This document shows positions 1 to 64,000 of a stretch of 64,000 nt of DNA, one piece after another. This DNA comes from Candidatus Staskawiczbacteria bacterium (GTDB taxonomy: Bacteria > Patescibacteriota > Minisyncoccia > Minisyncoccales > Staskawiczbacteraceae), in NCBI GenBank assembly GCA_041659225.1, contig JBAZYR010000006.1, forward strand, positions 1,541 to 65,540. The letters are read 5' to 3'. Position numbers and translations under genes: made by a program. Numbering within the stretch: position 1 is the stretch's first letter; the number at the start of each line of letters is the position of its first letter. Under the pieces are notes generated by a model. The model did no database searches. It worked only from the letters and a program-made list of their open reading frames with translations, and was not told the DNA's origin.

Positions 1-1
1 A

Positions 2-121
2 ATTAGAAAGTTTATCTCAAGGGAGAAAGCCCGAATTCGTCGGGAGGTTTTAGATTCTGCAGAGCAAGACAGATTAATACTCGAAGTCTGCAAAAAATTT
101 AAGCGCACTCCTACAGTATGA
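2..121 (+). CDS. 3' end of an unidentified upstream CDS (partial, runs off the window start)
   Basis: This frame is open from the window edge to TGA at 119-121. The stop overlaps the ATG of the next gene (ATGA), as in translational coupling. 39 residues are too few to assign a product. Confidence 0.3.
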   Translation: MRKFISREKARIRREVLDSAEQDRLILEVCKKFKRTPTV

Positions 122-1062
122 AGATAAAAGATATATATAACTTAGCCGTGAAGAATGGATTGGACGCGGATCTGCGGGGCAGAGAATATATCGAAAAGAA
201 AATGTTGAGAAGAAAGGATAGATACGAAAAACTTTCTTCGCAGGAGAAAGAATCTTTTGATTTAGAAACCTTAGAAAATCCATATTCTGATTCTCGAGTT
301 TTAAACATAGCCGAAGATAAAGAGATAAAAAAAGTGATGGTGGGGATTGATATCGGACCAGCTGAAATACTATTAGCAAAAGAAATAGGAGGGGTAGACC
401 TGGTTATCTCTCATCACCCGCTAGGAAAAGGCTTAGCTAATTTAGCTGATGTAATGGATCTGCAGTGCGAGATTTTAAGCCTGTACGGCGTTCCTATTAA
501 TGTTGCCGAAGGATTAATGCATGAAAAGATAAGCGAAGTTGCTCGGGGAGTTAATTCTGCGAACCATCAAAGGACAGTAGATGCCGCAAAACTTCTGAAG
601 TTCAACCTAATGTGCTTGCATACAGTTTGCGATAATCTCGCTGCAAGGTTTTTGAAGGATTTAGTAGAAAGCAAAGAGTTCACCCATTTGGAAGATTTGA
701 TGAAAGTATTGAAAGAAATACCAGAGTACAAAGAAGCAACAAAGATTGGAGCAGGTCCTAAGATTTATGTCGGCAGGCCGGAAAATTATTGCGGGAAGAT
801 CGCTGTAACAGAAATAACTGGGGGCACTGAGGGCTCGCCTAAGCTTTACGACAAGATGGCCCAAGCTGGAGTTGGGACTGTAATCGGAATGCATATTTCC
901 GAAGAGCACAAAAAAGAAGCTGAGGCATCTAATGTAAATATAGTAATTGCAGGACACATATCTTCCGATTCTCTAGGAGTGAATTTGTTGCTCGATGAGT
1001 TGGAAAAACAAGGAATAGAGATTGTCCCCTGCTCAGGGCTGATAAGGGTAAAGAGAAGCTAA
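118..1062 (+). CDS. NIF3-family (GTP cyclohydrolase 1 type 2 homolog / DUF34) metal-binding protein
   Basis: 314 aa. VDLVISHHPL motif and C-terminal IVIAGHISSDS are typical of the Nif3 dinuclear-metal family. Confidence 0.7.
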   Translation: MKIKDIYNLAVKNGLDADLRGREYIEKKMLRRKDRYEKLSSQEKESFDLETLENPYSDSRVLNIAEDKEIKKVMVGIDIGPAEILLAKEIGGVDLVISHHPLGKGLANLADVMDLQCEILSLYGVPINVAEGLMHEKISEVARGVNSANHQRTVDAAKLLKFNLMCLHTVCDNLAARFLKDLVESKEFTHLEDLMKVLKEIPEYKEATKIGAGPKIYVGRPENYCGKIAVTEITGGTEGSPKLYDKMAQAGVGTVIGMHISEEHKKEAEASNVNIVIAGHISSDSLGVNLLLDELEKQGIEIVPCSGLIRVKRS

Positions 1063-1074
1063 AAAATCCGCTGT

Positions 1075-2673
1075 TCAGCGGATTTTTTTTAGCATGTAAG
1101 TGTCTTTTAATTTGTATCCGAATTTTTTGTAGTATCCTCTTACTCCCACACCGGAAATGACGGTGATTTTTTTAAGCTTCGTTTCGTTCTTAGTAATCTT
1201 CTCGGCTTCTATAATTAATTTTTTCCCTAACCCTTTATGTTGGGGCGACAATTCAGATTCAGTTTCTAACAACGGATGGAGCTGTCCGTAGGTATGTAAC
1301 TCCCGGATGATCGACGATCCTTTAATAACGGAAAGAGTAGCGTCCTCGGATGGTATGCGTAACCTTAGCAGGCTGTATAGCCGTTCGCGGTTTTTGCTTT
1401 CGTAGCTTAAGAATATTTCCCTTCCGCCTGAAGCGCTGTATTCTTCGCGGAAAAGATAGAGTTTTTCTTTTGTTTGGTAATCCCCCTTAATTTCCCGGCA
1501 TCTTATGCAATGGCAACGCCAAGATTGTTTTTTCGAGATTTCCGCTAATATTTGTCTTAGGTTAGAAATCTTAGCTGGACCCTCAACAATGCTTTGCGAA
1601 GGGATGTCCCGTGTCAGCCGTTGTATGCGGCAATAATATGGGATTTGTTTTTTTACTTTTAGCAACAAATCAGTTAGTTGTTTCTCGGTGTATGGTTTGT
1701 ATCCACCTTTCTGCCATAGCCTATACAGCGGCGCCTCTTTTAAGACCGCACAGGGATATATTTTTAATAGATCTGGCTGGAAGCCTTGGTTTTCAAATAG
1801 TTCTCTAAACATTGCCTCGTCTCGCTTTAAATCAGACTTCGGTAGATTCGGCATCATATGGTAGCAAATTTTAAACCCAGCGTCCTTCAACAGTTTCGTT
1901 GCGTTGATCGTGTCTTTTACTGAGTGACCCCGTTGGTTGAATTTTAGAACGTCGTCGTAAATACTTTGGACTCCCATTTCAACTCTAGTCACGCCCAGTT
2001 TCCTTAGATGAAGAATTTCTTTCTCGTTGATATAGTCCGGCCTTGTTTCTGCGGTTATTCCGATGATTCTGTGTTTTGCCACCTCGTTCTTCTTTTGTTC
2101 CCTTGATAGGTTTTGGATTTTATTTCTCGATTTGTTATTACAAGCAGCAAAGCAGCGGGTTACGAACCATTCCTGGTATTTTTTAGGCAAGTAAGACCAT
2201 GTCCCCCCTATAATAATCAGCTCTACCTTGTCAGTCGGGTGTCCTTGAATTTCCAAGGATTCTATTCTAGCTTGGACTTGTCTGTAGGGATCAAACTTGT
2301 TAAGAATAGCTCGCATTACCGCAGGCTCGTTAGAAAGATAGGACTTGGGCATTCCTTTTTCTGTCGGGCAATAAAGACAATTCCCCGGGCAGGGATAAGG
2401 CTTAGTAAGAACAGAGACCACAGCAACGCCGGAAAGAGATCTCATAGCTCTCTTTCTCAGGGCCAGCTCAAGGTTTTTATCGGGTTTTTCCCTTCTTCTG
2501 GCGCAAAAAGCGTGGTATGATTTTAGTAGTTGTATATTGGAAATAACCGGGATTTTGAACTTTTTAGATATCTTTCTTTTGAAGTTATCCAAATCAGCAA
2601 AGGATTTTACTTTACTTTTTACTAAATCAATAATTATTAAGCTCTCTAAGGATTTATCCATAAAATGCGCCAA
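1075..2673 (-). CDS. elp3: Elp3-like radical SAM / GNAT acetyltransferase (tRNA U34 cm5 modification enzyme family)
   Basis: 532 aa. Radical-SAM cluster motif CPGNCLYCP, central TIM-like radical SAM core, C-terminal GNAT block QHKGLGKKLIIEAEKI. The real start may be the second Met at 2661. Confidence 0.85.
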   Translation of the reverse strand: MAHFMDKSLESLIIIDLVKSKVKSFADLDNFKRKISKKFKIPVISNIQLLKSYHAFCARRREKPDKNLELALRKRAMRSLSGVAVVSVLTKPYPCPGNCLYCPTEKGMPKSYLSNEPAVMRAILNKFDPYRQVQARIESLEIQGHPTDKVELIIIGGTWSYLPKKYQEWFVTRCFAACNNKSRNKIQNLSREQKKNEVAKHRIIGITAETRPDYINEKEILHLRKLGVTRVEMGVQSIYDDVLKFNQRGHSVKDTINATKLLKDAGFKICYHMMPNLPKSDLKRDEAMFRELFENQGFQPDLLKIYPCAVLKEAPLYRLWQKGGYKPYTEKQLTDLLLKVKKQIPYYCRIQRLTRDIPSQSIVEGPAKISNLRQILAEISKKQSWRCHCIRCREIKGDYQTKEKLYLFREEYSASGGREIFLSYESKNRERLYSLLRLRIPSEDATLSVIKGSSIIRELHTYGQLHPLLETESELSPQHKGLGKKLIIEAEKITKNETKLKKITVISGVGVRGYYKKFGYKLKDTYMLKKIR

Positions 2674-3372
2674 GAATACGCCAAGTACTTAATAGAGAAG
2701 ACTAGGAGGGATTATAACGTGATTGCTAAGCACTTTTCAAGCACGAGAGAGTTTATGTGGAAGGATTTAATGCCTCTTATTGATTATACAGTTTCTGGCG
2801 ACAAAGTCTTAGATTTAGGCTGTGGCAACGGTCGGTTATTTTCCGTGTTAAAAGAAAAAGGAATTGAATATGTCGGCATGGATAATTCAGAGGGATTAAT
2901 AGAAGAAGCGAAAAGAAGGTTTCCAAAAGCAAGTTTTAAAGTCGGGGGTTTATTAACTTTGCCTTTTCCAGAAGATACTTTTGATAAAGTATACTGTATC
3001 GCCACCTTGCACCATATCCCCTCGAATGAATTGAGGGTGGTAGCTTTAAAAGAAATTAAAAGAGTTCTTAAGCCGAAAGGGATTTTAGTGTTAACTGTCT
3101 GGAATCTATGGCAAAGAAAAACCATTTGGAGAAAAGTTATTAGAAATAATTTATTGAAGGTAATTGGCTTTGCTAAAATGGATTTCAATGATATTTTAGT
3201 TCCGTGGAAGGACAAAGATGGGAAAGTTTTAATTCAGAGATACATTCATTTATTCACGAAAAGAGAGCTCAGAAATGTAGCTAAGAAGGCTGGGTTTACT
3301 GTTCAAGACGTTAAGGTTACTGAACGGCCGGAATTAAAAGATAATAATCTTTTTATCATTTGCCAGAAATAG
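2665..3372 (+). CDS. Trm9/ALKBH8-type class I SAM-dependent methyltransferase
   Basis: 235 aa. YNVIAKHFSSTR...W, VLDLGCGNGR (SAM motif I), ATLHHIPS, DILVPW and QRYIHLFTKREL match the blocks I recall for yeast Trm9. Confidence 0.7.
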   Translation: MRQEYAKYLIEKTRRDYNVIAKHFSSTREFMWKDLMPLIDYTVSGDKVLDLGCGNGRLFSVLKEKGIEYVGMDNSEGLIEEAKRRFPKASFKVGGLLTLPFPEDTFDKVYCIATLHHIPSNELRVVALKEIKRVLKPKGILVLTVWNLWQRKTIWRKVIRNNLLKVIGFAKMDFNDILVPWKDKDGKVLIQRYIHLFTKRELRNVAKKAGFTVQDVKVTERPELKDNNLFIICQK

Positions 3373-3444
3373 GCCCTCGTAGTTCAATGGATAGGACATC
3401 TCCCTCCGAAGGAGAAGATGGCTGTTCGACTCAGCCCGAGGGCA
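3373..3444 (+). tRNA. tRNA-Arg (anticodon CCG)
   Basis: 72-nt cloverleaf folded by hand: acceptor GCCCTCG/CGAGGGC, D stem GTTC/GGAC, anticodon stem TCTCC/GGAGA with loop CT-CCG-AA, T arm GGCTG-TTCGACT-CAGCC, discriminator A. CCA is not encoded. Confidence 0.9.
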
Positions 3445-3539
3445 CATCCGTCATTTATATTTGAATAATTTAGTTGTTTGTGCTAATTTTCAGTTAGTTG
3501 TTTCCGAGTCGTTCCAGTACCTTAACAAGGGGGCAAGTC

Positions 3540-4220
3540 ATGGCCGATACGCCGATGAGATCTCTATTGAGCAGAAATTGGATACTGCATCACCACGCAA
3601 GAGGTAATATATTTATACACCCTTTTAATCCGAGAAATCTTCAAACTACCAGCTACGATGTCAGGCTTGGCGAAAGCTTTTTTCAGGAGCAACTATTCGG
3701 CACATCTTTGAGAAGGCCGTTTAATCCTTTCTGCCCCGCAGACATTGAAAGGTATTGGGGCAAACCGCAGGTGGCAGTCAAAGCTAGCGATTGGGTAGTA
3801 GCAAACGGCCCGTTGGAGAATATCAAACCAGAAGACAGGATTATCATCCTGGGTCCGAGTGAAACTATTCTAGCGCACACAGATGAGTTTATCGGTGGGC
3901 GTAATTGTGTGACAACGGAAATGAGGGCTAGAAGCTCAATGGGTAGAATCGGAATCACTGTCTGTAAGTGCGCTGGTTGGGGTGACCTCGGATTCTGCAA
4001 TCGTTGGACTATGGAGATGACTAATCACCTAAGAGACACTTCAGTTGTTTTAGTGGTCGGTATGCGAGTCGCCCAAATTGCGTTTTATCAAGTTGATCCG
4101 GTAGCATGCTCTTACGCGGATGCAGGTGGCCAGTACCAACCCACGGATGACACAGATAAGATGATGAGCGGATGGTCGCCATATTCGATGTTGCCGAGAT
4201 TCCGTCGTGATAATTATTAA
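3540..4220 (+). CDS. dCTP deaminase / dUTPase-superfamily protein (GC-rich cassette A)
   Basis: SYDVRLG motif, then SSMGRIGITVCKCAGWGDLGFCNRWTMEMTN...GMRVAQIAFY, which matches the dCTP deaminase pattern. I prefer the start at ATG 3540 (SD AAGGGGG 6 nt upstream) over TTG 3498. Visibly GC-rich against its flanks. Weak hairpin about 4235-4265. Confidence 0.65.
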   Translation: MADTPMRSLLSRNWILHHHARGNIFIHPFNPRNLQTTSYDVRLGESFFQEQLFGTSLRRPFNPFCPADIERYWGKPQVAVKASDWVVANGPLENIKPEDRIIILGPSETILAHTDEFIGGRNCVTTEMRARSSMGRIGITVCKCAGWGDLGFCNRWTMEMTNHLRDTSVVLVVGMRVAQIAFYQVDPVACSYADAGGQYQPTDDTDKMMSGWSPYSMLPRFRRDNY

Positions 4221-4269
4221 GACTAGTCATAATCGGTCCTGCTCTCAGCCGGACCTCTTTGTTTATATT

Positions 4270-4311
4270 AGTGGAAATACTGTGGATAATGTGTGATATA
4301 ATTGTGGTATC
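4270..4311. repeat. Four 9-mers phased exactly 11 bp apart, one a perfect DnaA box
   Basis: aGTGGAAAT (4270), TGTGGATAA (4281-4289, the exact reverse complement of TTATCCACA), TGTGATATA (4292), TGTGGTATC (4303). Only the second is a good DnaA box; the others share just the TGTG(G/A) core. Confidence 0.3.
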
Positions 4312-4344
4312 TTTGGTTATTTAGGCGTATCAAGAAAACGGGTA

Positions 4345-4372
4345 TTGACATTGAGCTATTTGGAATTAGAAT
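4345..4372 (+). promoter_or_regulatory. Sigma70-type promoter of the sRNA candidate
   Basis: TTGACA (4345-4350), 16 nt spacer, TAGAAT (4367-4372). Confidence 0.5.
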
Positions 4373-4378
4373 ATAGGG

Positions 4379-4540
4379 CGAGGGGGTGCGAGATTCATTC
4401 TCAAGGACAAAGTGGTTCTTAATGCAGTAGGTTGAAGTTATTTAACAATAATTCACGTGTCCGAATTATGCTTGAGCATAAACCGATCGCGTTGAGAGTT
4501 ACACCCCCTCACTAAAAAATCCCGTAAAACGGGATTTTTT
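4379..4540 (+). ncRNA. Orphan structured sRNA candidate (unclassified)
   Basis: No ORF beyond 2 codons. A perfect 9-bp closing helix (GAGGGGGTG 4380-4388 with CACCCCCTC 4502-4510) encloses TCTCAA/TTGAGA, GGACA/TGTCC and TATGCT/AGCATA helices. An intrinsic terminator ATCCCG-TAAAA-CGGGAT plus T6 (4514-4540) follows directly. The downstream gene has its own extended -10. Confidence 0.45.
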
Positions 4541-4632
4541 AGTTCACCGACTTGTGCTCCAAAATGTGTGCTAATATGTTAAAATAAGGTATATTAAGAA
4601 AGGTCGAACAATTATTTAAAATATATAAAAAC

Positions 4633-4896
4633 ATGGTAAAGAAGGAAGAGGGAAAAGTAATTGGTAAAATCACCCATTACTTTTCCAACATCGAGGTTTG
4701 TGTCATTGAGCTTACAGGTCCTTTGAAGGAAGGAGATGAGATCAGGGTTGTCGGCGGAGAAGAGACTGATTTTACTCAAACAGTTGGTTCAATGCAGATT
4801 GAACACGAGAAAGTAAAATCAGCGAAAAAGGGAGACGCAATCGGCATGAAGATAAAAGAAAAGGTAAGGGAAGGATATAAGGTGTATAAGGTGTAG
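4633..4896 (+). CDS. Small beta-barrel protein resembling EF-Tu domain 2
   Basis: 87 aa. GKVIGKITHYFSNIEVCVIEL...GDEIRVVG...GDAIGMKI resembles the translation-factor domain-2 barrel. Function unknown. Confidence 0.5.
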   Translation: MVKKEEGKVIGKITHYFSNIEVCVIELTGPLKEGDEIRVVGGEETDFTQTVGSMQIEHEKVKSAKKGDAIGMKIKEKVREGYKVYKV

Positions 4897-4959
4897 GTCT
4901 TTTTTAAGCTTTAGTTTTAGGGATTTTGTTCAATCCTTAATTTTTAATTATCTATATAA

Positions 4960-5949
4960 ATGAAAATAACTCGTACTCCAATAGAAATAAGAGAAAAAAT
5001 AGAGAATAAGGTCATTGATTGGCTGGCTTTTGGCGCCGGAGGAAAGCTTACAGTTACAAAGCCGACAGATAGTTTCTCTCCCGCCGATATAGTTGTGAAA
5101 GCGAGAGGAGAGTATGATGAAGAAGTTTCTCTTTATTTTAAAATCCAAGAATGCACTAAATCAGGGGAGAAAAATACATATAAAACAGAAGTTAAGCTTG
5201 ATGATTTCAAAACGATAGAGAATTATTTCTTGTTGTTTGTATATTTTGATATAGTTTTCCAGGATATCAACGAATATGCTTGGCTTATTCCCTTGAAGAC
5301 TTTTTCTGAAATTTCAGAGCCGGCCACTTCCGGCAAGAAAAAGATATTGTTATTTGAGTCGCCGATAAACGTTGAAGCAGAAAATCAATATACAAAATAT
5401 CTAGTTCGAAAGGATGAGCTTGCTAATGTTGTCGAGAGAATAATAAAGGCGGGCGGTAAATTCGAGGTGTCTGAAGGGGGATTATCCGATTTAATAAAGA
5501 TTAAAATAGATGATTTGAAAGAATTTATCTCCGAGGCCCGTCGAAATACTTATGCAGGAGAGGGGGTCTTTGTTGATAATCCCCGTTTGCTCGGATCTAA
5601 AGAATTTGAATTCCAAAAAGGAGACTGGTTTTATCAAGATATCTATTTCAGTGGAGAAAAGAATCTTATCGGGCAGGAAATTGTTTACCATAATAATAAG
5701 CCAATTTGGAGCATGGGTTATTTCGGGGAGCAAGTATCGAACAAAACCGCTGAATTTTTAAGAATGGCTTTATTAAAACTATCAGATAAGTGCCGGCTTG
5801 GGGAGAAATGTGAAGTTGAAAAAAAGGAGTTTCGCTATGAGGATTCAGGCACTGGGACTATAGAAAAATTCTGGGGCGAAGAAAAGATATCTATGCTGGG
5901 CAAGAACATCTATAAGTTAAACTATCAAGGCGGTTTGATTTCAAAGTAA
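4960..5949 (+). CDS. Hypothetical two-domain protein, possibly with an N-terminal PD-(D/E)xK-like nuclease fold
   Basis: 329 aa ORF whose stop abuts the EndoQ start (TAA-ATG). The D...E-x-K-like pattern (ADIVVKARGE...IQECTK) is only suggestive. Confidence 0.5.
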   Translation: MKITRTPIEIREKIENKVIDWLAFGAGGKLTVTKPTDSFSPADIVVKARGEYDEEVSLYFKIQECTKSGEKNTYKTEVKLDDFKTIENYFLLFVYFDIVFQDINEYAWLIPLKTFSEISEPATSGKKKILLFESPINVEAENQYTKYLVRKDELANVVERIIKAGGKFEVSEGGLSDLIKIKIDDLKEFISEARRNTYAGEGVFVDNPRLLGSKEFEFQKGDWFYQDIYFSGEKNLIGQEIVYHNNKPIWSMGYFGEQVSNKTAEFLRMALLKLSDKCRLGEKCEVEKKEFRYEDSGTGTIEKFWGEEKISMLGKNIYKLNYQGGLISK

Positions 5950-7197
5950 ATGATTTTTATAGCGGACTTCCACATCCACTCCAAATATTCCAGGGCGACG
6001 TCGCCCCAGATGGATTTAATAAATCTGGATAAGTGGGCTAGAATAAAAGGCATAAAGGTCTTAGGCACGGGCGACTTTACCCATCCAGAATGGTTTAAAT
6101 CTTTAAAAAAGGAGCTAGAGCCAGCTGAGCCGGGCTTGTTTAAATTGAAGACAAGCGATTCCCCTACTCGTTTTATTCTTACCTCGGAGATAAGCTGTAT
6201 TTATAAAAAGAATGATCGAGTAAGAAAGGTGCATATTATAGTTTTTGCTCCGTCGCTTGAGGTTGTTGGGGAAATTAATGCTCAGCTTGGGCGCATCGGG
6301 AATATCAAGTCTGACGGAAGGCCGATATTAGGGTTAGATGCAAAAGAGTTAGCAAAGATTATATTGAACATCTCAAAAGACTGTTTGATAGTGCCGGCCC
6401 ATCTTTGGACGCCGTGGTTTAGTATTTTTGGCTCAAAATCAGGATTCGATTCTATCGAGGAATGTTTTGACGAATATTCAAAATATATATATGCGGTTGA
6501 AACAGGATTAAGTTCAGACCCCGCCATGAATTGGAGGCTATCAGGATTAGATAAGGTCGCTTTAATCTCGAACAGCGATAGCCACTCCCCCAGGAAAATC
6601 GGCAGGGAAGCTAACGTTTTTAGCGCCGATTTGAGCTATGAAGGAATCGCCGAAGCGATAAAATCTAAGGATAATACGAGATTTCTTTATACCATCGAGT
6701 TTTTTCCAGAAGAGGGGAAATATCATTTCGATGGCCATAGAAGCTGCGATATTAGTTTGGCCCCGGAAAAATCAAAGAAATATAATAACATTTGCCCTCG
6801 TTGTGGGAAACCTTTAACCATCGGTGTGCTTAATAGGGTGGAGGAGTTGGCAGACCGGCCCGAAGGGTTTAAACCAAAAAACCTCATCCCCTTCCGCAGT
6901 TTGATTCCACTTGAAGAAATAATTGCAGAGGCAAAAAATGTCGGGCCTAATTCTAAAAAAGTAGCGCTAGAATACGATAAAGTGATAAAAAATATAGGAA
7001 ACGAGTTTAGGATATTATTGGAATCTTCGAGGGAGGAGCTGAATGAAGCGACGAGTTCAGAAATCGCCGAAGGGATAATTAGAGTAAGGGAAGGAAATGT
7101 CAGTATCGAGCCGGGTTTTGACGGCATCTATGGCAAGGTGAAGATTTTCAGCGAAGCAGAGAAAAAAGATATATCAACCCAGAGCACTTTATTTTGA
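5950..7197 (+). CDS. Endonuclease Q (EndoQ)-like PHP-domain endonuclease
   Basis: 415 aa. N-terminal DFHIHSKYSRA PHP motif, SNSDSHSP, zinc finger CPRCGKPLTIGVLNRVEELADR and a C-terminal GFDGIYGKVKIF-type tail parallel Pyrococcus EndoQ as I recall it. Confidence 0.8.
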   Translation: MIFIADFHIHSKYSRATSPQMDLINLDKWARIKGIKVLGTGDFTHPEWFKSLKKELEPAEPGLFKLKTSDSPTRFILTSEISCIYKKNDRVRKVHIIVFAPSLEVVGEINAQLGRIGNIKSDGRPILGLDAKELAKIILNISKDCLIVPAHLWTPWFSIFGSKSGFDSIEECFDEYSKYIYAVETGLSSDPAMNWRLSGLDKVALISNSDSHSPRKIGREANVFSADLSYEGIAEAIKSKDNTRFLYTIEFFPEEGKYHFDGHRSCDISLAPEKSKKYNNICPRCGKPLTIGVLNRVEELADRPEGFKPKNLIPFRSLIPLEEIIAEAKNVGPNSKKVALEYDKVIKNIGNEFRILLESSREELNEATSSEIAEGIIRVREGNVSIEPGFDGIYGKVKIFSEAEKKDISTQSTLF

Positions 7198-7243
7198 AGC
7201 CAGGGTTGACAAATTATTATGAGAATATAGTATAAACTATAAC

Positions 7244-7717
7244 ATGGTAGGGAAAGTTTTCTACATCACTAAAAAGAAACTTGAGGAGCTCCAAGCAGAG
7301 CATAAGACTTTGCTTGATTTAGAACTCCGTAAAACAAAGACCGATGCGCCTAAGATTTTTCAGTCCGAGGATGTTAATCCCGAATATATTAACTTTCAGG
7401 AAGATTTGGGTTTTTTAAGATCACGCATTAACGAGTTAGAGGATATTCTTAAGAACTTTGAGATTATTAAAAAACCGCAGAAAACCAAGCAGAGCGTTGT
7501 CGGGCTGGGATCAAAGATAACAGTATCGGTCGAAGGGGAAAAAGACGAGTTCACGATCGTTGGCACATTAGAGGCTAATCCTTCTTTAGGCAAAATAAGC
7601 AATGAGTCCCCGGTTGGCAGCGCTATGATGGATCACAAAGTTGGCGACGTAGTTATAGTTTCCTCTCCCATAAAAGTAGCATATAAAATTTTAAAGATTG
7701 ATTACCACACCTCTTAA
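7244..7717 (+). CDS. greA: Transcription elongation factor GreA
   Basis: 157 aa. N-terminal coiled coil and C-terminal VGLGSKITV...ISNESPVGSAMMDHKVGDVV are typical of GreA. Confidence 0.8.
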   Translation: MVGKVFYITKKKLEELQAEHKTLLDLELRKTKTDAPKIFQSEDVNPEYINFQEDLGFLRSRINELEDILKNFEIIKKPQKTKQSVVGLGSKITVSVEGEKDEFTIVGTLEANPSLGKISNESPVGSAMMDHKVGDVVIVSSPIKVAYKILKIDYHTS

Positions 7718-7745
7718 AACAAGTGTTTAGTTCGGTTTTTTGACG

Positions 7746-7767
7746 AATCAGGTTCAAACCTGATTTT
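7746..7767 (+). terminator. Hairpin terminator after greA
   Basis: AATCAGGT-TCAA-ACCTGATT followed by a short T run. Confidence 0.45.
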
Positions 7768-7787
7768 AATTTCAAAATATTTTTATC

Positions 7788-9065
7788 ATGAAGACTCTCT
7801 TAAGCTTTTTTATTGAAATCGGGAAGCTAAAGGGCAAACATCGGAAAGGGATGAAGCTTTACGGTATAAAAGATCCGGAAACAACTGCCGAGCACACTTT
7901 TCGCATGACAATTGTCGCGTGGTTTTTAGGTATAAAAAAAGACTTAGATATCGAGAAAGTCCTTAAAATGTCTTTGGTACACGATCTTTGCGAAGTATAC
8001 GCTGGAGACATTACTCCTTACGACGGGTTGTTGCCGAAAGATAAGAAGGAAAGGTATAAGTTTGTTAGGAAATGGCCTCATCTTTCTGAAAACGAAAAGA
8101 AAAAAAGATATTCAGAAAAACTCGAAAAAGAAGAGAGTTCTTTAGAAAGGCTGGTTAAAAGATTGCCGGTAGAAGAAAAGATGGAAGTATTAACCCTTTG
8201 GTGGGATTACGAATTAGGAAAAACAAAAGAAGGAAGGTTTGTCCGCCAGGCTGACCGAGCTGAGAATTTAATAGAAGCTTTTGACTGCTGGAAGCGAGAC
8301 GCCAGCTTCCCTACCAAGCCTTGGTGGCAGCATGCAGACGAAGTAATTGATGACCCAGTCGTGCTTAAATTCTTAACAGAGATAGAAATAGAAGAGCTTA
8401 GAAAGAAGAACGTTTCTAGCGATCCAGCGATGACAAATTTATTAGTCTTTTTTAGCGAGATTGGCAGGTTGAAAAGAATGTCTAGAAGGGGCTGGGTTCT
8501 ACGGGATATTAAAAATCCAGAGAGCATTGCCGAGCACATATTCCGCGTAGCTGTTATGGCTTGGTTTTTGGGCAAGAAGAAGAACCTTAATATAGAAAAG
8601 CTTATAAAAATCGCTCTTATCCATGATATTTGCGAGGTTTATGCCGGAGATATCACTCCTTATGATACCATCTTGCCAAAGGACAAGAATAAACTCAAAG
8701 AACTAATGAAAACTTGGCCAAGGTTTTCAAAAGCCGAGAAGATAAAAATATCTAAAGATAAAAACAGAAAGGAGACGGAAGGGCTGGAGAAATTAATTTT
8801 ACACCTGCCTAAGGGATTAAAAACCGAGATAAGAAATCTTTGGTTAGACTACGAAAAAGGGCTTACGCCAGAAGGCAGATTTTTCAAGCAAGCCGATAGA
8901 ATAGAGAATTTTTTACAGGCGTTAGAATATTGGAAAAAATATGGTCAGCCGCCGCAAAAGCCCTGGTGGATGCAAGCAACTGAACTTTTTGATGATCCAG
9001 TTTTGCTCGAGATGATTAAAGAGATGAAGGTTAAATTTCACAGTAGGAAGAATCCGAAGGAATAA
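7788..9065 (+). CDS. Tandem double HD-domain phosphohydrolase (YfbR/HDDC2-like 5'-nucleotidase family)
   Basis: 425 aa. Two homologous halves, each with AEH...HD(L/I)CEVYAGDITPYD...RF(V/F)(R/K)QADR. Confidence 0.8.
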   Translation: MKTLLSFFIEIGKLKGKHRKGMKLYGIKDPETTAEHTFRMTIVAWFLGIKKDLDIEKVLKMSLVHDLCEVYAGDITPYDGLLPKDKKERYKFVRKWPHLSENEKKKRYSEKLEKEESSLERLVKRLPVEEKMEVLTLWWDYELGKTKEGRFVRQADRAENLIEAFDCWKRDASFPTKPWWQHADEVIDDPVVLKFLTEIEIEELRKKNVSSDPAMTNLLVFFSEIGRLKRMSRRGWVLRDIKNPESIAEHIFRVAVMAWFLGKKKNLNIEKLIKIALIHDICEVYAGDITPYDTILPKDKNKLKELMKTWPRFSKAEKIKISKDKNRKETEGLEKLILHLPKGLKTEIRNLWLDYEKGLTPEGRFFKQADRIENFLQALEYWKKYGQPPQKPWWMQATELFDDPVLLEMIKEMKVKFHSRKNPKE

Positions 9066-9151
9066 GCGCCTTCTCAAAAGAGTTCTGCAATGAGCTCTTT
9101 TTTTGTTCCGCCATAGTGTATAATGAGTTGTAGAATAAGGAATTTAAATTT

Positions 9152-9796
9152 ATGGCCAAAATATTCAAACCCATCAACAAAGTTATTAAAGTAATAATCT
9201 ATTGGGACATTGTTATAAACTCTGCCTTTGGATTACTGGCGCCAGTCTTTGCCATTTTCCTTACGCAAAAAATAGCAATGAACGATCTAACCCAAGGGGC
9301 CAAGATAGCCGGGTTCGCCTCTCTTTCTTATTGGATAACAAAATCTATTCTGCAAATACCCATCGGTCATTACCTTGATAAAAATCATGGAGAAAAGGAT
9401 GATTTTTGGTTCAGTGTGATCGGCACTTTTATAGCCGGCCTGGCACCGTTCGGATATCTAATTTCGTCTGAACCTTGGCATATATATCTTTGTCAGGTTG
9501 TATTTGCACTGGGAATGTCTATGGTGGTGCCCTCAGCCTATGCTATTTTTACCCGCCATATTGACAAAGGCAAGGAATCATACGAATGGGGGCTAGATAG
9601 CACCCTTTTAGGCGCTGGGATGGGTATCACGGGTGCTACGGGAGGTATTTTAATGGCCTATTTGGGATTTCATACAATATTCATATTAACCGGTGTCTTT
9701 ACTATTTGTTCTGCCTTTTTATTCTTTTTAATAAAAAAAGAGATGACGACGATTTCAATTCATATACATGAAATCCCGCCGTCAAGGCCATTCTAA
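9152..9796 (+). CDS. Polytopic membrane protein (MFS-like half)
   Basis: 214 aa, about 6 hydrophobic segments, no diagnostic motif. Confidence 0.55.
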   Translation: MAKIFKPINKVIKVIIYWDIVINSAFGLLAPVFAIFLTQKIAMNDLTQGAKIAGFASLSYWITKSILQIPIGHYLDKNHGEKDDFWFSVIGTFIAGLAPFGYLISSEPWHIYLCQVVFALGMSMVVPSAYAIFTRHIDKGKESYEWGLDSTLLGAGMGITGATGGILMAYLGFHTIFILTGVFTICSAFLFFLIKKEMTTISIHIHEIPPSRPF

Positions 9797-9799
9797 AAC

Positions 9800-11515
9800 A
9801 TGGCAAATCAAGAAATAGCAAAAGTCCTGTATGATATTGCAAGATATTTGGGAATGGACGATGTTCCGTTCAAGCCATACGCCTACGAAAAGGTAGCAAT
9901 GGCTTTGGAGGCGTTAGACGAGGATGTAGAGGAGATATATAAGAATGGGGGCGTGGATGCCATCAAAAAGATTCCTGGAGTTGGTGAAGGTATTGCCAAG
10001 GCTATTAAAGAATACATAGAAACAGGGACTATTAGAATCTATGAGGAGTATAAAAAGAAGCTGCCGATTGACTTAGATGCTTTAATACGAGTTGAGGGTT
10101 TGGGAGCTAAAAAAGCAAAGGTATTATATAAAGAGCTGGGAATTAAGAATGTAAAGGATTTAGAGAAGGCAGCCAAAAACCATAAAATAGCTCCCCTATT
10201 CGGGTTCGGAGAAAAAACCGAAAAGAATATTTTGGAAGGCATAGCCTTCTTAAAGCGGGATAAGGGAAGATTTCTATTGGGCGAGGTAATGCCTACGGCC
10301 AAAGAGATTATTTTGAAGTTGGAAAAGCTGAAAGAAGTTAAAAGAATAAGCACAGCAGGATCTTTGCGGCGGATGAAAGAGACCATTGGTGACGCAGATA
10401 TTCTGGTTGCCTCAAATAATCCAAAGAAGATAATGGATTTTTTCGTTGCTTTGCCCAACATTGAAAAGGTTTGGGCTAAAGGTTCTACTAAAGCCTCAGT
10501 AAGAATGAAACAAGGATTTGATGTGGATTTAAGGATAGTTCCGGAGAAAAGTTATGGTTCGGCTTTACAGTATTTTACCGGGTCTAAGGAGCATAATATA
10601 ACTACACGGCTTTCCGCTATGAATAAAGGATTGAAGCTTAATGAATACGGAGTTTTCAAAGGTTCGAAAATGATAGCTGGCAGAACTGAGGAGGAGGTGT
10701 ATAGAGCAATCGGACTTTCATATATTGAGCCGGAGATGAGAGAAGACCAAGGAGAGGCGCAGGCTTCTCTTAAAAAGAAATTGCCGAAGGTAATTACCCT
10801 TAAAGATATTAAAGGAGATTTACATTGCCATTCCAGCTGGGACGGAGGCGATAACTCGATCGAAGATATGGCTAAGGAAGCCATAAATATCGGTTATGAA
10901 TATATTGGAATTAGCGACCACACAAAGTTTTTAAAAATTGAGAATGGCTTGAATGAAAAACAGCTACTTTCCCAAAGGAAAGAAATAGATAAGATTAATA
11001 CCAAGCTAAAATCCAAGATAAAGATTCTCCAGGGCTGTGAAACAAATATCATGGCCGACGGTTCGGTTGATATTAAAGATGAGGCGTTGGCAAAATTAGA
11101 TTATGTTATTGCTGGAGTCCATTCTTTGATGAAAATGACAAAAGAGCAGATGACGGAGAGAATAATAAAAGCAATGAGAAATCCTAACATTGATATTATT
11201 TCCCATCCCACGGGCAGAATCCTGCAACAGCGTGACGAGTATCAGATTGATTTCGATAAAATTCTGAAAGCAGCAAAGGAAACGGGTACGATACTGGAGA
11301 TTAACTCTTCTCCTGTAAGATTAGATTTAAAAGACATGAATATAAAGAAGGCTAAAGAAATGGGAGTGAAGATGATAATCAATACGGACTCGCACGAAAA
11401 AGATCAGTTGTATTTGATGGAGTTCGGAGTCGCTCAGGCCCGTCGTGGCTGGGCGGAGAAGGAGGATATAATAAACACACAGCCGTTAGAAAGACTGTTA
11501 AAGTTTTTCAAATAG
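9800..11515 (+). CDS. polX: DNA polymerase X family protein with C-terminal PHP domain (PolX)
   Basis: 571 aa. N-terminal helix-hairpin-helix region (IPGVGEGIAKAI), GSLRRMKETIGDADILV nucleotidyltransferase motif, then the PHP block GDLHCHSSWDGG...SDH. Confidence 0.85.
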   Translation: MANQEIAKVLYDIARYLGMDDVPFKPYAYEKVAMALEALDEDVEEIYKNGGVDAIKKIPGVGEGIAKAIKEYIETGTIRIYEEYKKKLPIDLDALIRVEGLGAKKAKVLYKELGIKNVKDLEKAAKNHKIAPLFGFGEKTEKNILEGIAFLKRDKGRFLLGEVMPTAKEIILKLEKLKEVKRISTAGSLRRMKETIGDADILVASNNPKKIMDFFVALPNIEKVWAKGSTKASVRMKQGFDVDLRIVPEKSYGSALQYFTGSKEHNITTRLSAMNKGLKLNEYGVFKGSKMIAGRTEEEVYRAIGLSYIEPEMREDQGEAQASLKKKLPKVITLKDIKGDLHCHSSWDGGDNSIEDMAKEAINIGYEYIGISDHTKFLKIENGLNEKQLLSQRKEIDKINTKLKSKIKILQGCETNIMADGSVDIKDEALAKLDYVIAGVHSLMKMTKEQMTERIIKAMRNPNIDIISHPTGRILQQRDEYQIDFDKILKAAKETGTILEINSSPVRLDLKDMNIKKAKEMGVKMIINTDSHEKDQLYLMEFGVAQARRGWAEKEDIINTQPLERLLKFFK

Positions 11516-11574
11516 TGCCTGCCTTTTTTAAAAGCGTGGTATTGTATATTAAAGATTAAAAATAATTAAAAAAT

Positions 11575-12828
11575 ATGAACAAGCAAAAAGGTATTTCAAC
11601 TCCCTTAGTTGCGTCAATCCTCGCTGTCGTTGTTGTAGTTAGCGGCGGAGTAGCCTATTACTACTATGCTTCGACGAAGACACAATTAGTCGCTTGCACT
11701 GAAGAGGCAAAAATTTGCCCAGATGGTTCTGCTGTCGGCCGTATCGGCCCCAACTGCGAATTTGCACCATGCCCGGACGAAACTGCTGGCTGGGAAATAT
11801 ATAGAAATGACGAGTATGGGTTTGAGCTTAAGTATCCAGCCGATAAATACAATATAAGCAGCGAGACTTCGGGCTGGCCGAATGCCATTGTTTTATTCGG
11901 GGGACCAAGCGGCCAGTCTTATTATCTTGCGATAGAGGTTTGGGATGATGAATCAGGATTTAATGTAGCGAGGGGATATAATGTTCAACCTCCACCAGTT
12001 TTCAAAAAAGCTGGGAATAAATATCTAACTCTATGGAATATAAATAGGGACCAAGGAATTGATGAAGTTATATCTACATTTAAATTTACGACGGTTCAGC
12101 CAGATTTTTCGAAATTAAATAAAGATATCTTGCTGGGTAAATTATTTCCTAATCTATCCTTCAAAAATGGTGTGGCTGATCAAGGGTCAGCTACAGGTAC
12201 TATTTACGGTGACTATCCCGGACTCAGTCTTTATTTGAAAGATTCGATCGCAGACTATTTTGTTGATAAGCAAAAGAAAAGTTTATTGCTTATTGCGCAG
12301 CTTGATGGCGTGGCTCACGCTGGGGGATTGTATCATGCTTATTTAGGTTTATTCGATGGAAATGGGAGTCTTCTCACTCCCTCTTCTGTTTTTCCGGAAG
12401 TGAATACTAACAATCCATACGGGGACGATTCTTACGAATTTGATAATGATAAAGTCCAATTTGGGGGAGATAACGGAAATTTCGGATTTTATGATTGCAA
12501 AGGAATAAAATATATTCTGTTCGTTTCGAGCGGATGTCCGAATGGGAGTTGTTGCGACGATGTGGCCAGCTTATTTAAAATAAGTAATGGTAATTTTGAA
12601 AATATTCAAACGATTAATAGTGGATCCTTAGCTGACCTAGAGTTAAAGCCGTTGTTGGCGATTATCCCTATCGCAAACGCAGCTAATCTCCCTCAGGATA
12701 GTTTGAAAATGTCATTGTCTGCCAATAAAATTTTGATAAAAAAAGTGCCATCGATGTCGATTGATGGCTGTGCCGAAACTGACTATAAAGAGCTGCAATG
12801 GGATACTGAGAGTTGCAGATTTAAATAA
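11575..12828 (+). CDS. Hypothetical membrane-anchored extracytoplasmic protein
   Basis: 417 aa. N-terminal TM helix, Cys pairs, and the motif YRNDEYGFELKYP shared with CDS 56392-57534. Confidence 0.6.
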   Translation: MNKQKGISTPLVASILAVVVVVSGGVAYYYYASTKTQLVACTEEAKICPDGSAVGRIGPNCEFAPCPDETAGWEIYRNDEYGFELKYPADKYNISSETSGWPNAIVLFGGPSGQSYYLAIEVWDDESGFNVARGYNVQPPPVFKKAGNKYLTLWNINRDQGIDEVISTFKFTTVQPDFSKLNKDILLGKLFPNLSFKNGVADQGSATGTIYGDYPGLSLYLKDSIADYFVDKQKKSLLLIAQLDGVAHAGGLYHAYLGLFDGNGSLLTPSSVFPEVNTNNPYGDDSYEFDNDKVQFGGDNGNFGFYDCKGIKYILFVSSGCPNGSCCDDVASLFKISNGNFENIQTINSGSLADLELKPLLAIIPIANAANLPQDSLKMSLSANKILIKKVPSMSIDGCAETDYKELQWDTESCRFK

Positions 12829-12850
12829 GCAGAAGGGATGCAAAACTTCG

Positions 12851-12882
12851 CTAGCCCTACTCCGATAGGGCTAGTTTTTTTT
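12851..12882 (+). terminator. Intrinsic terminator
   Basis: CTAGCCCT-ACTCCGAT-AGGGCTAG followed by T8. Confidence 0.7.
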
Positions 12883-12927
12883 GCAAATCTAATATATTAT
12901 TAGATATTAAATAATTTAAATATCTTA

Positions 12928-13404
12928 ATGCCAACAGAAAAATCAGCTGGGGCCGTGGTCTTTCACAAGGGCCCAGCAGGTAAAATTGAATATTTACTTT
13001 TGAAGCATAGTGATAAGTATTGGAATTTTCCCAAGGGGCACATAGAAAAAGGCGAGACCGAAATGACAGCTGCTAAAAGGGAGATTACAGAAGAAACGGG
13101 TTTGAAGGATTTAACCGCCGTGCACAATTTTAAAACCGTTGAAAGGTATTTTTATCGAGCGTTTGATGATTTCCATGAGCGTAAAGGCAAGACCCACATA
13201 AAACCGAAAGGGAAAGGGAAGATAGTATCGAAGTTCGTTACTTTCTATTTAGTTAAGTCACGGGATAAGGACGTTAAAATATCTCATGAGCACCAGGATT
13301 ACGAGTGGTTGAGCTTTGAAGAAGCAATGGAGAGATTGAAGAGGTACAAGGGAAGCAAGGAAGTCTTAAGAAGGGCGAACGCTTGTCTGACAAAGAAAAA
13401 ATAA
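12928..13404 (+). CDS. NUDIX hydrolase
   Basis: Nudix box GHIEKGETEMTAAKREITEETGL. Confidence 0.8.
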   Translation: MPTEKSAGAVVFHKGPAGKIEYLLLKHSDKYWNFPKGHIEKGETEMTAAKREITEETGLKDLTAVHNFKTVERYFYRAFDDFHERKGKTHIKPKGKGKIVSKFVTFYLVKSRDKDVKISHEHQDYEWLSFEEAMERLKRYKGSKEVLRRANACLTKKK

Positions 13405-13413
13405 AGGGAAACT

Positions 13414-13437
13414 AAAAAGCCCCACTTGGGGCTTTTT
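13414..13437. terminator. Bidirectional terminator between the Nudix gene and rplT
   Basis: AAAAAGCCCC-ACTT-GGGGCTTTTT, with A and T runs on both sides. Confidence 0.7.
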
Positions 13438-13448
13438 GAGTAGTTTGA

Positions 13449-13796
13449 TTATTTATTCACAGATTCTATTATCTTGTCGAATATCTCTGGTCTCTCTTGA
13501 ACTAATTCGGATAATATCTTTCTGTCTATCTCAATTTTGTTTGTTTTTAGCGCGTTCATGAATTTGCTGTATGACATTCCTTGTTTGGCGCAGGCAGCAT
13601 TGATATGGACCTGCCAGAGCTGTCTGAACACTCGCTTCTTATTCTTTCTGTCTCGGTAGCTCCATTTCCAGGCGTGCTTCATTGCATCCTTGGCCAGCTT
13701 GTATTTAGACTTCCTGCCCCAACGAAAACCCTTTGTGTATTTCAACACATTCTTCCTGCGTTTATTTGCTGTTACTCCTCTTTTTACTCGTACCAT
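13449..13796 (-). CDS. rplT: 50S ribosomal protein L20
   Basis: MVRVKRGVTANKRRKNVLKYTKGFRWGRK is a canonical L20 N-terminus. Confidence 0.95.
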   Translation of the reverse strand: MVRVKRGVTANKRRKNVLKYTKGFRWGRKSKYKLAKDAMKHAWKWSYRDRKNKKRVFRQLWQVHINAACAKQGMSYSKFMNALKTNKIEIDRKILSELVQERPEIFDKIIESVNK

Positions 13797-13809
13797 GATT
13801 CAATATTTA

Positions 13810-14001
13810 TTATTTAGTTTTACCCACCATTCGTTTTACGAACTTTGTCTCCCATTTGGAAAGTGGGATCATTTTCCGGCTTTTCCTAATCCTTCCTCCG
13901 CTTTTTTTTGCACGAAAATGATTCTGACCGGTGGGCCTTCTTAAAATCTTACCATTCTTGGTAATCTTAAAACGTTTTAATATTGCTTGATTGGCTTTCA
14001 T
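13810..14001 (-). CDS. rpmI: 50S ribosomal protein L35
   Basis: 63 aa. KRFKITKNGKILRR...HFRAKKS is typical of L35, and the gene sits between infC and rplT. Confidence 0.9.
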   Translation of the reverse strand: MKANQAILKRFKITKNGKILRRPTGQNHFRAKKSGGRIRKSRKMIPLSKWETKFVKRMVGKTK

Positions 14002-14005
14002 ATTA

Positions 14006-14512
14006 TTATTTCTTTGAGATAATCGCTGTGAATCCCCTTGGTTCTCTTTTTAATTCTCTTTCCAGTTTTATAGGTATTAAACTATCTAATATATCCAGGA
14101 ATTGACTTACTTTCTCTTTGGCGAAGTTTCCTAGGGCTTTCTCTCTTCCTCTTAAGGGCATGGCCACTTTCACTTTATCGCCCTTCGATAAGAACTTTTC
14201 TGCCAGCTTGGCTTTCGTTTCTAAATCGTGGGGTGAAGTCTTAAATCCTATTTGCACCTCCTTTAATTCTCCGCCGACTTGTTTGATCTTCCTTTCCTTT
14301 TTTTGCTGTTGGTATAGATATTTCCCGAAATCGCCTATTCTGCAGACTGGCGGGATAACTTTTTCTGTAACCTGGATAAGTTCCAGATTTCGTTCTTTAG
14401 CTATACGCAGAGCTTCCTCAAGCGGGATAATCCCAAGTTGTTTGCCGGTCTCGTCAATTGCTCTCACCTCTTTAGCTCTTATGAAGTTGTTGATCGGTGT
14501 TCTATTATACAT
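14006..14512 (-). CDS. infC: Translation initiation factor IF-3
   Basis: INNFIRAKEVRAIDETGKQLGIIPLEEALRIAKERNLELIQV is typical of IF-3. Here the start is a normal ATG. Confidence 0.9.
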   Translation of the reverse strand: MYNRTPINNFIRAKEVRAIDETGKQLGIIPLEEALRIAKERNLELIQVTEKVIPPVCRIGDFGKYLYQQQKKERKIKQVGGELKEVQIGFKTSPHDLETKAKLAEKFLSKGDKVKVAMPLRGREKALGNFAKEKVSQFLDILDSLIPIKLERELKREPRGFTAIISKK

Positions 14513-14543
14513 TTTTTCCGCCGGATGGCGGATATTATATTAG

Positions 14544-14887
14544 TGGAGGTGAAGGGATTGAACCCTTGTCTAAAAGTTTTTATAAAATAATTCTACAAAC
14601 TTAGACTGTTTTAATGTCAGATATCAAATGAGAAGCAGTCAAAAATTTAATATCTTGGAGTCCCATATTTGTTCTTCAGGCTTCTGGGACAAAAGTCTGT
14701 ATATCCTAATAATATGACACCCTTATCTGCCTATTAGAAATTAGCAGGAAGGATGAGCATTAAGCGTATGCTAATGCTGGTTTGTTAAATAAGTTGACAC
14801 TTATTTGTTTTCTAGAAGTTTAATCAGATTCTAGAATACTGAGTTTGCTTATTTTATAAAAGGACTCTTATCGAAACAGGCACCCCC
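14544..14887 (-). ncRNA. ssrA: tmRNA (SsrA)
   Basis: The 5' end GGGGGTGCCTGTTTCGATAAGAG pairs with the 3' CACCTCC-A, including a G3:U pair. A tRNA-like T arm (AAGGGTTCAATCCCTT) lies at the 3' end. It starts 3 nt after the smpB stop. Candidate tag frame ...AAC AAA CCA GCA TTA GCA TAC GCT TAA (NKPALAYA-stop) at about 14760-14786. Confidence 0.85.
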
Positions 14888-14890
14888 TCG

Positions 14891-15340
14891 TTATATTCGT
14901 CCCATTGTTCTCGCTATCTCCCTTTTTGCCTCCCTCTTTTTGAGGTCGTCTCTTTTGTCGAATTTTTTCTTTCCTTTTGCTACACCAAACTCGATTTTTA
15001 TTTTGGCATTGTTACTATACACTCTCAAGGGCACTAAAGTCAAGCCTTTCTGAGAGACTTTTCCGATTAAATAACTGATTTCTTTCTTAGATAAGAGCAG
15101 TTTCCTGGACCTTTCCGGGTCATATCCTGCTGGGGCGTTTTTAGGCTGGTAGGCGGGTATTTTAGATCCGATTATGTAAGGCTCTGTTTCTTTGAAGACA
15201 ACATAAGAAGCTTCGAGAATCATCCTTCCTAGGCGGATTGACTTAACTTCCTGCCCGAGCAAAACAAGACCAGCCTCGAATTTCTCCAGGATTTCATAGT
15301 TAAAATGGGCCTTTTTGTTTTCTGCGTAAATCTTGCTCAT
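14891..15340 (-). CDS. smpB: SsrA-binding protein SmpB
   Basis: ENKKAHFNYEILEKFEAGLVLLGQEVKSIR is a canonical SmpB sequence. Confidence 0.95.
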   Translation of the reverse strand: MSKIYAENKKAHFNYEILEKFEAGLVLLGQEVKSIRLGRMILEASYVVFKETEPYIIGSKIPAYQPKNAPAGYDPERSRKLLLSKKEISYLIGKVSQKGLTLVPLRVYSNNAKIKIEFGVAKGKKKFDKRDDLKKREAKREIARTMGRI

Positions 15341-15386
15341 ATTTGTATTCTACCAGATTTTTATAAAAAACATCATTATTTATGTG

Positions 15387-15417
15387 AAAGGACCGATGCT
15401 TGTGCGATCGGTCCTTT
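15387..15417. terminator. GC-rich hairpin terminator closing cassette B
   Basis: AAAGGACCGAT-GCTTGTGC-GATCGGTCCTTT. It separates the GC-rich ORF from the smpB promoter (TGGTAGAAT on the minus strand). Confidence 0.55.
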
Positions 15418-15438
15418 ATTTGTAGCTTGCCGCACTAA

Positions 15439-15690
15439 TTAATGCGGCCTGGGGGTGAGGGCCTTTCTGGCGTGCGAGATCATTCCCAGCAAACGCCTGC
15501 CGAGCTGGGTGTTGGCGCCGACGGCGACTGCCTGTCTGGCCAATTGGTCCACCACGACGTCTCGGTACAAGGTGCCGACATCCATCGGTATCACCCGATC
15601 CGTCTTCCTGCCAGGAAGCTGGGCCAACCGCGACAGGTCTTCCACCATCGCGACATCTTCCCCAATTTGAATTACTCTCATTGCCGTCAT
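15439..15690 (-). CDS. GC-rich orphan protein, 83 aa (cassette B)
   Basis: ATG at 15690 preceded by SD GAAGGGAG (15698-15705) with 7 nt spacing. Protein MTAMRVIQIGEDVAMVEDLSRLAQ...ARKALTPRPH. Hand count gives 150 G+C in 252 nt (about 60%). No family recognised. Confidence 0.55.
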   Translation of the reverse strand: MTAMRVIQIGEDVAMVEDLSRLAQLPGRKTDRVIPMDVGTLYRDVVVDQLARQAVAVGANTQLGRRLLGMISHARKALTPRPH

Positions 15691-15769
15691 GATACGACTC
15701 CCTTCGCATTTTAGAGTGGGGTAAATTTCCCTCAACCACATTGGCCAAGGGTTATTATGAGCTGTATAT

Positions 15770-15798
15770 ATCATATCATATATCTATACACTTGTCAA
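15770..15798 (-). promoter_or_regulatory. Promoter of cassette B
   Basis: Minus strand: TTGACA (15798-15793), 17 nt spacer, TATGAT (15775-15770). Confidence 0.5.
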
Positions 15799-15845
15799 GG
15801 GGTAAGGGTATTTCCTTCTTTCGGGGAATATTATAGAATACAAGA

Positions 15846-17447
15846 ATGATAAAGGGGGAAATAAACAGAATAATAAGCGAAACAATAGGAAACCTTCAGA
15901 CAAAAGAGGTCTTCCCTGCTTTTGATATCCCCCCAGTTGTAATCGACTGTCCTGCAGAGAAAACCCACGGCGATTATGCCACTAATATCTCTTTGCATAT
16001 CGCACGTATTATAAAAGGAAAACCGATAGAAGCCGCTGAGAAGATTGTATCAGAAATTAAAGCGCAGAACTTAAGATTGTTTAAAGAGATCGAGGTGAAA
16101 GAGCCCGGCTTTATTAATTTCTTTATCTCACCCGCATATCTCCAAAATCAAATTAAGGAAATTTTATCTCAAAAAGAAAAGTTTGGCAGCTCGAAATTCG
16201 GCCAAGGCAAAAAGGTTAATGTTGAATTTATCTCAGCAAACCCGACCGGTCCTTTGACATTAGGCAACGGGCGAGGGGGTTTTTGCGGAGATGTTTTATC
16301 GAATGTTCTTGAAAAGGCAGGGTTTGACGTAACCCGCGAGTACTACATTAACGACCGGGGCGAGCAGATTAAGAAATTGGGGCATTCTGTGATTGGCGAC
16401 GAACAGGCGGTATATAAAGGAAAGTATATTGAGGATTTGGCAAAAAAGGTGAAGGATAAAGACCCGGAAAAAGCAGGTGAAAAAGCCGCAAAGATAATTC
16501 TTGAAGACTATATCAAGCCGACAATAGAAGAAAAGATGGGCATAAAGTTTGATGTTTGGTTTTCAGAAAAGAAACTATACGACAAGGGAATGGTTGATAA
16601 AACGATAGAGGAAATTAAGAAAAACGGCTTTACCTACGAGAGCGAAGGGGCGCTATGGTTTAAATCAAAATCCCTAGGCGACGACAAAGATAGAGTTTTA
16701 ATCAGAAAAGATGGTAACAAAACATATTTCGCCTCAGATATAGCTTACTTAAAAGACAAGTTCGAAAGAGGCTTTGGTAAAATAGTTATTTTCCTCGGAG
16801 CCGATCATCACGGGTACATCAATAGGCTGAGGGCTGCAACCCAAGCAATGTCTTTTGATAAAGACAGCATAAAGACAATAATAATGCAGCTGGTGGCAGT
16901 TTGGTCCGGAGAGGAAGGAGATAAGAAGCTGCTTAAGATGTCTAAAAGAGAAGGGACAGCTATCGATCTTGATGACTTGATTAAAGAGCTGAATATCGAT
17001 ACTGTTCGATTTTTCTTTTTGATGCGGGCTCCCAACACGCACCTTGGATTTGATATGGATTTAGCGAGAGAACAATCCTCAAAGAACCCGGTTTATTACG
17101 TTCAGTACGCTCATGCAAGGATAAATAGTCTTTTGAAGAAGGCGGAACTCAATGCTAAGGGGAAGAATCTCGAATTATTAAATCACTCGTCAGAACTGCA
17201 ATTGATAAAGCACCTCGTTAAATTCCCGGAAGTTGTAGAAGACACGGCGGGCGATTTTCAGGTCCAGAGATTAGCTCAGTATGCAGCAGAGCTAGCCGAT
17301 TGCTTCCATAAGTTTTACGAAGATTGCCGGGTAATTGATGAAGATAAGAATATTTCCGAGGCGCGGCTGAGCCTGGCTTTAGCTGCCAGGATTGTACTGA
17401 AGAACACCTTAGATATAATGGGAATTTCAGCACCAGAGAAAATGTAA
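15846..17447 (+). CDS. argS: Arginine--tRNA ligase
   Basis: 533 aa. SANPTGPLTLGNGRGG (HIGH-region equivalent), a MSKREGT KMSKS-like motif and a C-terminal anticodon-binding domain ending ...APEKM. Confidence 0.95.
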   Translation: MIKGEINRIISETIGNLQTKEVFPAFDIPPVVIDCPAEKTHGDYATNISLHIARIIKGKPIEAAEKIVSEIKAQNLRLFKEIEVKEPGFINFFISPAYLQNQIKEILSQKEKFGSSKFGQGKKVNVEFISANPTGPLTLGNGRGGFCGDVLSNVLEKAGFDVTREYYINDRGEQIKKLGHSVIGDEQAVYKGKYIEDLAKKVKDKDPEKAGEKAAKIILEDYIKPTIEEKMGIKFDVWFSEKKLYDKGMVDKTIEEIKKNGFTYESEGALWFKSKSLGDDKDRVLIRKDGNKTYFASDIAYLKDKFERGFGKIVIFLGADHHGYINRLRAATQAMSFDKDSIKTIIMQLVAVWSGEEGDKKLLKMSKREGTAIDLDDLIKELNIDTVRFFFLMRAPNTHLGFDMDLAREQSSKNPVYYVQYAHARINSLLKKAELNAKGKNLELLNHSSELQLIKHLVKFPEVVEDTAGDFQVQRLAQYAAELADCFHKFYEDCRVIDEDKNISEARLSLALAARIVLKNTLDIMGISAPEKM

Positions 17448-17451
17448 CTAT

Positions 17452-20343
17452 ATGAATTTAAACTTTCCAGAGTCAGAAAAGAAAATATTAAAGTTTTGGG
17501 AGGATAATAAGATTTTCGATAAGCTAAGGGAAAAGAACCAAGGAAAGGCCCGTTGGTCGTTTTTAGATGGACCCATTACTGCTAATAACCCCATGGGCGT
17601 GCATCACGCCTGGGGAAGAACGTATAAGGATGTGTTCCAAAGGTATAAGGCGATGCAAGGATTTGAACAGCGTTACCAGAATGGATTTGATTGCCAGGGT
17701 TTATGGGTCGAAGTAGAGGTTGAAAAAGAATTAGGGTTTAAGAATAAGAAAGATATTGAGAAATACGGCATCGATAAGTTTATTGAAAAGTGCAAAGAGA
17801 GAGTAATAAAATATTCAAAGATTCAAACCGAACAGTCAATTCGGCTTGGCCAATGGATGGATTGGGATAATTCCTACTATACGATGTCTGACGAGAACAA
17901 CTATGCGATTTGGGGATTTCTGAAAAAATGCTGGACTGACGGTAATCTATACAAAGGCAGAGATTCTGTGCCCTGGTGCCCGAGATGTGGAACAGCTATT
18001 TCTCAACATGAGATATTGACCGAAGAGTACAAGGAGATCACCCATCAGGCAATATATTTTAAACTGCCGATACTAGATAAAAAGTTCAAGGGAACAAGTT
18101 TTCTGGTTTGGACAACTACTCCATGGACAATACCGGCCAACTCCGGATTAGTATTGAATCCGGAACTTGATTATGGAGTTTTTGAAAAAGACGGAGAAAA
18201 GCTCATTTTGTTAAAAGATTTAGCCGAGAAAATATTAGGCGCAGGTTCGGTTGCTGAAGAAATATTTAAAGGAAAAGATTTAACTGGGCTTAAATATGAA
18301 GGGCCGTTTGATAGCTTGGCAAGAGTAAAGGATACTGAGAAAGAAAATCCGAAGGCTTTCCACACGGTTGTTCTCGACAAAGACTTAGTCACGGCCCTAG
18401 AGGGTACGGGTATTGTCCATTGTGCCCCGGGAGCAGGCGAAGAAGATTTTAAAATTGGGCAAAGAGAAAAGCTCCCGGTAATTTCCGTGATTGACGAGAG
18501 TGCTGTCTATTTAGATGGAATGGATGACTTCACCGGCCAGAATGCAAAGGAAAAACCAGAGATAATTTTTAATTATCTTAAGGAACATAACGCAGGCAAG
18601 TTCTTTTTCAAGACTGAACAATATACTCACCGCTACCCTACGTGCTGGCGATGCAAGACAGAATTAGTTTGGAGGGTGGTTGACGAGTGGTACATTGCCA
18701 TGGACAAACTGAGGGAGCCGTTGATGAAAATAGTTAAAGGCATTAACTGGATTCCCAGTTTTGGGTTAGAAAGAGAATTAGATTGGCTGAAGAACATGCA
18801 TGATTGGCTAATCTCCAAAAAAAGATACTGGGGGTTAGCTTTACCAATTTTTGAATGTAGTTGTGGCAATTTCGAAGTGATTGGTTCGAAGGAAGAGCTT
18901 AAAGAGCGTGCAATAGAAGGATGGAAGGAAGTTGAAGATAAATCTCCCCATAGGCCATGGGTTGATAATGTAAAGATTAGGTGTTCCAAGTGCGGCGAAG
19001 TCGTTTCTCGGATTCCTGACGTTGGAAACCCTTGGCTAGATGCCGGCATAGTGCCGTTTTCCACCATGAAATATTATCCTGACCGAAAATACTGGGAGCA
19101 ATGGTTTCCAGCAGAGTTGGTTTGCGAATCCTTTCCTGGCCAGTTTAAGAATTGGTTCTATTCGTTAATTGTTATGAGCACGGTTTTAGAAAATAGCGGT
19201 CCTGCTAAGACAATTTTTGGTTACGCCTCTGTCAAAGATGAGAAAGGAGAAGAAATGCACAAGTCGAAAGGTAATGCCATATGGTTTGATGACGCAGTTG
19301 AGAAGATTGGGGCTGACCCGATGCGGTGGCTTTACTCTCGCCAAAATCCGGCGAACAATTTGAATTTCGGCTACGGTGCTACCGAAGAAGTAAAAAAGAA
19401 ATTCATGACTTTGTATAATGTTTTCAGCTTTTTTAAGACCTACACGGAAACAGAAGAGGCTCTTGAAGATATTGAACCTAAGGCAAAGAATATTTTAGAT
19501 AAATGGATTATTTCTCGATTTAATAGTCTGGTACAAAAAACTACCAGCGGGCTGGATGAGTATGATGTAGCTGGCGCCACTATAGCAATTGAGGATTTTT
19601 TCACAGACGATTTGTCTCTCTGGTTCTTGAGGAGATCACGAAAGAGGTTCCATGAGGGAGCAAAGGGCAGGAAAGAGGCCGTAAGCACGCTCTACTATAT
19701 ACTTTTGAATCTGTTTAAATTAATAGCACCAGTAATGCCATTTTTTGCAGAAGAAATATATTTACAATTAAAGCCGAAGAACGGGCCTGAGTCCGTACAT
19801 TTGTTTGATTGGCCAAGGGCCGACATTAAAAGTATAGATAAAGATTTGGAAGCTAAAATGGCAAAGACTCGGCAAATTGTCGGCCTTGTTTTAGCTGAAA
19901 GAGTTGAAAAAGGAATTAAAGTCAGGCAGCCTCTTCCCTCTTTGAAAATAAAGGGACAAGAGTTGAGCAAAGAAAAAGAGTTGTTGGGGCTCATAAAAGA
20001 AGAAGCTAATATTAGAAAGATTGTTTTTTCTGATAAAATTGAGAAAGAGGTTGAGTTGGATACCAAGATTACAAAAGAGTTGAGAGAAGAAGGGACAGTG
20101 AGGGAAGTTATTCGGCAGATTCAAGAAATGCGTAAGGCTCAAGGATTAAAACCTAAAGATAGGATTCACATTAAGTTTTCAGCCCTGGATGATTTGATTA
20201 AAATTCTTGAAAAGAGCAAGAAGCTAATTACCAAAGAAACAAAATCAAAAATTATTCAGGGCTCTGAGACGGGGTTCGACCTCGAGAAGGAAATAAAAGT
20301 TGACGAGCAAAAAGTATTGTTAAGTATTAAAAAGATTGACTGA
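17452..20343 (+). CDS. ileS: Isoleucine--tRNA ligase
   Basis: 963 aa class Ia synthetase with an editing-domain insertion. DWLISKKRYWGLALPIFEC, MHKSKGN (KMSKS) and Zn-binding CPRCG/CWRC/CSKCG. Ile rather than Val is inferred from the motif pattern and length. Confidence 0.8.
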   Translation: MNLNFPESEKKILKFWEDNKIFDKLREKNQGKARWSFLDGPITANNPMGVHHAWGRTYKDVFQRYKAMQGFEQRYQNGFDCQGLWVEVEVEKELGFKNKKDIEKYGIDKFIEKCKERVIKYSKIQTEQSIRLGQWMDWDNSYYTMSDENNYAIWGFLKKCWTDGNLYKGRDSVPWCPRCGTAISQHEILTEEYKEITHQAIYFKLPILDKKFKGTSFLVWTTTPWTIPANSGLVLNPELDYGVFEKDGEKLILLKDLAEKILGAGSVAEEIFKGKDLTGLKYEGPFDSLARVKDTEKENPKAFHTVVLDKDLVTALEGTGIVHCAPGAGEEDFKIGQREKLPVISVIDESAVYLDGMDDFTGQNAKEKPEIIFNYLKEHNAGKFFFKTEQYTHRYPTCWRCKTELVWRVVDEWYIAMDKLREPLMKIVKGINWIPSFGLERELDWLKNMHDWLISKKRYWGLALPIFECSCGNFEVIGSKEELKERAIEGWKEVEDKSPHRPWVDNVKIRCSKCGEVVSRIPDVGNPWLDAGIVPFSTMKYYPDRKYWEQWFPAELVCESFPGQFKNWFYSLIVMSTVLENSGPAKTIFGYASVKDEKGEEMHKSKGNAIWFDDAVEKIGADPMRWLYSRQNPANNLNFGYGATEEVKKKFMTLYNVFSFFKTYTETEEALEDIEPKAKNILDKWIISRFNSLVQKTTSGLDEYDVAGATIAIEDFFTDDLSLWFLRRSRKRFHEGAKGRKEAVSTLYYILLNLFKLIAPVMPFFAEEIYLQLKPKNGPESVHLFDWPRADIKSIDKDLEAKMAKTRQIVGLVLAERVEKGIKVRQPLPSLKIKGQELSKEKELLGLIKEEANIRKIVFSDKIEKEVELDTKITKELREEGTVREVIRQIQEMRKAQGLKPKDRIHIKFSALDDLIKILEKSKKLITKETKSKIIQGSETGFDLEKEIKVDEQKVLLSIKKID

Positions 20344-20348
20344 TATAT

Positions 20349-20654
20349 ATGTTCGATTTTTATAAATCAATACTCCCCGGAAAAAATAAAGGGCTCCCAA
20401 GGAAAAAGTTTAAAGAATTTTTACGTAGGACTCCCGACCTTTCTAAACGGCTTTCGCCGAAGGACAAAGTTGGGCTTGAAAAAGAAGTTTTCCCCTCATT
20501 TTTTGGTCGAGAAATTTCTAAAAAAGAAGTCGCTTCGGGCATCGAAAATTTACGAAGGCAAAGAGTGCAGACAAAGAACTGGGATCAGCGGGAAGAATTA
20601 CAAAGCAAAATAAAGGTTCTTAAGAAGGTAAAGAAAAAGCCGTGGCACGTATAA
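20349..20654 (+). CDS. Hypothetical basic protein
   Basis: 101 aa, Lys/Arg-rich, no motif recognised. Confidence 0.4.
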   Translation: MFDFYKSILPGKNKGLPRKKFKEFLRRTPDLSKRLSPKDKVGLEKEVFPSFFGREISKKEVASGIENLRRQRVQTKNWDQREELQSKIKVLKKVKKKPWHV

Positions 20655-20669
20655 AAAAAACAATTTAAC

Positions 20670-21407
20670 ATGACTGTTCACTATCGGACTCGTGGTTTTG
20701 TCATCAAGAAAAATAATATTGCGGAAGCCGATAGGGTTTATATTATTTTCACAAAAGACTTCGGCAGAATAAAGGTTTCCGGCAAGGCAATCAGGAAAAT
20801 TAATTCCAAACTTAGGGGCGGGATAGATATACTTTCCTTGTCAGAAATTGAGTTTATACAAGGGAAAAACCATAAAACTTTGACGGATGCTGTATTTCTA
20901 GAAAGGTTTGAAAACATCAGAGAAGACTTGATAAGGACGAAAATTGCGTATAAGGTGGTAAGCGTTTTGGATGATTTGATAAAAGATGAAGACGAAGACG
21001 AAAGGATATGGGACCTTGTGACAGATACTTTCAATAAAATTAATGATTTATCCTTGTCTTCCCCGCGCTGTTTATTGGTATACTATTATTTCCTCTGGAA
21101 TCTTTTCTCCATTTTAGGTTACAAACCAGAGCTGTCCAATTGTGTTATTTGCCAGAAGAAGCTAAGCTCTATTAATCTATATTTCTCTTCTAATGAGGGC
21201 GGAGCGGTTTGCCATTTTTGCGGGGGGAAAGAGACAGGCAAGTATCAAAGCGCAAGACCAGAGTCTTTAAAGATGCTGAGATTGATTTTAGAAAAAAATT
21301 GGCAGACTTTGTCCAGACTTAGAAATCCTAAATTGTCTCAGAATTTTTTAGAAGGGATTTCTGAGAATTACTGCTGTCATCTCTTATCTTCCCAAAGTCC
21401 GAGATAA
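20670..21407 (+). CDS. recO: DNA repair protein RecO
   Basis: N-terminal OB fold (RTRGFVIKKNNIAEADRVYIIFTKDFGRIKVSGKAIRK) and a Cys4 Zn motif (CVICQ...CHFCG). Confidence 0.8.
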   Translation: MTVHYRTRGFVIKKNNIAEADRVYIIFTKDFGRIKVSGKAIRKINSKLRGGIDILSLSEIEFIQGKNHKTLTDAVFLERFENIREDLIRTKIAYKVVSVLDDLIKDEDEDERIWDLVTDTFNKINDLSLSSPRCLLVYYYFLWNLFSILGYKPELSNCVICQKKLSSINLYFSSNEGGAVCHFCGGKETGKYQSARPESLKMLRLILEKNWQTLSRLRNPKLSQNFLEGISENYCCHLLSSQSPR

Positions 21408-21448
21408 TGTTCAAAAAAGGCCATGAATTTGGTATTATATAAAATATT

Positions 21449-23071
21449 ATGAGAAAAAAATTTATAATCATCTTAGCAGTAATAATTATCGGGCTGGCGC
21501 TATCTGGCTATTGGTATTACAAGAACCAAGTTTTTTCGAAAAGCATCCTGAAACTCGAGATTTTAGGTCCTGAATCAGCTCAAATCGGGGCAGAAATCGA
21601 GTATACGGTGAAATACAAGAACAATAGCGACTTTACTTTAGAAGACGCCAAAATTAATTTTGAATACCCGGAGTTTTCGGTTGGAGAAGAGGAAAAGAAT
21701 ATGGTCACCAAAACCCTGCAGGATATCTACCCCGGAGATGAGCAGACCACTAAATTTAAAGTTAGACTATTCGGCAAGGAGGACGATCTTAAGGTCGCTA
21801 AAGTTTATCTTTCCTATAGCCCCAGAAACCTTAGCGCCCACTATGAATCAAATACAACCTTCACAACTAAGATTGAGGAGGTTCCTATGACATTAGACTT
21901 TGATTTGCCCTCGAAACTAGAGACTGGAAAAGAAATTGAGTTTTCTTTAAATTATTTTTCGAACGTAGATTATCTCCTTTCGGGGTTAAAGCTGACCATC
22001 GAATATCCGGAAAAATTCGACCTTATTAGCTCTGATCCGAGAAATCTGGGAGGAAGCGAGTGGGAGATAGCGGATTTAAAGAAAGCAGAAGGCGGGCGTG
22101 TTAAAATTACCGGGAGGGTGACAGCTCAGTCTGGCGAACGGGCAACTTTCAAAGCCAAGCTTGGAATCTGGCAGAACGGTGACTTTATCTTGCTTAAAGA
22201 AACGACAAAAGATATCGATGTGGCCGATTCAATGTTATACATCTCTCAACAGATTAACGGGTCATCTAACTATATCGCTTCCCCGGGAGAAAGGCTCCAT
22301 TTCGAAATCTATTTTAAAAATATTGGCAACAGTCAATTCGAAAACTTATATCTAATCAATAAACTCGACGGTTCAACTTTTGACTTGTCGACCATAGATG
22401 CACCCTTGGGCCAGACTAGGTCCGGTGATAATTTAATCGTTTGGGATTGGAAGCAAGTTCCGGACTTGCAGCGTTTGGATGTCCAACAGGAGGGGAAGGT
22501 TGAATTCTATGTAAATTTGAAAAATGAGTGGGCGCCCGGAAGCACACAATCAAATAATACTGTCGCTCAGAATACAGTAAATATTTCAGATATTAGCCAG
22601 AGCTTCCAGGTAAAAGTTAATTCCCGTTTAGTAGTTTTACCGAGGGTGATGTATGAAGACAACGGGATTTTTGGGAATTCTGGGCCCTACCCTCCAGCAG
22701 CCAACCAGCCCACCACCTATACAATTAATTGGAAAGTCCAGAACTTATATAATAATGTTAAAAACATTAAAGTACGGGCGACTTTGCCTGTGGGGGTTAG
22801 TTTAACTGGCAAGATTTCTCCGAGCAGCGAAGGGTCAAGGTTCTCCTTTGACAGCGTAAGCCGTGAGATAGTTTGGACTGTCGGCGATTTGTCGGCCGGC
22901 GATTCTAATGATTTGTATTTTCAGGTTTCTCTGTCCGGAGGAGGGACAATCGTAAATCACTCACAAATAACCGGCGAAGATCAGTGGACAAATATTAATA
23001 TTGTTCGGGACGGCCAAGCGCTAGATACATCTATGGTAGATTCTTCAGTTCCCTCCGGGGGAGAAGAATAG
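21449..23071 (+). CDS. Hypothetical N-terminally anchored surface protein with repeated beta-rich (DUF11/CARDB-like) modules
   Basis: 540 aa. TM helix at the N-terminus and repeated Ig-like segments (..Y.V.Y.N.G..). Confidence 0.55.
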   Translation: MRKKFIIILAVIIIGLALSGYWYYKNQVFSKSILKLEILGPESAQIGAEIEYTVKYKNNSDFTLEDAKINFEYPEFSVGEEEKNMVTKTLQDIYPGDEQTTKFKVRLFGKEDDLKVAKVYLSYSPRNLSAHYESNTTFTTKIEEVPMTLDFDLPSKLETGKEIEFSLNYFSNVDYLLSGLKLTIEYPEKFDLISSDPRNLGGSEWEIADLKKAEGGRVKITGRVTAQSGERATFKAKLGIWQNGDFILLKETTKDIDVADSMLYISQQINGSSNYIASPGERLHFEIYFKNIGNSQFENLYLINKLDGSTFDLSTIDAPLGQTRSGDNLIVWDWKQVPDLQRLDVQQEGKVEFYVNLKNEWAPGSTQSNNTVAQNTVNISDISQSFQVKVNSRLVVLPRVMYEDNGIFGNSGPYPPAANQPTTYTINWKVQNLYNNVKNIKVRATLPVGVSLTGKISPSSEGSRFSFDSVSREIVWTVGDLSAGDSNDLYFQVSLSGGGTIVNHSQITGEDQWTNINIVRDGQALDTSMVDSSVPSGGEE

Positions 23072-23133
23072 CATCGTTGACTTCGTAGATATTTTTTGGT
23101 ATTAAAGAAACGGCTCTTTGTTCGCACTTCGGC

Positions 23134-23222
23134 CCCGCCTCCCTACACCTTCTTCGTTAGGTTAACATAGCATTGCGAAAGCAATGAATCTTCGAAGACC
23201 TGCAAAGGCGGGGCTTTTTTTT
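23134..23222 (+). terminator. Long imperfect hairpin plus T9, either a terminator or a leader element upstream of glyQS
   Basis: CCCCGCCT (23134-41) pairs with AGGCGGGG (23206-13). Inner TCTTCG/CGAAGA, and an apical CATTGC-GAAA-GCAATG. A promoter-like TTGACT-17-TGGTATTAA (23077-23105) precedes it. Confidence 0.45.
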
Positions 23223-23270
23223 ATTCTTAATATCAGGTAAGATAAAAAAATCTAAGATATCCACAAATTT

Positions 23271-24617
23271 ATGAAGAAAACCGAAAAAACGAGCAATCTT
23301 ATGGATAAAATCATTTCTTTGACGAAAAGAAGAGGTTTTATCTTTCAGTCCTCCGAGATTTACGGCGGTTTTGGCTCGTGTTACGACTTTGGCCCATTGG
23401 GAGTGGAAATGAAAAATAATATTAAGAAGATTTGGTGGAAAGAGATGACAAGGCTGCACGAAAACATTGTTGGTTTAGACGCATCAATTCTAATGAGTCC
23501 AAAGGTTTGGCAAGCTTCTGGCCATTTAACCGCAGGGTTTGCTGACGAACTGGTGGAATGCAAGAAGTGCCATCATCGTTTTAGGAAGGATTTATTAGAC
23601 AGTGAAAAATGCCCAGATTGCGGAGGCGAGTTAACAGCTCCTAAGAAATTTAACCTGATGATGAAAACATTTGTTGGGGCGCTAGAGGATGAAGCAGCTG
23701 TCACATATTTACGGGCAGAAACATGCCAGGGCATTTATCTTAATTTTAATAATGTAATGCAGTCTTTGAGGCTAAAGGTTCCTTTCGGTATAGCTCAGAT
23801 TGGTAAAGCCTTCAGAAACGAAATTACGCCCAAAGATTTTATCTATAGAACAAGAGAGTTTGAACAAATGGAAATGCAATGGTTTTGTTCCCCTAAGGAA
23901 GCCGATAAGTTTTTTGATTATTGGTTGGAAGAAAGAATGAATTGGTATTTTAAACTTGGAATCAAAAAGGAGAATTTACGGGCGAAGGAAACCCCGAAAA
24001 AGGAATTAGCTCATTATGCCAAGAGAGCAGTAGATATTGAGTATAAATTTCCTTTCGGTTGGAAGGAGATTGAAGGGGTCCACCACAGGGGCGATTGGGA
24101 CTTGTCTAATCATTCAAAAAATAGCGGACAAGACTTGTCCTATTGTGACGAAACGACAAAAGAAAAGTATTATCCCTACGTAATCGAAACATCAGTCGGA
24201 GCTGACAGAAGTTTGTTCGCTTTCTTATGTGACGCCTATAAAGAAATTGAAGGCGGGCGGACAGAAACGACGGAGTCGGCTAAAGAAATCGAGGTTATAC
24301 TTAATTTGCATAAATCAATCAGCCCCGTAAAGGTTGCAGTTTTTCCCCTGATGAAAAACAAAGAGGATATTTCTGCAAAGGCCAAAGAGATTTATCAGAT
24401 GTTAAAAGTTGATTTCGTCTGTAAATATGACGAATCTGGTTCAATCGGTAAAAGATATCGAAGGCAAGATGAAGTTGGGACACCACTCTGCGTAACTGTT
24501 GATTTTGATTCTTTGGAAAATAACGACGTGACTGTCCGCGATCGCGATACTATGAAACAGGAGAGGGTAAAGGTTAAGGATTTGAATCAAAAAGTTATGG
24601 AATTCCTTAATGGATAA
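23271..24617 (+). CDS. glyQS: Glycine--tRNA ligase (dimeric class II type)
   Basis: RRGFIFQSSEIYGG...GPLGVEMKNNIK...RAETCQGIY...FRNEITP is a canonical GlyQS sequence. Confidence 0.95.
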   Translation: MKKTEKTSNLMDKIISLTKRRGFIFQSSEIYGGFGSCYDFGPLGVEMKNNIKKIWWKEMTRLHENIVGLDASILMSPKVWQASGHLTAGFADELVECKKCHHRFRKDLLDSEKCPDCGGELTAPKKFNLMMKTFVGALEDEAAVTYLRAETCQGIYLNFNNVMQSLRLKVPFGIAQIGKAFRNEITPKDFIYRTREFEQMEMQWFCSPKEADKFFDYWLEERMNWYFKLGIKKENLRAKETPKKELAHYAKRAVDIEYKFPFGWKEIEGVHHRGDWDLSNHSKNSGQDLSYCDETTKEKYYPYVIETSVGADRSLFAFLCDAYKEIEGGRTETTESAKEIEVILNLHKSISPVKVAVFPLMKNKEDISAKAKEIYQMLKVDFVCKYDESGSIGKRYRRQDEVGTPLCVTVDFDSLENNDVTVRDRDTMKQERVKVKDLNQKVMEFLNG

Positions 24618-24619
24618 AA

Positions 24620-25309
24620 ATGGAAAAAGTTTCGATTATTATTCCAGCTTATAACGAGGAAGGAATTATCCAAAAGACTGTTGAGTCGTATAAATTGCAA
24701 CAGTATCCCTTATTAGAGATAATTGTTGTAGTTAATAATTCTAACGATAAAACCTACGAAATAGCGGAAAGATATGCCGACAAGGTCCTTAATCTCGGAG
24801 CCATTGGTGTCTCGGTCGCCAGAAACGAAGGCGCGAAAGTAGCAGCTGGGAGTATTCTTATATTCTCAGATGCCGACAGCATAATATCGCCTGGCGGGGT
24901 TGAGAAGATTGCGAATGTCGTTAGGGAGGGAATGATAGGAACTATTCTCGGTAGAGGCGATGTTAAGGGGTTCAAGGGAAGATTATTTTTTTTCTATAAA
25001 AATACTGTTCATAAATTAAGAATTCACAAAGGCATTATAGACGGGGTTTTTTTCTGCCACAAGAAAATATTTTTAGAAACAGGCGGGTTCAATCCTGCTA
25101 AAAAAATTACTGAGTTTGACGACTTTATTTTTAGGGCACGGAAAATAGGCGCCAGATATAAGCTTATAACTAATTGTTATGCCATCACTTCCCTGCGCCG
25201 TTACGAGGAAAAAGGATATCTCAAAATGTGCATTTTTTGGATAAAATATAAATCCCTTTCCCTTGTCGGGAGGGAAGGGAAAATAGCGAGCGATTATTTT
25301 AAAAGATAA
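24620..25309 (+). CDS. Family 2 glycosyltransferase
   Basis: VSIIIPAYNEE and a DAD motif (FSDADSI). Confidence 0.75.
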   Translation: MEKVSIIIPAYNEEGIIQKTVESYKLQQYPLLEIIVVVNNSNDKTYEIAERYADKVLNLGAIGVSVARNEGAKVAAGSILIFSDADSIISPGGVEKIANVVREGMIGTILGRGDVKGFKGRLFFFYKNTVHKLRIHKGIIDGVFFCHKKIFLETGGFNPAKKITEFDDFIFRARKIGARYKLITNCYAITSLRRYEEKGYLKMCIFWIKYKSLSLVGREGKIASDYFKR

Positions 25310-25312
25310 AAA

Positions 25313-26578
25313 ATGTTTAAAAAAACTACACTCAATAATAAGCTGAGAATTATCACGATTCCCTTAAAGAACGTTAATACGGTCACATTTCTGGTTTTGG
25401 TAGGAACCGGTTCCAAATACGAGGGAAGAGAAATAAATGGAATTTCACATTTTTTAGAGCATATGTTTTTCAAGGGGACGGCAAAAAGACCCGATACTTT
25501 GGCAATCGCTGAAACCCTTGATAGAGTCGGAGGGGCATATAACGCCTTTACTTCCAAAGACGTTACTGGTTATTGGGCGAAAGTGGATAAAAAACATCAA
25601 GACGTCGCCCTGGATTGGATTTCCGACATATTTTTGAATTCTAAATTAGAGCAAAAAGAGCTGGAAAAAGAGAAAGGCGTAATAATCGAGGAATTTAATA
25701 TGTACCTCGATACCCCCACTGCGTATATAGGAGATCTTTGGGAAAAGGTACTTTACGGAGACCAGCCTGCTGGCTGGCTGGTTATTGGTGAAAAGGAAAA
25801 TATTTTGAATATGAGCAGAGAAAAGATTGTAGATTATTTCAGCAAACACTATTCTGCGAAGAATACATTAATCTGCGTAGCTGGGAATATTTCTCCGAAG
25901 GCCGCCGAAGCAAAGGTTAAAAAGTATTTTAAAGATATTAATACAACTCCTGTCTCTGATAAAAAGAGAGTTGTGGAAAGCCAGGGCAAGCCAGAAAGCC
26001 TAATATATTTTAAAGATACAGATCAAACGCATTTGTGCCTTGGCGTGAGAGCATATAATAGCTCTCACCCAGATCGTTTTGCTTTAGGGCTTTTAGCTAC
26101 GATACTTGGAGGAAATATGAGTTCCCGCCTTTTCATTAAGGTTCGAGAAAAGAGAGGCCTAGCTTATTATGTTAGAACTTCTGCCGAAGAGAATAACGAC
26201 ACGGGCTGGCTATCTACCCAAGCTGGTGTTGATCATAAAAACATAGAAGAGGTGATAAAGCTAGTTCTTGAAGAATATAAATCCTTGAAAAATAATTTGA
26301 TCACGAAAGAAGAGCTCCAGAAAGCCAAAGATTATGCGAAAGGAAGTATGACTTTATCTTTGGAGTCTTCTGATACGCAAGCATTCTTCTATGCTGAACA
26401 GGAATTATTAAGGAAGAAGATTATGACCCCGGAAGATATTTTTAAGAAAATTGACCAAGTTTCTATAAATGGTATAAATAAAGTAGCTAAGGATATTTTT
26501 AAACCCGAAAAACTAAATCTAGCTGTGATTGGACCGTTTAAAGATAAAGAGAAATTCGATAAGCTTTTAACGATATAA
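25313..26578 (+). CDS. M16 family (pitrilysin-like) zinc peptidase
   Basis: Inverted zinc motif HFLEHMFFKGT. Confidence 0.85.
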   Translation: MFKKTTLNNKLRIITIPLKNVNTVTFLVLVGTGSKYEGREINGISHFLEHMFFKGTAKRPDTLAIAETLDRVGGAYNAFTSKDVTGYWAKVDKKHQDVALDWISDIFLNSKLEQKELEKEKGVIIEEFNMYLDTPTAYIGDLWEKVLYGDQPAGWLVIGEKENILNMSREKIVDYFSKHYSAKNTLICVAGNISPKAAEAKVKKYFKDINTTPVSDKKRVVESQGKPESLIYFKDTDQTHLCLGVRAYNSSHPDRFALGLLATILGGNMSSRLFIKVREKRGLAYYVRTSAEENNDTGWLSTQAGVDHKNIEEVIKLVLEEYKSLKNNLITKEELQKAKDYAKGSMTLSLESSDTQAFFYAEQELLRKKIMTPEDIFKKIDQVSINGINKVAKDIFKPEKLNLAVIGPFKDKEKFDKLLTI

Positions 26579-26580
26579 GC

Positions 26581-27624
26581 ATGAATGATCAAAGACAAAT
26601 ATTAGATATATCATGGGAGACAATTTTAAAGGTTTGTTTGGCCGGCTCCATTTTTTATCTGTTGTATCTTATACGTGACGTTGTTATTTGGTTTCTTTTT
26701 GCATTGATAATTTCTGTCCTGTTTGAACCCGCAATAAACTTTTTGAGGCGCCTTCGGGTCCCCAAAGTTCTAGCGGTCGTTTTTATTTACTTGTTTGTTT
26801 TCGGAATATTAGGAATGATGATCTATCTGTCAGCTCCATTGTTTATTACAGAAATTCGGGATTTTGTCCGCATCGCCCCGGATTATTTCGATAAAGTCAG
26901 TCCAATATTTGATAGTTTAAAGATAGAGTCGCTTCAAAGTTTGAATAATTTTACTCAGGGAGTAACGGGCGGGCTAGAGAATGTTTCTTCTAATATCTTC
27001 AACGCGCTAGCTGCTTTTTTCGGCGGTCTTGCTTCAGCATTTTTTATTCTATCGCTATCCTTCTTTCTTTCTTTGGAAGACAGAAGCGTAGAAAAGTTTT
27101 TATTACTTATCGCTCCGAAGAAATACGAATCTTACGTCCTTACTATTTTTGAAAAAAGCCAAGCCAAGGTGAGCGGTTGGTTCGGCGCTCGGGTCATCGC
27201 ATGCTTATTCGTTGCGATCGCTTCCTTCGCTGTATTTTATTTCTTCGGGATACAGTATTCCTTTATTCTGGCTTTTTTGGCCGGTGTTTTAAACTTTGTG
27301 CCATTTATCGGGGCACTGATTGTGGGCATACTATTAGTTGTTTTAATCGGCATATCCGATTCGTTAATGAAAGCATTAATAATACTTGGATTATTTGCCA
27401 TCATACAGCAACTTGAGAATCAAATTATTTCCCCAGTTTTAACCAAAAAGTTTATAGGATTACCTCCAGTTTTAGTTTTATTGTCTTTGGTGGCTGGCGG
27501 AATGGTCTTCGGATTTTTGGGCGCAGTTTTTGCCGTCCCAGTTTTTGGTATTCTGTACGAGTTTATAAAAGAGTTTTTAGAGAAGAGAAAGGAGGATGAA
27601 GTAGATTTGAATATAATAAGCTAG
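26581..27624 (+). CDS. AI-2E family transporter (PerM/UPF0118)
   Basis: 347 aa polytopic protein with an NFVPFIGA-type motif (LNFVPFIGALIV). Confidence 0.75.
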   Translation: MNDQRQILDISWETILKVCLAGSIFYLLYLIRDVVIWFLFALIISVLFEPAINFLRRLRVPKVLAVVFIYLFVFGILGMMIYLSAPLFITEIRDFVRIAPDYFDKVSPIFDSLKIESLQSLNNFTQGVTGGLENVSSNIFNALAAFFGGLASAFFILSLSFFLSLEDRSVEKFLLLIAPKKYESYVLTIFEKSQAKVSGWFGARVIACLFVAIASFAVFYFFGIQYSFILAFLAGVLNFVPFIGALIVGILLVVLIGISDSLMKALIILGLFAIIQQLENQIISPVLTKKFIGLPPVLVLLSLVAGGMVFGFLGAVFAVPVFGILYEFIKEFLEKRKEDEVDLNIIS

Positions 27625-28082
27625 GATGTTAAAATAGCAAAGCTTATCATTACGGTTAAAACCTGAGTCGCCACTCTCTCAAAGTGAGAGATTTTTTTTT
27701 CTTCTAAAAAATGTAGCCGTTTGTGGAATTTATAGTGGGTTTTTAATAATTTATTTTTTGGGAATATAATTCCAAGTACAGTAAGAATATCCGGTAGTAT
27801 TCCGATGAACGCTCCGATAAATAGAATATAATGTGGGGTGGGCGTGAACTCTCCGATGAATAGAACTAGAAATGTTCCGATAGCTAAGTCTGCCGCCACC
27901 CGCCCAAAATCAGGAGTGGTTTTTTTCCAGTTTCCCTTTTTAATATTACTGATGGAGTATTCTGTATGCGGGATCATGTCCAAGAGATAGTGTCCGATAA
28001 CGATTAAAATTACTGCTAACGGTAAAAAAGGTATTTTCGCCGCGATAACTGCGCTGAAGAATAAATGAGGTATTAATATCAT
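27621..28082 (-). CDS. Hypothetical membrane protein
   Basis: 153 aa, 4 hydrophobic segments, His-rich loops. Confidence 0.5.
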   Translation of the reverse strand: MILIPHLFFSAVIAAKIPFLPLAVILIVIGHYLLDMIPHTEYSISNIKKGNWKKTTPDFGRVAADLAIGTFLVLFIGEFTPTPHYILFIGAFIGILPDILTVLGIIFPKNKLLKTHYKFHKRLHFLEEKKISHFERVATQVLTVMISFAILTS

Positions 28083-28124
28083 GGAAATTTAGATACAAAA
28101 ATGCTATCGTGAGATAATTATACT

Positions 28125-29597
28125 ATGTTTAAAAGAAATAAGAAATTCTATATCACCACCAGTATCCCCTATACAAATGCGCTTCCGCACATTGGTTTTG
28201 CGCTAGAAGCTGTCCAGGCCGATGTTTTGGCGAGATATCACCGATTACAAAAAGACGACACTTTTTTTCTCACCGGGACTGACGAACACGGCATAAAAAC
28301 AGCCAGGGCGGCTAAAGTGGCAGGAAAAGATCCGCAGGAATTCGCTGATGAAATTTCCGGGAGGTTTCTGGAGTTAACAAAGGCTTTGAATATCTCCAAC
28401 GATGATTTTATAAGAACGACAGACGAGACTAGGCATCGGCCCGCAGTAGAAAAAGTTTGGAAGAAACTGCAAGAAAGTGGTGATATTTATAAAAAGAATT
28501 ATAAAGGATTCTATTGCGCTGGATGCGAAGCTTTCATCCCAGAGAAAGATTTAGTTGAAGGCAAATGTTCTATACACCAAAAGGAGTTGGAGGTAGTCGA
28601 GGAAGAAAACTATTTTTTTAAACTTTCAAAGTATACTGAGAGGATTGAGAAATTGATAAAGGACGACAAGCTCAAAATTATTCCAGAAACAAGAAAAAAT
28701 GAAACCCTCTCGATGCTTAAACAAGGAATGGAGGACGTTAGTTTTTCCAGAACGAAAGATAAGTATTGGGGTTTTCCAGTTCCAGGAGATTCTTCCCAGA
28801 TTATTTATGTATGGTGCGACGCGCTCCCCAACTATATCTCCGCCATAGGGTATTATGAGGAGACTGAACAATTCAAAAAATATTGGCCTGCAGATGCTCA
28901 TTGTATTGGTAAGGACATAATGAAATTTCATACTATATTCTGGCCAGCAATGCTTTTATCTTTAGGCCTCGAATTACCCAAAATAATATTTGTCCACGGT
29001 TTTGTTACCGTTGATAATCAGAAGATGTCAAAAAGCTTGGGCAATGTTATCGATCCGTTCAGTTTAATAGAGAAATATGGGGTTGACGCAGTAAGATATT
29101 ATCTTTTGAAGGAAATCCTTCCGGGAGATGATGGAGACTTCACATACCAAAAGTTCGAGGAAAGATATAACGCAGATTTAGTTAGTGGCATCGGGAATTT
29201 AGTAGCCCGCGTGCTTGCTATAGCCGAAAACATAGAGATAAAAGGGCTGCATACTGATTCTGAATTTAAAAAAGAGATCGAAAAGACTGAAGAAGTTTTT
29301 AAAGAGCTCTTACTAAATTTTAGATTTAATGAGGCGGTAAAAGCAGTCTGGGATCTCATAAGCTTTTGCGATAAGTATATAGAGAAGAATAAGCCATGGG
29401 AAACAAAAGACCCGCAGGTTATATATAATCTGTTAGTTTGTTTGGCGCACATCGCGCAGTTGTTGAAGCCAATTTTACCCGAGACAGCCGAGAGGATTTC
29501 GCAGCAGCTTGGCGTCGGAGATTTAGAAAAGAAAACCGTAAGGTTCGAGGTTAAGAGGGGGGATATGCTATTTAAGAGGATATGTCTAAATAAATAG
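28125..29597 (+). CDS. metG: Methionine--tRNA ligase
   Basis: YITTSIPYTNALPHIGFALE (HIGH region) and KMSKSLGNVI. Confidence 0.95.
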   Translation: MFKRNKKFYITTSIPYTNALPHIGFALEAVQADVLARYHRLQKDDTFFLTGTDEHGIKTARAAKVAGKDPQEFADEISGRFLELTKALNISNDDFIRTTDETRHRPAVEKVWKKLQESGDIYKKNYKGFYCAGCEAFIPEKDLVEGKCSIHQKELEVVEEENYFFKLSKYTERIEKLIKDDKLKIIPETRKNETLSMLKQGMEDVSFSRTKDKYWGFPVPGDSSQIIYVWCDALPNYISAIGYYEETEQFKKYWPADAHCIGKDIMKFHTIFWPAMLLSLGLELPKIIFVHGFVTVDNQKMSKSLGNVIDPFSLIEKYGVDAVRYYLLKEILPGDDGDFTYQKFEERYNADLVSGIGNLVARVLAIAENIEIKGLHTDSEFKKEIEKTEEVFKELLLNFRFNEAVKAVWDLISFCDKYIEKNKPWETKDPQVIYNLLVCLAHIAQLLKPILPETAERISQQLGVGDLEKKTVRFEVKRGDMLFKRICLNK

Positions 29598-29616
29598 CCG
29601 GAAAATAGCTGGTTTA

Positions 29617-29643
29617 AAAGACGCGGCAACCCCGCGTTTTTTA
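29617..29643 (+). terminator. metG terminator
   Basis: ACGCGG-CAACC-CCGCGT followed by T6. Confidence 0.7.
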
Positions 29644-29658
29644 TTGGGGCGTCTGCTA

Positions 29659-29687
29659 TTGACAAAATAGTGATTTTGTAATATAGT
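29659..29687 (+). promoter_or_regulatory. Promoter of cryptic cassette C
   Basis: TTGACA (29659-64), 17 nt spacer, TATAGT (29682-87). Confidence 0.5.
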
Positions 29688-29718
29688 AATAATACTCGCC
29701 GATTTCAGAAAGGTCTAT

Positions 29719-29808
29719 ATGAACTGGAGAGCCGAAATCGAGTACTGGGTTGAACGGGAGAAAAGAATTGTCATTCTGACCATCATAGCGTATATGTCCT
29801 TGCTCTAA
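29719..29808 (+). CDS. Small ORF C1, 29 aa, with a hydrophobic C-terminus (not in the ORF track)
   Basis: SD-like AGAAAGG 5 nt before the ATG. MNWRAEIEYWVEREKRIVILTIIAYMSLL-stop. Confidence 0.3.
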   Translation: MNWRAEIEYWVEREKRIVILTIIAYMSLL

Positions 29809-29833
29809 CAGGCAATGGCAAGAGAGGTGGCAG

Positions 29834-30004
29834 ATGGACGAGCCGACAGATGTTATCCCGCCAGATATAAGGTGGGGTAAAGTAGCCAGGGCGGAAGGGA
29901 GGATCGTAGTAAGGTTTTACGAAGAACATGACGCCGAAGTCAGGAAAGCCGTAGAGGACGGCCTTCTCGCTGAGCTTGACCGCTTAGCCGACGAAATGTT
30001 CTGA
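29834..30004 (+). CDS. Small ORF C2, 56 aa, acidic (not in the ORF track)
   Basis: SD AGAGAGG 6-7 nt before the ATG. MDEPTDVIPPDIRWGKVARAEGRIVVRFYEEHDAEVRKAVEDGLLAELDRLADEMF-stop. GC-rich relative to its flanks. Confidence 0.4.
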   Translation: MDEPTDVIPPDIRWGKVARAEGRIVVRFYEEHDAEVRKAVEDGLLAELDRLADEMF

Positions 30005-30026
30005 TACCTGCTACGAGTTACTTCAA

Positions 30027-30063
30027 GGCGCTTCCAAGAGTCGCGGGAGCGCCCCTTTTTTTA
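30027..30063 (+). terminator. Terminator of cassette C
   Basis: GGCGCTTCC-AAGAGTCGC-GGGAGCGCC (9 bp, one G:U), then CC and T7. Confidence 0.65.
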
Positions 30064-30108
30064 TAACGCCGCCTTTTTCTTTATCTTAAAAATTGATAGT
30101 ATACAAAT

Positions 30109-30930
30109 ATGTTAATAGACAGTCACGCACACTTAAACTTTAATGCCTACGGCAAAGACTTGGAGGATGTGATAAGCCGGACCTTGAAGGAAGGTGTCTG
30201 GTCTCTTAATGTCGGTTCAAAATATGAAACCAGCCAGAAGGCAATTGAAATTGCAGAAAGATACGAAGAGGGCGTTTATGCTGTTATAGGGCTGCATCCT
30301 ATTCATGCAACACCGGGATTGATGAAAATTAAGACTGATGTAGAAGAGGGCAATTTTAAAACAGAAGGAGAGGATTTTAACTTTGATAGATATGAAGAAT
30401 TGGCTAAATCTAAGAAGGTCGTAGCGATAGGCGAAATCGGCCTGGATTACTATTATCGGCCTAAAACCAAAACAAAAGTTAGCTTGTTTAAAGAAAAGCA
30501 AAAAGAAGTTTTTATCAAACAACTCGAGCTAGCTAAGAAGCTAGATATGCCGGTCGCCATACACTGTAGGATGGCTCACGGGGATGTTATAGAAATACTG
30601 GGAAAATATGCGGGTTTGAAGGGAGTTATCCATTGCTTTACCGGAAGTTTGGAGGAAGCCCAAAAATACATAGCCATGGGGTTCCACATCGGCCTCAACG
30701 GAATCATTTTTAAACTCAACCTAGATGAAGTTATCCGGCAAATCCCATTAGGAAGAATTTTACTTGAAACCGATTGTCCGTATCTCACTCCGCCGCAAGC
30801 AGGCGCAGAAAGGAATGAGCCGATTTTCGTTAAATTTGTTGCCCAAAGAATAGCCGAATTAAGGGGCATTAACTATGAAGAGGTAGCGCAAGCAACTGCT
30901 CAGAATACAAGAAATTTATTCAAAATTTAG
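30109..30930 (+). CDS. tatD: TatD family metal-dependent hydrolase
   Basis: MLIDSHAHLN...GEIGLDYYY...HCR...IHCFTG...LLETDCPYL. Confidence 0.9.
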   Translation: MLIDSHAHLNFNAYGKDLEDVISRTLKEGVWSLNVGSKYETSQKAIEIAERYEEGVYAVIGLHPIHATPGLMKIKTDVEEGNFKTEGEDFNFDRYEELAKSKKVVAIGEIGLDYYYRPKTKTKVSLFKEKQKEVFIKQLELAKKLDMPVAIHCRMAHGDVIEILGKYAGLKGVIHCFTGSLEEAQKYIAMGFHIGLNGIIFKLNLDEVIRQIPLGRILLETDCPYLTPPQAGAERNEPIFVKFVAQRIAELRGINYEEVAQATAQNTRNLFKI

Positions 30931-30938
30931 TTATTTCT

Positions 30939-30962
30939 AGCAGCTAGATTGGCTGCTTTTTT
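30939..30962 (+). terminator. tatD terminator
   Basis: AGCAGC-TAGATTG-GCTGCT followed by T6. Confidence 0.65.
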
Positions 30963-31024
30963 GTTTGCAAAACAATCTTTTTTTTAGCAAAAAGGTGTGG
31001 TAATATAAGGAATCGTCAAATACT

Positions 31025-33427
31025 ATGGAAAAGTATAATCCGTCCAAAATTGAGAAGAAATGGCAGAATTTTTGGCTCAAAAAAGGCTTTTATCAAGCGA
31101 AGGATTTTTCGAAAAAACCAAAGTTTTACACTCTCATTGAATTCCCCTATCCGTCAGGCGACGGTCTTCATGTTGGCCACGCTCGTAGCTACTCTGCGTT
31201 AGATGCTGTTGTTCGTAAAAAGCGCATGCAGGGATTTAATGTTCTCTATCCCATCGGCTGGGATGCTTTTGGTCTGCCTGCTGAGAACTATGCTATTAAA
31301 ACAGGAGTTCATCCCAGTATTACTGTAAAGAAGAATATAAATAACTTCAGGCGCCAAATGAGAAGCTTGGGATTGTCATTTGATTGGAAAAGGGAAGTAA
31401 ATACCACAGACCCCAAATACTATAAATGGACGCAATGGATATTTTTAAAGCTATTCGAGAACGGTTTAGCCTACAAATCTAAGATGCCAATCAACTGGTG
31501 CCCCTCGTGTAAAATTGGATTGGCTAACGAAGAAGTAGTCGGCGGCAAGTGTGAAAGATGCGGAACAGTTACCGAACAGAAAGAGAAAGAGCAGTGGATG
31601 CTGAAAATCACGAAATATGCCGATAGGTTGATAGACGATCTCGGCAACGTCGATTACTTAGATAGGATTAAAACTCAGCAGATCAATTGGATAGGAAAAA
31701 GTTTTGGGACAGAGGTTGATTTTAAACTTGAGCAGCTGGATAAAAAAATAACGGTATTTACAACGAGAATCGATACAATTTTCGGCGTAACTGCTGTGGT
31801 TCTTGCACCAGAGCATGCTTTGGTCCGAGAGGTTACGACGGAAGAGAAAACAGCAGAAGTTCAGGAATATATAAAGATATCGAAGCAGAAAAGTGAGTTT
31901 GAAAGAACAAAATTGGAAAAAGAGAAAACAGGTGTTTTCACCGGTTCTTATTGTATAAACCCTTTGAATAACGAAAGAGTACAGATTTGGGTGGGAGACT
32001 ATGTCGTGGCTACTTACGGTGGCGGAGCTGTGATGATGGTTCCTGCGCATGACGTCAGGGATTATGAGTTTGCCAAGAGGTACAACCTCGCAATTAAGGA
32101 AGTTGTTTCCGGCAACAGCGATATCGGAAAGCAAGCATTCGTCGAATGTGGCAAGCTGATAAACTCAGGGGAATTTACTGGTTTGCCTTCCAAAGAAGCG
32201 ATAAATAAAATTACCCAATTGTTAGAGGAAAAAAAGTTGGGTAAAAAAACTATACAATACAAACTCCGCGATTGGGTTTTTTCTAGGCAGCACTATTGGG
32301 GCGAACCCATCCCGATAATTTACTGTTCTAAATGCGGTATAGTTCCCGTATCCGAGAAGGATTTACCTGTTAAACTTCCTTTTGTAAAGAAATATGAACC
32401 AACAGGTACGGGAGAGTCTCCTTTGGGGGCCATTTCAAAATGGGTGAATGTAAAATGTCCGAAGTGCAAGTCTCCAGCCAAAAGAGAAACAGACACAATG
32501 CCCAATTGGGCTGGATCATCCTGGTATTTTATCCGTTACATTGATCCAAAGAACAGCAAAAATTTAGCTGATTTGAGGAAATTAAAATACTGGATGCCAG
32601 TTGATTGGTATAACGGAGGGATGGAGCATACAACTCTGCATCTTTTGTATTCTCGTTTCTGGCATAAATTCCTTTATGATATTGGCGTTGTGCCGCAGCC
32701 AGAACCCTATGCTAAAAGAACTTCACACGGGATAGTTTTAGCTGAAGACGGGCGCAAGATGTCCAAGTCATGGGGGAACGTGATAAACCCTGACGACGTA
32801 GTCCGAGAGCATGGCGCAGACACCCTTCGAGTTTACGAAATGTTTATGGGTCCATTTGATCAAATGATTGCCTGGGATACCAAAGGAATGATAGGAGTTA
32901 GAAGATTTTTGGAAAGGATGTGGAATTTAACCTTGGCTTGTGTTAATAATAAAAAGTCAGATAAAGAGATGCTGTCTGCCTTTAATAAACTAGTGAAGAA
33001 GGTGAGTGAAGATTTAGACTCGGCAAAGTTCAACACAGCTATCGCTTCCTTTATGGAGTTTTCTAATTTAATGAGTGCGAATCAAGGTAAAGTCGGAAAG
33101 GATATTATAGAAAAGCTATTAATTTTATTTGCCCCGTTCGCTCCGCATATCACTGAAGAACTCTGGCGAAAGATCGGTAAGAAAACTAGCGTACATCTTC
33201 AGAAATGGGTGGGATATAGTGAAGAATTAATTCAAGGGGAAAAGATTACCTTATTGGTCCAGATTAATAGTAAATTACGTGATAAAATAGAGGTTGTGCC
33301 AGGCGTTGGCCAAAAGGAGATTGAGGCTATGGTATTAGGAAACGGCAAAATTAAAAAATGGCTGGAAGGCAAAGAAGTAAAAAAAATAATCTTTGTTCCG
33401 AACAAACTAATTAATATTGTACTATGA
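31025..33427 (+). CDS. leuS: Leucine--tRNA ligase
   Basis: FPYPSGDGLHVGHARSY (HIGH) and KMSKSWGNVI. 800 aa. Confidence 0.95.
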   Translation: MEKYNPSKIEKKWQNFWLKKGFYQAKDFSKKPKFYTLIEFPYPSGDGLHVGHARSYSALDAVVRKKRMQGFNVLYPIGWDAFGLPAENYAIKTGVHPSITVKKNINNFRRQMRSLGLSFDWKREVNTTDPKYYKWTQWIFLKLFENGLAYKSKMPINWCPSCKIGLANEEVVGGKCERCGTVTEQKEKEQWMLKITKYADRLIDDLGNVDYLDRIKTQQINWIGKSFGTEVDFKLEQLDKKITVFTTRIDTIFGVTAVVLAPEHALVREVTTEEKTAEVQEYIKISKQKSEFERTKLEKEKTGVFTGSYCINPLNNERVQIWVGDYVVATYGGGAVMMVPAHDVRDYEFAKRYNLAIKEVVSGNSDIGKQAFVECGKLINSGEFTGLPSKEAINKITQLLEEKKLGKKTIQYKLRDWVFSRQHYWGEPIPIIYCSKCGIVPVSEKDLPVKLPFVKKYEPTGTGESPLGAISKWVNVKCPKCKSPAKRETDTMPNWAGSSWYFIRYIDPKNSKNLADLRKLKYWMPVDWYNGGMEHTTLHLLYSRFWHKFLYDIGVVPQPEPYAKRTSHGIVLAEDGRKMSKSWGNVINPDDVVREHGADTLRVYEMFMGPFDQMIAWDTKGMIGVRRFLERMWNLTLACVNNKKSDKEMLSAFNKLVKKVSEDLDSAKFNTAIASFMEFSNLMSANQGKVGKDIIEKLLILFAPFAPHITEELWRKIGKKTSVHLQKWVGYSEELIQGEKITLLVQINSKLRDKIEVVPGVGQKEIEAMVLGNGKIKKWLEGKEVKKIIFVPNKLINIVL

Positions 33428-35052
33428 AACTCGACCAGAAAATTTTGTTAGGCAACGAAGCGATAGTCCAGGGCGCCTTAGAAGCAGGGGTTAATTTTGT
33501 TTCCACTTATCCTGGAACGCCAAGCTCTGAAATTGGGAACGTATTTTCAAGACTTGCCAAAAAGAATAACGTATACTTTGAATTTTCCACCAATGAAAAA
33601 GTCGCCCTAGAAGCATCAATCGGCGCGAGTTTTTCAGGATTGAAAACATTAGTAGCAATGAAAAATTTCGGAGTAAATGTCTGCTCTGACTCCCTTATAC
33701 CACTTATGTATACAGGAACAGTCGGGCCAATGGTAATTATAGTCGGAGACGACCCCTCTTGCTGGAGTTCAGCGCAAAGTGAAGAAAACTCTCGTGGTTT
33801 TGCATATTTAGGGCACATTCCAATATTAGAACCGTCAGATCCTCAGGAATGCAAGGACTTTACCAAGCTAGCTTACGAAATATCCGAGAGATTCAAGTTG
33901 CCAGTTATATTACGGACTACGACAAGAGTCGCCCATCAAAGAATGCCGGTTGCGATAGAGCCATTAAATCCTAGGCCGCTATTGAAGGGCAGGTTTGTAA
34001 AGAATTCCCATCAGTTTATTACAATGCCTCCGAGGGTTTTAGAAATGAAAAAAGAGCTGTTAGAAAAGATTGAAAAAATTAGGCAGTTTTCCGATAAACC
34101 TTCGATTAACAAAATATATGGTAGTGTGAAATCCGCCAAGTTAGGAATTATCACCTCCGGTATTTCTTATCTTCACGCCAAAGAGGCTTTAACTGAATTA
34201 GGATTAGAATTGCCGATTCTAAAATTAGATTTCTTTTATCCTTTGTCAGAAAAGAAGATAAACGGATTCATTAGGAATCTTAAAAAAGTTTTAGTTGTAG
34301 AGGAATTAGAAGGATTTTTAGAAAAAGAAATAGCAGGTTTGGCCAAGAATAATAACCCAAAACTGGAAATTTTTGGAAAAAATGTTCTGTCAGAAATTGG
34401 CGAGCTCGGCCCGCAAAAAATCGCAACGGCATTAGCGAAAATTTTAGGTAAAAAGATAAAGGTCCAAAATATTAAGCCGGATATTCCGAAAAGATTCCCT
34501 AAGCCGTGTTTGGGCTGTCCGCATATTTTTACTTTTTCTATTCTAAAGAAAATGTCTTCAGAGAATATAGTTTTTGGGGGCGATATAGGCTGTTATATGC
34601 TCGCTGGCGTTCCGCCGTTTGAAGTTCAGGATTATCTTTTTTCAATGGGATCTTCAACTGGAGTTGCCCATGGTATTGGAAAATCCACAAATCAAAAGGT
34701 GATAACCCTAATGGGTGATTCTACTTTTTTCCATTCTGGGATACCTGCTTTAATCAATACGGTTTTTAATAAATCAGCGGTTTTAATGATCGTTTTAGAC
34801 AATAGGACAACTGCGATGACCGGGCACCAGACAAACCCTGGAATTGGTAAGACTGGCATGGATGAAGCAACAACAGAATTAAAGCCCGAAGATATAGCTA
34901 GGGCCTGCGGGGTTAAAAATATTAAAGTGATTGATCCTGTCAATATCCAGGAATACGAAGCAGTTATTAAAGAGTTTCTAGCCAAAGATGAGCCGTCTCT
35001 AATCGTTGCTCGGCGAATCTGCGTTTTATTAGCTCAAAGACAGGTTAAATAA
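33424..35052 (+). CDS. iorA: Indolepyruvate:ferredoxin oxidoreductase alpha subunit-like (TPP enzyme)
   Basis: LLGNEAIVQGALEAGVNFVSTYPGTPSSEI and GDSTFFHSG (TPP motif). At 542 aa it appears to lack the usual ferredoxin-type Cys clusters. Confidence 0.75.
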   Translation: MKLDQKILLGNEAIVQGALEAGVNFVSTYPGTPSSEIGNVFSRLAKKNNVYFEFSTNEKVALEASIGASFSGLKTLVAMKNFGVNVCSDSLIPLMYTGTVGPMVIIVGDDPSCWSSAQSEENSRGFAYLGHIPILEPSDPQECKDFTKLAYEISERFKLPVILRTTTRVAHQRMPVAIEPLNPRPLLKGRFVKNSHQFITMPPRVLEMKKELLEKIEKIRQFSDKPSINKIYGSVKSAKLGIITSGISYLHAKEALTELGLELPILKLDFFYPLSEKKINGFIRNLKKVLVVEELEGFLEKEIAGLAKNNNPKLEIFGKNVLSEIGELGPQKIATALAKILGKKIKVQNIKPDIPKRFPKPCLGCPHIFTFSILKKMSSENIVFGGDIGCYMLAGVPPFEVQDYLFSMGSSTGVAHGIGKSTNQKVITLMGDSTFFHSGIPALINTVFNKSAVLMIVLDNRTTAMTGHQTNPGIGKTGMDEATTELKPEDIARACGVKNIKVIDPVNIQEYEAVIKEFLAKDEPSLIVARRICVLLAQRQVK

Positions 35053-35056
35053 AATT

Positions 35057-35629
35057 ATGAATAACGCATTCAATATTGTAATCGCAGGCGTTGGCGGGCA
35101 AGGACTAATAACCTTAACTCAAATTTTGGCTGAAGCCGCTTTAAGCGAAGGATATGATGTAAAAACCTCTGAATTGCACGGCATTGCTCAAAGAGGCGGT
35201 AGTATAGAGACATATATTAAATTTGGCAAAAAAGTGTATAGCCCCTTAGTTGATCCGGGCAAAGCAGATTTAATTATCAGCTTAGAGCTTCAGGAAGGAT
35301 TGAGAAAGATAGGGTTTTCTAATCCCAAAACGATTTTTGTAGTTAATGATAGTTTCATCCCCTATCACGGCGGGCTGGAAGAAGAAGAGGTTAAAGGAAA
35401 GCTCAGTACGTTGTTAAAAAAGCGGTTGCATTTAGTTCCCGCCTCTCTGGTTTGTAAGAAAGAATTAGACAACGAGGTGGTAAGCGGAATTTATCTTTTG
35501 GGATTCTGCGTTTTCCGGAATCTCATTCCTTTAAAACCTGAATCTGTATTGAAAGCTATAGAGAAGAACGTCCCGGCTAAACATTTAGAAATAAACAGAC
35601 AGTCGTGTCATTTAGCTAAAAATGGTTAA
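35057..35629 (+). CDS. iorB: Indolepyruvate oxidoreductase beta subunit-like
   Basis: IAGVGGQGLITLTQILAEAA...HGIAQRGGS. Confidence 0.75.
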   Translation: MNNAFNIVIAGVGGQGLITLTQILAEAALSEGYDVKTSELHGIAQRGGSIETYIKFGKKVYSPLVDPGKADLIISLELQEGLRKIGFSNPKTIFVVNDSFIPYHGGLEEEEVKGKLSTLLKKRLHLVPASLVCKKELDNEVVSGIYLLGFCVFRNLIPLKPESVLKAIEKNVPAKHLEINRQSCHLAKNG

Positions 35630-36365
35630 AAAAGTTGTGATTGCAGCTGCGGGGCAGGGAACCCGTATGCTTAATTTAACAAAGAATAAGTGTAAGCACT
35701 TAATCAAGGTTCAAAAGAAGCCTTTCTTAGAGTACGTCCTTGATAATCTTTTAAAGGCCGGATACCAGGAGTTTATTCTGGTGGTAGGATACTCTGACGA
35801 ATTAATGGAGGAGTTTATAAAAAACCACGGCTATAAAGCGACTATAGTCAACCAGTTCAAAATTCTTGGCCCGAAAGAAAAGATGTATGGCACTGCTTGT
35901 CCCTTGATGTGCGTCAAGGATATTGTCAAAAAGGAGCCGTTCCTATTTATCTGTGGAGATAATCTTTATTCTGTTAAGGATTTGAAGGCGATGAAGATTA
36001 ACGACGAATATTCTTATGTAGCGGGATTATGCCATGAAAACCCAGAGAAATATGGAGTTTTGGTTCCAGAAAATGGGTTTTTGAAGGAAATTATTGAGAA
36101 ACCCCAGAAATACGTAAGCAACCTTATCAACGCTGGGATGTATAAGTTTACTTCTGAAATATTCGATAAGCTCCCGCAGATCAAGAAGTCTCCTAGGGGA
36201 GAGTATGAAATTACCGATGTCATTACTCTTCTAGCTAAAGATAGAAAAGTTAAAATTAAAAAGATTGAAGACTACTGGCTTGATTTCGGGAATCCGGGAG
36301 ATATATTAAAACTTTCAAATTTCCTCAAGAATGGAAATAATTTCTGCAAAAAAAGAAAACCTTAG
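35622..36365 (+). CDS. Sugar-phosphate nucleotidyltransferase
   Basis: VIAAAGQGTRM (G-x-G-T-R motif), 247 aa. Confidence 0.75.
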   Translation: MVKKVVIAAAGQGTRMLNLTKNKCKHLIKVQKKPFLEYVLDNLLKAGYQEFILVVGYSDELMEEFIKNHGYKATIVNQFKILGPKEKMYGTACPLMCVKDIVKKEPFLFICGDNLYSVKDLKAMKINDEYSYVAGLCHENPEKYGVLVPENGFLKEIIEKPQKYVSNLINAGMYKFTSEIFDKLPQIKKSPRGEYEITDVITLLAKDRKVKIKKIEDYWLDFGNPGDILKLSNFLKNGNNFCKKRKP

Positions 36366-36900
36366 CATTATTTTAAAGGCTTTGAAAAATGGTAAGGTTT
36401 TGATCTTCCCTACGGATACTGTCTACGGGTTAATTTGCGATGCGACCGAAGAGAAAGCAGTTGAAAGGATATTTAAAATAAAAAAAAGAAAAAGAACGAA
36501 TCCGTTAGCAGTTTTTGTGAAAGATGTAAAAGCTGCGAAGAGAATCTCGTATATTAATAAAGAGCAGGAAGATTTTTTGAAAAAGAATTGGCCGGGAGCC
36601 GTAACGGTTATTTTAAAATCCAGGAAGAGATTATCAAAGCTCGTTTATAAAAAAGGAACAATCGGGATAAGAGTCCCCGACTATAAATTACTTAATTTAG
36701 TTTTAGAAAAGTTTAGAAGACCGATAGCCCAGACTTCAGCTAACATTTCCGGACGAGGGGCTACAGGAGAGATAGACAAAGTTTTAAAACAATTTAGTGG
36801 TAAGGACCGGCCCGATTTAGCAATAAATGCAGGAAACTTAGCCGGTAGCGATCCTTCAAAGGTTTTTATTTTTATAGATAAACCGACAAGAATAAGGTAG
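36331..36900 (+). CDS. tsaC: L-threonylcarbamoyladenylate synthase (TsaC/YwlC)
   Basis: FPTDTVYGLICDA...IGIRVPD...IAQTSANISG. Confidence 0.85.
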   Translation: MEIISAKKENLSIILKALKNGKVLIFPTDTVYGLICDATEEKAVERIFKIKKRKRTNPLAVFVKDVKAAKRISYINKEQEDFLKKNWPGAVTVILKSRKRLSKLVYKKGTIGIRVPDYKLLNLVLEKFRRPIAQTSANISGRGATGEIDKVLKQFSGKDRPDLAINAGNLAGSDPSKVFIFIDKPTRIR

Positions 36901-36986
36901 CCAGAGCATCACCGTGCTTATGGGACCGCCGTTTTATCTCGCCTCGCTATTTTGCGGGTTTTGGTTCGTTAGCTACTGATCTGATT

Positions 36987-37103
36987 TTAAATAATTTGTA
37001 GTAAGGATAAAACTACTAAAATTACAGCTATTATGGCGAGTCCGAATATTATATGAACGCGCCTCATGTTCGTTTTATTTTCGCTGCCAGTAAATCCATT
37101 CAT
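36987..37103 (-). CDS. Small single-TM peptide, 38 aa (not in the ORF track)
   Basis: MNGFTGSENKTNMRRVHIIFGLAIIAVILVVLSLLQII-stop. It lies 40 nt downstream of a near-perfect minus-strand promoter. No SD, but many native genes here also lack one. Confidence 0.35.
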   Translation of the reverse strand: MNGFTGSENKTNMRRVHIIFGLAIIAVILVVLSLLQII

Positions 37104-37150
37104 GATTTGATTATTTCTATATATAGGAGACTAAAAGCGACCTTTCGTCT

Positions 37151-37179
37151 ATTATAGGAATAGTCTTTAATTTTTTCAA
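37151..37179 (-). promoter_or_regulatory. Near-consensus promoter driving the small peptide unit
   Basis: Minus strand: TTGAAA (37179-74), 17 nt spacer, TATAAT (37156-51). Confidence 0.5.
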
Positions 37180-37217
37180 CCTAGAATAGTGCATAACTCA
37201 ATATTACAGCCGTTCAT

Positions 37218-37250
37218 GTTCCCACGACCTCACGGGAACTTTTTGTTTTT
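37218..37250 (+). terminator. Plus-strand hairpin plus T run upstream of glyA
   Basis: GTTCCC-(10 nt)-GGGAAC followed by TTTTTGTTTTT. It is unclear which transcript it ends. Confidence 0.45.
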
Positions 37251-37285
37251 AATAATTATGCTAAAATAGTGTATACAATAAATAT

Positions 37286-38530
37286 ATGAAATTAAAAAAA
37301 GCAGATCCGCAAATAGCCAAACTAATAGAATTGGAAACTGAACGGCAAAAAACTACTCTTGAGATGATACCTTCTGAGAATCATACAACTCCTGCTGTCA
37401 GAGAGGCTTTGGGCTCGATATTAACTGATAAATATGCTGAGGGCTATCCTGGGAAAAGATATTACGCAGGCCTTGAATACTACGATAAAATTGAAACGCT
37501 TTGCCAGGAAAGGGCTAAAAAGCTGTTTGGAGTGCCACACGCCAATGTCCAGCCATATTCTGGCTCCCCCGCTAATCAGGCTGTCTATATGGCTATATGC
37601 AACCCAGGCGACACTATAATGGGCCTTTCTCTTCCCCATGGAGGTCATTTGACCCACGGCTGGAAGGTGAACTTTTCTGCTAAATTTTTTAGGTCAGTTC
37701 AATATGGAGTTGATGAAAAAACCCATTTGTTTAATTACCGAGAGATTAAGGAATTAGTCGAAAAAGAGCGCCCAAAACTAATTTGGGTGGGAGCTACTGC
37801 CTTTCCTCGGATATTTGATTGGGAGAAATTTAAAACTATTGCAGATTCAGTCGACGCTTATCTTGCTGCTGATATCGCACATATAGCCGGTTTAGTAGCC
37901 GGCGGCGCGCATCCAAGCCCTGTGCCTTTCGTCCATGTCGTTACCACGACAAGTCACAAAACTTTAAGGGGGCCACGCGGTGGCATGATTATGGTTACCC
38001 AGGAAGGTCTTAAAAAAGATCCTAGTTTAGCTGATAAAATAGACAAAGCCGTATTTCCTGGCCTACAAGGTGGCCCGCATGAAAACAGAATCGCTGCCTT
38101 AGCTGTTTGTTTGAAGGAAGCAGCAACTCCTGCCTTCAGAAAATATGCAAAGCAAATCGTTAAGAACTGCAAAGTTTTAGGAGAAGAATTAAAAACGTAT
38201 GGGTTTAAGCTGATTACTGACGGGACAGACAATCATTTGCTTTTGATTGATTTAAGGAATAAAGAAATATCCGGAAAAGATGCTCAACAGAGGTTAGAAG
38301 ATGCCGGGATTACGGTTAACAAGAATTCTATACCATTTGATCCAAATCCCCCATTTAATCCTTCCGGTATTCGTATTGGAACCCCAGCTATAACAAGTCG
38401 GGGGATGAAAGAGAAGGAAATGAAGAAAGTAGCCTCGTGGATGAACGACGTGATATCAAGTTCAAAAAATATCTCCAGGGTCCGCAAGGAGATAAAAGCG
38501 TTTTGCAGTAAATTTCCCTTGCCCAAATGA
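37286..38530 (+). CDS. glyA: Serine hydroxymethyltransferase
   Basis: LEMIPSENHTTPAVREALGS...YAEGYPGKRYY...TTTSHKTLRGPRGG. Confidence 0.95.
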   Translation: MKLKKADPQIAKLIELETERQKTTLEMIPSENHTTPAVREALGSILTDKYAEGYPGKRYYAGLEYYDKIETLCQERAKKLFGVPHANVQPYSGSPANQAVYMAICNPGDTIMGLSLPHGGHLTHGWKVNFSAKFFRSVQYGVDEKTHLFNYREIKELVEKERPKLIWVGATAFPRIFDWEKFKTIADSVDAYLAADIAHIAGLVAGGAHPSPVPFVHVVTTTSHKTLRGPRGGMIMVTQEGLKKDPSLADKIDKAVFPGLQGGPHENRIAALAVCLKEAATPAFRKYAKQIVKNCKVLGEELKTYGFKLITDGTDNHLLLIDLRNKEISGKDAQQRLEDAGITVNKNSIPFDPNPPFNPSGIRIGTPAITSRGMKEKEMKKVASWMNDVISSSKNISRVRKEIKAFCSKFPLPK

Positions 38531-39054
38531 TTGTAGAATTTATCAAGAGTATAGATCTGGTATTGTTCAGGGCTATTAACCAGTTCGCCTTTAGATGGAA
38601 TTGGCTCGATGAATTAGGCGTTTTTCTATCTGACTACCTAGTATACTTTATGGTTGCTATACTGGTTTTGTCTTTATTGAAATTTAGGAGTTATTGGAGG
38701 ATGGTGTTAATCAGTTTGATTTCGGCTTTTGTCGCAAGATTCGTTATCACAGATTTTATCCGTTTTATTCATCACCGCGTAAGACCATTTCTATCTCTAA
38801 ATGACAGTAATTTATTGATAAATCAGGTTAACCAATCATCTTTTCCTTCGGGCCACGCTGCATTTACGTTCGGGTTAGCAACTGTTGTCTATTTTTATAA
38901 TAAAAAACTCGGGGTAGCCTTTTTAATCGCCGCTTTATTAGTTTCAATAGCAAGAGTTTTTGTCGGAGTTCATTGGCCGTCAGATATCCTAGCAGGAGCT
39001 ATAGTCGGTGTTTTCTCGGGGTGGTTGGTTAATAGGTTGCTAAAGAAGAATTAA
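38527..39054 (+). CDS. PAP2-family phosphatase (undecaprenyl-diphosphatase-like)
   Basis: SFPSGHA...ARVFVGVHWPSDILAG (PAP2 motifs C2/C3). Confidence 0.8.
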   Translation: MIVEFIKSIDLVLFRAINQFAFRWNWLDELGVFLSDYLVYFMVAILVLSLLKFRSYWRMVLISLISAFVARFVITDFIRFIHHRVRPFLSLNDSNLLINQVNQSSFPSGHAAFTFGLATVVYFYNKKLGVAFLIAALLVSIARVFVGVHWPSDILAGAIVGVFSGWLVNRLLKKN

Positions 39055-39100
39055 GGGAAATGTAAAAACCGAGCTCACATTAGGCCCGGTTTTTTCTTAG

Positions 39101-39184
39101 TGCCGAGGGAGGGACTTGAACCCTCAAGAGCTTGCGCTCGCAGGTTTTTGAAACCTGTATGTTTGCCAATTTCATCACCTCGGC
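39101..39184 (-). tRNA. tRNA-Leu (anticodon CAA)
   Basis: 84 nt. Acceptor GCCGAGG/CCTCGGC, 3-bp D stem with an 11-nt loop, anticodon stem CAGGT/ACCTG with loop TT-CAA-AA, long variable arm (GAGC-GCAA-GCTC), T arm GAGGG-TTCAAGT-CCCTC, discriminator A. Confidence 0.9.
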
Positions 39185-39222
39185 ATGTTTGTTATATTAG
39201 AATATTTTTTGTCTTTTTTCAA

Positions 39223-40974
39223 CTATTCCCAGTGAGCCTCCATGACTTTTTCCGGGAACTTTTTTGCTAGTTTTTGGAACTCTTTGCACGATGGCTTATG
39301 CAAAACCGCTGCTCTATATTTTGAAATATATGCAACTACCTCGTCATCTGGAAGAGGAGAACAGCATTTTGCTTTGGTTACCATTATCCCCTTTTGCCCG
39401 GCGAGATAGATGCTTCTAGGGCCTTTTTGTTTTTCTGTAAGCAGGGGTTTTTTTTGCCCCTGTTTTCTTGCGATTCTTTCGGATATTTCAAAAACTTTTC
39501 TTTTTACATAATACGGGATTTGGCTCAAGGAAGTCACTTTGGACATCAAACTGCTTTTAGCCAGTTCCTTTTTGATTTGAGAGACAGCCAAACTTGTTTT
39601 TACAAATTTTAGCCAGTCCATTGAAGGCTTGTTCTTTTTGTTAACTATAATTTCTACAATGTCTCCGTTTTCTAGCAGATAAGAGAAATTAACAATTTTC
39701 CTGTTAACCTTCGCAGTCTCGCAGTGATTTCCGATTTCGCTGTGTACTGCGTAAGCAAAATCAATTGGCGTTGAGCCTTTTGGCAAAACGATTACATCGC
39801 CTCTTGGGGTGAAAACAAAAACTCTGTTCTCGTAAAAGTTAATTTTAAGCTTTTCCCAGGCCTCGGGAACTTCTTTAGATATTTCTAAATTTTCTTTATC
39901 CTTTGACAGGTCAACCTTCTCTTTGTATGCCCAATGGGCGCAAATACCGTATTCTGCTTCTCTGTGCATATCCGGAGTCCTGATCTGTATTTCTGTAATA
40001 TGGCCTGTCTCAGATGAGATCGTAGTATGCAGGGAACGATATCCGTTGGGCTTTGGTTTAGCTATATAGTCATTAATCTCGTCTGATATAGGGGTCCATC
40101 TTTTATGAATAACTCCTAATGTTTTGTAGCAACTCTCAATAGTACTAACGATTATCCTTAGCGCTAAAAGATCGTGAACCTTCTCAATGTTGTTGTTATA
40201 TTTTTGAAGTTTTTTGTAAATGCTCCAGTAAGATTTTGGCCGGAAGTCTATATTTATGACATTCACGCCGTTCTTCTTTAACAACTTTTTTAAGTGGATA
40301 CTGAATGACTTTAGGTAGCTTTTCCTTTCATTGAATTTTTCTTTGACTTCCGAGCGGACCCATTGGGCTTTTTCTGGTAAAAAGTAAAGAAAGGCAAGGT
40401 CTTCCAGCCTATATTTCAATTCCCAGATGTTTAATTTACTGGCGATCGGCACAAAGATCTTCAATGTTTCTAGGGCATATATCTTTTGTTGTTCAATAGT
40501 GAGATTTCTCAAGTGCTCCAAATTATCGAGTCGAGAAACTAGTTCTACCAAAATTACCCGGATGTCTCCGGCTATCGCAAAAAATACCTTTTGGAGATTT
40601 TCGAATTTTTCTTTAGTAAATTTAGTTTTTTCTTTGGACTCGTTAATAAACGGGTATCTGACCTTGCCGAGGTTTGAAACTTTTTCGATTAGAACCGCTA
40701 CTTCTCGCCCATAATTTTTTTCAACTTCGCGCAATTGTATTTTTTTTGCAGAATTCGGTACGTCGTCAATAATATCATGCAGAAGTCCGACAATGATTGT
40801 GGTTGTGTCCAGCCCCATCTCGCTTAGAGTAGACGCCACCCGGCTCGTGTGGTCAATATAGTTTTCACCGGATATTCTTTGCTTCCCTTCGTAGGATTTT
40901 TGGGCAAACAAAAAGGCGCTTTCAATCAGCTCAGGGTCTGATGATTTTTTAATGACGTCTTTTATCGCATCCAT
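39223..40974 (-). CDS. RelA/SpoT-family bifunctional (p)ppGpp synthetase/hydrolase
   Basis: HD domain (HDIIDD), RelA_SpoT synthetase block (YRSLHTT...EIQIRT) and a TGS domain (VFVFTPRGDVIVLPKGSTPIDFAYAVHSEIG). Confidence 0.9.
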   Translation of the reverse strand: MDAIKDVIKKSSDPELIESAFLFAQKSYEGKQRISGENYIDHTSRVASTLSEMGLDTTTIIVGLLHDIIDDVPNSAKKIQLREVEKNYGREVAVLIEKVSNLGKVRYPFINESKEKTKFTKEKFENLQKVFFAIAGDIRVILVELVSRLDNLEHLRNLTIEQQKIYALETLKIFVPIASKLNIWELKYRLEDLAFLYFLPEKAQWVRSEVKEKFNERKSYLKSFSIHLKKLLKKNGVNVINIDFRPKSYWSIYKKLQKYNNNIEKVHDLLALRIIVSTIESCYKTLGVIHKRWTPISDEINDYIAKPKPNGYRSLHTTISSETGHITEIQIRTPDMHREAEYGICAHWAYKEKVDLSKDKENLEISKEVPEAWEKLKINFYENRVFVFTPRGDVIVLPKGSTPIDFAYAVHSEIGNHCETAKVNRKIVNFSYLLENGDIVEIIVNKKNKPSMDWLKFVKTSLAVSQIKKELAKSSLMSKVTSLSQIPYYVKRKVFEISERIARKQGQKKPLLTEKQKGPRSIYLAGQKGIMVTKAKCCSPLPDDEVVAYISKYRAAVLHKPSCKEFQKLAKKFPEKVMEAHWE

Positions 40975-40978
40975 ACTA

Positions 40979-43006
40979 CTAGGGTTTCTTCTTAAAGTCG
41001 CACTCTTTATTTGAACACTTGACCATCTTTCCTTTTTCTATCAATAAAGAGTCACACGTGGGGCATTTTTCATTTATTGGCTTGTCCCAGAGAGCAAAAT
41101 CGCACGTAGGAAATTTGTTGCATGCATAGAATATTTTTTTCCGCTTTGTTCGTTTCTCCACGAGCTCGCCGTCAGCGCACTTTGGACATTTAACGCCCAG
41201 GACATTCGCTGGAAGTGATTCGGTGTATTTGCACTCCGGGAATTTAGAGCATGCATAGAATTTACCGAATCTCCCCAATTTCTCTATCAAAGGAGCGCCA
41301 CATTTCGGGCAATTTTTCCCGGTAGGCTTAGCCGCGAAATCCGTTCTTACGACCTCTTCGTATTTGTTTTCTAGGTTCTTTGCAAACGGTGTATAAAAGT
41401 CGTTACAGGTTTTTAGCAGGGTATCTTTTCCTTCTGCAATTTCATCAAGCTCTTCCTCCATCTTGGCGGTGAATTCAATATCAATAATTTCCGGGAAGTG
41501 TTTCACCAAGAGGTCGTTTACGATTATGCCGATTTCAGTTGGCTTAAACCTCCTTTCTTCATTTTTTTCAATGTAATTTCGATCTTGGACAGTTGACAGA
41601 GTTGGAGCGTAGGTGGATGGCCGGCCAATGCCGTCTTTTTCCAAAGCTTTAATCAAGCTAGCCTCGTTGTACCTGGCAGGGGGCTCTGTAAAGTGTTGTA
41701 AGGGTAAAAGCTCTTTTAAATCTAAAAGTTCGTTAGTGTCCATTTTCGGCAAGTCAGCCTCGACGAATTTTATCGGATAAACTTTCAAGAAACCATCAAA
41801 TTTTAAAACCTGGCCGTTTGCGCGGAAAGTATATATTTTGGCTTTGATATCTACACTTGTTGCGTCAAATATTGCGGGCGCCATCTGGCAGGCAATAAAC
41901 CTTTTCCAGATTAGTTCATAGACTTTGAATTGTTTGCTGTCTAACTTGTCTTTTAGTTTTTCTGGGGTGTTCTCTGCAGTTGTCGGCCTTATTGCTTCGT
42001 GAGCCTCTTGGGTTTTACCTTTTGATTTATATTGTCTAATATATCCTGCCCAATAGTTTGGGCCATAACTATCCTGAATAAACTTTTTGGCAGAAAAGAC
42101 GGCTGATTGTGCGAGATTCACAGAGTCGGTTCTGTGGTAGGTTATATGTCCATTCTCATAGAGATTTTGAGCCATTCTCATTGTGAATTTAGCTGGATAA
42201 TGCAGTTTTTTCCAAGATTCCTGCTGTAAGGTACTCGTGGTAAACGGCGGCAGCGGATTTCTTTTTGTTTCCTTTTCATCAATGTTAATTACCTTGTACT
42301 CAGATCCTTGCAAGTCTTGGATTATTTCCTTTGCCTCCTTCTCGGATTTGATATCCAATTTTTCTATTAACTGTTCGTTTCTTTTTACGAGCGTGGCTGC
42401 AAAGTTTTCATTGCCTACTTTCTTTGCGAGCGTGGCTTCAATCGTCCAATACTCTTGCTTTAAGAATTTCTCTATTTCTCTTTCTCGTTCGACAACCAGT
42501 CGTACTGCTACGGATTGCACTCGGCCGGCTGATAAGCCCCTGGAAATCTTTTTCCACAAGAATGGAGAAAGCTTGTACCCCACAATCCTATCTAAAATTC
42601 TCCTGGCTTGCTGAGAATTGACAAGATTCATGTCAATTTTTCTTGGGTTTTTCAACGCTTCTTCTATAGCTCCTTTTGTGATTTCATGAAAAACAATTCT
42701 CGGAGAATCTTTAAGGCCTAGAACCTCGCTTAGATGCCAGGCAATAGCTTCGCCTTCACGGTCCTCATCAGTTGCCAGAATAATCTCGTCGCTCTTTTTG
42801 GCCTCTTTTTTTAATGCAGTGACATTTTTTTTGGCTTTAGTCGGGATTATGTATTGTGGCGTAAAGTTGTTTTCAATATCGATTCCAAGATTACTCTTTG
42901 GTAAGTCTCTTACGTGGCCAAAAGAGGACAGCACTTTGTATTTGCTGCCTAAAAATTTTTGAATTGTTTTTGCTTTTGTCGGACTCTCAACGATTACTAA
43001 GTTCAT
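40979..43006 (-). CDS. topA: DNA topoisomerase I
   Basis: MNLVIVESPTKAKTIQKFLG, TOPRIM DEDREGEAIAWH, active-site region ITYHRTDS and C-terminal Cys4 zinc fingers. Confidence 0.95.
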   Translation of the reverse strand: MNLVIVESPTKAKTIQKFLGSKYKVLSSFGHVRDLPKSNLGIDIENNFTPQYIIPTKAKKNVTALKKEAKKSDEIILATDEDREGEAIAWHLSEVLGLKDSPRIVFHEITKGAIEEALKNPRKIDMNLVNSQQARRILDRIVGYKLSPFLWKKISRGLSAGRVQSVAVRLVVEREREIEKFLKQEYWTIEATLAKKVGNENFAATLVKRNEQLIEKLDIKSEKEAKEIIQDLQGSEYKVINIDEKETKRNPLPPFTTSTLQQESWKKLHYPAKFTMRMAQNLYENGHITYHRTDSVNLAQSAVFSAKKFIQDSYGPNYWAGYIRQYKSKGKTQEAHEAIRPTTAENTPEKLKDKLDSKQFKVYELIWKRFIACQMAPAIFDATSVDIKAKIYTFRANGQVLKFDGFLKVYPIKFVEADLPKMDTNELLDLKELLPLQHFTEPPARYNEASLIKALEKDGIGRPSTYAPTLSTVQDRNYIEKNEERRFKPTEIGIIVNDLLVKHFPEIIDIEFTAKMEEELDEIAEGKDTLLKTCNDFYTPFAKNLENKYEEVVRTDFAAKPTGKNCPKCGAPLIEKLGRFGKFYACSKFPECKYTESLPANVLGVKCPKCADGELVEKRTKRKKIFYACNKFPTCDFALWDKPINEKCPTCDSLLIEKGKMVKCSNKECDFKKKP

Positions 43007-43009
43007 GGT

Positions 43010-43708
43010 TTAAAATAGTTTTTTAATTCGCGGATCATTGCTCTCAAGAATAGATAAACTCAATTCTTCCAGAATATCGTTGAAGTTGTCAACTAGCTTT
43101 GCTCCCCTTTTGATTAATTTGTTCGTTCCTGCCGAGTTAGCTGAATAGATGTGTCCTGGAACTGCGAACAGTGCCCTGTCTTGGTTTAAAGCGTGTTTTG
43201 CTGTTATTAACGAGCCCGATTTATTTTTTGCCTCAATAACTAGAACGCCGTGGGATAATCCTGAGATAATGCGGTTTCTGGCCGGTAAGGAGAGGCGCGA
43301 TCCCCGATTCCCTGGAGGCAGTTCGGATATTAAGCACCCCCCGTATTTTATAATCTCCCTCGTTAATCCAATATTAAGTCCGGGGTAAATACTTTTTTCG
43401 TCTAATCCTGTTCCGAGCACGGCAATAGTTCTTTTCTTTTTATTGACGCATACTTGATGGGCAAAAGTATCTATGCCGAGAGCCAACCCGCTTACAATTG
43501 TCAGTCCTGCGCTAGTCAATCTCCCGACGATTTCTGTTGCTACTTGCTTGCCATAATTAGAATAGTTTCTTGCGCCGACAACGCTAAGACAGAATTCGTC
43601 TCTTTTCATCTCTCCGCGGTAATACAAAACCTTGGGCGGGTTACTTATTCTCTTCAAAAGTGCAGGATAATGTTCGTCTTCAATCTTTAATATCTTAATT
43701 TCATCCAT
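43010..43708 (-). CDS. dprA: DNA-processing protein DprA (short form)
   Basis: YPALLKRISNPPKVLYYRG...VVGARNYSNYG...SGLALGIDTFAH. Confidence 0.85.
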   Translation of the reverse strand: MDEIKILKIEDEHYPALLKRISNPPKVLYYRGEMKRDEFCLSVVGARNYSNYGKQVATEIVGRLTSAGLTIVSGLALGIDTFAHQVCVNKKKRTIAVLGTGLDEKSIYPGLNIGLTREIIKYGGCLISELPPGNRGSRLSLPARNRIISGLSHGVLVIEAKNKSGSLITAKHALNQDRALFAVPGHIYSANSAGTNKLIKRGAKLVDNFNDILEELSLSILESNDPRIKKLF

Positions 43709-43799
43709 TTAAAAACTATATCATAATTCGAGGCTTAGTTGAAATTTTAGATATTTTGAGATAGTATAAATCGGGACATTTAAAAGAGAGGAGCCGGCC

Positions 43800-44411
43800 A
43801 TGGTTGAGAATGAACCAGCAGATATTGGAGCCGATTTGAATGGGCCCAAGAAAAAACCTCCTCGTAAAGTTGTTCAGGGGGTAATGGATTTATTGAAACG
43901 AATTGTTAAACAAGGGCCAGAGCCCGAAGTTGAAGAGATTAATGAAAGAATCGTCAGTACAGAAGAGATTATGGCCATTTTGCCACATCGTGGGAGAATG
44001 TTGCTTCTTAACCGGGTAGTGATAAGGCCAGACAGGGTTATCGGCGAATTCAAAGTTACCGACGAAGTATGTGAGGGGCACGCCTTTGAGGGGCGCCTCG
44101 TCTTTAAAGGATCAGACTTCTCCGACATGGCAGCTCAGCTCTTAGGGGTGTGGGCAGCTCAATATCCTGATTTTGAAGGTAAAAAAGCTTACGCTCGTCA
44201 ATATGGAGGATCAAAGTTCCAGGGGCTTGTTTCTCCTGGAGATCTGATATTAATGGAGATAAGCGCCGGACATTTAAGGGCGGAAATAACAATTCGTCCG
44301 AAATTCCGGAAGATTCTTGTCACCGGTACAGATTTCTCCGCTATGGTAGGCGGACAACAAATAGCAAAAATCTTTTCAGTAGAATTAGTTGCTACAGAAA
44401 TAGAAAAGTAG
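43800..44411 (+). CDS. FabZ/FabA-like hotdog-fold protein with an N-terminal extension (stand-alone, intermediate GC)
   Basis: ILPHRGRMLLLNRV resembles the FabZ LPHRYPFLLVDRV motif, and CEGHAFEG...MAAQLLGV resembles the FabZ F-GHFP...AQ block. It has its own promoter TTGAAA-17-TAGTAT, SD AGAGGAG and a hairpin terminator CTTGGT-TGCG-ACCAAG. Confidence 0.55.
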   Translation: MVENEPADIGADLNGPKKKPPRKVVQGVMDLLKRIVKQGPEPEVEEINERIVSTEEIMAILPHRGRMLLLNRVVIRPDRVIGEFKVTDEVCEGHAFEGRLVFKGSDFSDMAAQLLGVWAAQYPDFEGKKAYARQYGGSKFQGLVSPGDLILMEISAGHLRAEITIRPKFRKILVTGTDFSAMVGGQQIAKIFSVELVATEIEK

Positions 44412-44434
44412 GGCTTGGTTGCGACCAAGTCTTT

Positions 44435-46411
44435 TCATTTCCTTAATTTTTCAACCGCGTCTGAAATCATCTGGCAATAAAGGTTCAGCCCGACTTTATT
44501 TATGCTTCCGCTTTGCTCTTTGCCTAATATATTTCCAGCACCGCGCATTTCTAAATCCTTCATAGCAATTCTATAACCCGAACCTAATTCCTGCGCTTCC
44601 TCCAGCGCAGCTAATCTCATGGACCCTTTTTCCTGCAGATTCTTTTTGTGCAGGAAATACGCATAAGATTGGGTGCCGGAACGGCCGACTCGTCCGCGTA
44701 TTTGGTATGCCTGCGACAGGCCAAGGCGTTCAGAGTTAGCTACAATTATGGTATTTACGTTTGGAAAATCTAAGCCGTTCTCAATAATAGTTGTTGCTAA
44801 AAGAATATCAATCTTCGGTTTTTTGTTGTCTTTAATAGAAAAATCGTCCATTATTCTGACCAATTCCCTTTCTTTCATCTTTCCATGAACAATGGCAATT
44901 TTAGCTGTCGGGACTAATTCTTGAATCGCCTTTTTAACCGCCTCGATAGTTTGCACCCGATTGTGTAAATAATAAATTTGGCCTCCCCTTTTCATCTCAT
45001 CCTCAATTGCTTTTTTAATAACTTTCATTGATTGGGGTGTAACGATTGTTTTTATAGGCAGCCTCTGCTCTGGCGGCGTTTGGATAAAACTCACATCTTT
45101 TAAAGAAGAAAGCGACAAGTAAAGCGTGCGCGGAATGGGAGTTGCAGACAAAGATAATATATCAATCTTTGTTCGCATTTGTTTTAACTTTTCTTTCTGC
45201 CACACCCCAAACCTTTGTTCGTCGTCGATTATCAAAAGTCCTGTTTCATCTTTTTGGAATAGCAAAGGGACAATATCTTTCGATAATATCCTATGCGTCC
45301 CTATCACAATATCGATTTTATTTTTTTCTAATCTTTTAATTATCTCTTTTTGTTCTTTTTTAGTTTGGAGCCTGGTCAGAAGGGAAACCTCAATAGGGAG
45401 ATTATCTAGTCTCTTTTTAAAATTGTGAAAATGCTGGCTGGCCAGAATTGTAGTGGGGGCGATCAGCACTACCTGGTACCCCGATTTCACAACTTTCACC
45501 GCAGCTCTTATTGCAATTTCTGTTTTTCCAAAACCAACATCGCCACAGATTAATCTGTCCATTGGTTTTGTTTTTTCAAGGTCTTTGTTTATTTCCTCAA
45601 TGGCTTGCAGTTGATCTGGAGTTTCCTCGTATTTGAAGCTATCCGCTATCTCGGAATCAAACTCATCAGAGGGAAGATAAGGTGCTCTTTGCGCTTCTTC
45701 CCGTCCGGCATATATTTCCAGAAGTTCTTTGGCGAACTTTTCTGCCTCCTCCTTAATTTTCTTTTTAGTTTTTTGCCATAAGGAAGACCCGAGTCTGGCT
45801 ATATTCGGTTCTACAAAGCCAGTGTATCTGGAAAGTTTTCTTTCTAAACCAACAGGCACATAAAGCTTGTCCCCGCCGCTATATTCTAAAAGATAATATT
45901 TGCCTTCGTTATGGGAAACAATGTCATTGAATTTGCCGATGCCGTGGTCGAGGTGGACTATGTAGCTGCCGGGTTTTAAACCTTTTAAGTCAGAAAAAAG
46001 CTTTTGAGATTTTAGCTTCTTTTTCAATACTTCTCGTGCTTTTTCCTCGTCTTCTATATATATATCGAGATTCTCAATATTATCAATTTTGTTTCCCAGG
46101 AAGTCGAAGCGCACTGCGTTTTTCATGTTAATAGAAAAGATATTTATTACCCCGCCGTGCTGCGAGAACTCTCCGGGGTCAGATACCTTAAGAACTTTCT
46201 CGTATCCCATTTCGTCTATCTTCCGTAGAAAAAGAGAAAAGTTGTATGTTTGGTCTTTTTCTAGAAATAAAATATTATCCTGGAAAAAGGTTTGAGACTT
46301 CTGAGCGCTAAGAACTTCTTTGAGATTTTCTTCGAACCAAATAACCCCCTTTTCTAGAAAGTAGGGGATGAGGCTTACTATTAAAACCTGATTTAGTTTA
46401 CTAATGCCCAT
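44435..46411 (-). CDS. mfd: Transcription-repair coupling factor (Mfd), short form
   Basis: CarD/RID motif YIVHLDHGIGKF, helicase motifs GDVGFGKTE, DEQRFGV, QIRGRVGRS and a TRG-like LEMRGAGNILGKEQSG. It lacks the UvrB-homology N-terminus. Confidence 0.85.
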   Translation of the reverse strand: MGISKLNQVLIVSLIPYFLEKGVIWFEENLKEVLSAQKSQTFFQDNILFLEKDQTYNFSLFLRKIDEMGYEKVLKVSDPGEFSQHGGVINIFSINMKNAVRFDFLGNKIDNIENLDIYIEDEEKAREVLKKKLKSQKLFSDLKGLKPGSYIVHLDHGIGKFNDIVSHNEGKYYLLEYSGGDKLYVPVGLERKLSRYTGFVEPNIARLGSSLWQKTKKKIKEEAEKFAKELLEIYAGREEAQRAPYLPSDEFDSEIADSFKYEETPDQLQAIEEINKDLEKTKPMDRLICGDVGFGKTEIAIRAAVKVVKSGYQVVLIAPTTILASQHFHNFKKRLDNLPIEVSLLTRLQTKKEQKEIIKRLEKNKIDIVIGTHRILSKDIVPLLFQKDETGLLIIDDEQRFGVWQKEKLKQMRTKIDILSLSATPIPRTLYLSLSSLKDVSFIQTPPEQRLPIKTIVTPQSMKVIKKAIEDEMKRGGQIYYLHNRVQTIEAVKKAIQELVPTAKIAIVHGKMKERELVRIMDDFSIKDNKKPKIDILLATTIIENGLDFPNVNTIIVANSERLGLSQAYQIRGRVGRSGTQSYAYFLHKKNLQEKGSMRLAALEEAQELGSGYRIAMKDLEMRGAGNILGKEQSGSINKVGLNLYCQMISDAVEKLRK

Positions 46412-46423
46412 TTTTCATAATGC

Positions 46424-46452
46424 TTGACAGATATATTATTATATGTTATTAT
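46424..46452 (+). promoter_or_regulatory. Promoter of cassette D
   Basis: TTGACA (46424-29), 17 nt spacer, TATTAT (46447-52). Confidence 0.5.
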
Positions 46453-46512
46453 TTTTTTATCGTAAGTAGTTGTTCCTTTTACCAAGACCTTGCGCAACAT
46501 AAGGAGAAAATT

Positions 46513-46914
46513 ATGACTGCAAGGCAAACGATTTCGACGGAAAAGATGGAACGGGCAAAGAGGATGAGGGACCTTGGGTTTATTCATGTCACTGGTTTAC
46601 CCACATGGAATCCGAATGGCACCATGGGTTACTTCATCCAACCTCGGCATGGTGAAATGAACTGCACTGGCCACAATAATGGGGTGACCGTTGTCATCAT
46701 GCCTGACGGTGAAGTGTGGATTGGATTCATATCCGATCCGATCGTGATCTGCAGGATGGTCACATGGCTCAACATTGGTCAAACCGACGCCTTTGTGCCG
46801 TGCTCCAACGGGGAGCAGGTGTCCCAGAATCTGATTCTGGCAAGGAATGCCAACCCTTACACCGACTGCCATGGGCAATATTCACCCGTTCCGAGACCAA
46901 AGGGACCAAAATGA
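46513..46914 (+). CDS. GC-rich orphan protein, 133 aa (cassette D)
   Basis: Perfect SD AAGGAG (46501-06) 6 nt before the ATG. MTARQTISTEKMERAKRMRDLGFIHVTGLPTWNPNG... No family recognised. The track ORF start at 46420 lies in the AT-rich leader and is rejected. Confidence 0.6.
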   Translation: MTARQTISTEKMERAKRMRDLGFIHVTGLPTWNPNGTMGYFIQPRHGEMNCTGHNNGVTVVIMPDGEVWIGFISDPIVICRMVTWLNIGQTDAFVPCSNGEQVSQNLILARNANPYTDCHGQYSPVPRPKGPK

Positions 46915-46942
46915 TCGAATAATTCGGTCGACAACAAATCAT

Positions 46943-46977
46943 GCCGCCCTGCGCAACAGCGTACGGGCGGCTTTCTT
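46943..46977. terminator. Convergent terminator shared by cassette D and pth
   Basis: GCCGCCC-(15 nt)-GGGCGGC followed by TTTCTT. It overlaps the pth stop codon. Confidence 0.6.
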
Positions 46978-47545
46978 ATTTATTAAATTCGTTCATTGCT
47001 TTCTCTGCGCCCTCGTTGATTAGCAGAGTTAAAGCCCTTGCCACTATCTCTACCGCTTTATCTTTCAATTCGTCTTCTTCTTTTTTAAAATTGCCGATTA
47101 CAAACTTTTCTGGATTTTTTGGTTTCATACTACCCGGCAAGATGCCCATTCTTATTCTAATGAAGTTTTCTTTGCCTAGATTCGTAATAATTGACTCTAC
47201 TCCTTTATGTCCGGCAGATCCTCTATTCTTGGATATTTTTATTGTTCCCAGCGCCAAATCAATATCGTCATGAATCACGATTATGTCTTCCGGCTGTTGC
47301 TCGGTATTAGAAATGATTTTCTTTGTTGCCTTTCCAGATTCATTCATAAAGGTCTGGGGTTTTGCCAAGAGTATCTTTTCTCCGGCCAAAATTCCTTCAG
47401 ATATAAAGGAACTATATTTTTTTGATAACGCAAAATCGGGGAAATTATTCTTCTCCGCAAACGCATCTACGGCCATAAAACCGAAGTTATGTCGTGTGTT
47501 TTTGAACTTTTCTCCCGGATTTCCGAGGCCGATAATTATCTTCAT
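46976..47545 (-). CDS. pth: Peptidyl-tRNA hydrolase
   Basis: MKIIIGLGNPGEKFKNTRHNFGF is a canonical Pth N-terminus. Confidence 0.95.
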   Translation of the reverse strand: MKIIIGLGNPGEKFKNTRHNFGFMAVDAFAEKNNFPDFALSKKYSSFISEGILAGEKILLAKPQTFMNESGKATKKIISNTEQQPEDIIVIHDDIDLALGTIKISKNRGSAGHKGVESIITNLGKENFIRIRMGILPGSMKPKNPEKFVIGNFKKEEDELKDKAVEIVARALTLLINEGAEKAMNEFNK

Positions 47546-47575
47546 ATATTATAGAATATATCATAGAAAATCTGT

Positions 47576-47604
47576 TTGACAAAGGGTCGTCTAAAGTATA
47601 CTAT
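47576..47604 (+). promoter_or_regulatory. Promoter of cassette E
   Basis: TTGACA (47576-81), 17 nt spacer, TACTAT (47599-604). Confidence 0.5.
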
Positions 47605-47745
47605 AAACTAATCGTTTTTGAGCACATTTAAATTATAACGAAAGGAGAGAAATGAACTGAAAAAAGCAGATTTTTGAGCCGCGGAGGTACACTAGGGAAT
47701 GGAAGTGTACGTTCGGATGTTGGATCAAATCTGAAGGGATTCTCA

Positions 47746-48015
47746 ATGTCTAGGTCTGGCGAGCCATCACGTCTGCAGATCATGTCCGTAGTCGGGGATC
47801 TTTCCGAGGTCGACATTAACGACCCGAAGCAGATGAAGAAGTTCGGGAGGCGTCTTGACGTCCCCGACCGAAAGATCCGGTGCTGCCTGACAAGCCTGAT
47901 GAGAAAGGAGCGCAGGAATGGCAAAATGGTTTGTGCGAAAGGTCCGCCCCCGCCTTATCGAAACAGGCGTGGCAACACTCGCGTACAGGCTTTTGCTGTT
48001 TCTGCAAGAGGGTAA
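47746..48015 (+). CDS. GC-rich orphan protein E1, 89 aa (cassette E)
   Basis: SD GAAGGG 7 nt before the ATG. Third-position GC is high (42 of 57 codons by hand) up to about 47915, then drops. The stretch VDINDPKQMKKFGRRLDVPDRKI vaguely recalls DUF3606-type small proteins. The 3' third is uncertain because of an overlapping frame. Confidence 0.45.
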   Translation: MSRSGEPSRLQIMSVVGDLSEVDINDPKQMKKFGRRLDVPDRKIRCCLTSLMRKERRNGKMVCAKGPPPPYRNRRGNTRVQAFAVSARG

Positions 48016-48020
48016 ATACC

Positions 48021-48617
48021 ATGGAAGGTACAATGACCCCAATTACTGCCCTTGCGGGCCTGCTTTCAAGGGTCGTTCAAGAAGAATGCCCCTCTGTCAC
48101 TTTGCTGATAAGTGCCGTTGAGCGGCAAAAGATTAAGCAAGCATTTGAGGTGGCTCATCCATTAGCCGAGCAACTTAAACATAGAGCGAAGGATGTGTGC
48201 TGCTTTTCACTGTACCGAACAAGTCCGAATTCGTGGAAGCTTCTGACAACCCATGGAAATGTTGTTGTCAGCGAGAAAGACGGCGTATTCAAGACTACCG
48301 CTTGTTCTGATCAACGAGAGCCGAGAAAAGGTCATACAATCCGTAACAGACTGTTGGGACAGTGGAGTACCGCCTACAAGAAGATGGGCTTCCGCTACCC
48401 GACAGTGAAGGGTAACGTTCTTTTCTGCGGGGATTTCTCGCTTCTTCATCCGGCCGCATTGATAGGGCTGCAGATGCTGTTCACAATTAACGGTGCTGCC
48501 AAAGTGGCTTTTGCTACTCCGGTAATTGATGGTGAAAACCATCGAGTATTAGAGCAGCAGGGCTGCAAAATCATCATGCTTCGGCCCGTAGGCGAAGCAT
48601 TCTCGCTTTCAGCGTGA
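48021..48617 (+). CDS. GC-rich orphan protein E2, 198 aa (cassette E)
   Basis: SD AAGAGGG contains the E1 stop (GGGTAA) and lies 8 nt before the ATG, suggesting translational coupling. MEGTMTPITALAGLLSRVVQEEC... No family recognised. The track start at 47880 is rejected. Confidence 0.6.
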   Translation: MEGTMTPITALAGLLSRVVQEECPSVTLLISAVERQKIKQAFEVAHPLAEQLKHRAKDVCCFSLYRTSPNSWKLLTTHGNVVVSEKDGVFKTTACSDQREPRKGHTIRNRLLGQWSTAYKKMGFRYPTVKGNVLFCGDFSLLHPAALIGLQMLFTINGAAKVAFATPVIDGENHRVLEQQGCKIIMLRPVGEAFSLSA

Positions 48618-48643
48618 TTTCTCTCTAATAGCACAAAGCACAG

Positions 48644-48666
48644 GGCTGTCGCACGACAGCCTTTTT
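48644..48666 (+). terminator. Terminator of cassette E
   Basis: GGCTGTC-GCAC-GACAGCC followed by T5. Confidence 0.7.
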
Positions 48667-48707
48667 ACTTGTTAAAATACAAAAAGAGTGATATTATTAC
48701 TATTGTT

Positions 48708-49262
48708 ATGAATCAAACTCTCACATATATCTGGGAATTTGCAAAGATTTTTTTGATCGCTTTAATAATAGTAGTTCCTATCCGCTATTTTTTATTCCAG
48801 CCATTCATCGTTCAAGGAGATTCAATGGTGCCGAATTTTCACTCTGGCGACTACTTGATTATTGATGAAATATCATATCGGTTTGGCTCGCCCCAAAGAG
48901 GAGATATTATTGTTTTTAAATATCCCAAAAACCCAATTCACAGATTCATTAAGAGAATTATCGGCTTGCCAGGAGAAACTGTCAGCGTCAAAGACGGGAT
49001 AGTGACTATTTACGATAAAGACGGAAACCAGCAAATTTTGGACGAAACAGTATATCTGCCTGATGCAATATCAACTACTTATGGAGATATGCGGATTATT
49101 CTAAGCGATACGGAATACTTTGTGCTGGGAGATAACCGAGCGTATTCTTCAGACTCCAGAGCCTGGGGACCACTTCCGAGAGATAATATTATAGGGAAAG
49201 TATTTATCAGGGTTTTCCCATTCGCAGCTTTAAGCAAAATACCAACGCCAGCTTATCAATAA
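48708..49262 (+). CDS. lepB: Signal peptidase I
   Basis: VQGDSMVPNF (catalytic Ser), GDIIVFKYP, RFIKRIIGLPGE (catalytic Lys region), GDNRAYSSDSR. I prefer ATG 48708 over TTG 48669, which sits in the preceding terminator T run. Confidence 0.9.
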   Translation: MNQTLTYIWEFAKIFLIALIIVVPIRYFLFQPFIVQGDSMVPNFHSGDYLIIDEISYRFGSPQRGDIIVFKYPKNPIHRFIKRIIGLPGETVSVKDGIVTIYDKDGNQQILDETVYLPDAISTTYGDMRIILSDTEYFVLGDNRAYSSDSRAWGPLPRDNIIGKVFIRVFPFAALSKIPTPAYQ

Positions 49263-49263
49263 A

Positions 49264-50550
49264 ATGCAAAAAAAGAACAAATTCCAATCCTTACCGGGGA
49301 TGCACGATATATTACCTGACGACCAGGTATATTTCCAGAAGGTTTGCAAATCGGTGGAAAGCATCGCTAATTTTTATACCTTCAAAAGAATTGAGACTCC
49401 CCTTCTGGAAGATGCCGATATCTACTATAAAGGAACAGGAGAAGACACGGAGATTGTCGAAAAGCAAATGTATACCTTCCGAACCAAAGGCGGAGACCAC
49501 GTTGCTTTAAGGCCTGAATGGACCCCTTCAATCGTCCGCAGCTATATCGAGCATGGCATGCAAAGTTTGCCTCAGCCAGTAAAGTTGTGGTACTATGGTC
49601 CATGTTTCCGTTATGAACGTCCGCAGGCTGGGAGATACAGGCAGTTTCACCAGTTTGGCTTTGAGGTGATAGGAGAAGCCAAGCCGGCAATTGACTGCCA
49701 GATTATCCAGATGAGCCACGACGTTCTGAAGGAAATGCGTTTTAAAAACTTAATAATCGAAGTAAACAGCATCGGGGACTCAGAATGTCGACCATACTTT
49801 AAGAAGAATTTAATGAACTATTTAAGGTCGAAACGGTCATCCCTGTGCCCTGATTGCCAGAGACGGCTTAAACAGAATCCGTTGAGGATACTGGACTGCA
49901 AAGAAGAGAAGTGCCAAAGAATAAAAGCCGGTGCTCCTCAGATAATTGATCACCTTTGCGAAAGCTGCCACAGCCATTTCAAGCAAGTTCTGGAGTTTCT
50001 TGATGAATCCGAAATACCGTACAATCTTAACCCGTACCTAGTAAGGGGATTAGATTATTACACGAAAACTGTTTTTGAGATTTTTGAAAATACTCCGCAA
50101 GGAAAAGAACAAGGCGCTTTAATGGGGGGTGGGAGATACGACAACTTAGTGAAGATTCTTGGAGGCAGGAACACGCCAGCTTGCGGAGCTGCAGGCGGAG
50201 TGGAAAGGATTATGAGTTTGTTGAAGAACAAAGAGACCAAGCCGGACACTTCGAAAGATGCAAAAGTATTTTTAGCCCAGCTCGGGAATTTATCAAAAAA
50301 GAAAAGCTTAAAAATACTTGAAGAATTCAGGAGAGCTAAAATTACGGTTGCCGAAACACTCTCCAAAGATTCTTTGAAAGCACAGTTCCGAACAGCGAAT
50401 AAATTAGGCGTAAGATACGTTTTAATATTCGGCCAAAGGGAAGCCTTGAATGATGAGATTATTGTCCGGGACATGGATAAAGGATCTCAAGAAGTATTCA
50501 AGTTAGATGCAGTCGTTGCAGAAGTAAAAAAGAAACTTAAAAATCTTTAA
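49264..50550 (+). CDS. hisS: Histidine--tRNA ligase
   Basis: LPGMHDILP...LRPEWTPSIVR...CFRYERPQAGRYRQFHQFGFE...GGGRYD. Confidence 0.95.
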   Translation: MQKKNKFQSLPGMHDILPDDQVYFQKVCKSVESIANFYTFKRIETPLLEDADIYYKGTGEDTEIVEKQMYTFRTKGGDHVALRPEWTPSIVRSYIEHGMQSLPQPVKLWYYGPCFRYERPQAGRYRQFHQFGFEVIGEAKPAIDCQIIQMSHDVLKEMRFKNLIIEVNSIGDSECRPYFKKNLMNYLRSKRSSLCPDCQRRLKQNPLRILDCKEEKCQRIKAGAPQIIDHLCESCHSHFKQVLEFLDESEIPYNLNPYLVRGLDYYTKTVFEIFENTPQGKEQGALMGGGRYDNLVKILGGRNTPACGAAGGVERIMSLLKNKETKPDTSKDAKVFLAQLGNLSKKKSLKILEEFRRAKITVAETLSKDSLKAQFRTANKLGVRYVLIFGQREALNDEIIVRDMDKGSQEVFKLDAVVAEVKKKLKNL

Positions 50551-50562
50551 TTGTAAAAATAT

Positions 50563-50784
50563 ATGGCTTTAGAAGTTAGAAAAAAAGAAAGAGAAACATC
50601 TCAGAATCTAGTTCACCGCTTTACTAAAACCGTCCGGCGCGGAGGGGTTTTAATCGAGGCTAGGAAAAGACAATTTCATAAAAGAGTAAAAAGTGATTTA
50701 GCCAACAAGAAGTCAGCCATTCGCAGAGAGGAATCCAGGATAAAATACGAAAAAGAGAAAAAGTTTTCTAAGCCCACTGCTTAA
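50563..50784 (+). CDS. rpsU: 30S ribosomal protein S21
   Basis: 73 aa, basic. The LVHRFTK...IEARKRQFH pattern is typical of S21. Confidence 0.75.
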   Translation: MALEVRKKERETSQNLVHRFTKTVRRGGVLIEARKRQFHKRVKSDLANKKSAIRREESRIKYEKEKKFSKPTA

Positions 50785-50785
50785 T

Positions 50786-51286
50786 ATGTTAAAAGAAACA
50801 ATCAAAGAGGAAGTGAATAGGGCGATGAAAGAAGGAAACGAAACTGTTTGTAGCGTCCTGAGAATGCTTTTGGCTGCTATTGTTTCTAGGGAGAAAGAAA
50901 AGAGATACAAACTATCAAAAGAAAAACCAGAACTGGACGAAGAGAGACTTGTTAAAGAATCTCAAATAACCGACGAAGGAGTAATTGAAGTTGTATCTAC
51001 GGAAATAAAAAAAAGGAAGGATGCAGTCGTGCTATATGAGAAAGGCGGGCGGAAGGAGCTAGCTGACAAAGAGAAGAAGGAAATAGAAATTTTAATGAAA
51101 TATTTGCCAGAACAGCTTTCTGCCGAAGAAGTAAAAAAAATAGTTGAAGAGGCAATGGGCAAAACTGGTGCCAAGGAAATCAAGGATATGGGCAGAGTAA
51201 TGGCAGAGGTTATGGCAAAAGTGAAAGGGAAAGCAGACAGCGGAGAAGTAGGGAAATTAGTTAAAGATATATTAACTTCGAAATAA
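50786..51286 (+). CDS. GatB/YqeY domain protein
   Basis: MLKETIKEEVNRAMKEGNE...LRMLLAAI...EIEILMKYLPEQLS. Confidence 0.8.
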   Translation: MLKETIKEEVNRAMKEGNETVCSVLRMLLAAIVSREKEKRYKLSKEKPELDEERLVKESQITDEGVIEVVSTEIKKRKDAVVLYEKGGRKELADKEKKEIEILMKYLPEQLSAEEVKKIVEEAMGKTGAKEIKDMGRVMAEVMAKVKGKADSGEVGKLVKDILTSK

Positions 51287-51290
51287 CAGA

Positions 51291-51310
51291 AACCGCCTTG
51301 GGCGGTTTTT
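51291..51310 (+). terminator. Intrinsic terminator
   Basis: AACCGCC-TTG-GGCGGTT followed by T5. Confidence 0.7.
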
Positions 51311-51372
51311 GCGTGAATCTATCCACAGGTCGTGCGTTTGCCATATATTGTTTTTTCTAATATCATTGATTA

Positions 51373-51774
51373 ATGATTACGATTCACAATCTGACAAATT
51401 TTGTCGTAAGTGAGGTTTTTTTAAAGAGAGTTGCAAAAGTTGTTTTAAAAGGAGAAAATGTAATGAAGAAAGAGCTTTCTGTCGTGCTAGTAAAACCGGA
51501 GGAAATAAAAAAGGTGAATAATATTTACAGGAAGAAAAATAAACCAACGGATGTGCTCTCTTTCGAAGGAGCAGAAAATAATTTAGGCGAAGTATTAATT
51601 TGCCCTTCGGTAGTGAAAGGAAATTCCGAGAAAAACAAATTAAATTTTCAAGAAGAAATATCATTTGTTTTAATCCACGGTATTTTACATCTTCTAGGAT
51701 ATGATCACGAAGGAAGCAAGGCGCAGGAAAAAAAAATGGAACAAAAACAAGAATATTATTTAACTCGAATCTAA
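51373..51774 (+). CDS. ybeY: rRNA maturation RNase YbeY
   Basis: HGILHLLGYDHE zinc motif. Confidence 0.85.
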   Translation: MITIHNLTNFVVSEVFLKRVAKVVLKGENVMKKELSVVLVKPEEIKKVNNIYRKKNKPTDVLSFEGAENNLGEVLICPSVVKGNSEKNKLNFQEEISFVLIHGILHLLGYDHEGSKAQEKKMEQKQEYYLTRI

Positions 51775-51780
51775 ATTTTC

Positions 51781-52998
51781 ATGGCCAAGGTTCACGTAAT
51801 TACAGGATTAGATATCGGCACGTCTGCCATCAAGGCTTTGGTTGTACAGAAAAAAGGAAAAGAGTTGGAGGTATTGGCGCAATCTCAAATCCCCTCTTTC
51901 GGCGTGAGAAAAGGAGTGGTTATGAACGTTGAAGAAGTTTCAAAAAATATACAGGCGCTTTTGGCCGAGGTTGAAAAACTTTCCAACAAAAGAATAAATT
52001 CTGTTTTTGTTAATATCAACGGCAGCCATTTACACGTTACGCTCTCTGACGGAATAATTTCTGTTTCACGGGCTGACCAAAAGATTTCACAGGAGGATAT
52101 CGAAAGAGTAATTCAGGCTGCCCGGGCAATTAATATTCCTTCTAACGAGGAGATATTAGACGACTTTCCTCGAGAGTTCATCATTGACGATCAAAAAGGA
52201 ATAAAGGAGCCTTTAGGACTGACGGGGATAAGACTGGAAGTAAAAACACTTTTGCTTTGTGTTTTCTCTCCATATTTCATAAATCTAACGCAATCGGTCC
52301 TGGGTACTAAGGTCCAGATAGATGATATTATACCCTCTCCTTTAGCCGCTGCTGCGGCTGTTTTAACGCCACAGCAGAAAGAAATCGGGGTGGCTTTAGT
52401 AGATATTGGAGCCGCTACCACTAGCTTGGCAGTTTTTGAGGAAGGAGAACTGATGCATTTTGTTATCTTCCCGATCGGTTCGGCGAATATAACAAATGAT
52501 ATTGCTATCGGGCTGAGAACGGAAATTGGGATTGCAGAAAATATTAAAAAAGAATACGGCTCCTGCTTTGTCGGGAGAGGAAAGAAGGATAAGGTTTCTC
52601 ACTCGAAAAAGAAAATAGAGATTTTTGATAAGAATTCCCCGCTTTCCTTCCCGCAGAAGTTTTTAATAAGTATTATAGAGCCGCGGGTATCTGAAATTTT
52701 AGAATTGGTTAATAAGGAATTGAAAAAGATCGGGCGCCAGCAATTGCTGCCAGGCGGTATAGTCCTAACCGGCGGTGGTTCAAAATTACCGAAGATAAAA
52801 GAGTTGGTTAAGCAGGAGTTGAAGTTACCATGTGAAATAGGAATTCCTACGGGTATAGTGGGGCTAGAGGAGGATCCTTCTTTGGCTACTGTTTGCGGGC
52901 TTGTTTTGGAAGGATCTAACTTTGGAGGGGGAAATATTCAAACAACGAGTGGATTTTGGCAGAAGGTTAAGAGAGTCTTCAGGAATTTCGTTCCGTAA
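51781..52998 (+). CDS. ftsA: Cell division protein FtsA
   Basis: Actin-like ATPase: GLDIGTSAIKALV, VDIGAATTSLAVF, GGIVLTGGGSKLP. Confidence 0.9.
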   Translation: MAKVHVITGLDIGTSAIKALVVQKKGKELEVLAQSQIPSFGVRKGVVMNVEEVSKNIQALLAEVEKLSNKRINSVFVNINGSHLHVTLSDGIISVSRADQKISQEDIERVIQAARAINIPSNEEILDDFPREFIIDDQKGIKEPLGLTGIRLEVKTLLLCVFSPYFINLTQSVLGTKVQIDDIIPSPLAAAAAVLTPQQKEIGVALVDIGAATTSLAVFEEGELMHFVIFPIGSANITNDIAIGLRTEIGIAENIKKEYGSCFVGRGKKDKVSHSKKKIEIFDKNSPLSFPQKFLISIIEPRVSEILELVNKELKKIGRQQLLPGGIVLTGGGSKLPKIKELVKQELKLPCEIGIPTGIVGLEEDPSLATVCGLVLEGSNFGGGNIQTTSGFWQKVKRVFRNFVP

Positions 52999-53023
52999 AC
53001 TTATCCTCGTCTGCTTTTATCAT

Positions 53024-53043
53024 TCCGCCTATGGCGGATTTTT
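53024..53043 (+). terminator. Hairpin between ftsA and ftsZ
   Basis: TCCGCC-TAT-GGCGGA followed by T5. Confidence 0.6.
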
Positions 53044-53083
53044 AATATGGACAAACCATATTTAATAAGGTAGATTTTAGTTG

Positions 53084-54010
53084 ATGAAAGTCAGTCCTAA
53101 AATAAAGGTTATCGGAGTTGGAGGATCAGGATCCAACACAGTTTCCCGGATGTCAAAATGCCAAATGGAGGGAGTTGATTTGGTTGCTGTAAATACCGAT
53201 GCGCAAGCATTACATTTTTGCAACGCAGAGAATAAAATTCTGATCGGAGAAAATATTACCAAAGGCCTTGGAACCGGGATGGATGTTTTTCTCGGCAAGA
53301 AGGCAGCTGAAGAAAACAGAGATAATATAGAGAAGTCTTTGGCAGGTGCGAATATGGTTTTTGTAACTTGCGGGCTTGGAGGCGGGACCGGCTCCGGCGC
53401 CTCTCCGGTTATTTCTGAAATATCAAAAGGCCTCGGCATACTTACAATAGCGGTTGTGACCAAACCTTTTTCTTTTGAAGGAGAAGAAAGAAGAAAGATC
53501 GCCTGTTCTGCAATTGAGAAACTTAAAGATAAAGTAGACGCTCTGCTGATTATCTCTAACGATAAATTACTGCAACTCGCTGATAATAAAACTACAGTGA
53601 GCAACGCGTTTTGGATTTGCGACGAAGTATTGAGGGAAGCAGTTCAAGGTATCACTGATTTAATACTATTGCCCGGAATAATCATCGTGGACATGGCTTC
53701 TGTCTTGGCAATTATGAAAAATGCAGGCCGCGCGCTCTTCGGAGTTGGAAGAGCACAGGGGGAGAATAGGGCAGTTGAAGCAGCCACTAAAGCTATTAAC
53801 TCTCCACTGCTAGATTCTTCCATCTCGGGCGCAAAAGGAATACTATTTAACGTTTCCGGCCGGGACATCGGGCTTCACGAAGTTTCTGAAGCAGCAAAAA
53901 TCATAACCGAGAAGGCTGATCCAAAAGCTCAGGTGATTTTTGGCGCAGTGACTGATCCGAAATTAAAGAAAGGAGAAATAAAGGTAACTGTTATTGCCAC
54001 AGGTTTTTAA
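53084..54010 (+). CDS. ftsZ: Cell division protein FtsZ (short, 308 aa)
   Basis: IKVIGVGGSGSN and the GGGTGSGASPV tubulin signature. ATG 53084 is preferred over TTG 53081. Confidence 0.95.
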   Translation: MKVSPKIKVIGVGGSGSNTVSRMSKCQMEGVDLVAVNTDAQALHFCNAENKILIGENITKGLGTGMDVFLGKKAAEENRDNIEKSLAGANMVFVTCGLGGGTGSGASPVISEISKGLGILTIAVVTKPFSFEGEERRKIACSAIEKLKDKVDALLIISNDKLLQLADNKTTVSNAFWICDEVLREAVQGITDLILLPGIIIVDMASVLAIMKNAGRALFGVGRAQGENRAVEAATKAINSPLLDSSISGAKGILFNVSGRDIGLHEVSEAAKIITEKADPKAQVIFGAVTDPKLKKGEIKVTVIATGF

Positions 54011-54196
54011 AAGTTATTCACAGGGCTTGTGCTCTTGTAACGTTATCTGGTAAAATTGAGTCACTCACAGGATTAGTTGCAAAAAATAATATATTTTTTT
54101 AAATAATTCTGGCAGGGCTTGACCTGCTTTCTTGCTAAGTTTAAAATGAGATAATTTCGACCTTAGTTATTTTTTTTTCGTCAGTATTGCGTCATC

Positions 54197-56311
54197 ATGG
54201 AAAATAAAATTACAAAAATTCAAAAGAGAGACGGAACGATTGTAGATTTTGAGCAAGAAAAAATTACTAATGCGGTTTTTAAAGCAATTACTGCTGCGGG
54301 ACAAGGCGACGGAAAGAAATCTAAAAAGGTTTCTGCTCGGGTCCTCCAACTTTTGAGCAGACGTTTTAAAAAAGACGAGATTCCGCAGGTTGAACAAGTG
54401 CAAGATATTGTTGAAGAAGCTCTAATCCTTGAGGGACTGGTTGAAACTGCCAAATCTTACATCCTCTACCGAGAGCAAAGAAGGAAGATAAGAGAAGCAA
54501 CAAAGGTTACCGACGAATCAAGTGAAAAAATCAACAGCTATTTACAGGAGCTTGATTGGCAAGTAAATGAAAACGCCAATATGACGTTTTCACTACAGGG
54601 GTTGAACCAATACGTTGGTTCATATATTTCGAAAAAGTATTGGCTCAACAGAATCTATCCCACCGAGATACGCGAGGCTGCTGCCAGAGAAGATTTCCAT
54701 ATCCATAACCTCGAATTATTAGCTCCATACTGCATGGGTTGGGATTTGTACGATTTATTAATGAGGGGATTCGGCGGGGTAAAAGGAAAAATCGAATGCA
54801 GGCCCGCAAAACATCTGAGAACCGCTTTGGGCCAACTGGTTAATTTCCTATACACCGTTCAAGGTGAAACAGCTGGAGCCAATGCGGTCTCAAATTTTGA
54901 TACATTGCTAGCTCCCTTCATCCGCTATGATGGATTGAACTATGCTCAGGTTAAGCAGGCAATGCAGGAATTTCTTTATAGCTGTATGGTGCCTACGAGA
55001 GTGGGATTTCAGACACCGTTTTTGAATGTGACGTTGGATATAAAAGCACCGTCGTTTTTAGCTAAACAGCCCGTTATGATAGCCGGCCAGCCACAGAAAG
55101 AGACCTACGGAGAATTCCAGCCTGAGATGGATATGTTTGTCCGTGCCTTTTATGAGGGTTTAATGGAAGGAGATGCCAGCGGAAGGCCGTTTACTTTCCC
55201 AATCCCGACTGTCTCTATTACAAAAGATTTTAATTGGGACAATCCAGTTTTGAAACCGTTATGGGAAGCAACTGCTAAATACGGAGTAAACTACTTTTCT
55301 AATTTTATTCAATCAGAGATGAGTCCTGAAGATGCACGATCTATGTGTTGCCGATTGAGGCTAGATAATAGGGAATTGTATAAAAGAGGCGGAGGGCTTT
55401 TCGGCTCAGCTCCCCTCACAGGTTCAGTCGGGGTTGTAACGATTAATTTACCCCGTATCGGATATTTATCGAAAACTAAAAAAGAATTCTTCGAGCGTTT
55501 AGAAAAATTGATGGATTTGGCAAAAGAAAGTTTGGAAATTAAAAGGAAAGCGATAGAGAACTTTATTGAAAAAGGACTTTACCCATATTCAAAGCACTAC
55601 TTGTCCTCAGTTAAAAAGATCAGAAATTCATACTTTGGAAATCATTTTTCAACCATTGGGTTGATAGGGATGAATGAAGCCCTCCTTAATTTTATAGGGG
55701 AAGATATCGGATCTGTCCGCGGCCGGAAGTTTGCTGCTGAAGTCCTGGATTTTATGCGAGATGTATTGGTGAAATACCAGAAAGATACCGGCAATATGTA
55801 TAACCTTGAAGCAACGCCTGGAGAAGGAACAAGCTATAGGCAAGCTGCCTCCGATAGAGAGTTGTATCCCGATATTATTACCGCTGGCACCAAACAAGTC
55901 CCGTATTATACTAATTCAACCCATTTGCCAGTTAACTACACCGATGATTCCTTTGAAGCTTTAAAGCTTCAAGACGGATTACAGACAAAATATACAGGAG
56001 GAACTGTCCTACACCTTTTCTTAGGTGAAAGGATAAATGACCCAGACATGGCAAAGAATATGGTTAGGAAAGTTTTTGAGAAATTCCACTTGCCATATAT
56101 CACCCTTACTCCAACCTTCTCTATCTGTCCGACTCACGGCTATTTGGACGGGGAAAAATTTGAATGCCCGAAATGTATAGTTAAACAACCCTGCGAAGTT
56201 TATTCTCGCGTTGTGGGATATATACGGCCGGTTCAGCAGTGGCATAAGGGGAAAAAACAAGAGTACCAAGAGAGGAAGGAGTATAAAGTGTTAAAAAAGG
56301 TAGCAGCTTAA
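54197..56311 (+). CDS. nrdD: Anaerobic ribonucleoside-triphosphate reductase (class III) with an ATP cone
   Basis: N-terminal ATP cone (KIQKRDGTIVDFEQEKI), a C-terminal Zn site (CPTHG...CPKC) and the glycyl-radical motif SRVVGYIRP. Confidence 0.95.
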   Translation: MENKITKIQKRDGTIVDFEQEKITNAVFKAITAAGQGDGKKSKKVSARVLQLLSRRFKKDEIPQVEQVQDIVEEALILEGLVETAKSYILYREQRRKIREATKVTDESSEKINSYLQELDWQVNENANMTFSLQGLNQYVGSYISKKYWLNRIYPTEIREAAAREDFHIHNLELLAPYCMGWDLYDLLMRGFGGVKGKIECRPAKHLRTALGQLVNFLYTVQGETAGANAVSNFDTLLAPFIRYDGLNYAQVKQAMQEFLYSCMVPTRVGFQTPFLNVTLDIKAPSFLAKQPVMIAGQPQKETYGEFQPEMDMFVRAFYEGLMEGDASGRPFTFPIPTVSITKDFNWDNPVLKPLWEATAKYGVNYFSNFIQSEMSPEDARSMCCRLRLDNRELYKRGGGLFGSAPLTGSVGVVTINLPRIGYLSKTKKEFFERLEKLMDLAKESLEIKRKAIENFIEKGLYPYSKHYLSSVKKIRNSYFGNHFSTIGLIGMNEALLNFIGEDIGSVRGRKFAAEVLDFMRDVLVKYQKDTGNMYNLEATPGEGTSYRQAASDRELYPDIITAGTKQVPYYTNSTHLPVNYTDDSFEALKLQDGLQTKYTGGTVLHLFLGERINDPDMAKNMVRKVFEKFHLPYITLTPTFSICPTHGYLDGEKFECPKCIVKQPCEVYSRVVGYIRPVQQWHKGKKQEYQERKEYKVLKKVAA

Positions 56312-56332
56312 ATTCAATGTATTTTTCGAAGG

Positions 56333-56357
56333 CCGCTTTAGTTGAAAGCGGTTTTTT
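56333..56357 (+). terminator. nrdD terminator
   Basis: CCGCTTT-AGTTG-AAAGCGG followed by T6. Confidence 0.7.
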
Positions 56358-56391
56358 GGTATAATGGTTGAATATTATTCGGCCTAATTTT

Positions 56392-57534
56392 ATGGATAAA
56401 AAAATTTCTACCTCATTTGCTGTATTAGGTATTATTATTTTTTACATTTTGGTCGGTGGTGGCATTTTTTATTCGGTAAAAGACGTGATCAACGAGAGCG
56501 CAGAAGGTAGCTCGGCCACGCCAAATTTAGAAAAATTTTGCTCCGACGCGTCTTACGACGTTCCATATTTTGATTTTTGTCCTTTAATTAAAAGTTTTTT
56601 TGGCAAAGATTATAATTTTTGTGACGACTGTAAAGTTCCTGATTATTCAAAGGGTGAATATAGGCCGGGCCGTTGTAACAACGAAAAAGGAAATTGTATA
56701 TCCATCATTTCCATCGTAAGAAACGATTTGGAGACCTGCGAAGGGCTGCCGTCCCCAACAGCGTGCCTTTCAGGTATCGCTTTCGTGAGGCAGGATGAAA
56801 AAATATGCCAAAAAATTGTAGATGATCAGATTGAATATAACCCGTCCGATCTTTCTGCTCGTGGAGGGTGCATTATGCATATAGCGGTATCTAAAAATGA
56901 TTTGGAAATGTGCGATACGATTCATAGCTCGGGTGATAGGGAAGGCTGCTATGCATTTATTGCGGTCAAGAGAGGCGATCAATCAATCTGCGATAAAATA
57001 ACTACTCACCAGTGGGATATTGATTATTGTTACACTAATCTAAGGAAAAATATCGTTTGGAGCGATAATTTTATATCGCCTAGTTCTTCTTGGATGAACT
57101 ATAAAAACGAAAAGTATGGGTTTGAGATAAAGTATCCTAAGGAGTTAATGTTTACTGACAGGGGAACAGCGATAGCCTGGCAGGGAAATAACTCAATGTT
57201 TGATTTGAGTTTCCTTGATTTGGGGTTAGATATATATGTCATGAGGAAGATAGATTTCCAAGATTTATGTAAAAATAATCTTACAGTGTCTTCTGTTGGT
57301 AGCAATATAACCGCTCTGGAAACATCTGCCGGTAAAATGGGATGGCAAGAAACAGATTACTTTGTTTTGACTAACAAAGACTACGTTTTTTTAATAAGAA
57401 AGGATGAATCATATTCCGGAAATGGGAGATCCTTCATTCCTGATGATAAAAGAGCGGAATTATCAGGAGAGATGATCAAAACATTTAATTTAATCGGCGA
57501 TACCGAAGCTATAAGCTGCAGCGAGGCCAGTTAA
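56392..57534 (+). CDS. Hypothetical membrane-anchored Cys-rich protein
   Basis: TM helix, then repeated C-x-D...C modules, then YKNEKYGFEIKYP (the same motif as in CDS 11575-12828). ATG 56392 is preferred over TTG 56368. Confidence 0.6.
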   Translation: MDKKISTSFAVLGIIIFYILVGGGIFYSVKDVINESAEGSSATPNLEKFCSDASYDVPYFDFCPLIKSFFGKDYNFCDDCKVPDYSKGEYRPGRCNNEKGNCISIISIVRNDLETCEGLPSPTACLSGIAFVRQDEKICQKIVDDQIEYNPSDLSARGGCIMHIAVSKNDLEMCDTIHSSGDREGCYAFIAVKRGDQSICDKITTHQWDIDYCYTNLRKNIVWSDNFISPSSSWMNYKNEKYGFEIKYPKELMFTDRGTAIAWQGNNSMFDLSFLDLGLDIYVMRKIDFQDLCKNNLTVSSVGSNITALETSAGKMGWQETDYFVLTNKDYVFLIRKDESYSGNGRSFIPDDKRAELSGEMIKTFNLIGDTEAISCSEAS

Positions 57535-57537
57535 TGT

Positions 57538-58245
57538 ATGATAATCGGAGGCCTGCAGAAAAATACTCTTATCGACTATCCAGGTAAAATAGCCTGTGTT
57601 ATTTTTACATCCGGCTGCAATTTCTATTGCCCTTGGTGTTATTCGTCAGAACTTGTTGTGCCAGAGAAAATAAAGAGGCACCCGAAGATTGAAGAAAAGG
57701 AAGTACTCAGCTTCTTAAAATCAAGAAAAGGATTATTAGAAGGCGTGGTAATCTGCGGAGGAGAGCCGACGCTTAATAAAGATTTACCCGAGTTTATCAA
57801 AAAGATAAAGAAATTAGGGTTTTCAGTAAAATTGGACACGAACGGCTCTAACCCCCGAATGTTAAAAAGTTTGATTGATAAAAAGTTGGTAAATTACGTG
57901 GCCATGGACATTAAAGGTTCATTCGGCCAAAAGTTCGGGGGAAAGGGTGACTGCAAAATAAATAAATTCGAGAAAGAGATAAAAGAAAGTATCAGGATAT
58001 TAAAAAAATCAAAAATCAGTTTTCAATTCAGAATGACAGTGGTTCCTTCTATACATACGAAAGAGAACATCCTGGAAGCCGTTCAATTAATAAAGGGCCC
58101 GGATATTGTATTTTATCTTCAGAACTTCAGACCAGAAAAAACAATTGATCCGGAATTTGAGAAAATCAGACCGTATCCTGATGAGTGGCTTTTAGATATT
58201 AAAAAGGAGATTTCGCCCTTTTTTAAAATTTGCGAAATAAGGTGA
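57538..58245 (+). CDS. nrdG: Anaerobic RNR activating protein (radical SAM)
   Basis: CNFYCPWCY cluster motif and GVVICGGEPT. Confidence 0.9.
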   Translation: MIIGGLQKNTLIDYPGKIACVIFTSGCNFYCPWCYSSELVVPEKIKRHPKIEEKEVLSFLKSRKGLLEGVVICGGEPTLNKDLPEFIKKIKKLGFSVKLDTNGSNPRMLKSLIDKKLVNYVAMDIKGSFGQKFGGKGDCKINKFEKEIKESIRILKKSKISFQFRMTVVPSIHTKENILEAVQLIKGPDIVFYLQNFRPEKTIDPEFEKIRPYPDEWLLDIKKEISPFFKICEIR

Positions 58246-58264
58246 GGGGTGTTTGCACCTGCGC

Positions 58265-58293
58265 TTGACACAAATGAACACATCTTATATAAT
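58265..58293 (+). promoter_or_regulatory. Consensus promoter of the DGR target gene
   Basis: TTGACA (58265-70), 17 nt spacer, TATAAT (58288-93). The roughly 83-nt 5'UTR has three hairpins (CTAAACA/TGTTTAG, GTTGCGA/TCGCAAC, TCCGC/GCGGA); the last abuts the SD. Confidence 0.6.
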
Positions 58294-58382
58294 ATGCTAA
58301 TACTAAACAGAGTGTTTAGTGGCCCAGTTGCGAGGCATTTCGCAACAGCACATTGTAAATCCGCGTTAAATGCGGAGAAAGG

Positions 58383-59300
58383 ATGATGACGATGGCAACA
58401 TCGATCACATCTGGACAGATTGACCAGGCGACGGATTTGGCACGGGCCAGGATTAGGAAGATGACGGGCGTCTCTTCCGAAGGGTTCCAGCTTTTTCTCG
58501 CAAGAGGCGGAGAGTTCCAGGACGACGTGGAAGCGTCAATCAGGAGGCTGATGCGACGCGATCAATTCGCCGACGAGCAGGTTCTCGCGACCTACGGCTA
58601 CCCCGAGGAATACAAGGGTCCCAAACTCATCGAGGATCAGATCAAGGCATTGGCCTCAATCTGCGACAGCAAAGTCGATCCGAGCTGCGCACTCGCCTTC
58701 GCCAGGAACCTCCCTGACTTAAAGTCCTTCGTGCCGGAAGACGCCCTCGGGTACACTGGCTGGTTCGCCACCCTGTGGGATGAAGCGCTGGTCGCTCTCT
58801 TCCCCGAGGAAACAGACCGTGCTCGTCGTTACTGCCTCGGCGTCAATTTGATGGTCGAGAAGATCGCCTTGACCCGTCCGTTCACGAACTGGAGAAATAA
58901 TCAGATCGACACAGCCCACCTCAGAATCCACCCCCGCACAATGCAGGCGATGGATCAGATCGCCCTGACACAGAGAGGCGGCATCCTTCTTCTCGCCTGC
59001 CAACTCGGGATTCGCCATGGTGGCCGCTCCGTTCGTCGGGCTCGCGAGTTATTCCTTGGCAACGAGTACGGCACAGGCAGCCTCATGGGGACTTCCATCG
59101 TCTACAACCATCCGGAACGCCTCATGCGTTACAAGGAACTGGACATGGATCTTCCCGGAGACGAGTTTTCCGGTGATGGTGACGTCCAGTTCGTCCACGC
59201 TCCGCTCCTCTCCTTCCACGACGGGGCCAGGTTCGACACGAACGCTGTCTCGTACGCTGATGGCGACTTTGGGTCGTCGTCGTTCTTCGTTCCGCAGTAG
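58383..59300 (+). CDS. DGR target (variable) protein, 305 aa, GC-rich, VR at the extreme C-terminus
   Basis: The last 44 codons form the VR. There is no N-terminal signal peptide or TM (MMTMATSITSGQIDQATDLARARIRK...). The C-terminus ...FDTNAVSYADGDFGSSSFFVPQ lacks the GFR/W-rich pattern I associate with C-type-lectin-fold VRs. Confidence 0.85.
   Translation: MMTMATSITSGQIDQATDLARARIRKMTGVSSEGFQLFLARGGEFQDDVEASIRRLMRRDQFADEQVLATYGYPEEYKGPKLIEDQIKALASICDSKVDPSCALAFARNLPDLKSFVPEDALGYTGWFATLWDEALVALFPEETDRARRYCLGVNLMVEKIALTRPFTNWRNNQIDTAHLRIHPRTMQAMDQIALTQRGGILLLACQLGIRHGGRSVRRARELFLGNEYGTGSLMGTSIVYNHPERLMRYKELDMDLPGDEFSGDGDVQFVHAPLLSFHDGARFDTNAVSYADGDFGSSSFFVPQ
59167..59298 (+). repeat. DGR variable repeat (VR)
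   Basis: Aligns without gaps to 59693-59824 (offset 526). There are 18 differences; 17 fall where the TR has A (VR positions 59173, 184, 194, 205, 211, 212, 217, 223, 224, 230, 245, 253, 259, 263, 265, 269, 295) and one is TR-G to VR-T (59185). Confidence 0.9.
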
Positions 59301-59369
59301 TGATTCTCGAAACTTGAACGATTGGTTCTTTTGAATCGTTTTCCCTTGAACTTTTCGTTCGCGACATAT

Positions 59370-59408
59370 GGCGCTGCCTTGCTCCTTGCAGGCAGCGCCT
59401 CTTTTTTT
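59370..59408 (+). terminator. Terminator of the DGR target gene
   Basis: GGCGCTGCC-(12 nt)-GGCAGCGCC followed by TCTTTTTTT. A smaller hairpin, AACGATT-(10 nt)-AATCGTT, lies at 59317-59340 just after the VR. Confidence 0.75.
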
Positions 59409-59692
59409 ACTTTTAGTATTATTTATGTATAATTAAATTGAGATTAGGTTAATGAATAACAGTTCACGGATTGTTATCACCGAACTCTCTTTTCAATGAA
59501 CAACCAGAGTCTTTGCGTTCACGGATGCAAAGAGCGTGTTGCTTGAGGAGATACTGCTTGCCTTATCTATGGCGGGTTTTTTATTTCTAGAATAAAGATG
59601 CCGTCGAATAAAATTCAGGGGGTTGGAGGATATATGTTTCACTAAGGAACGGCAAACCTCTGCTCCTGGTGCAAGGGATGGATAAAGGCATG

Positions 59693-59824
59693 TTTCCGAT
59701 GATGGTGACAGCCAGTTCGACCACGCTCCGATCCTCAACTTCAACGACAAGGCCAAGTTCGACACGAACGATGTCTCGAACGCTAATGACAACTATGGGT
59801 CGTCGTCGTTCTTCGTTCCGAAGT
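59693..59824 (+). repeat. DGR template repeat (TR)
   Basis: Non-coding copy of the VR (in-frame TAA at 59683-85 just upstream, no start codon). It contains 32 A by hand count, 17 of them substituted in the VR. Variable codons in the TR are AAC x4, AAG x3, GAT x2, GAC x2, AAT, AGC, ATC and TAT. The 3' 24 nt GGGTCGTCGTCGTTCTTCGTTCCG are A-free and identical in both copies. Confidence 0.9.
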
Positions 59825-59842
59825 CTCTCCTCTCTAAATGCA

Positions 59843-59869
59843 AAAGGCATTCAAAAAATGAATGCCTTT
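59843..59869. terminator. Bidirectional hairpin between TR (+) and avd (-)
   Basis: AAAGGCATTC-AAAAAAT-GAATGCCTTT (10-bp stem) flanked by A and T runs, 19 nt after the TR and 21 nt after the avd stop. Confidence 0.7.
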
Positions 59870-59889
59870 TGTCTTATTGGATCACCGAC

Positions 59890-60243
59890 TTATCTGTTAA
59901 CGGTGGATCGCAACCACCCACCCAACATCCTCCCTATTTCATCTATAGATTCTTCCAGCAAGGAATACTTTTTAGTGTCGATTACTTTTGTATCTTTCAT
60001 CAACCGGATAAGAATACGAAGGATGTTTAATTTTAAGCTGGTTTTTTCTAATATTGGTGTTTTCTCGAATTTCTGCTTGTAGCTAGCCGATAATATTCCT
60101 TCCAGTATTTCCAGAATTAGGCCATCAGATTTTTGCCAAATTGTATATTTATCTTGCTTCGGAACAGTTGTCCTGAATGCGTAAAACATTTTATACAAGT
60201 CATAGCTTTTTTTGAATATTGGTATATCAAATTCTTCGGTCAT
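59890..60243 (-). CDS. avd: Avd-like four-helix-bundle protein (DGR accessory variability determinant; 23S rRNA-IVS protein family)
   Basis: 117 aa. IPIFKKSYDLYKMFY...PKQDKYTIWQK...LNILRILIRL...IDEIGRMLGGW fits the four-helix-bundle family found next to DGR RTs. It is on the opposite strand to the RT, VR and TR. Confidence 0.8.
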   Translation of the reverse strand: MTEEFDIPIFKKSYDLYKMFYAFRTTVPKQDKYTIWQKSDGLILEILEGILSASYKQKFEKTPILEKTSLKLNILRILIRLMKDTKVIDTKKYSLLEESIDEIGRMLGGWLRSTVNR

Positions 60244-60268
60244 ATTTTTGTATTTAGTTTATATTTTT

Positions 60269-61327
60269 ATGAAAATTTATCGGAATCTATTTAACGATAT
60301 TATTTCTCCAGAGAATTTATTTTCAGCTTGGGATAAATTCAAAAAAGGCAAAAGAGACAGGAAAGACGTTCAGCTGTTTGAGTGGAATCTGGAGACGAAT
60401 ATATTCAACCTGTACCGAGAGTTATCGGGTAAAACTTATAAACATGGGCTCTATCATTCGTTTAAGATTTCTGATCCGAAGCCAAGAAATGTACAAAAGG
60501 CGCAGGTCCGTGACAGGATAGTGCACCATGCGCTTTTCCAAGTAATAAATCCCTTATTTGAAGCTGGTTTTGTCCCCGCATCGTTCTCTTGCCGGGTGGG
60601 GCATGGCACGCACAAGGGCGTCCAATTTTTACAAAATACAATAAGGAAAGCCAGTAAAAATGGTAAGGTTCCATGCTTTGCCCTAAAATGCGATATTAAG
60701 AAGTTTTTCGATACCATTGACCATGATATTTTACTTTCTATTCTAAAAAAGAAAGTAAAAGACAATAGCACAATTTGTCTTTTAGGGGAAATTATATCGA
60801 GTTTCTCGTCTGGGTATCCTATTTTAGGAAAGGATAGAGGAGTGCCAATCGGTAATCTGACTTCTCAACTTTTTGCCAACGTTTATTTAAATGAACTAGA
60901 CCAGTTCCTAAAGCAGGAACTTAAGGTAGGATATTATTTGAGATATACGGATGATTTTTTAATAATTTCGCAAGACAAGAGATATTTAGAGAGAATGATT
61001 CCTGAAATTGTTTCATTTTTACGAGTAAAGTTATTCCTAGAAATACATAAAGAAAAGACTAAAATACTAAAGATCAATCAAGGCATAGATTTTCTCGGTT
61101 ATGTAGTTTTTTTGAGACACAAGCTGGTCAGAACTAGGACGAGGAAAAGAATTGTTAGAAAATTCCAGGGTAGGATCGCTGATTGCCGGAGGGGATTTAT
61201 CTCTAAAAACTCTCTTTCACAATCGCTCCATTCCTACCTAGGGTTTTTCAGTCATGCTAGCAGCTTCAATATCAGCGAAAATTTAAAAAGGCAATTCTTT
61301 TCTTTTTGTGACGAATGGCTATGTTGA
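60269..61327 (+). CDS. DGR-type reverse transcriptase
   Basis: 352 aa from ATG 60269. N-terminal NLFSAWDKFKKGKRDRKDV, the IGNLTSQLFANVYLNELD motif (the DGR-typical I/LGxxxSQ), catalytic YTDD (LRYTDDFLI), thumb region GIDFLGYVV. The track start at 60212 overlaps the avd start and is rejected. Confidence 0.9.
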   Translation: MKIYRNLFNDIISPENLFSAWDKFKKGKRDRKDVQLFEWNLETNIFNLYRELSGKTYKHGLYHSFKISDPKPRNVQKAQVRDRIVHHALFQVINPLFEAGFVPASFSCRVGHGTHKGVQFLQNTIRKASKNGKVPCFALKCDIKKFFDTIDHDILLSILKKKVKDNSTICLLGEIISSFSSGYPILGKDRGVPIGNLTSQLFANVYLNELDQFLKQELKVGYYLRYTDDFLIISQDKRYLERMIPEIVSFLRVKLFLEIHKEKTKILKINQGIDFLGYVVFLRHKLVRTRTRKRIVRKFQGRIADCRRGFISKNSLSQSLHSYLGFFSHASSFNISENLKRQFFSFCDEWLC

Positions 61328-61373
61328 TATTCTGTTGGTTGAAAATAGCGCATATTTCAATTATCATTTGATA

Positions 61374-62876
61374 ATGACTTATTCGAAGGCATTTTTCTAT
61401 TTTTGTTTAAGTTTTATCATAGGTATTTTTATCAGCTCAGTATCCCCTATCCCCACCCTGTATTCATTGGGGATTTTGTTTTTAGGAACAGGCATCTTTT
61501 TCATATTTTTTGGATACAAAAGAGCCACAATCTTTACTATTTGTCTCCTTTTCGCTTTCTTAGGAATTTTGCATTACCAAACAGCCAATTTTAATATTAG
61601 GAACAATGAGCTAAGGCAGTATAACGAGCAAAAGGTAATTATAGTCGGTAAAATTTTAACTGAACCGGATGTAAGGGAAAATTATGTCCAGCTGACGGTT
61701 AACAGCGAGAAAATAGTTGTTGGCGAGAAAATAGTGCCGATTTCCGGTAAATTTCTGATTACAACATCTAAATATCCCGCGTATAACTATGCTGATACTT
61801 TAATGTTCGAAGGGCTGCTGAAAACACCAGAACAATTCGAGGATTTCAACTATAAAGACTATTTAGCTAAGAAGGGGATTTCTTCGTTGATGGATCGGCC
61901 CAGCATTGAAGTAATTGTTCAGAGAAATTATTCGAGTTGGTGGCAGATGGGTTATGCGCAGATTTTAAGGCTTAAGAACAATATCAGAAAAAATATCAAT
62001 CAATATTTCTCGTTCCCCGGGAATACGCTTCTTGCAGCTGCGCTTTTGGGAGATCAGTCTGCAATGCCGCAAGCTCTAAAAGAGAAGTTAAATATCACTG
62101 GGCTCCGCCATATTACAGCCATATCGGGAATGAATATATCAATATTATGCGGCATCTTGATGTCTTTATTGCTGGGAATTGGTTTTTGGCGCGGCCAAGC
62201 GTTTTGGATTTCCTTGCTATCAATCTTTATATTTGTCGTTATGATCGGCTTCCAAGCGTCAATTATTCGAGCGGGAATCATGGGTGCGATTTTTCTTTTG
62301 GGGCAGAAAGTGGGTAGAATGTCTGTAAGTTCTCGCGCCATAGTAATAACAGCAGCTATAATGTTAGCCTTAAACCCCCTGCTTCTGATGGGAGATGTTG
62401 GGTTCCAGCTTTCCTTTTTGGCTATGCTAGGGATAATTTATTTAACTCCTTTGTTCGAGGAATTATTTAAATTTATCCCGAAGGATAAATTCTTAGGTTT
62501 AAGGGGAATAATTGCTACAACGCTTGCAGCCCAGGTTTTTACTTTGCCCATTCTGATTTACAACTTTGGCAGGATCTCCTGGATTTCTCTTTTCACAAAT
62601 ATTCTAATTTTACCCATTATTTATTGGGTGATGATATTTGGGTTCCTTTTTGCAATATGTAGTGTTATTTACAGCGGATTAGGCTGGGTTTTCTTTTTAC
62701 CCTGCTGGTTCTTAATATCTTACTCAATGAAGGTTATTAACATTTTTTCCCAGCCCTGGGCAGCGAAAACAGTGGAAAATATTCATTGGATTTGGCTGGT
62801 AATCTTCTATATCCTCCTCGGATTTTTTCTTGTTTGGTTGTGGAGAAGAAAGAGATTAAAGTTTTTAGAATTTTAA
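61374..62876 (+). CDS. comEC: ComEC/Rec2 family competence channel protein
   Basis: Polytopic protein with GLRHITAISGMNISIL and FQLSFLAM motifs. ATG 61374 is preferred; the alternative GTG 61308 would overlap the RT 3' end by 20 nt. Confidence 0.8.
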   Translation: MTYSKAFFYFCLSFIIGIFISSVSPIPTLYSLGILFLGTGIFFIFFGYKRATIFTICLLFAFLGILHYQTANFNIRNNELRQYNEQKVIIVGKILTEPDVRENYVQLTVNSEKIVVGEKIVPISGKFLITTSKYPAYNYADTLMFEGLLKTPEQFEDFNYKDYLAKKGISSLMDRPSIEVIVQRNYSSWWQMGYAQILRLKNNIRKNINQYFSFPGNTLLAAALLGDQSAMPQALKEKLNITGLRHITAISGMNISILCGILMSLLLGIGFWRGQAFWISLLSIFIFVVMIGFQASIIRAGIMGAIFLLGQKVGRMSVSSRAIVITAAIMLALNPLLLMGDVGFQLSFLAMLGIIYLTPLFEELFKFIPKDKFLGLRGIIATTLAAQVFTLPILIYNFGRISWISLFTNILILPIIYWVMIFGFLFAICSVIYSGLGWVFFLPCWFLISYSMKVINIFSQPWAAKTVENIHWIWLVIFYILLGFFLVWLWRRKRLKFLEF

Positions 62877-62893
62877 TGTATAATAGAAGCATT

Positions 62894-64000
62894 ATGGCTA
62901 AAGATAATAAAAACAAAGCATGGATAATAGATGTGAATATGGGCTACGGCCACCAGAGAACCGCTTTTCCATTAAAAGATTTGAGCGCCAACTCTATTAT
63001 CAATGCTAATAGTTATGAGGGGATTCCGGAGAAGGATAAATTGATTTGGGAAAGCAGTAGAAGTTTTTATGAGTTTATCTCCAACACGAAGCGCGTTCCT
63101 TTAATCGGAAATTTCATTTTTTCCATTTTCGACAAATTCCAAAAAATTCTGCTTTACTATCCCAAAAGAGATTTGTCTCGTTCTAATTTCGGCTTGAAAA
63201 AAACCTTCTCTTTAATCAAAAGCGGGTGGGGGGAGAACTTAATCAATACTCTCAAGGGAAACCCTTTGCCAATTGTCAGCACCTTTTTTATCCCTGCCTT
63301 CATGGCAGAGCATTTTAATTACCCCAATTCTATTTACTGCGTTATTTGTGACGCAGATATTGCCCGGACCTGGGTTCCTGTGGACCCCCTGAAAAGCGAT
63401 ATTAAATATTTTGCGCCTTGCCACTGGGTTGTAGACAGATTGAAGCTTTACGGGGTGAAAAAAGAAGACGTGTTTTTAACCGGTTATCCCCTGCCTAAAG
63501 AGAACGTAGGTTCGGATGGGGAAATCGCGAGAAAGGATTTAGCTTATCGTCTTTTAAATCTTGATCCTAAAAAACAGTATTCTAAAATGTATTATCCTGT
63601 TATTGAAGACTATGTCGGCAAGCTGCCTGGCAGGCCGAACCATCCGCTGACAATAATGTTTTCGATAGGCGGGGCAGGCGCTCAGAAAGAAATAGCGATT
63701 AAAATAGCAGATGGGTTGAGAACGAAGATAAAAAGAGGAAAAGTAAAATTGATTATTTCCGCCGGCACTAAAGAAAACGTACGGGACTATGTAGTCGAAA
63801 ATCTAAAAGAAAAAGGGTTTGGAAAAGATATTGATAAGAATATTGAAATAATCTTCGGAAAAAATATCAAAGACTATTTCACAAAATTCAATAAGAAATT
63901 GAGAAAAACGGATATTCTTTGGACAAAACCGTCCGAGCTTTCTTTCTATTCTGGCCTCGGCATCCCGGTTATTATCGCTCCGACAATCGGCTCTCAGGAA
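62894..64000 (+). CDS. GT-B glycosyltransferase, MGDG-synthase/UgtP (GT28)-like, partial (runs off the window end)
   Basis: This frame is open for 369 codons from ATG 62894 to the window edge, which is why the ORF track misses it. DVNMGYGHQRTA near the N-terminus, SIGGAGAQKE, and TKPSELSFYSGLGIPVIIAPTIGSQE resemble the UgtP/MGDG synthase pattern. Confidence 0.55.
   Translation, partial: MAKDNKNKAWIIDVNMGYGHQRTAFPLKDLSANSIINANSYEGIPEKDKLIWESSRSFYEFISNTKRVPLIGNFIFSIFDKFQKILLYYPKRDLSRSNFGLKKTFSLIKSGWGENLINTLKGNPLPIVSTFFIPAFMAEHFNYPNSIYCVICDADIARTWVPVDPLKSDIKYFAPCHWVVDRLKLYGVKKEDVFLTGYPLPKENVGSDGEIARKDLAYRLLNLDPKKQYSKMYYPVIEDYVGKLPGRPNHPLTIMFSIGGAGAQKEIAIKIADGLRTKIKRGKVKLIISAGTKENVRDYVVENLKEKGFGKDIDKNIEIIFGKNIKDYFTKFNKKLRKTDILWTKPSELSFYSGLGIPVIIAPTIGSQE

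Follow-up and report, generated by a model that had tools for sequence, protein, structure and literature searches.

A GC-rich gene pair between pth and lepB-hisS is probably a native two-gene operon of Patescibacteria with a short leader ORF

We asked whether a compact GC-rich segment (cassette E) of a Candidatus Staskawiczbacteria genome contains two genes or three, and what the very short open reading frame (ORF) in its leader represents. The segment lies in the window, i.e. the whole stretch of 64,000 nucleotides that was analysed, and all positions below are those of the window. A preliminary description of the sequence had listed a promoter, a leader with a mini-ORF and a hairpin, two coupled genes (E1 and E2) and a third overlapping frame, and each of these features was found at its listed position. 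To interpret them we compared the window with related loci (L numbers). One plain layout recurred in 11 of these: promoter, short upstream ORF (uORF), E1 (about 88 aa), E2 (about 200 aa) and terminator. The alternative that homologs might have a simple two-gene layout lacking the mini-ORF was thus half right: the layout is indeed simple, but an upstream ORF is kept. Cassette E is probably a native, vertically inherited, lineage-specific two-gene operon of the ultra-small Patescibacteria, and neither a foreign insert nor an overlap of three frames.

The cassette begins with a sigma-70-type promoter on the forward strand (47576-47604; TTGACA at 47576-47581, 17 nt, TACTAT) that agreed with the consensus at 10 of 12 positions in a promoter scan, in a region where promoter-like sites are frequent (12 found versus 5.0 expected). 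The promoter proposed earlier is nevertheless well supported, as an alignment of seven leaders shows no variation in the TTGACAA columns or in those of the -10 element (TATA..AT). Its -35 hexamer overlaps the -35 element (TTGTCA) of the divergent pth promoter, so that the two promoters stand back to back (shared sequence TTGACAAAGG). At the other end, an intrinsic terminator on the same strand (48642-48663, 9-bp stem and T-run) closes the operon before lepB, and comparable terminators follow E2 in L001, L004, L006 and L020. With a promoter and a terminator of its own, the cassette is a self-contained transcription unit. We took the promoter, the Shine-Dalgarno (SD) sequence and ATG of the mini-ORF, and the two genes as real because they are kept in relatives. 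The promoter drives a leader of about 140 nt, followed by E1, E2 and the terminator.

E1 (47746-48015, forward strand, 89 aa) is preceded by the SD GAAGGGA (47733-47739), which lies 6 nt before the ATG and aligns with GGAAAGGA of the relatives. Its stop codon TAA (48013-48015) ends 5 nt before the ATG of E2 (48021-48617, forward strand, 198 aa) and abuts the E2 SD, GAGGG (48008-48012, forward strand, 8 nt before the E2 ATG). The E1 stop had been placed inside this SD; the close juxtaposition was confirmed, but in the window the stop is adjacent to the SD, and it is in relatives, where the SD reads TAGGAG, that the stop lies inside. A stop within the E2 SD or bordering it was seen in the window and in L010, L001, L004, L007, L012 and L018, while in L016, L017, L019 and L020 the two genes are 20-34 nt apart; coupling through a stop within the SD is therefore not universal. 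In the window and its closer relatives the stop lies in or against the SD and precedes the ATG by 5-11 nt, from which we infer that E1 and E2 are translationally coupled. E2 would then be translated by ribosomes terminating on E1, which would set a fixed E1:E2 ratio.

Wherever the flanks could be read, the operon was located between pth and lepB-hisS. One or both of these neighbours adjoin E1-like and E2-like pairs in L004, L006, L012, L016, L018, L019 and L020 (L021 is a near-duplicate of L020), with E2 identity across syntenic loci falling to about 30%, and all loci with enough upstream sequence have an E1 homolog (86-113 aa) directly before the E2 homolog. In the nearest relative (L010, L014, L015) the contig includes only 165 nt upstream of E2 and hence not the leader. 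The pair is single-copy and without mobility genes, and a window-wide repeat search found no other copies of the cassette or its leader. The family is small: the E2 profile gave 26 matches among 1.84 billion cluster representatives, and the pair forms only about 20 genuine clusters at 50% identity; a genome scan added one locus and a metagenome scan four. A few of the matches were to giant proteins (P0019, P0021, P0025, P0030), which we discarded as spurious after checking two of them: P0019 is an FG-GAP repeat protein whose GDF-type repeats imitate the VLLCGDFS motif of E2, and P0030 has no phosphoribosyltransferase (PRT)-related domain. The GC content of the cassette genes is 0.49-0.55 versus 0.40 for the window. 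We rejected horizontal acquisition as the source of this difference because of the conserved synteny and of the high third-position GC (GC3) of E1, which is a trait of every lineage and so gives no sign of recent transfer. In L004, a diversity-generating retroelement lies next door to the operon; cassette D of the window showed no similarity to the target of that retroelement.

Next to be explained is the leader ORF. In the window it consists of the ribosome-binding site (RBS) AAAGGAG (47641-47647), a 4-nt spacer and ATG AAC TGA (47652-47660), all on the forward strand (47641-47660). The mini-ORF reported earlier thus exists, and its SD and start are invariant in the seven aligned leaders, where GAAAGGA and (A/G)TG occupy identical alignment columns. 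In relatives, the uORF has 7-8 codons and always ends in proline and a stop (MKKARAP-stop, MKQERAP-stop, MNRIRAP-stop, (GTG)ERPRGP-stop, MKKTAKPP-stop), the last residues being Arg-Ala-Pro in five lineages, Arg-Gly-Pro in L019 and K-P-P in L020. The window leader lacks 12 alignment columns with the GCGCCTTAG segment and, as judged from this alignment, its two-codon mini-ORF corresponds, in shortened form, to the relatives' 7-8-codon leader ORF. Frame and length of the uORF are kept while its codons vary (three different stop codons, synonymous AAA/AAG and CCT/CCC), and the variation in stop codons suggests conservation of the peptide and not of the RNA. The distance from the uORF to E1 is 70-110 nt. 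Within it the window carries a second short leader ORF, MEVYVRMLDQI-stop (47699-47734, forward strand), with its ATG in the loop of the leader hairpin and its stop TGA (47732-47734) overlapping the E1 SD. The position of this ATG is common to several relatives, and the length ranges from 1 to 19 codons (ATG TAA in L004, MYM-stop in L001, MVI-stop in L008, 19 codons in L006); in L012 the ATG has moved by two columns and is in frame with E1 (L006 and L012 were read by hand).

The endings of the relatives' uORF recall RAPP and RGPP, which are documented arrest motifs (PMC10951233, PMC12992588): the RAP/RGP endings show the same alternation of A and G as the arrest peptides ApdA and ApdP and the RAGP of SecM (PMC7897499, PMC10951233, PMC12992588). 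As in those systems, the uORF stands upstream of an operon, here one that directly precedes the protein-export gene lepB, although a terminator separates E2 from lepB. Unlike those peptides, the uORF product with its 7 residues is not long enough to fill the exit tunnel, it contains no signal or transmembrane segment, and the motif is wholly lost in the window copy. The R-A/G-P-P core itself was not found: the window reads Met-Asn-stop, L020 reads K-P-P-stop, and in the relatives a stop codon occupies position four, where the second Pro would stand, so that arrest would occur at termination and not at peptide-bond formation. TnaC is a documented case of arrest at termination with proline as the C-terminal residue (PMC8450073), and both TnaC (...R-P-stop) and a mini-hairpin termination blocker (PMC11890864) resemble the present case in having a leader ORF with a Pro-stop end upstream of genes. 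TnaC differs in that it has 24 residues, requires free tryptophan and acts through Rho, and the spacer after the uORF is here G-rich and not rut-like (leaders read manually). Stalling on RAP-stop or RGP-stop is unreported in PMC12992588, which makes no mention of stop codons, and in PMC10951233, where they occur only in descriptions of constructs.

Translation of the upstream ORF would gate the leader. In relatives the gate would probably operate via slow termination on the ...R-A/G-P peptidyl-tRNA, as a termination-stage cousin of RAPP/RGPP arrest. In its most specific form, which we regard as unlikely though worth stating, the 7-codon leader ORF (M-K-K-A-R-A-P-stop, with an R-G-P-stop variant) would be a minimal termination-stalling arrest peptide with R-A/G-P geometry, in which a release factor replaces Pro-tRNA in the A site, and would gate a helix-turn-helix (HTH) plus PRT-fold pair; the window would be a natural loss-of-peptide variant. 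In-silico folding with a ribosome footprint constrained at the uORF stop opened the E1 RBS in none of eight leaders. As the window mini-ORF encodes no such peptide, a peptide-dependent mechanism cannot operate there, and the mini-ORF may have decayed to a remnant or may simply be a minigene that loads ribosomes.

Could the two-codon mini-ORF then be functional in its own right? On this view, ribosomes would be captured on the leader by a minigene (or near start-stop) with a strong SD, and the outcome would be a throttled or stabilised mRNA or Met-Asn-tRNA drop-off, next to the divergent pth. The sequence ATG AAC TGA is by definition a two-codon minigene, and the leader, with its strong SD, ATG, single sense codon and stop, resembles known examples (lambda bar-type; axe-txe, PMC8708949; start-stops, bioRxiv 10.1101/520783); with one elongation step it is not a strict start-stop. 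Two-codon minigenes are known as regulators and as Pth-dependent toxic elements (PMC8708949, PMC2490762, PMC10192219), and bacterial 5' leaders contain start-stops (bioRxiv 10.1101/520783). Moreover, the SD (AAAGGAG, 4 nt spacing) and ATG were kept despite the loss of the peptide part, and pth lies directly upstream on the opposite strand with its -35 region in common. However, the adjacency to pth is also seen in relatives with the 7-codon form, and hence is uninformative about the 2-codon form in particular, which is known from the window alone (the contig of L010, the nearest relative, ends short of the leader). Unlike known minigenes, the mini-ORF derives from a longer ancestral uORF and occurs at chance frequency: the window contains two SD-preceded ORFs with at most two sense codons, compared to 1.8 +/- 1.3 in dinucleotide shuffles. 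We consider a function for the two-codon form possible rather than likely.

We also asked what the two proteins could be. The preliminary description had recognised no product. This holds at the level of sequence families, but the models point to a confident phosphoribosyltransferase-like fold for E2 and a small helical, HTH-like domain for E1. The AlphaFold model of E2 (pLDDT 89.7, pTM 0.86) has the PRT core, a parallel beta-sheet flanked by helices; its top 50 Foldseek matches in the PDB were all type I phosphoribosyltransferases or PyrR (probability 1.00, TM 0.38-0.50), and it superposes on APRT, HGPRT, OPRT, UPRT and PyrR. Unlike these proteins in sequence, E2 gave no Pfam (including PF00156) or NCBIfam match at E <= 1 and no PADLOC match, and its profile searched against PDB sequences returned only two irrelevant matches (E = 0.34 and 1.1). 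The PRPP-binding motif of such enzymes is a hydrophobic strand with two acidic residues followed by a T/S-G-x-T phosphate loop. In E2 the loop is degenerate (VLFCGDFSLLHP, whereas the canonical loop has four hydrophobic residues, two acidic ones and then xxTGxT): the window reads NVLFCGDFSLLHP, and the family consensus VLLCGDFSxxxP has one acidic residue and no TG.T loop. The family shares instead conserved DxCC, TTHG and R108 motifs, for which we know of no PRT counterpart, and 12 of its 20 members start with MEG.

For E1, the prediction is an HTH-like domain of three helices that covers residues 9-57 or so, and a disordered tail that is basic and contains proline. Its model (three helices, pLDDT 67.7) resembled homeodomains in Foldseek at a best E = 0.31, which is below significance, and about 15 of the 23 matches of its profile in the PDB were to sigma-70 region 4 at sub-threshold values (E = 0.26-9); Pfam, NCBIfam and PADLOC searches with E1 gave no match. 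Bacillus PurR combines an HTH and a PRT part in one architecture. The HTH-like gene directly upstream of E2 recalls PurR, with the two parts being separate proteins here. The function that we favour, though as possible rather than likely, would have E1 as a nucleic-acid-binding HTH subunit and E2 as a PRT-fold subunit that binds a ligand or is a Cys/His-dependent catalyst, the two acting together as a functional PurR counterpart split into two genes.

As the two genes are small and tightly spaced, have a promoter and a terminator to themselves and begin with an HTH-like member, they could also be a horizontally acquired type II toxin-antitoxin or other defence-type module, i.e. a small DNA-binding antitoxin and a toxin. 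This would explain the GC-rich composition (0.49-0.55 against 0.40), minigene regulation is known in axe-txe (PMC8708949), and the retroelement of L004 neighbours the operon. We find this reading improbable: the operon is single-copy and free of mobility genes, every informative locus, down to E2 identities of about 30%, has it at one fixed position between pth and lepB-hisS, the high GC3 of E1 is conserved in every lineage, and the PADLOC, Pfam and NCBIfam searches were empty.

A further possibility is that the leader, and perhaps the E1 region, is chiefly a structured regulatory RNA (riboswitch, attenuator or sRNA) with secondary ORFs. The leader contains the 6-bp hairpin noted before, GTACAC (47687-47692) pairing with GTGTAC (47705-47710) around a 12-nt loop (47687-47710, forward strand). 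In favour of an RNA role, nucleotide identity among L001, L004, L006 and L007 is 0.80-0.93 for leader and E1 versus about 0.5-0.8 for E2, and dS is 0.13-0.38 in E1 versus 0.87-1.43 in E2; the low dS of E1 in this closest set of relatives also counts against the plain operon reading. Furthermore, the 3' end of the uORF (GCGCCUUAG) pairs with a downstream G-run in L001, L004, L006, L008 and L012 (folds inspected manually). However, this recurrent hairpin is built on conserved bases without compensatory changes, the 6-bp hairpin is not alignably conserved, RNAalifold found no consensus structure in the leader alignment and a covariation term of only -0.14 in E1, and the folding energy of the window leader was no better than that of shuffles (z = 0.03). 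Rfam gave nothing in the cassette, either at gathering thresholds over the whole window or at E <= 10 over 46300-48800. At larger distances, E1 substitutions are coding-like, with a third-position excess in most divergent pairs (for example 28, 25 and 49 at codon positions 1-3 for L019-L004). Taken with the coding signal, a primarily structured RNA is very improbable.

Finally, we returned to the third frame. AAAGGAG stands 7 nt ahead of the ATG at 47918, and the GC3 of the first 33 codons of this frame is 19/33, both as reported; long stretches are open in all three forward frames. The fall in GC3 towards the end of E1 was likewise seen, from 37/50 in the first 50 codons to 19/39 in the last 39 (counted earlier as 18/39), a value slightly below that of the third frame. 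From these observations it had been proposed that E1 is shorter or altered, that a third gene of 67 aa (47918-48121) overlaps it, or that a frameshift is involved. The frame-conservation analysis of homologs supported the E1 frame alone, which is conserved through and beyond 47918 and read singly to 48015: the motif RK[QE]RRNG…PPP[YF] carries it past this point (window RKERRNGKMVCAKGPPPPY; L001 RKQRRNGNGQEAKDAPPPF; nearest relative L010 RKQRRNGGTDSCKGKPPRY), and for codons 58-88 the counts of synonymous/nonsynonymous changes were 18/24 in the E1 frame as against 6/37 and 13/30 in the other two. The purine-rich codons of the conserved RK[E/Q]RRNG account for both the AAAGGAG and the ATG at 47918, and GC3 falls because the last third of E1 is a variable, basic tail predicted to be disordered (pLDDT < 50 from residue 71, with indels between relatives). 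The 47918 frame is broken by stops in every relative (L001, L004, L007, L012, L016, L017 and the nearest, L010); the "third" frame labelled by our script in L006 is E1's own, moved by a 1-nt indel, and an ATG at the same spot in L006 and L007 opens only a 14-codon ORF. The E2 frame is open for 54 codons upstream of its ATG in the window but for only 6 to 31 in L010, L016, L012, L006 and L004, which ruled out an E1-E2 frameshift fusion. A manual reading of the E1 frame revealed no slippery heptamer of the X XXY YYZ type, and neither the third-frame product nor the extended 245-aa E2 ORF had a match in Pfam, NCBIfam or PADLOC. Two independent assemblies were identical to the window across the cassette, except for the E2 stop codon (TGA versus TAA). 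On this comparative evidence the overlapping third gene, the altered E1 and the frameshift, whether programmed or an assembly indel near 47900-47920, are refuted, and we give them practically no weight.

For annotation, this means that the segment holds neither a hidden third gene nor a frameshift, and that the GC-rich "cassette" is native. It also means that this genome has a genuine gene, E1, which annotation has missed: it is absent from the genome's public annotations, no gene is called at this place in L002 or L003, and in L019 and L022 E1 is uncalled yet readable in the DNA. The protein pair is rare and fixed between pth and lepB-hisS in one Patescibacteria clade, and its E2 family has a phosphoribosyltransferase fold without the PRPP motif and with conserved Cys-Cys/His residues gained. 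The best lead from the operon is the RAP-stop leader peptide, whose stalling is directly testable in a cell-free system, without culturing the organisms. If this peptide does stall ribosomes, RAPP-type arrest would reach termination and peptides of 7 residues, and the MKKARAP-type peptide would be the shortest of the RAPP class and the first in Patescibacteria.

Reading positions 47300–48900 together with the ORF table, we found that the sequence features of cassette E (47576–48666, all on the plus strand) are real. Its promoter consists of TTGACA at 47576, a 17-nt spacer and TACTAT ending at 47604, and matches 10 of 12 consensus positions in a promoter scan. Sequence reading places a mini-ORF (AAAGGAG at 47641–47647, 4 nt, then ATG AAC TGA) and a 6-bp hairpin (GTACAC/GTGTAC, 47687–47710) in the leader. 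E1 (89 aa, 47746–48015) and E2 (198 aa, 48021–48617) follow, and a terminator scan marks 48642–48663. The third-frame ORF, with AAAGGAG 7 nt ahead of its start, extends from 47918 to 48121. The features that the preliminary description had listed all lie where it had put them. GC at third codon positions (GC3) in E1 falls toward the 3' end as described there, from 37 of the first 50 codons to 19 of the last 39 (not the 18 first counted), and the GC3 of 19/33 for the third frame was borne out by our codon count.

E1 was not called as a gene in either of two public annotations of this genome (Patescibacteria, GC ∼40%), and in NCBI E2 appears under Candidatus Staskawiczbacteria bacterium as a hypothetical protein. 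A word-indexed search gave only two E2 matches, and an E2 profile run against 1.84 billion cluster representatives gave 26, a few of them spurious repeat proteins. We recovered the DNA of the related loci L001, L004/L005/L009, L006, L007/L008, L010, L012, L016, L017, L018, L019, L020/L021 and L022. In all loci reaching far enough upstream, an E1-like gene (86–113 aa) lies immediately 5' of the E2-like gene. In the window, cassette E is flanked by pth (46976–47545, minus strand) and by lepB-hisS (from 48669); in all loci with readable flanks the pair adjoins pth and/or lepB-hisS, and this placement is kept down to ∼30% E2 identity, as in L020. GC3 of E1 is 0.40–0.62 across lineages (at least 0.48 everywhere except in L016), and that of the neighbouring genes is 0.26–0.46. 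Because the pairing and the position are kept across relatives, cassette E is native and vertically inherited and not a foreign insert; high GC is characteristic of the family.

The third frame had been taken to mean an altered E1, an overlapping third gene or a frameshift, with an assembly indel near 47900–47920 as a possible cause. The indel is excluded because, over 6.6 kb, the window agrees with two assemblies made independently, Logan SRR18595301 and ENA ERZ27249449, at every position but 48616, where the E2 stop is TGA or TAA. The relatives refute both an overlapping gene and a frameshift. The E1 frame is conserved through and past 47918 (window, RKERRNGKMVCAKGPPPPY; L001, RKQRRNGNGQEAKDAPPPF; nearest relative L010, RKQRRNGGTDSCKGKPPRY), and the third frame is interrupted by stop codons in all relatives examined. 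Over codons 58–88 of L001, L004 and L007, the E1 frame carries 18 synonymous and 24 nonsynonymous codon changes, compared with 6/37 and 13/30 in the other two frames, and divergent E1 pairs carry a coding signature (L019 and L004, for example, differ at 28 first, 25 second and 49 third codon positions). The E2 frame is open for 54 codons 5' of its ATG in the window, but for just 6–31 codons in L010, L016, L012, L006 and L004; the MEG start of E2, within CCATGGAAGG, is widely common to the relatives. Both the 'best SD' (Shine–Dalgarno) and the ATG at 47918 are by-products, since on reading the sequence they prove to be codons of a conserved E1 motif (AGA AAG GAG ... AAT GGC). The GC3 fall coincides with the variable tail of E1, which carries indels between relatives and is predicted to be disordered (pLDDT <50 from residue 71). 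L006 has lost 1 nt close to the 3' end of E1 (∼840–890; GGGAAC vs GGGCAAC); the frame is thereby shifted, and E1 continues 14 nt into E2 and ends in an altered C-terminus (…LGTQLSFRRNSHGRC). Thus the E1 tail tolerates change.

Within the set L001, L004, L006 and L007, nucleotide conservation of the leader and E1 is far above that of E2. The dS of E1 (0.13–0.38) is 3–4 times below the values for E2 (0.87–1.43) and for the neighbouring housekeeping genes lepB and hisS (1.35–2.0), and the E1 differences in this set are even across the three codon positions. At greater distances E1 synonymous divergence is normal, and no RNA structure was detected in the E1 alignment. Either an exchange of the 5' part by recombination or some further constraint on the nucleotide sequence could account for the low dS.

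The E1 stop had been placed inside the E2 SD; the two are indeed close, but in the window the stop abuts the SD (GAGGG, then TAA). It is located within or next to the E2 SD, 5–15 nt from the E2 ATG, also in L010 (TAGGAGG), in L001, L004, L007 and L012 (TAGGAG) and in L018 (TAGGGAAGGAG); more distant loci have E1–E2 gaps of 20–34 nt. We infer that termination–reinitiation coupling of the two genes is plausible.

The E2 model, built from a 20-sequence alignment, is confident (pLDDT 89.7, pTM 0.86), and each of the 50 PDB entries that match it best is a type I phosphoribosyltransferase (PRT) or PyrR (TM 0.38–0.50). The PRPP loop, the PRT-defining element, is degenerate in E2 (VLFCGDFSLLHP), and neither family libraries nor a profile search of PDB sequences gave a sequence-model match. 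The residues conserved within the E2 alignment (D58-x-C60-C61, T76-T77-H78-G79 and R108) may suggest a putative metal or Cys/His site. E1 is modelled (pLDDT 67.7) as three helices (9–16, 27–37 and 41–57) with a disordered basic tail; its fold matches are homeodomains, none significant, and its profile matches, recurrent yet sub-threshold, are to sigma-70 region 4. Joint production of an HTH-like and a PRT-fold protein recalls PurR, an analogy that implies no membership.

The pth promoter (47543–47582, minus strand; −35 TTGTCA, 16 nt, TATATT, with TG) stands back to back with that of cassette E, sharing the −35 region, and the TTGACAAAGG core is conserved in relatives. The −10 of the pth promoter ends only ∼10 nt ahead of the pth ATG (47545), so the transcript may have little or no 5' leader. 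Between mfd and pth lies cassette D (46424–46960; GC 0.51, GC3 0.59), a self-contained unit with a near-consensus extended promoter (46424–46452; TTGACA, 17 nt, TATTAT, with TG) and a gene (46513–46914) for a 133-aa protein for which no family match was found; in L019 the corresponding place codes for a 161-aa protein (GC3 0.70) that shares 39% identity with it. In L004 (GCA_018896455.1) this place is taken by a diversity-generating retroelement (2446–5121) with a bAvd accessory protein, an RVT_1 reverse transcriptase and a 258-aa candidate target, which has no similarity to the cassette D protein. After the E2 terminator, L004 (∼6960–7040) and L006 carry what by appearance is a candidate minus-strand tRNA 3' end (…GGATTCGAACC…), absent from that position in the window. 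Elsewhere the window contains tmRNA (14541–14887, minus strand; Rfam, 96.5 bits), tRNA-Arg(CCG) (3373–3445), tRNA-Leu(CAA) (39100–39184) and, in its most GC-rich part (58501–59500, GC 0.50–0.58), a 132-nt direct repeat (59167–59298 and 59693–59824; 86% identity, 526 nt apart).

No RNA switch was found: the folding of the window leader is matched by shuffled sequence (z = 0.03), the leader alignment gave no consensus structure and cassette E no Rfam match, and a modelled ribosome on the stop of the upstream ORF (uORF) left E1 RBS accessibility unchanged. The alignment shows no conserved counterpart of the 6-bp hairpin in relatives. A second leader ATG (47699 in the window) has the same position in several relatives and opens ORFs of 1–19 codons across loci (ATG TAA in L004).

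By itself the mini-ORF does not stand out: those of at most two codons with a strong SD number 2 in the window and 1.8 ± 1.3 in shuffles; the other one, a true start–stop (51458–51463, AAAAGGAGAAA then ATG TAA), sits within an ORF (51373–51774) and is probably coincidental. Seven aligned leaders show no variation in the promoter (TTGACAA ... TATA..AT), the SD (GAAAGGA) or the start codon. The uORF encodes MKKARAP in L004 (stop TAG), L006 (TAA) and L007/L008 (TGA), MKQERAP in L001 (TAG), MNRIRAP in L012 (TAG), ERPRGP from a GTG start in L019 (TAG) and MKKTAKPP in the distant L020 (TGA). Frame and length are preserved and proline is last in all, despite the use of all three stop codons and synonymous changes (AAA/AAG, CCT/CCC), which points to selection on the translated peptide in the relatives. 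The window mini-ORF opens like that of L012 (ATG AAC), meets TGA at codon 3 and lacks the 12 alignment columns carrying GCGCCTTAG; judged from these features, it is a truncated derivative of the relatives' uORF, which may still serve for ribosome loading. The L010 contig ends short of the leader, and the 2-codon form is known from the window alone.

The R-A-P and R-G-P of the relatives' uORFs resemble the RAPP/RGPP arrest motifs (PMC10951233, PMC12992588), although their second proline gives way here to a stop codon and the peptide is just 7 residues long, and the Pro-stop ending resembles TnaC (PMC8450073). By this analogy, we hypothesize that ribosomes may stall on the relatives' uORF peptide. 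Cassette E is a conserved lineage-specific operon with a uORF and likely translational coupling, and its most interesting lead, found in the relatives and not in the window, is the R-A/G-P-stop leader peptide.
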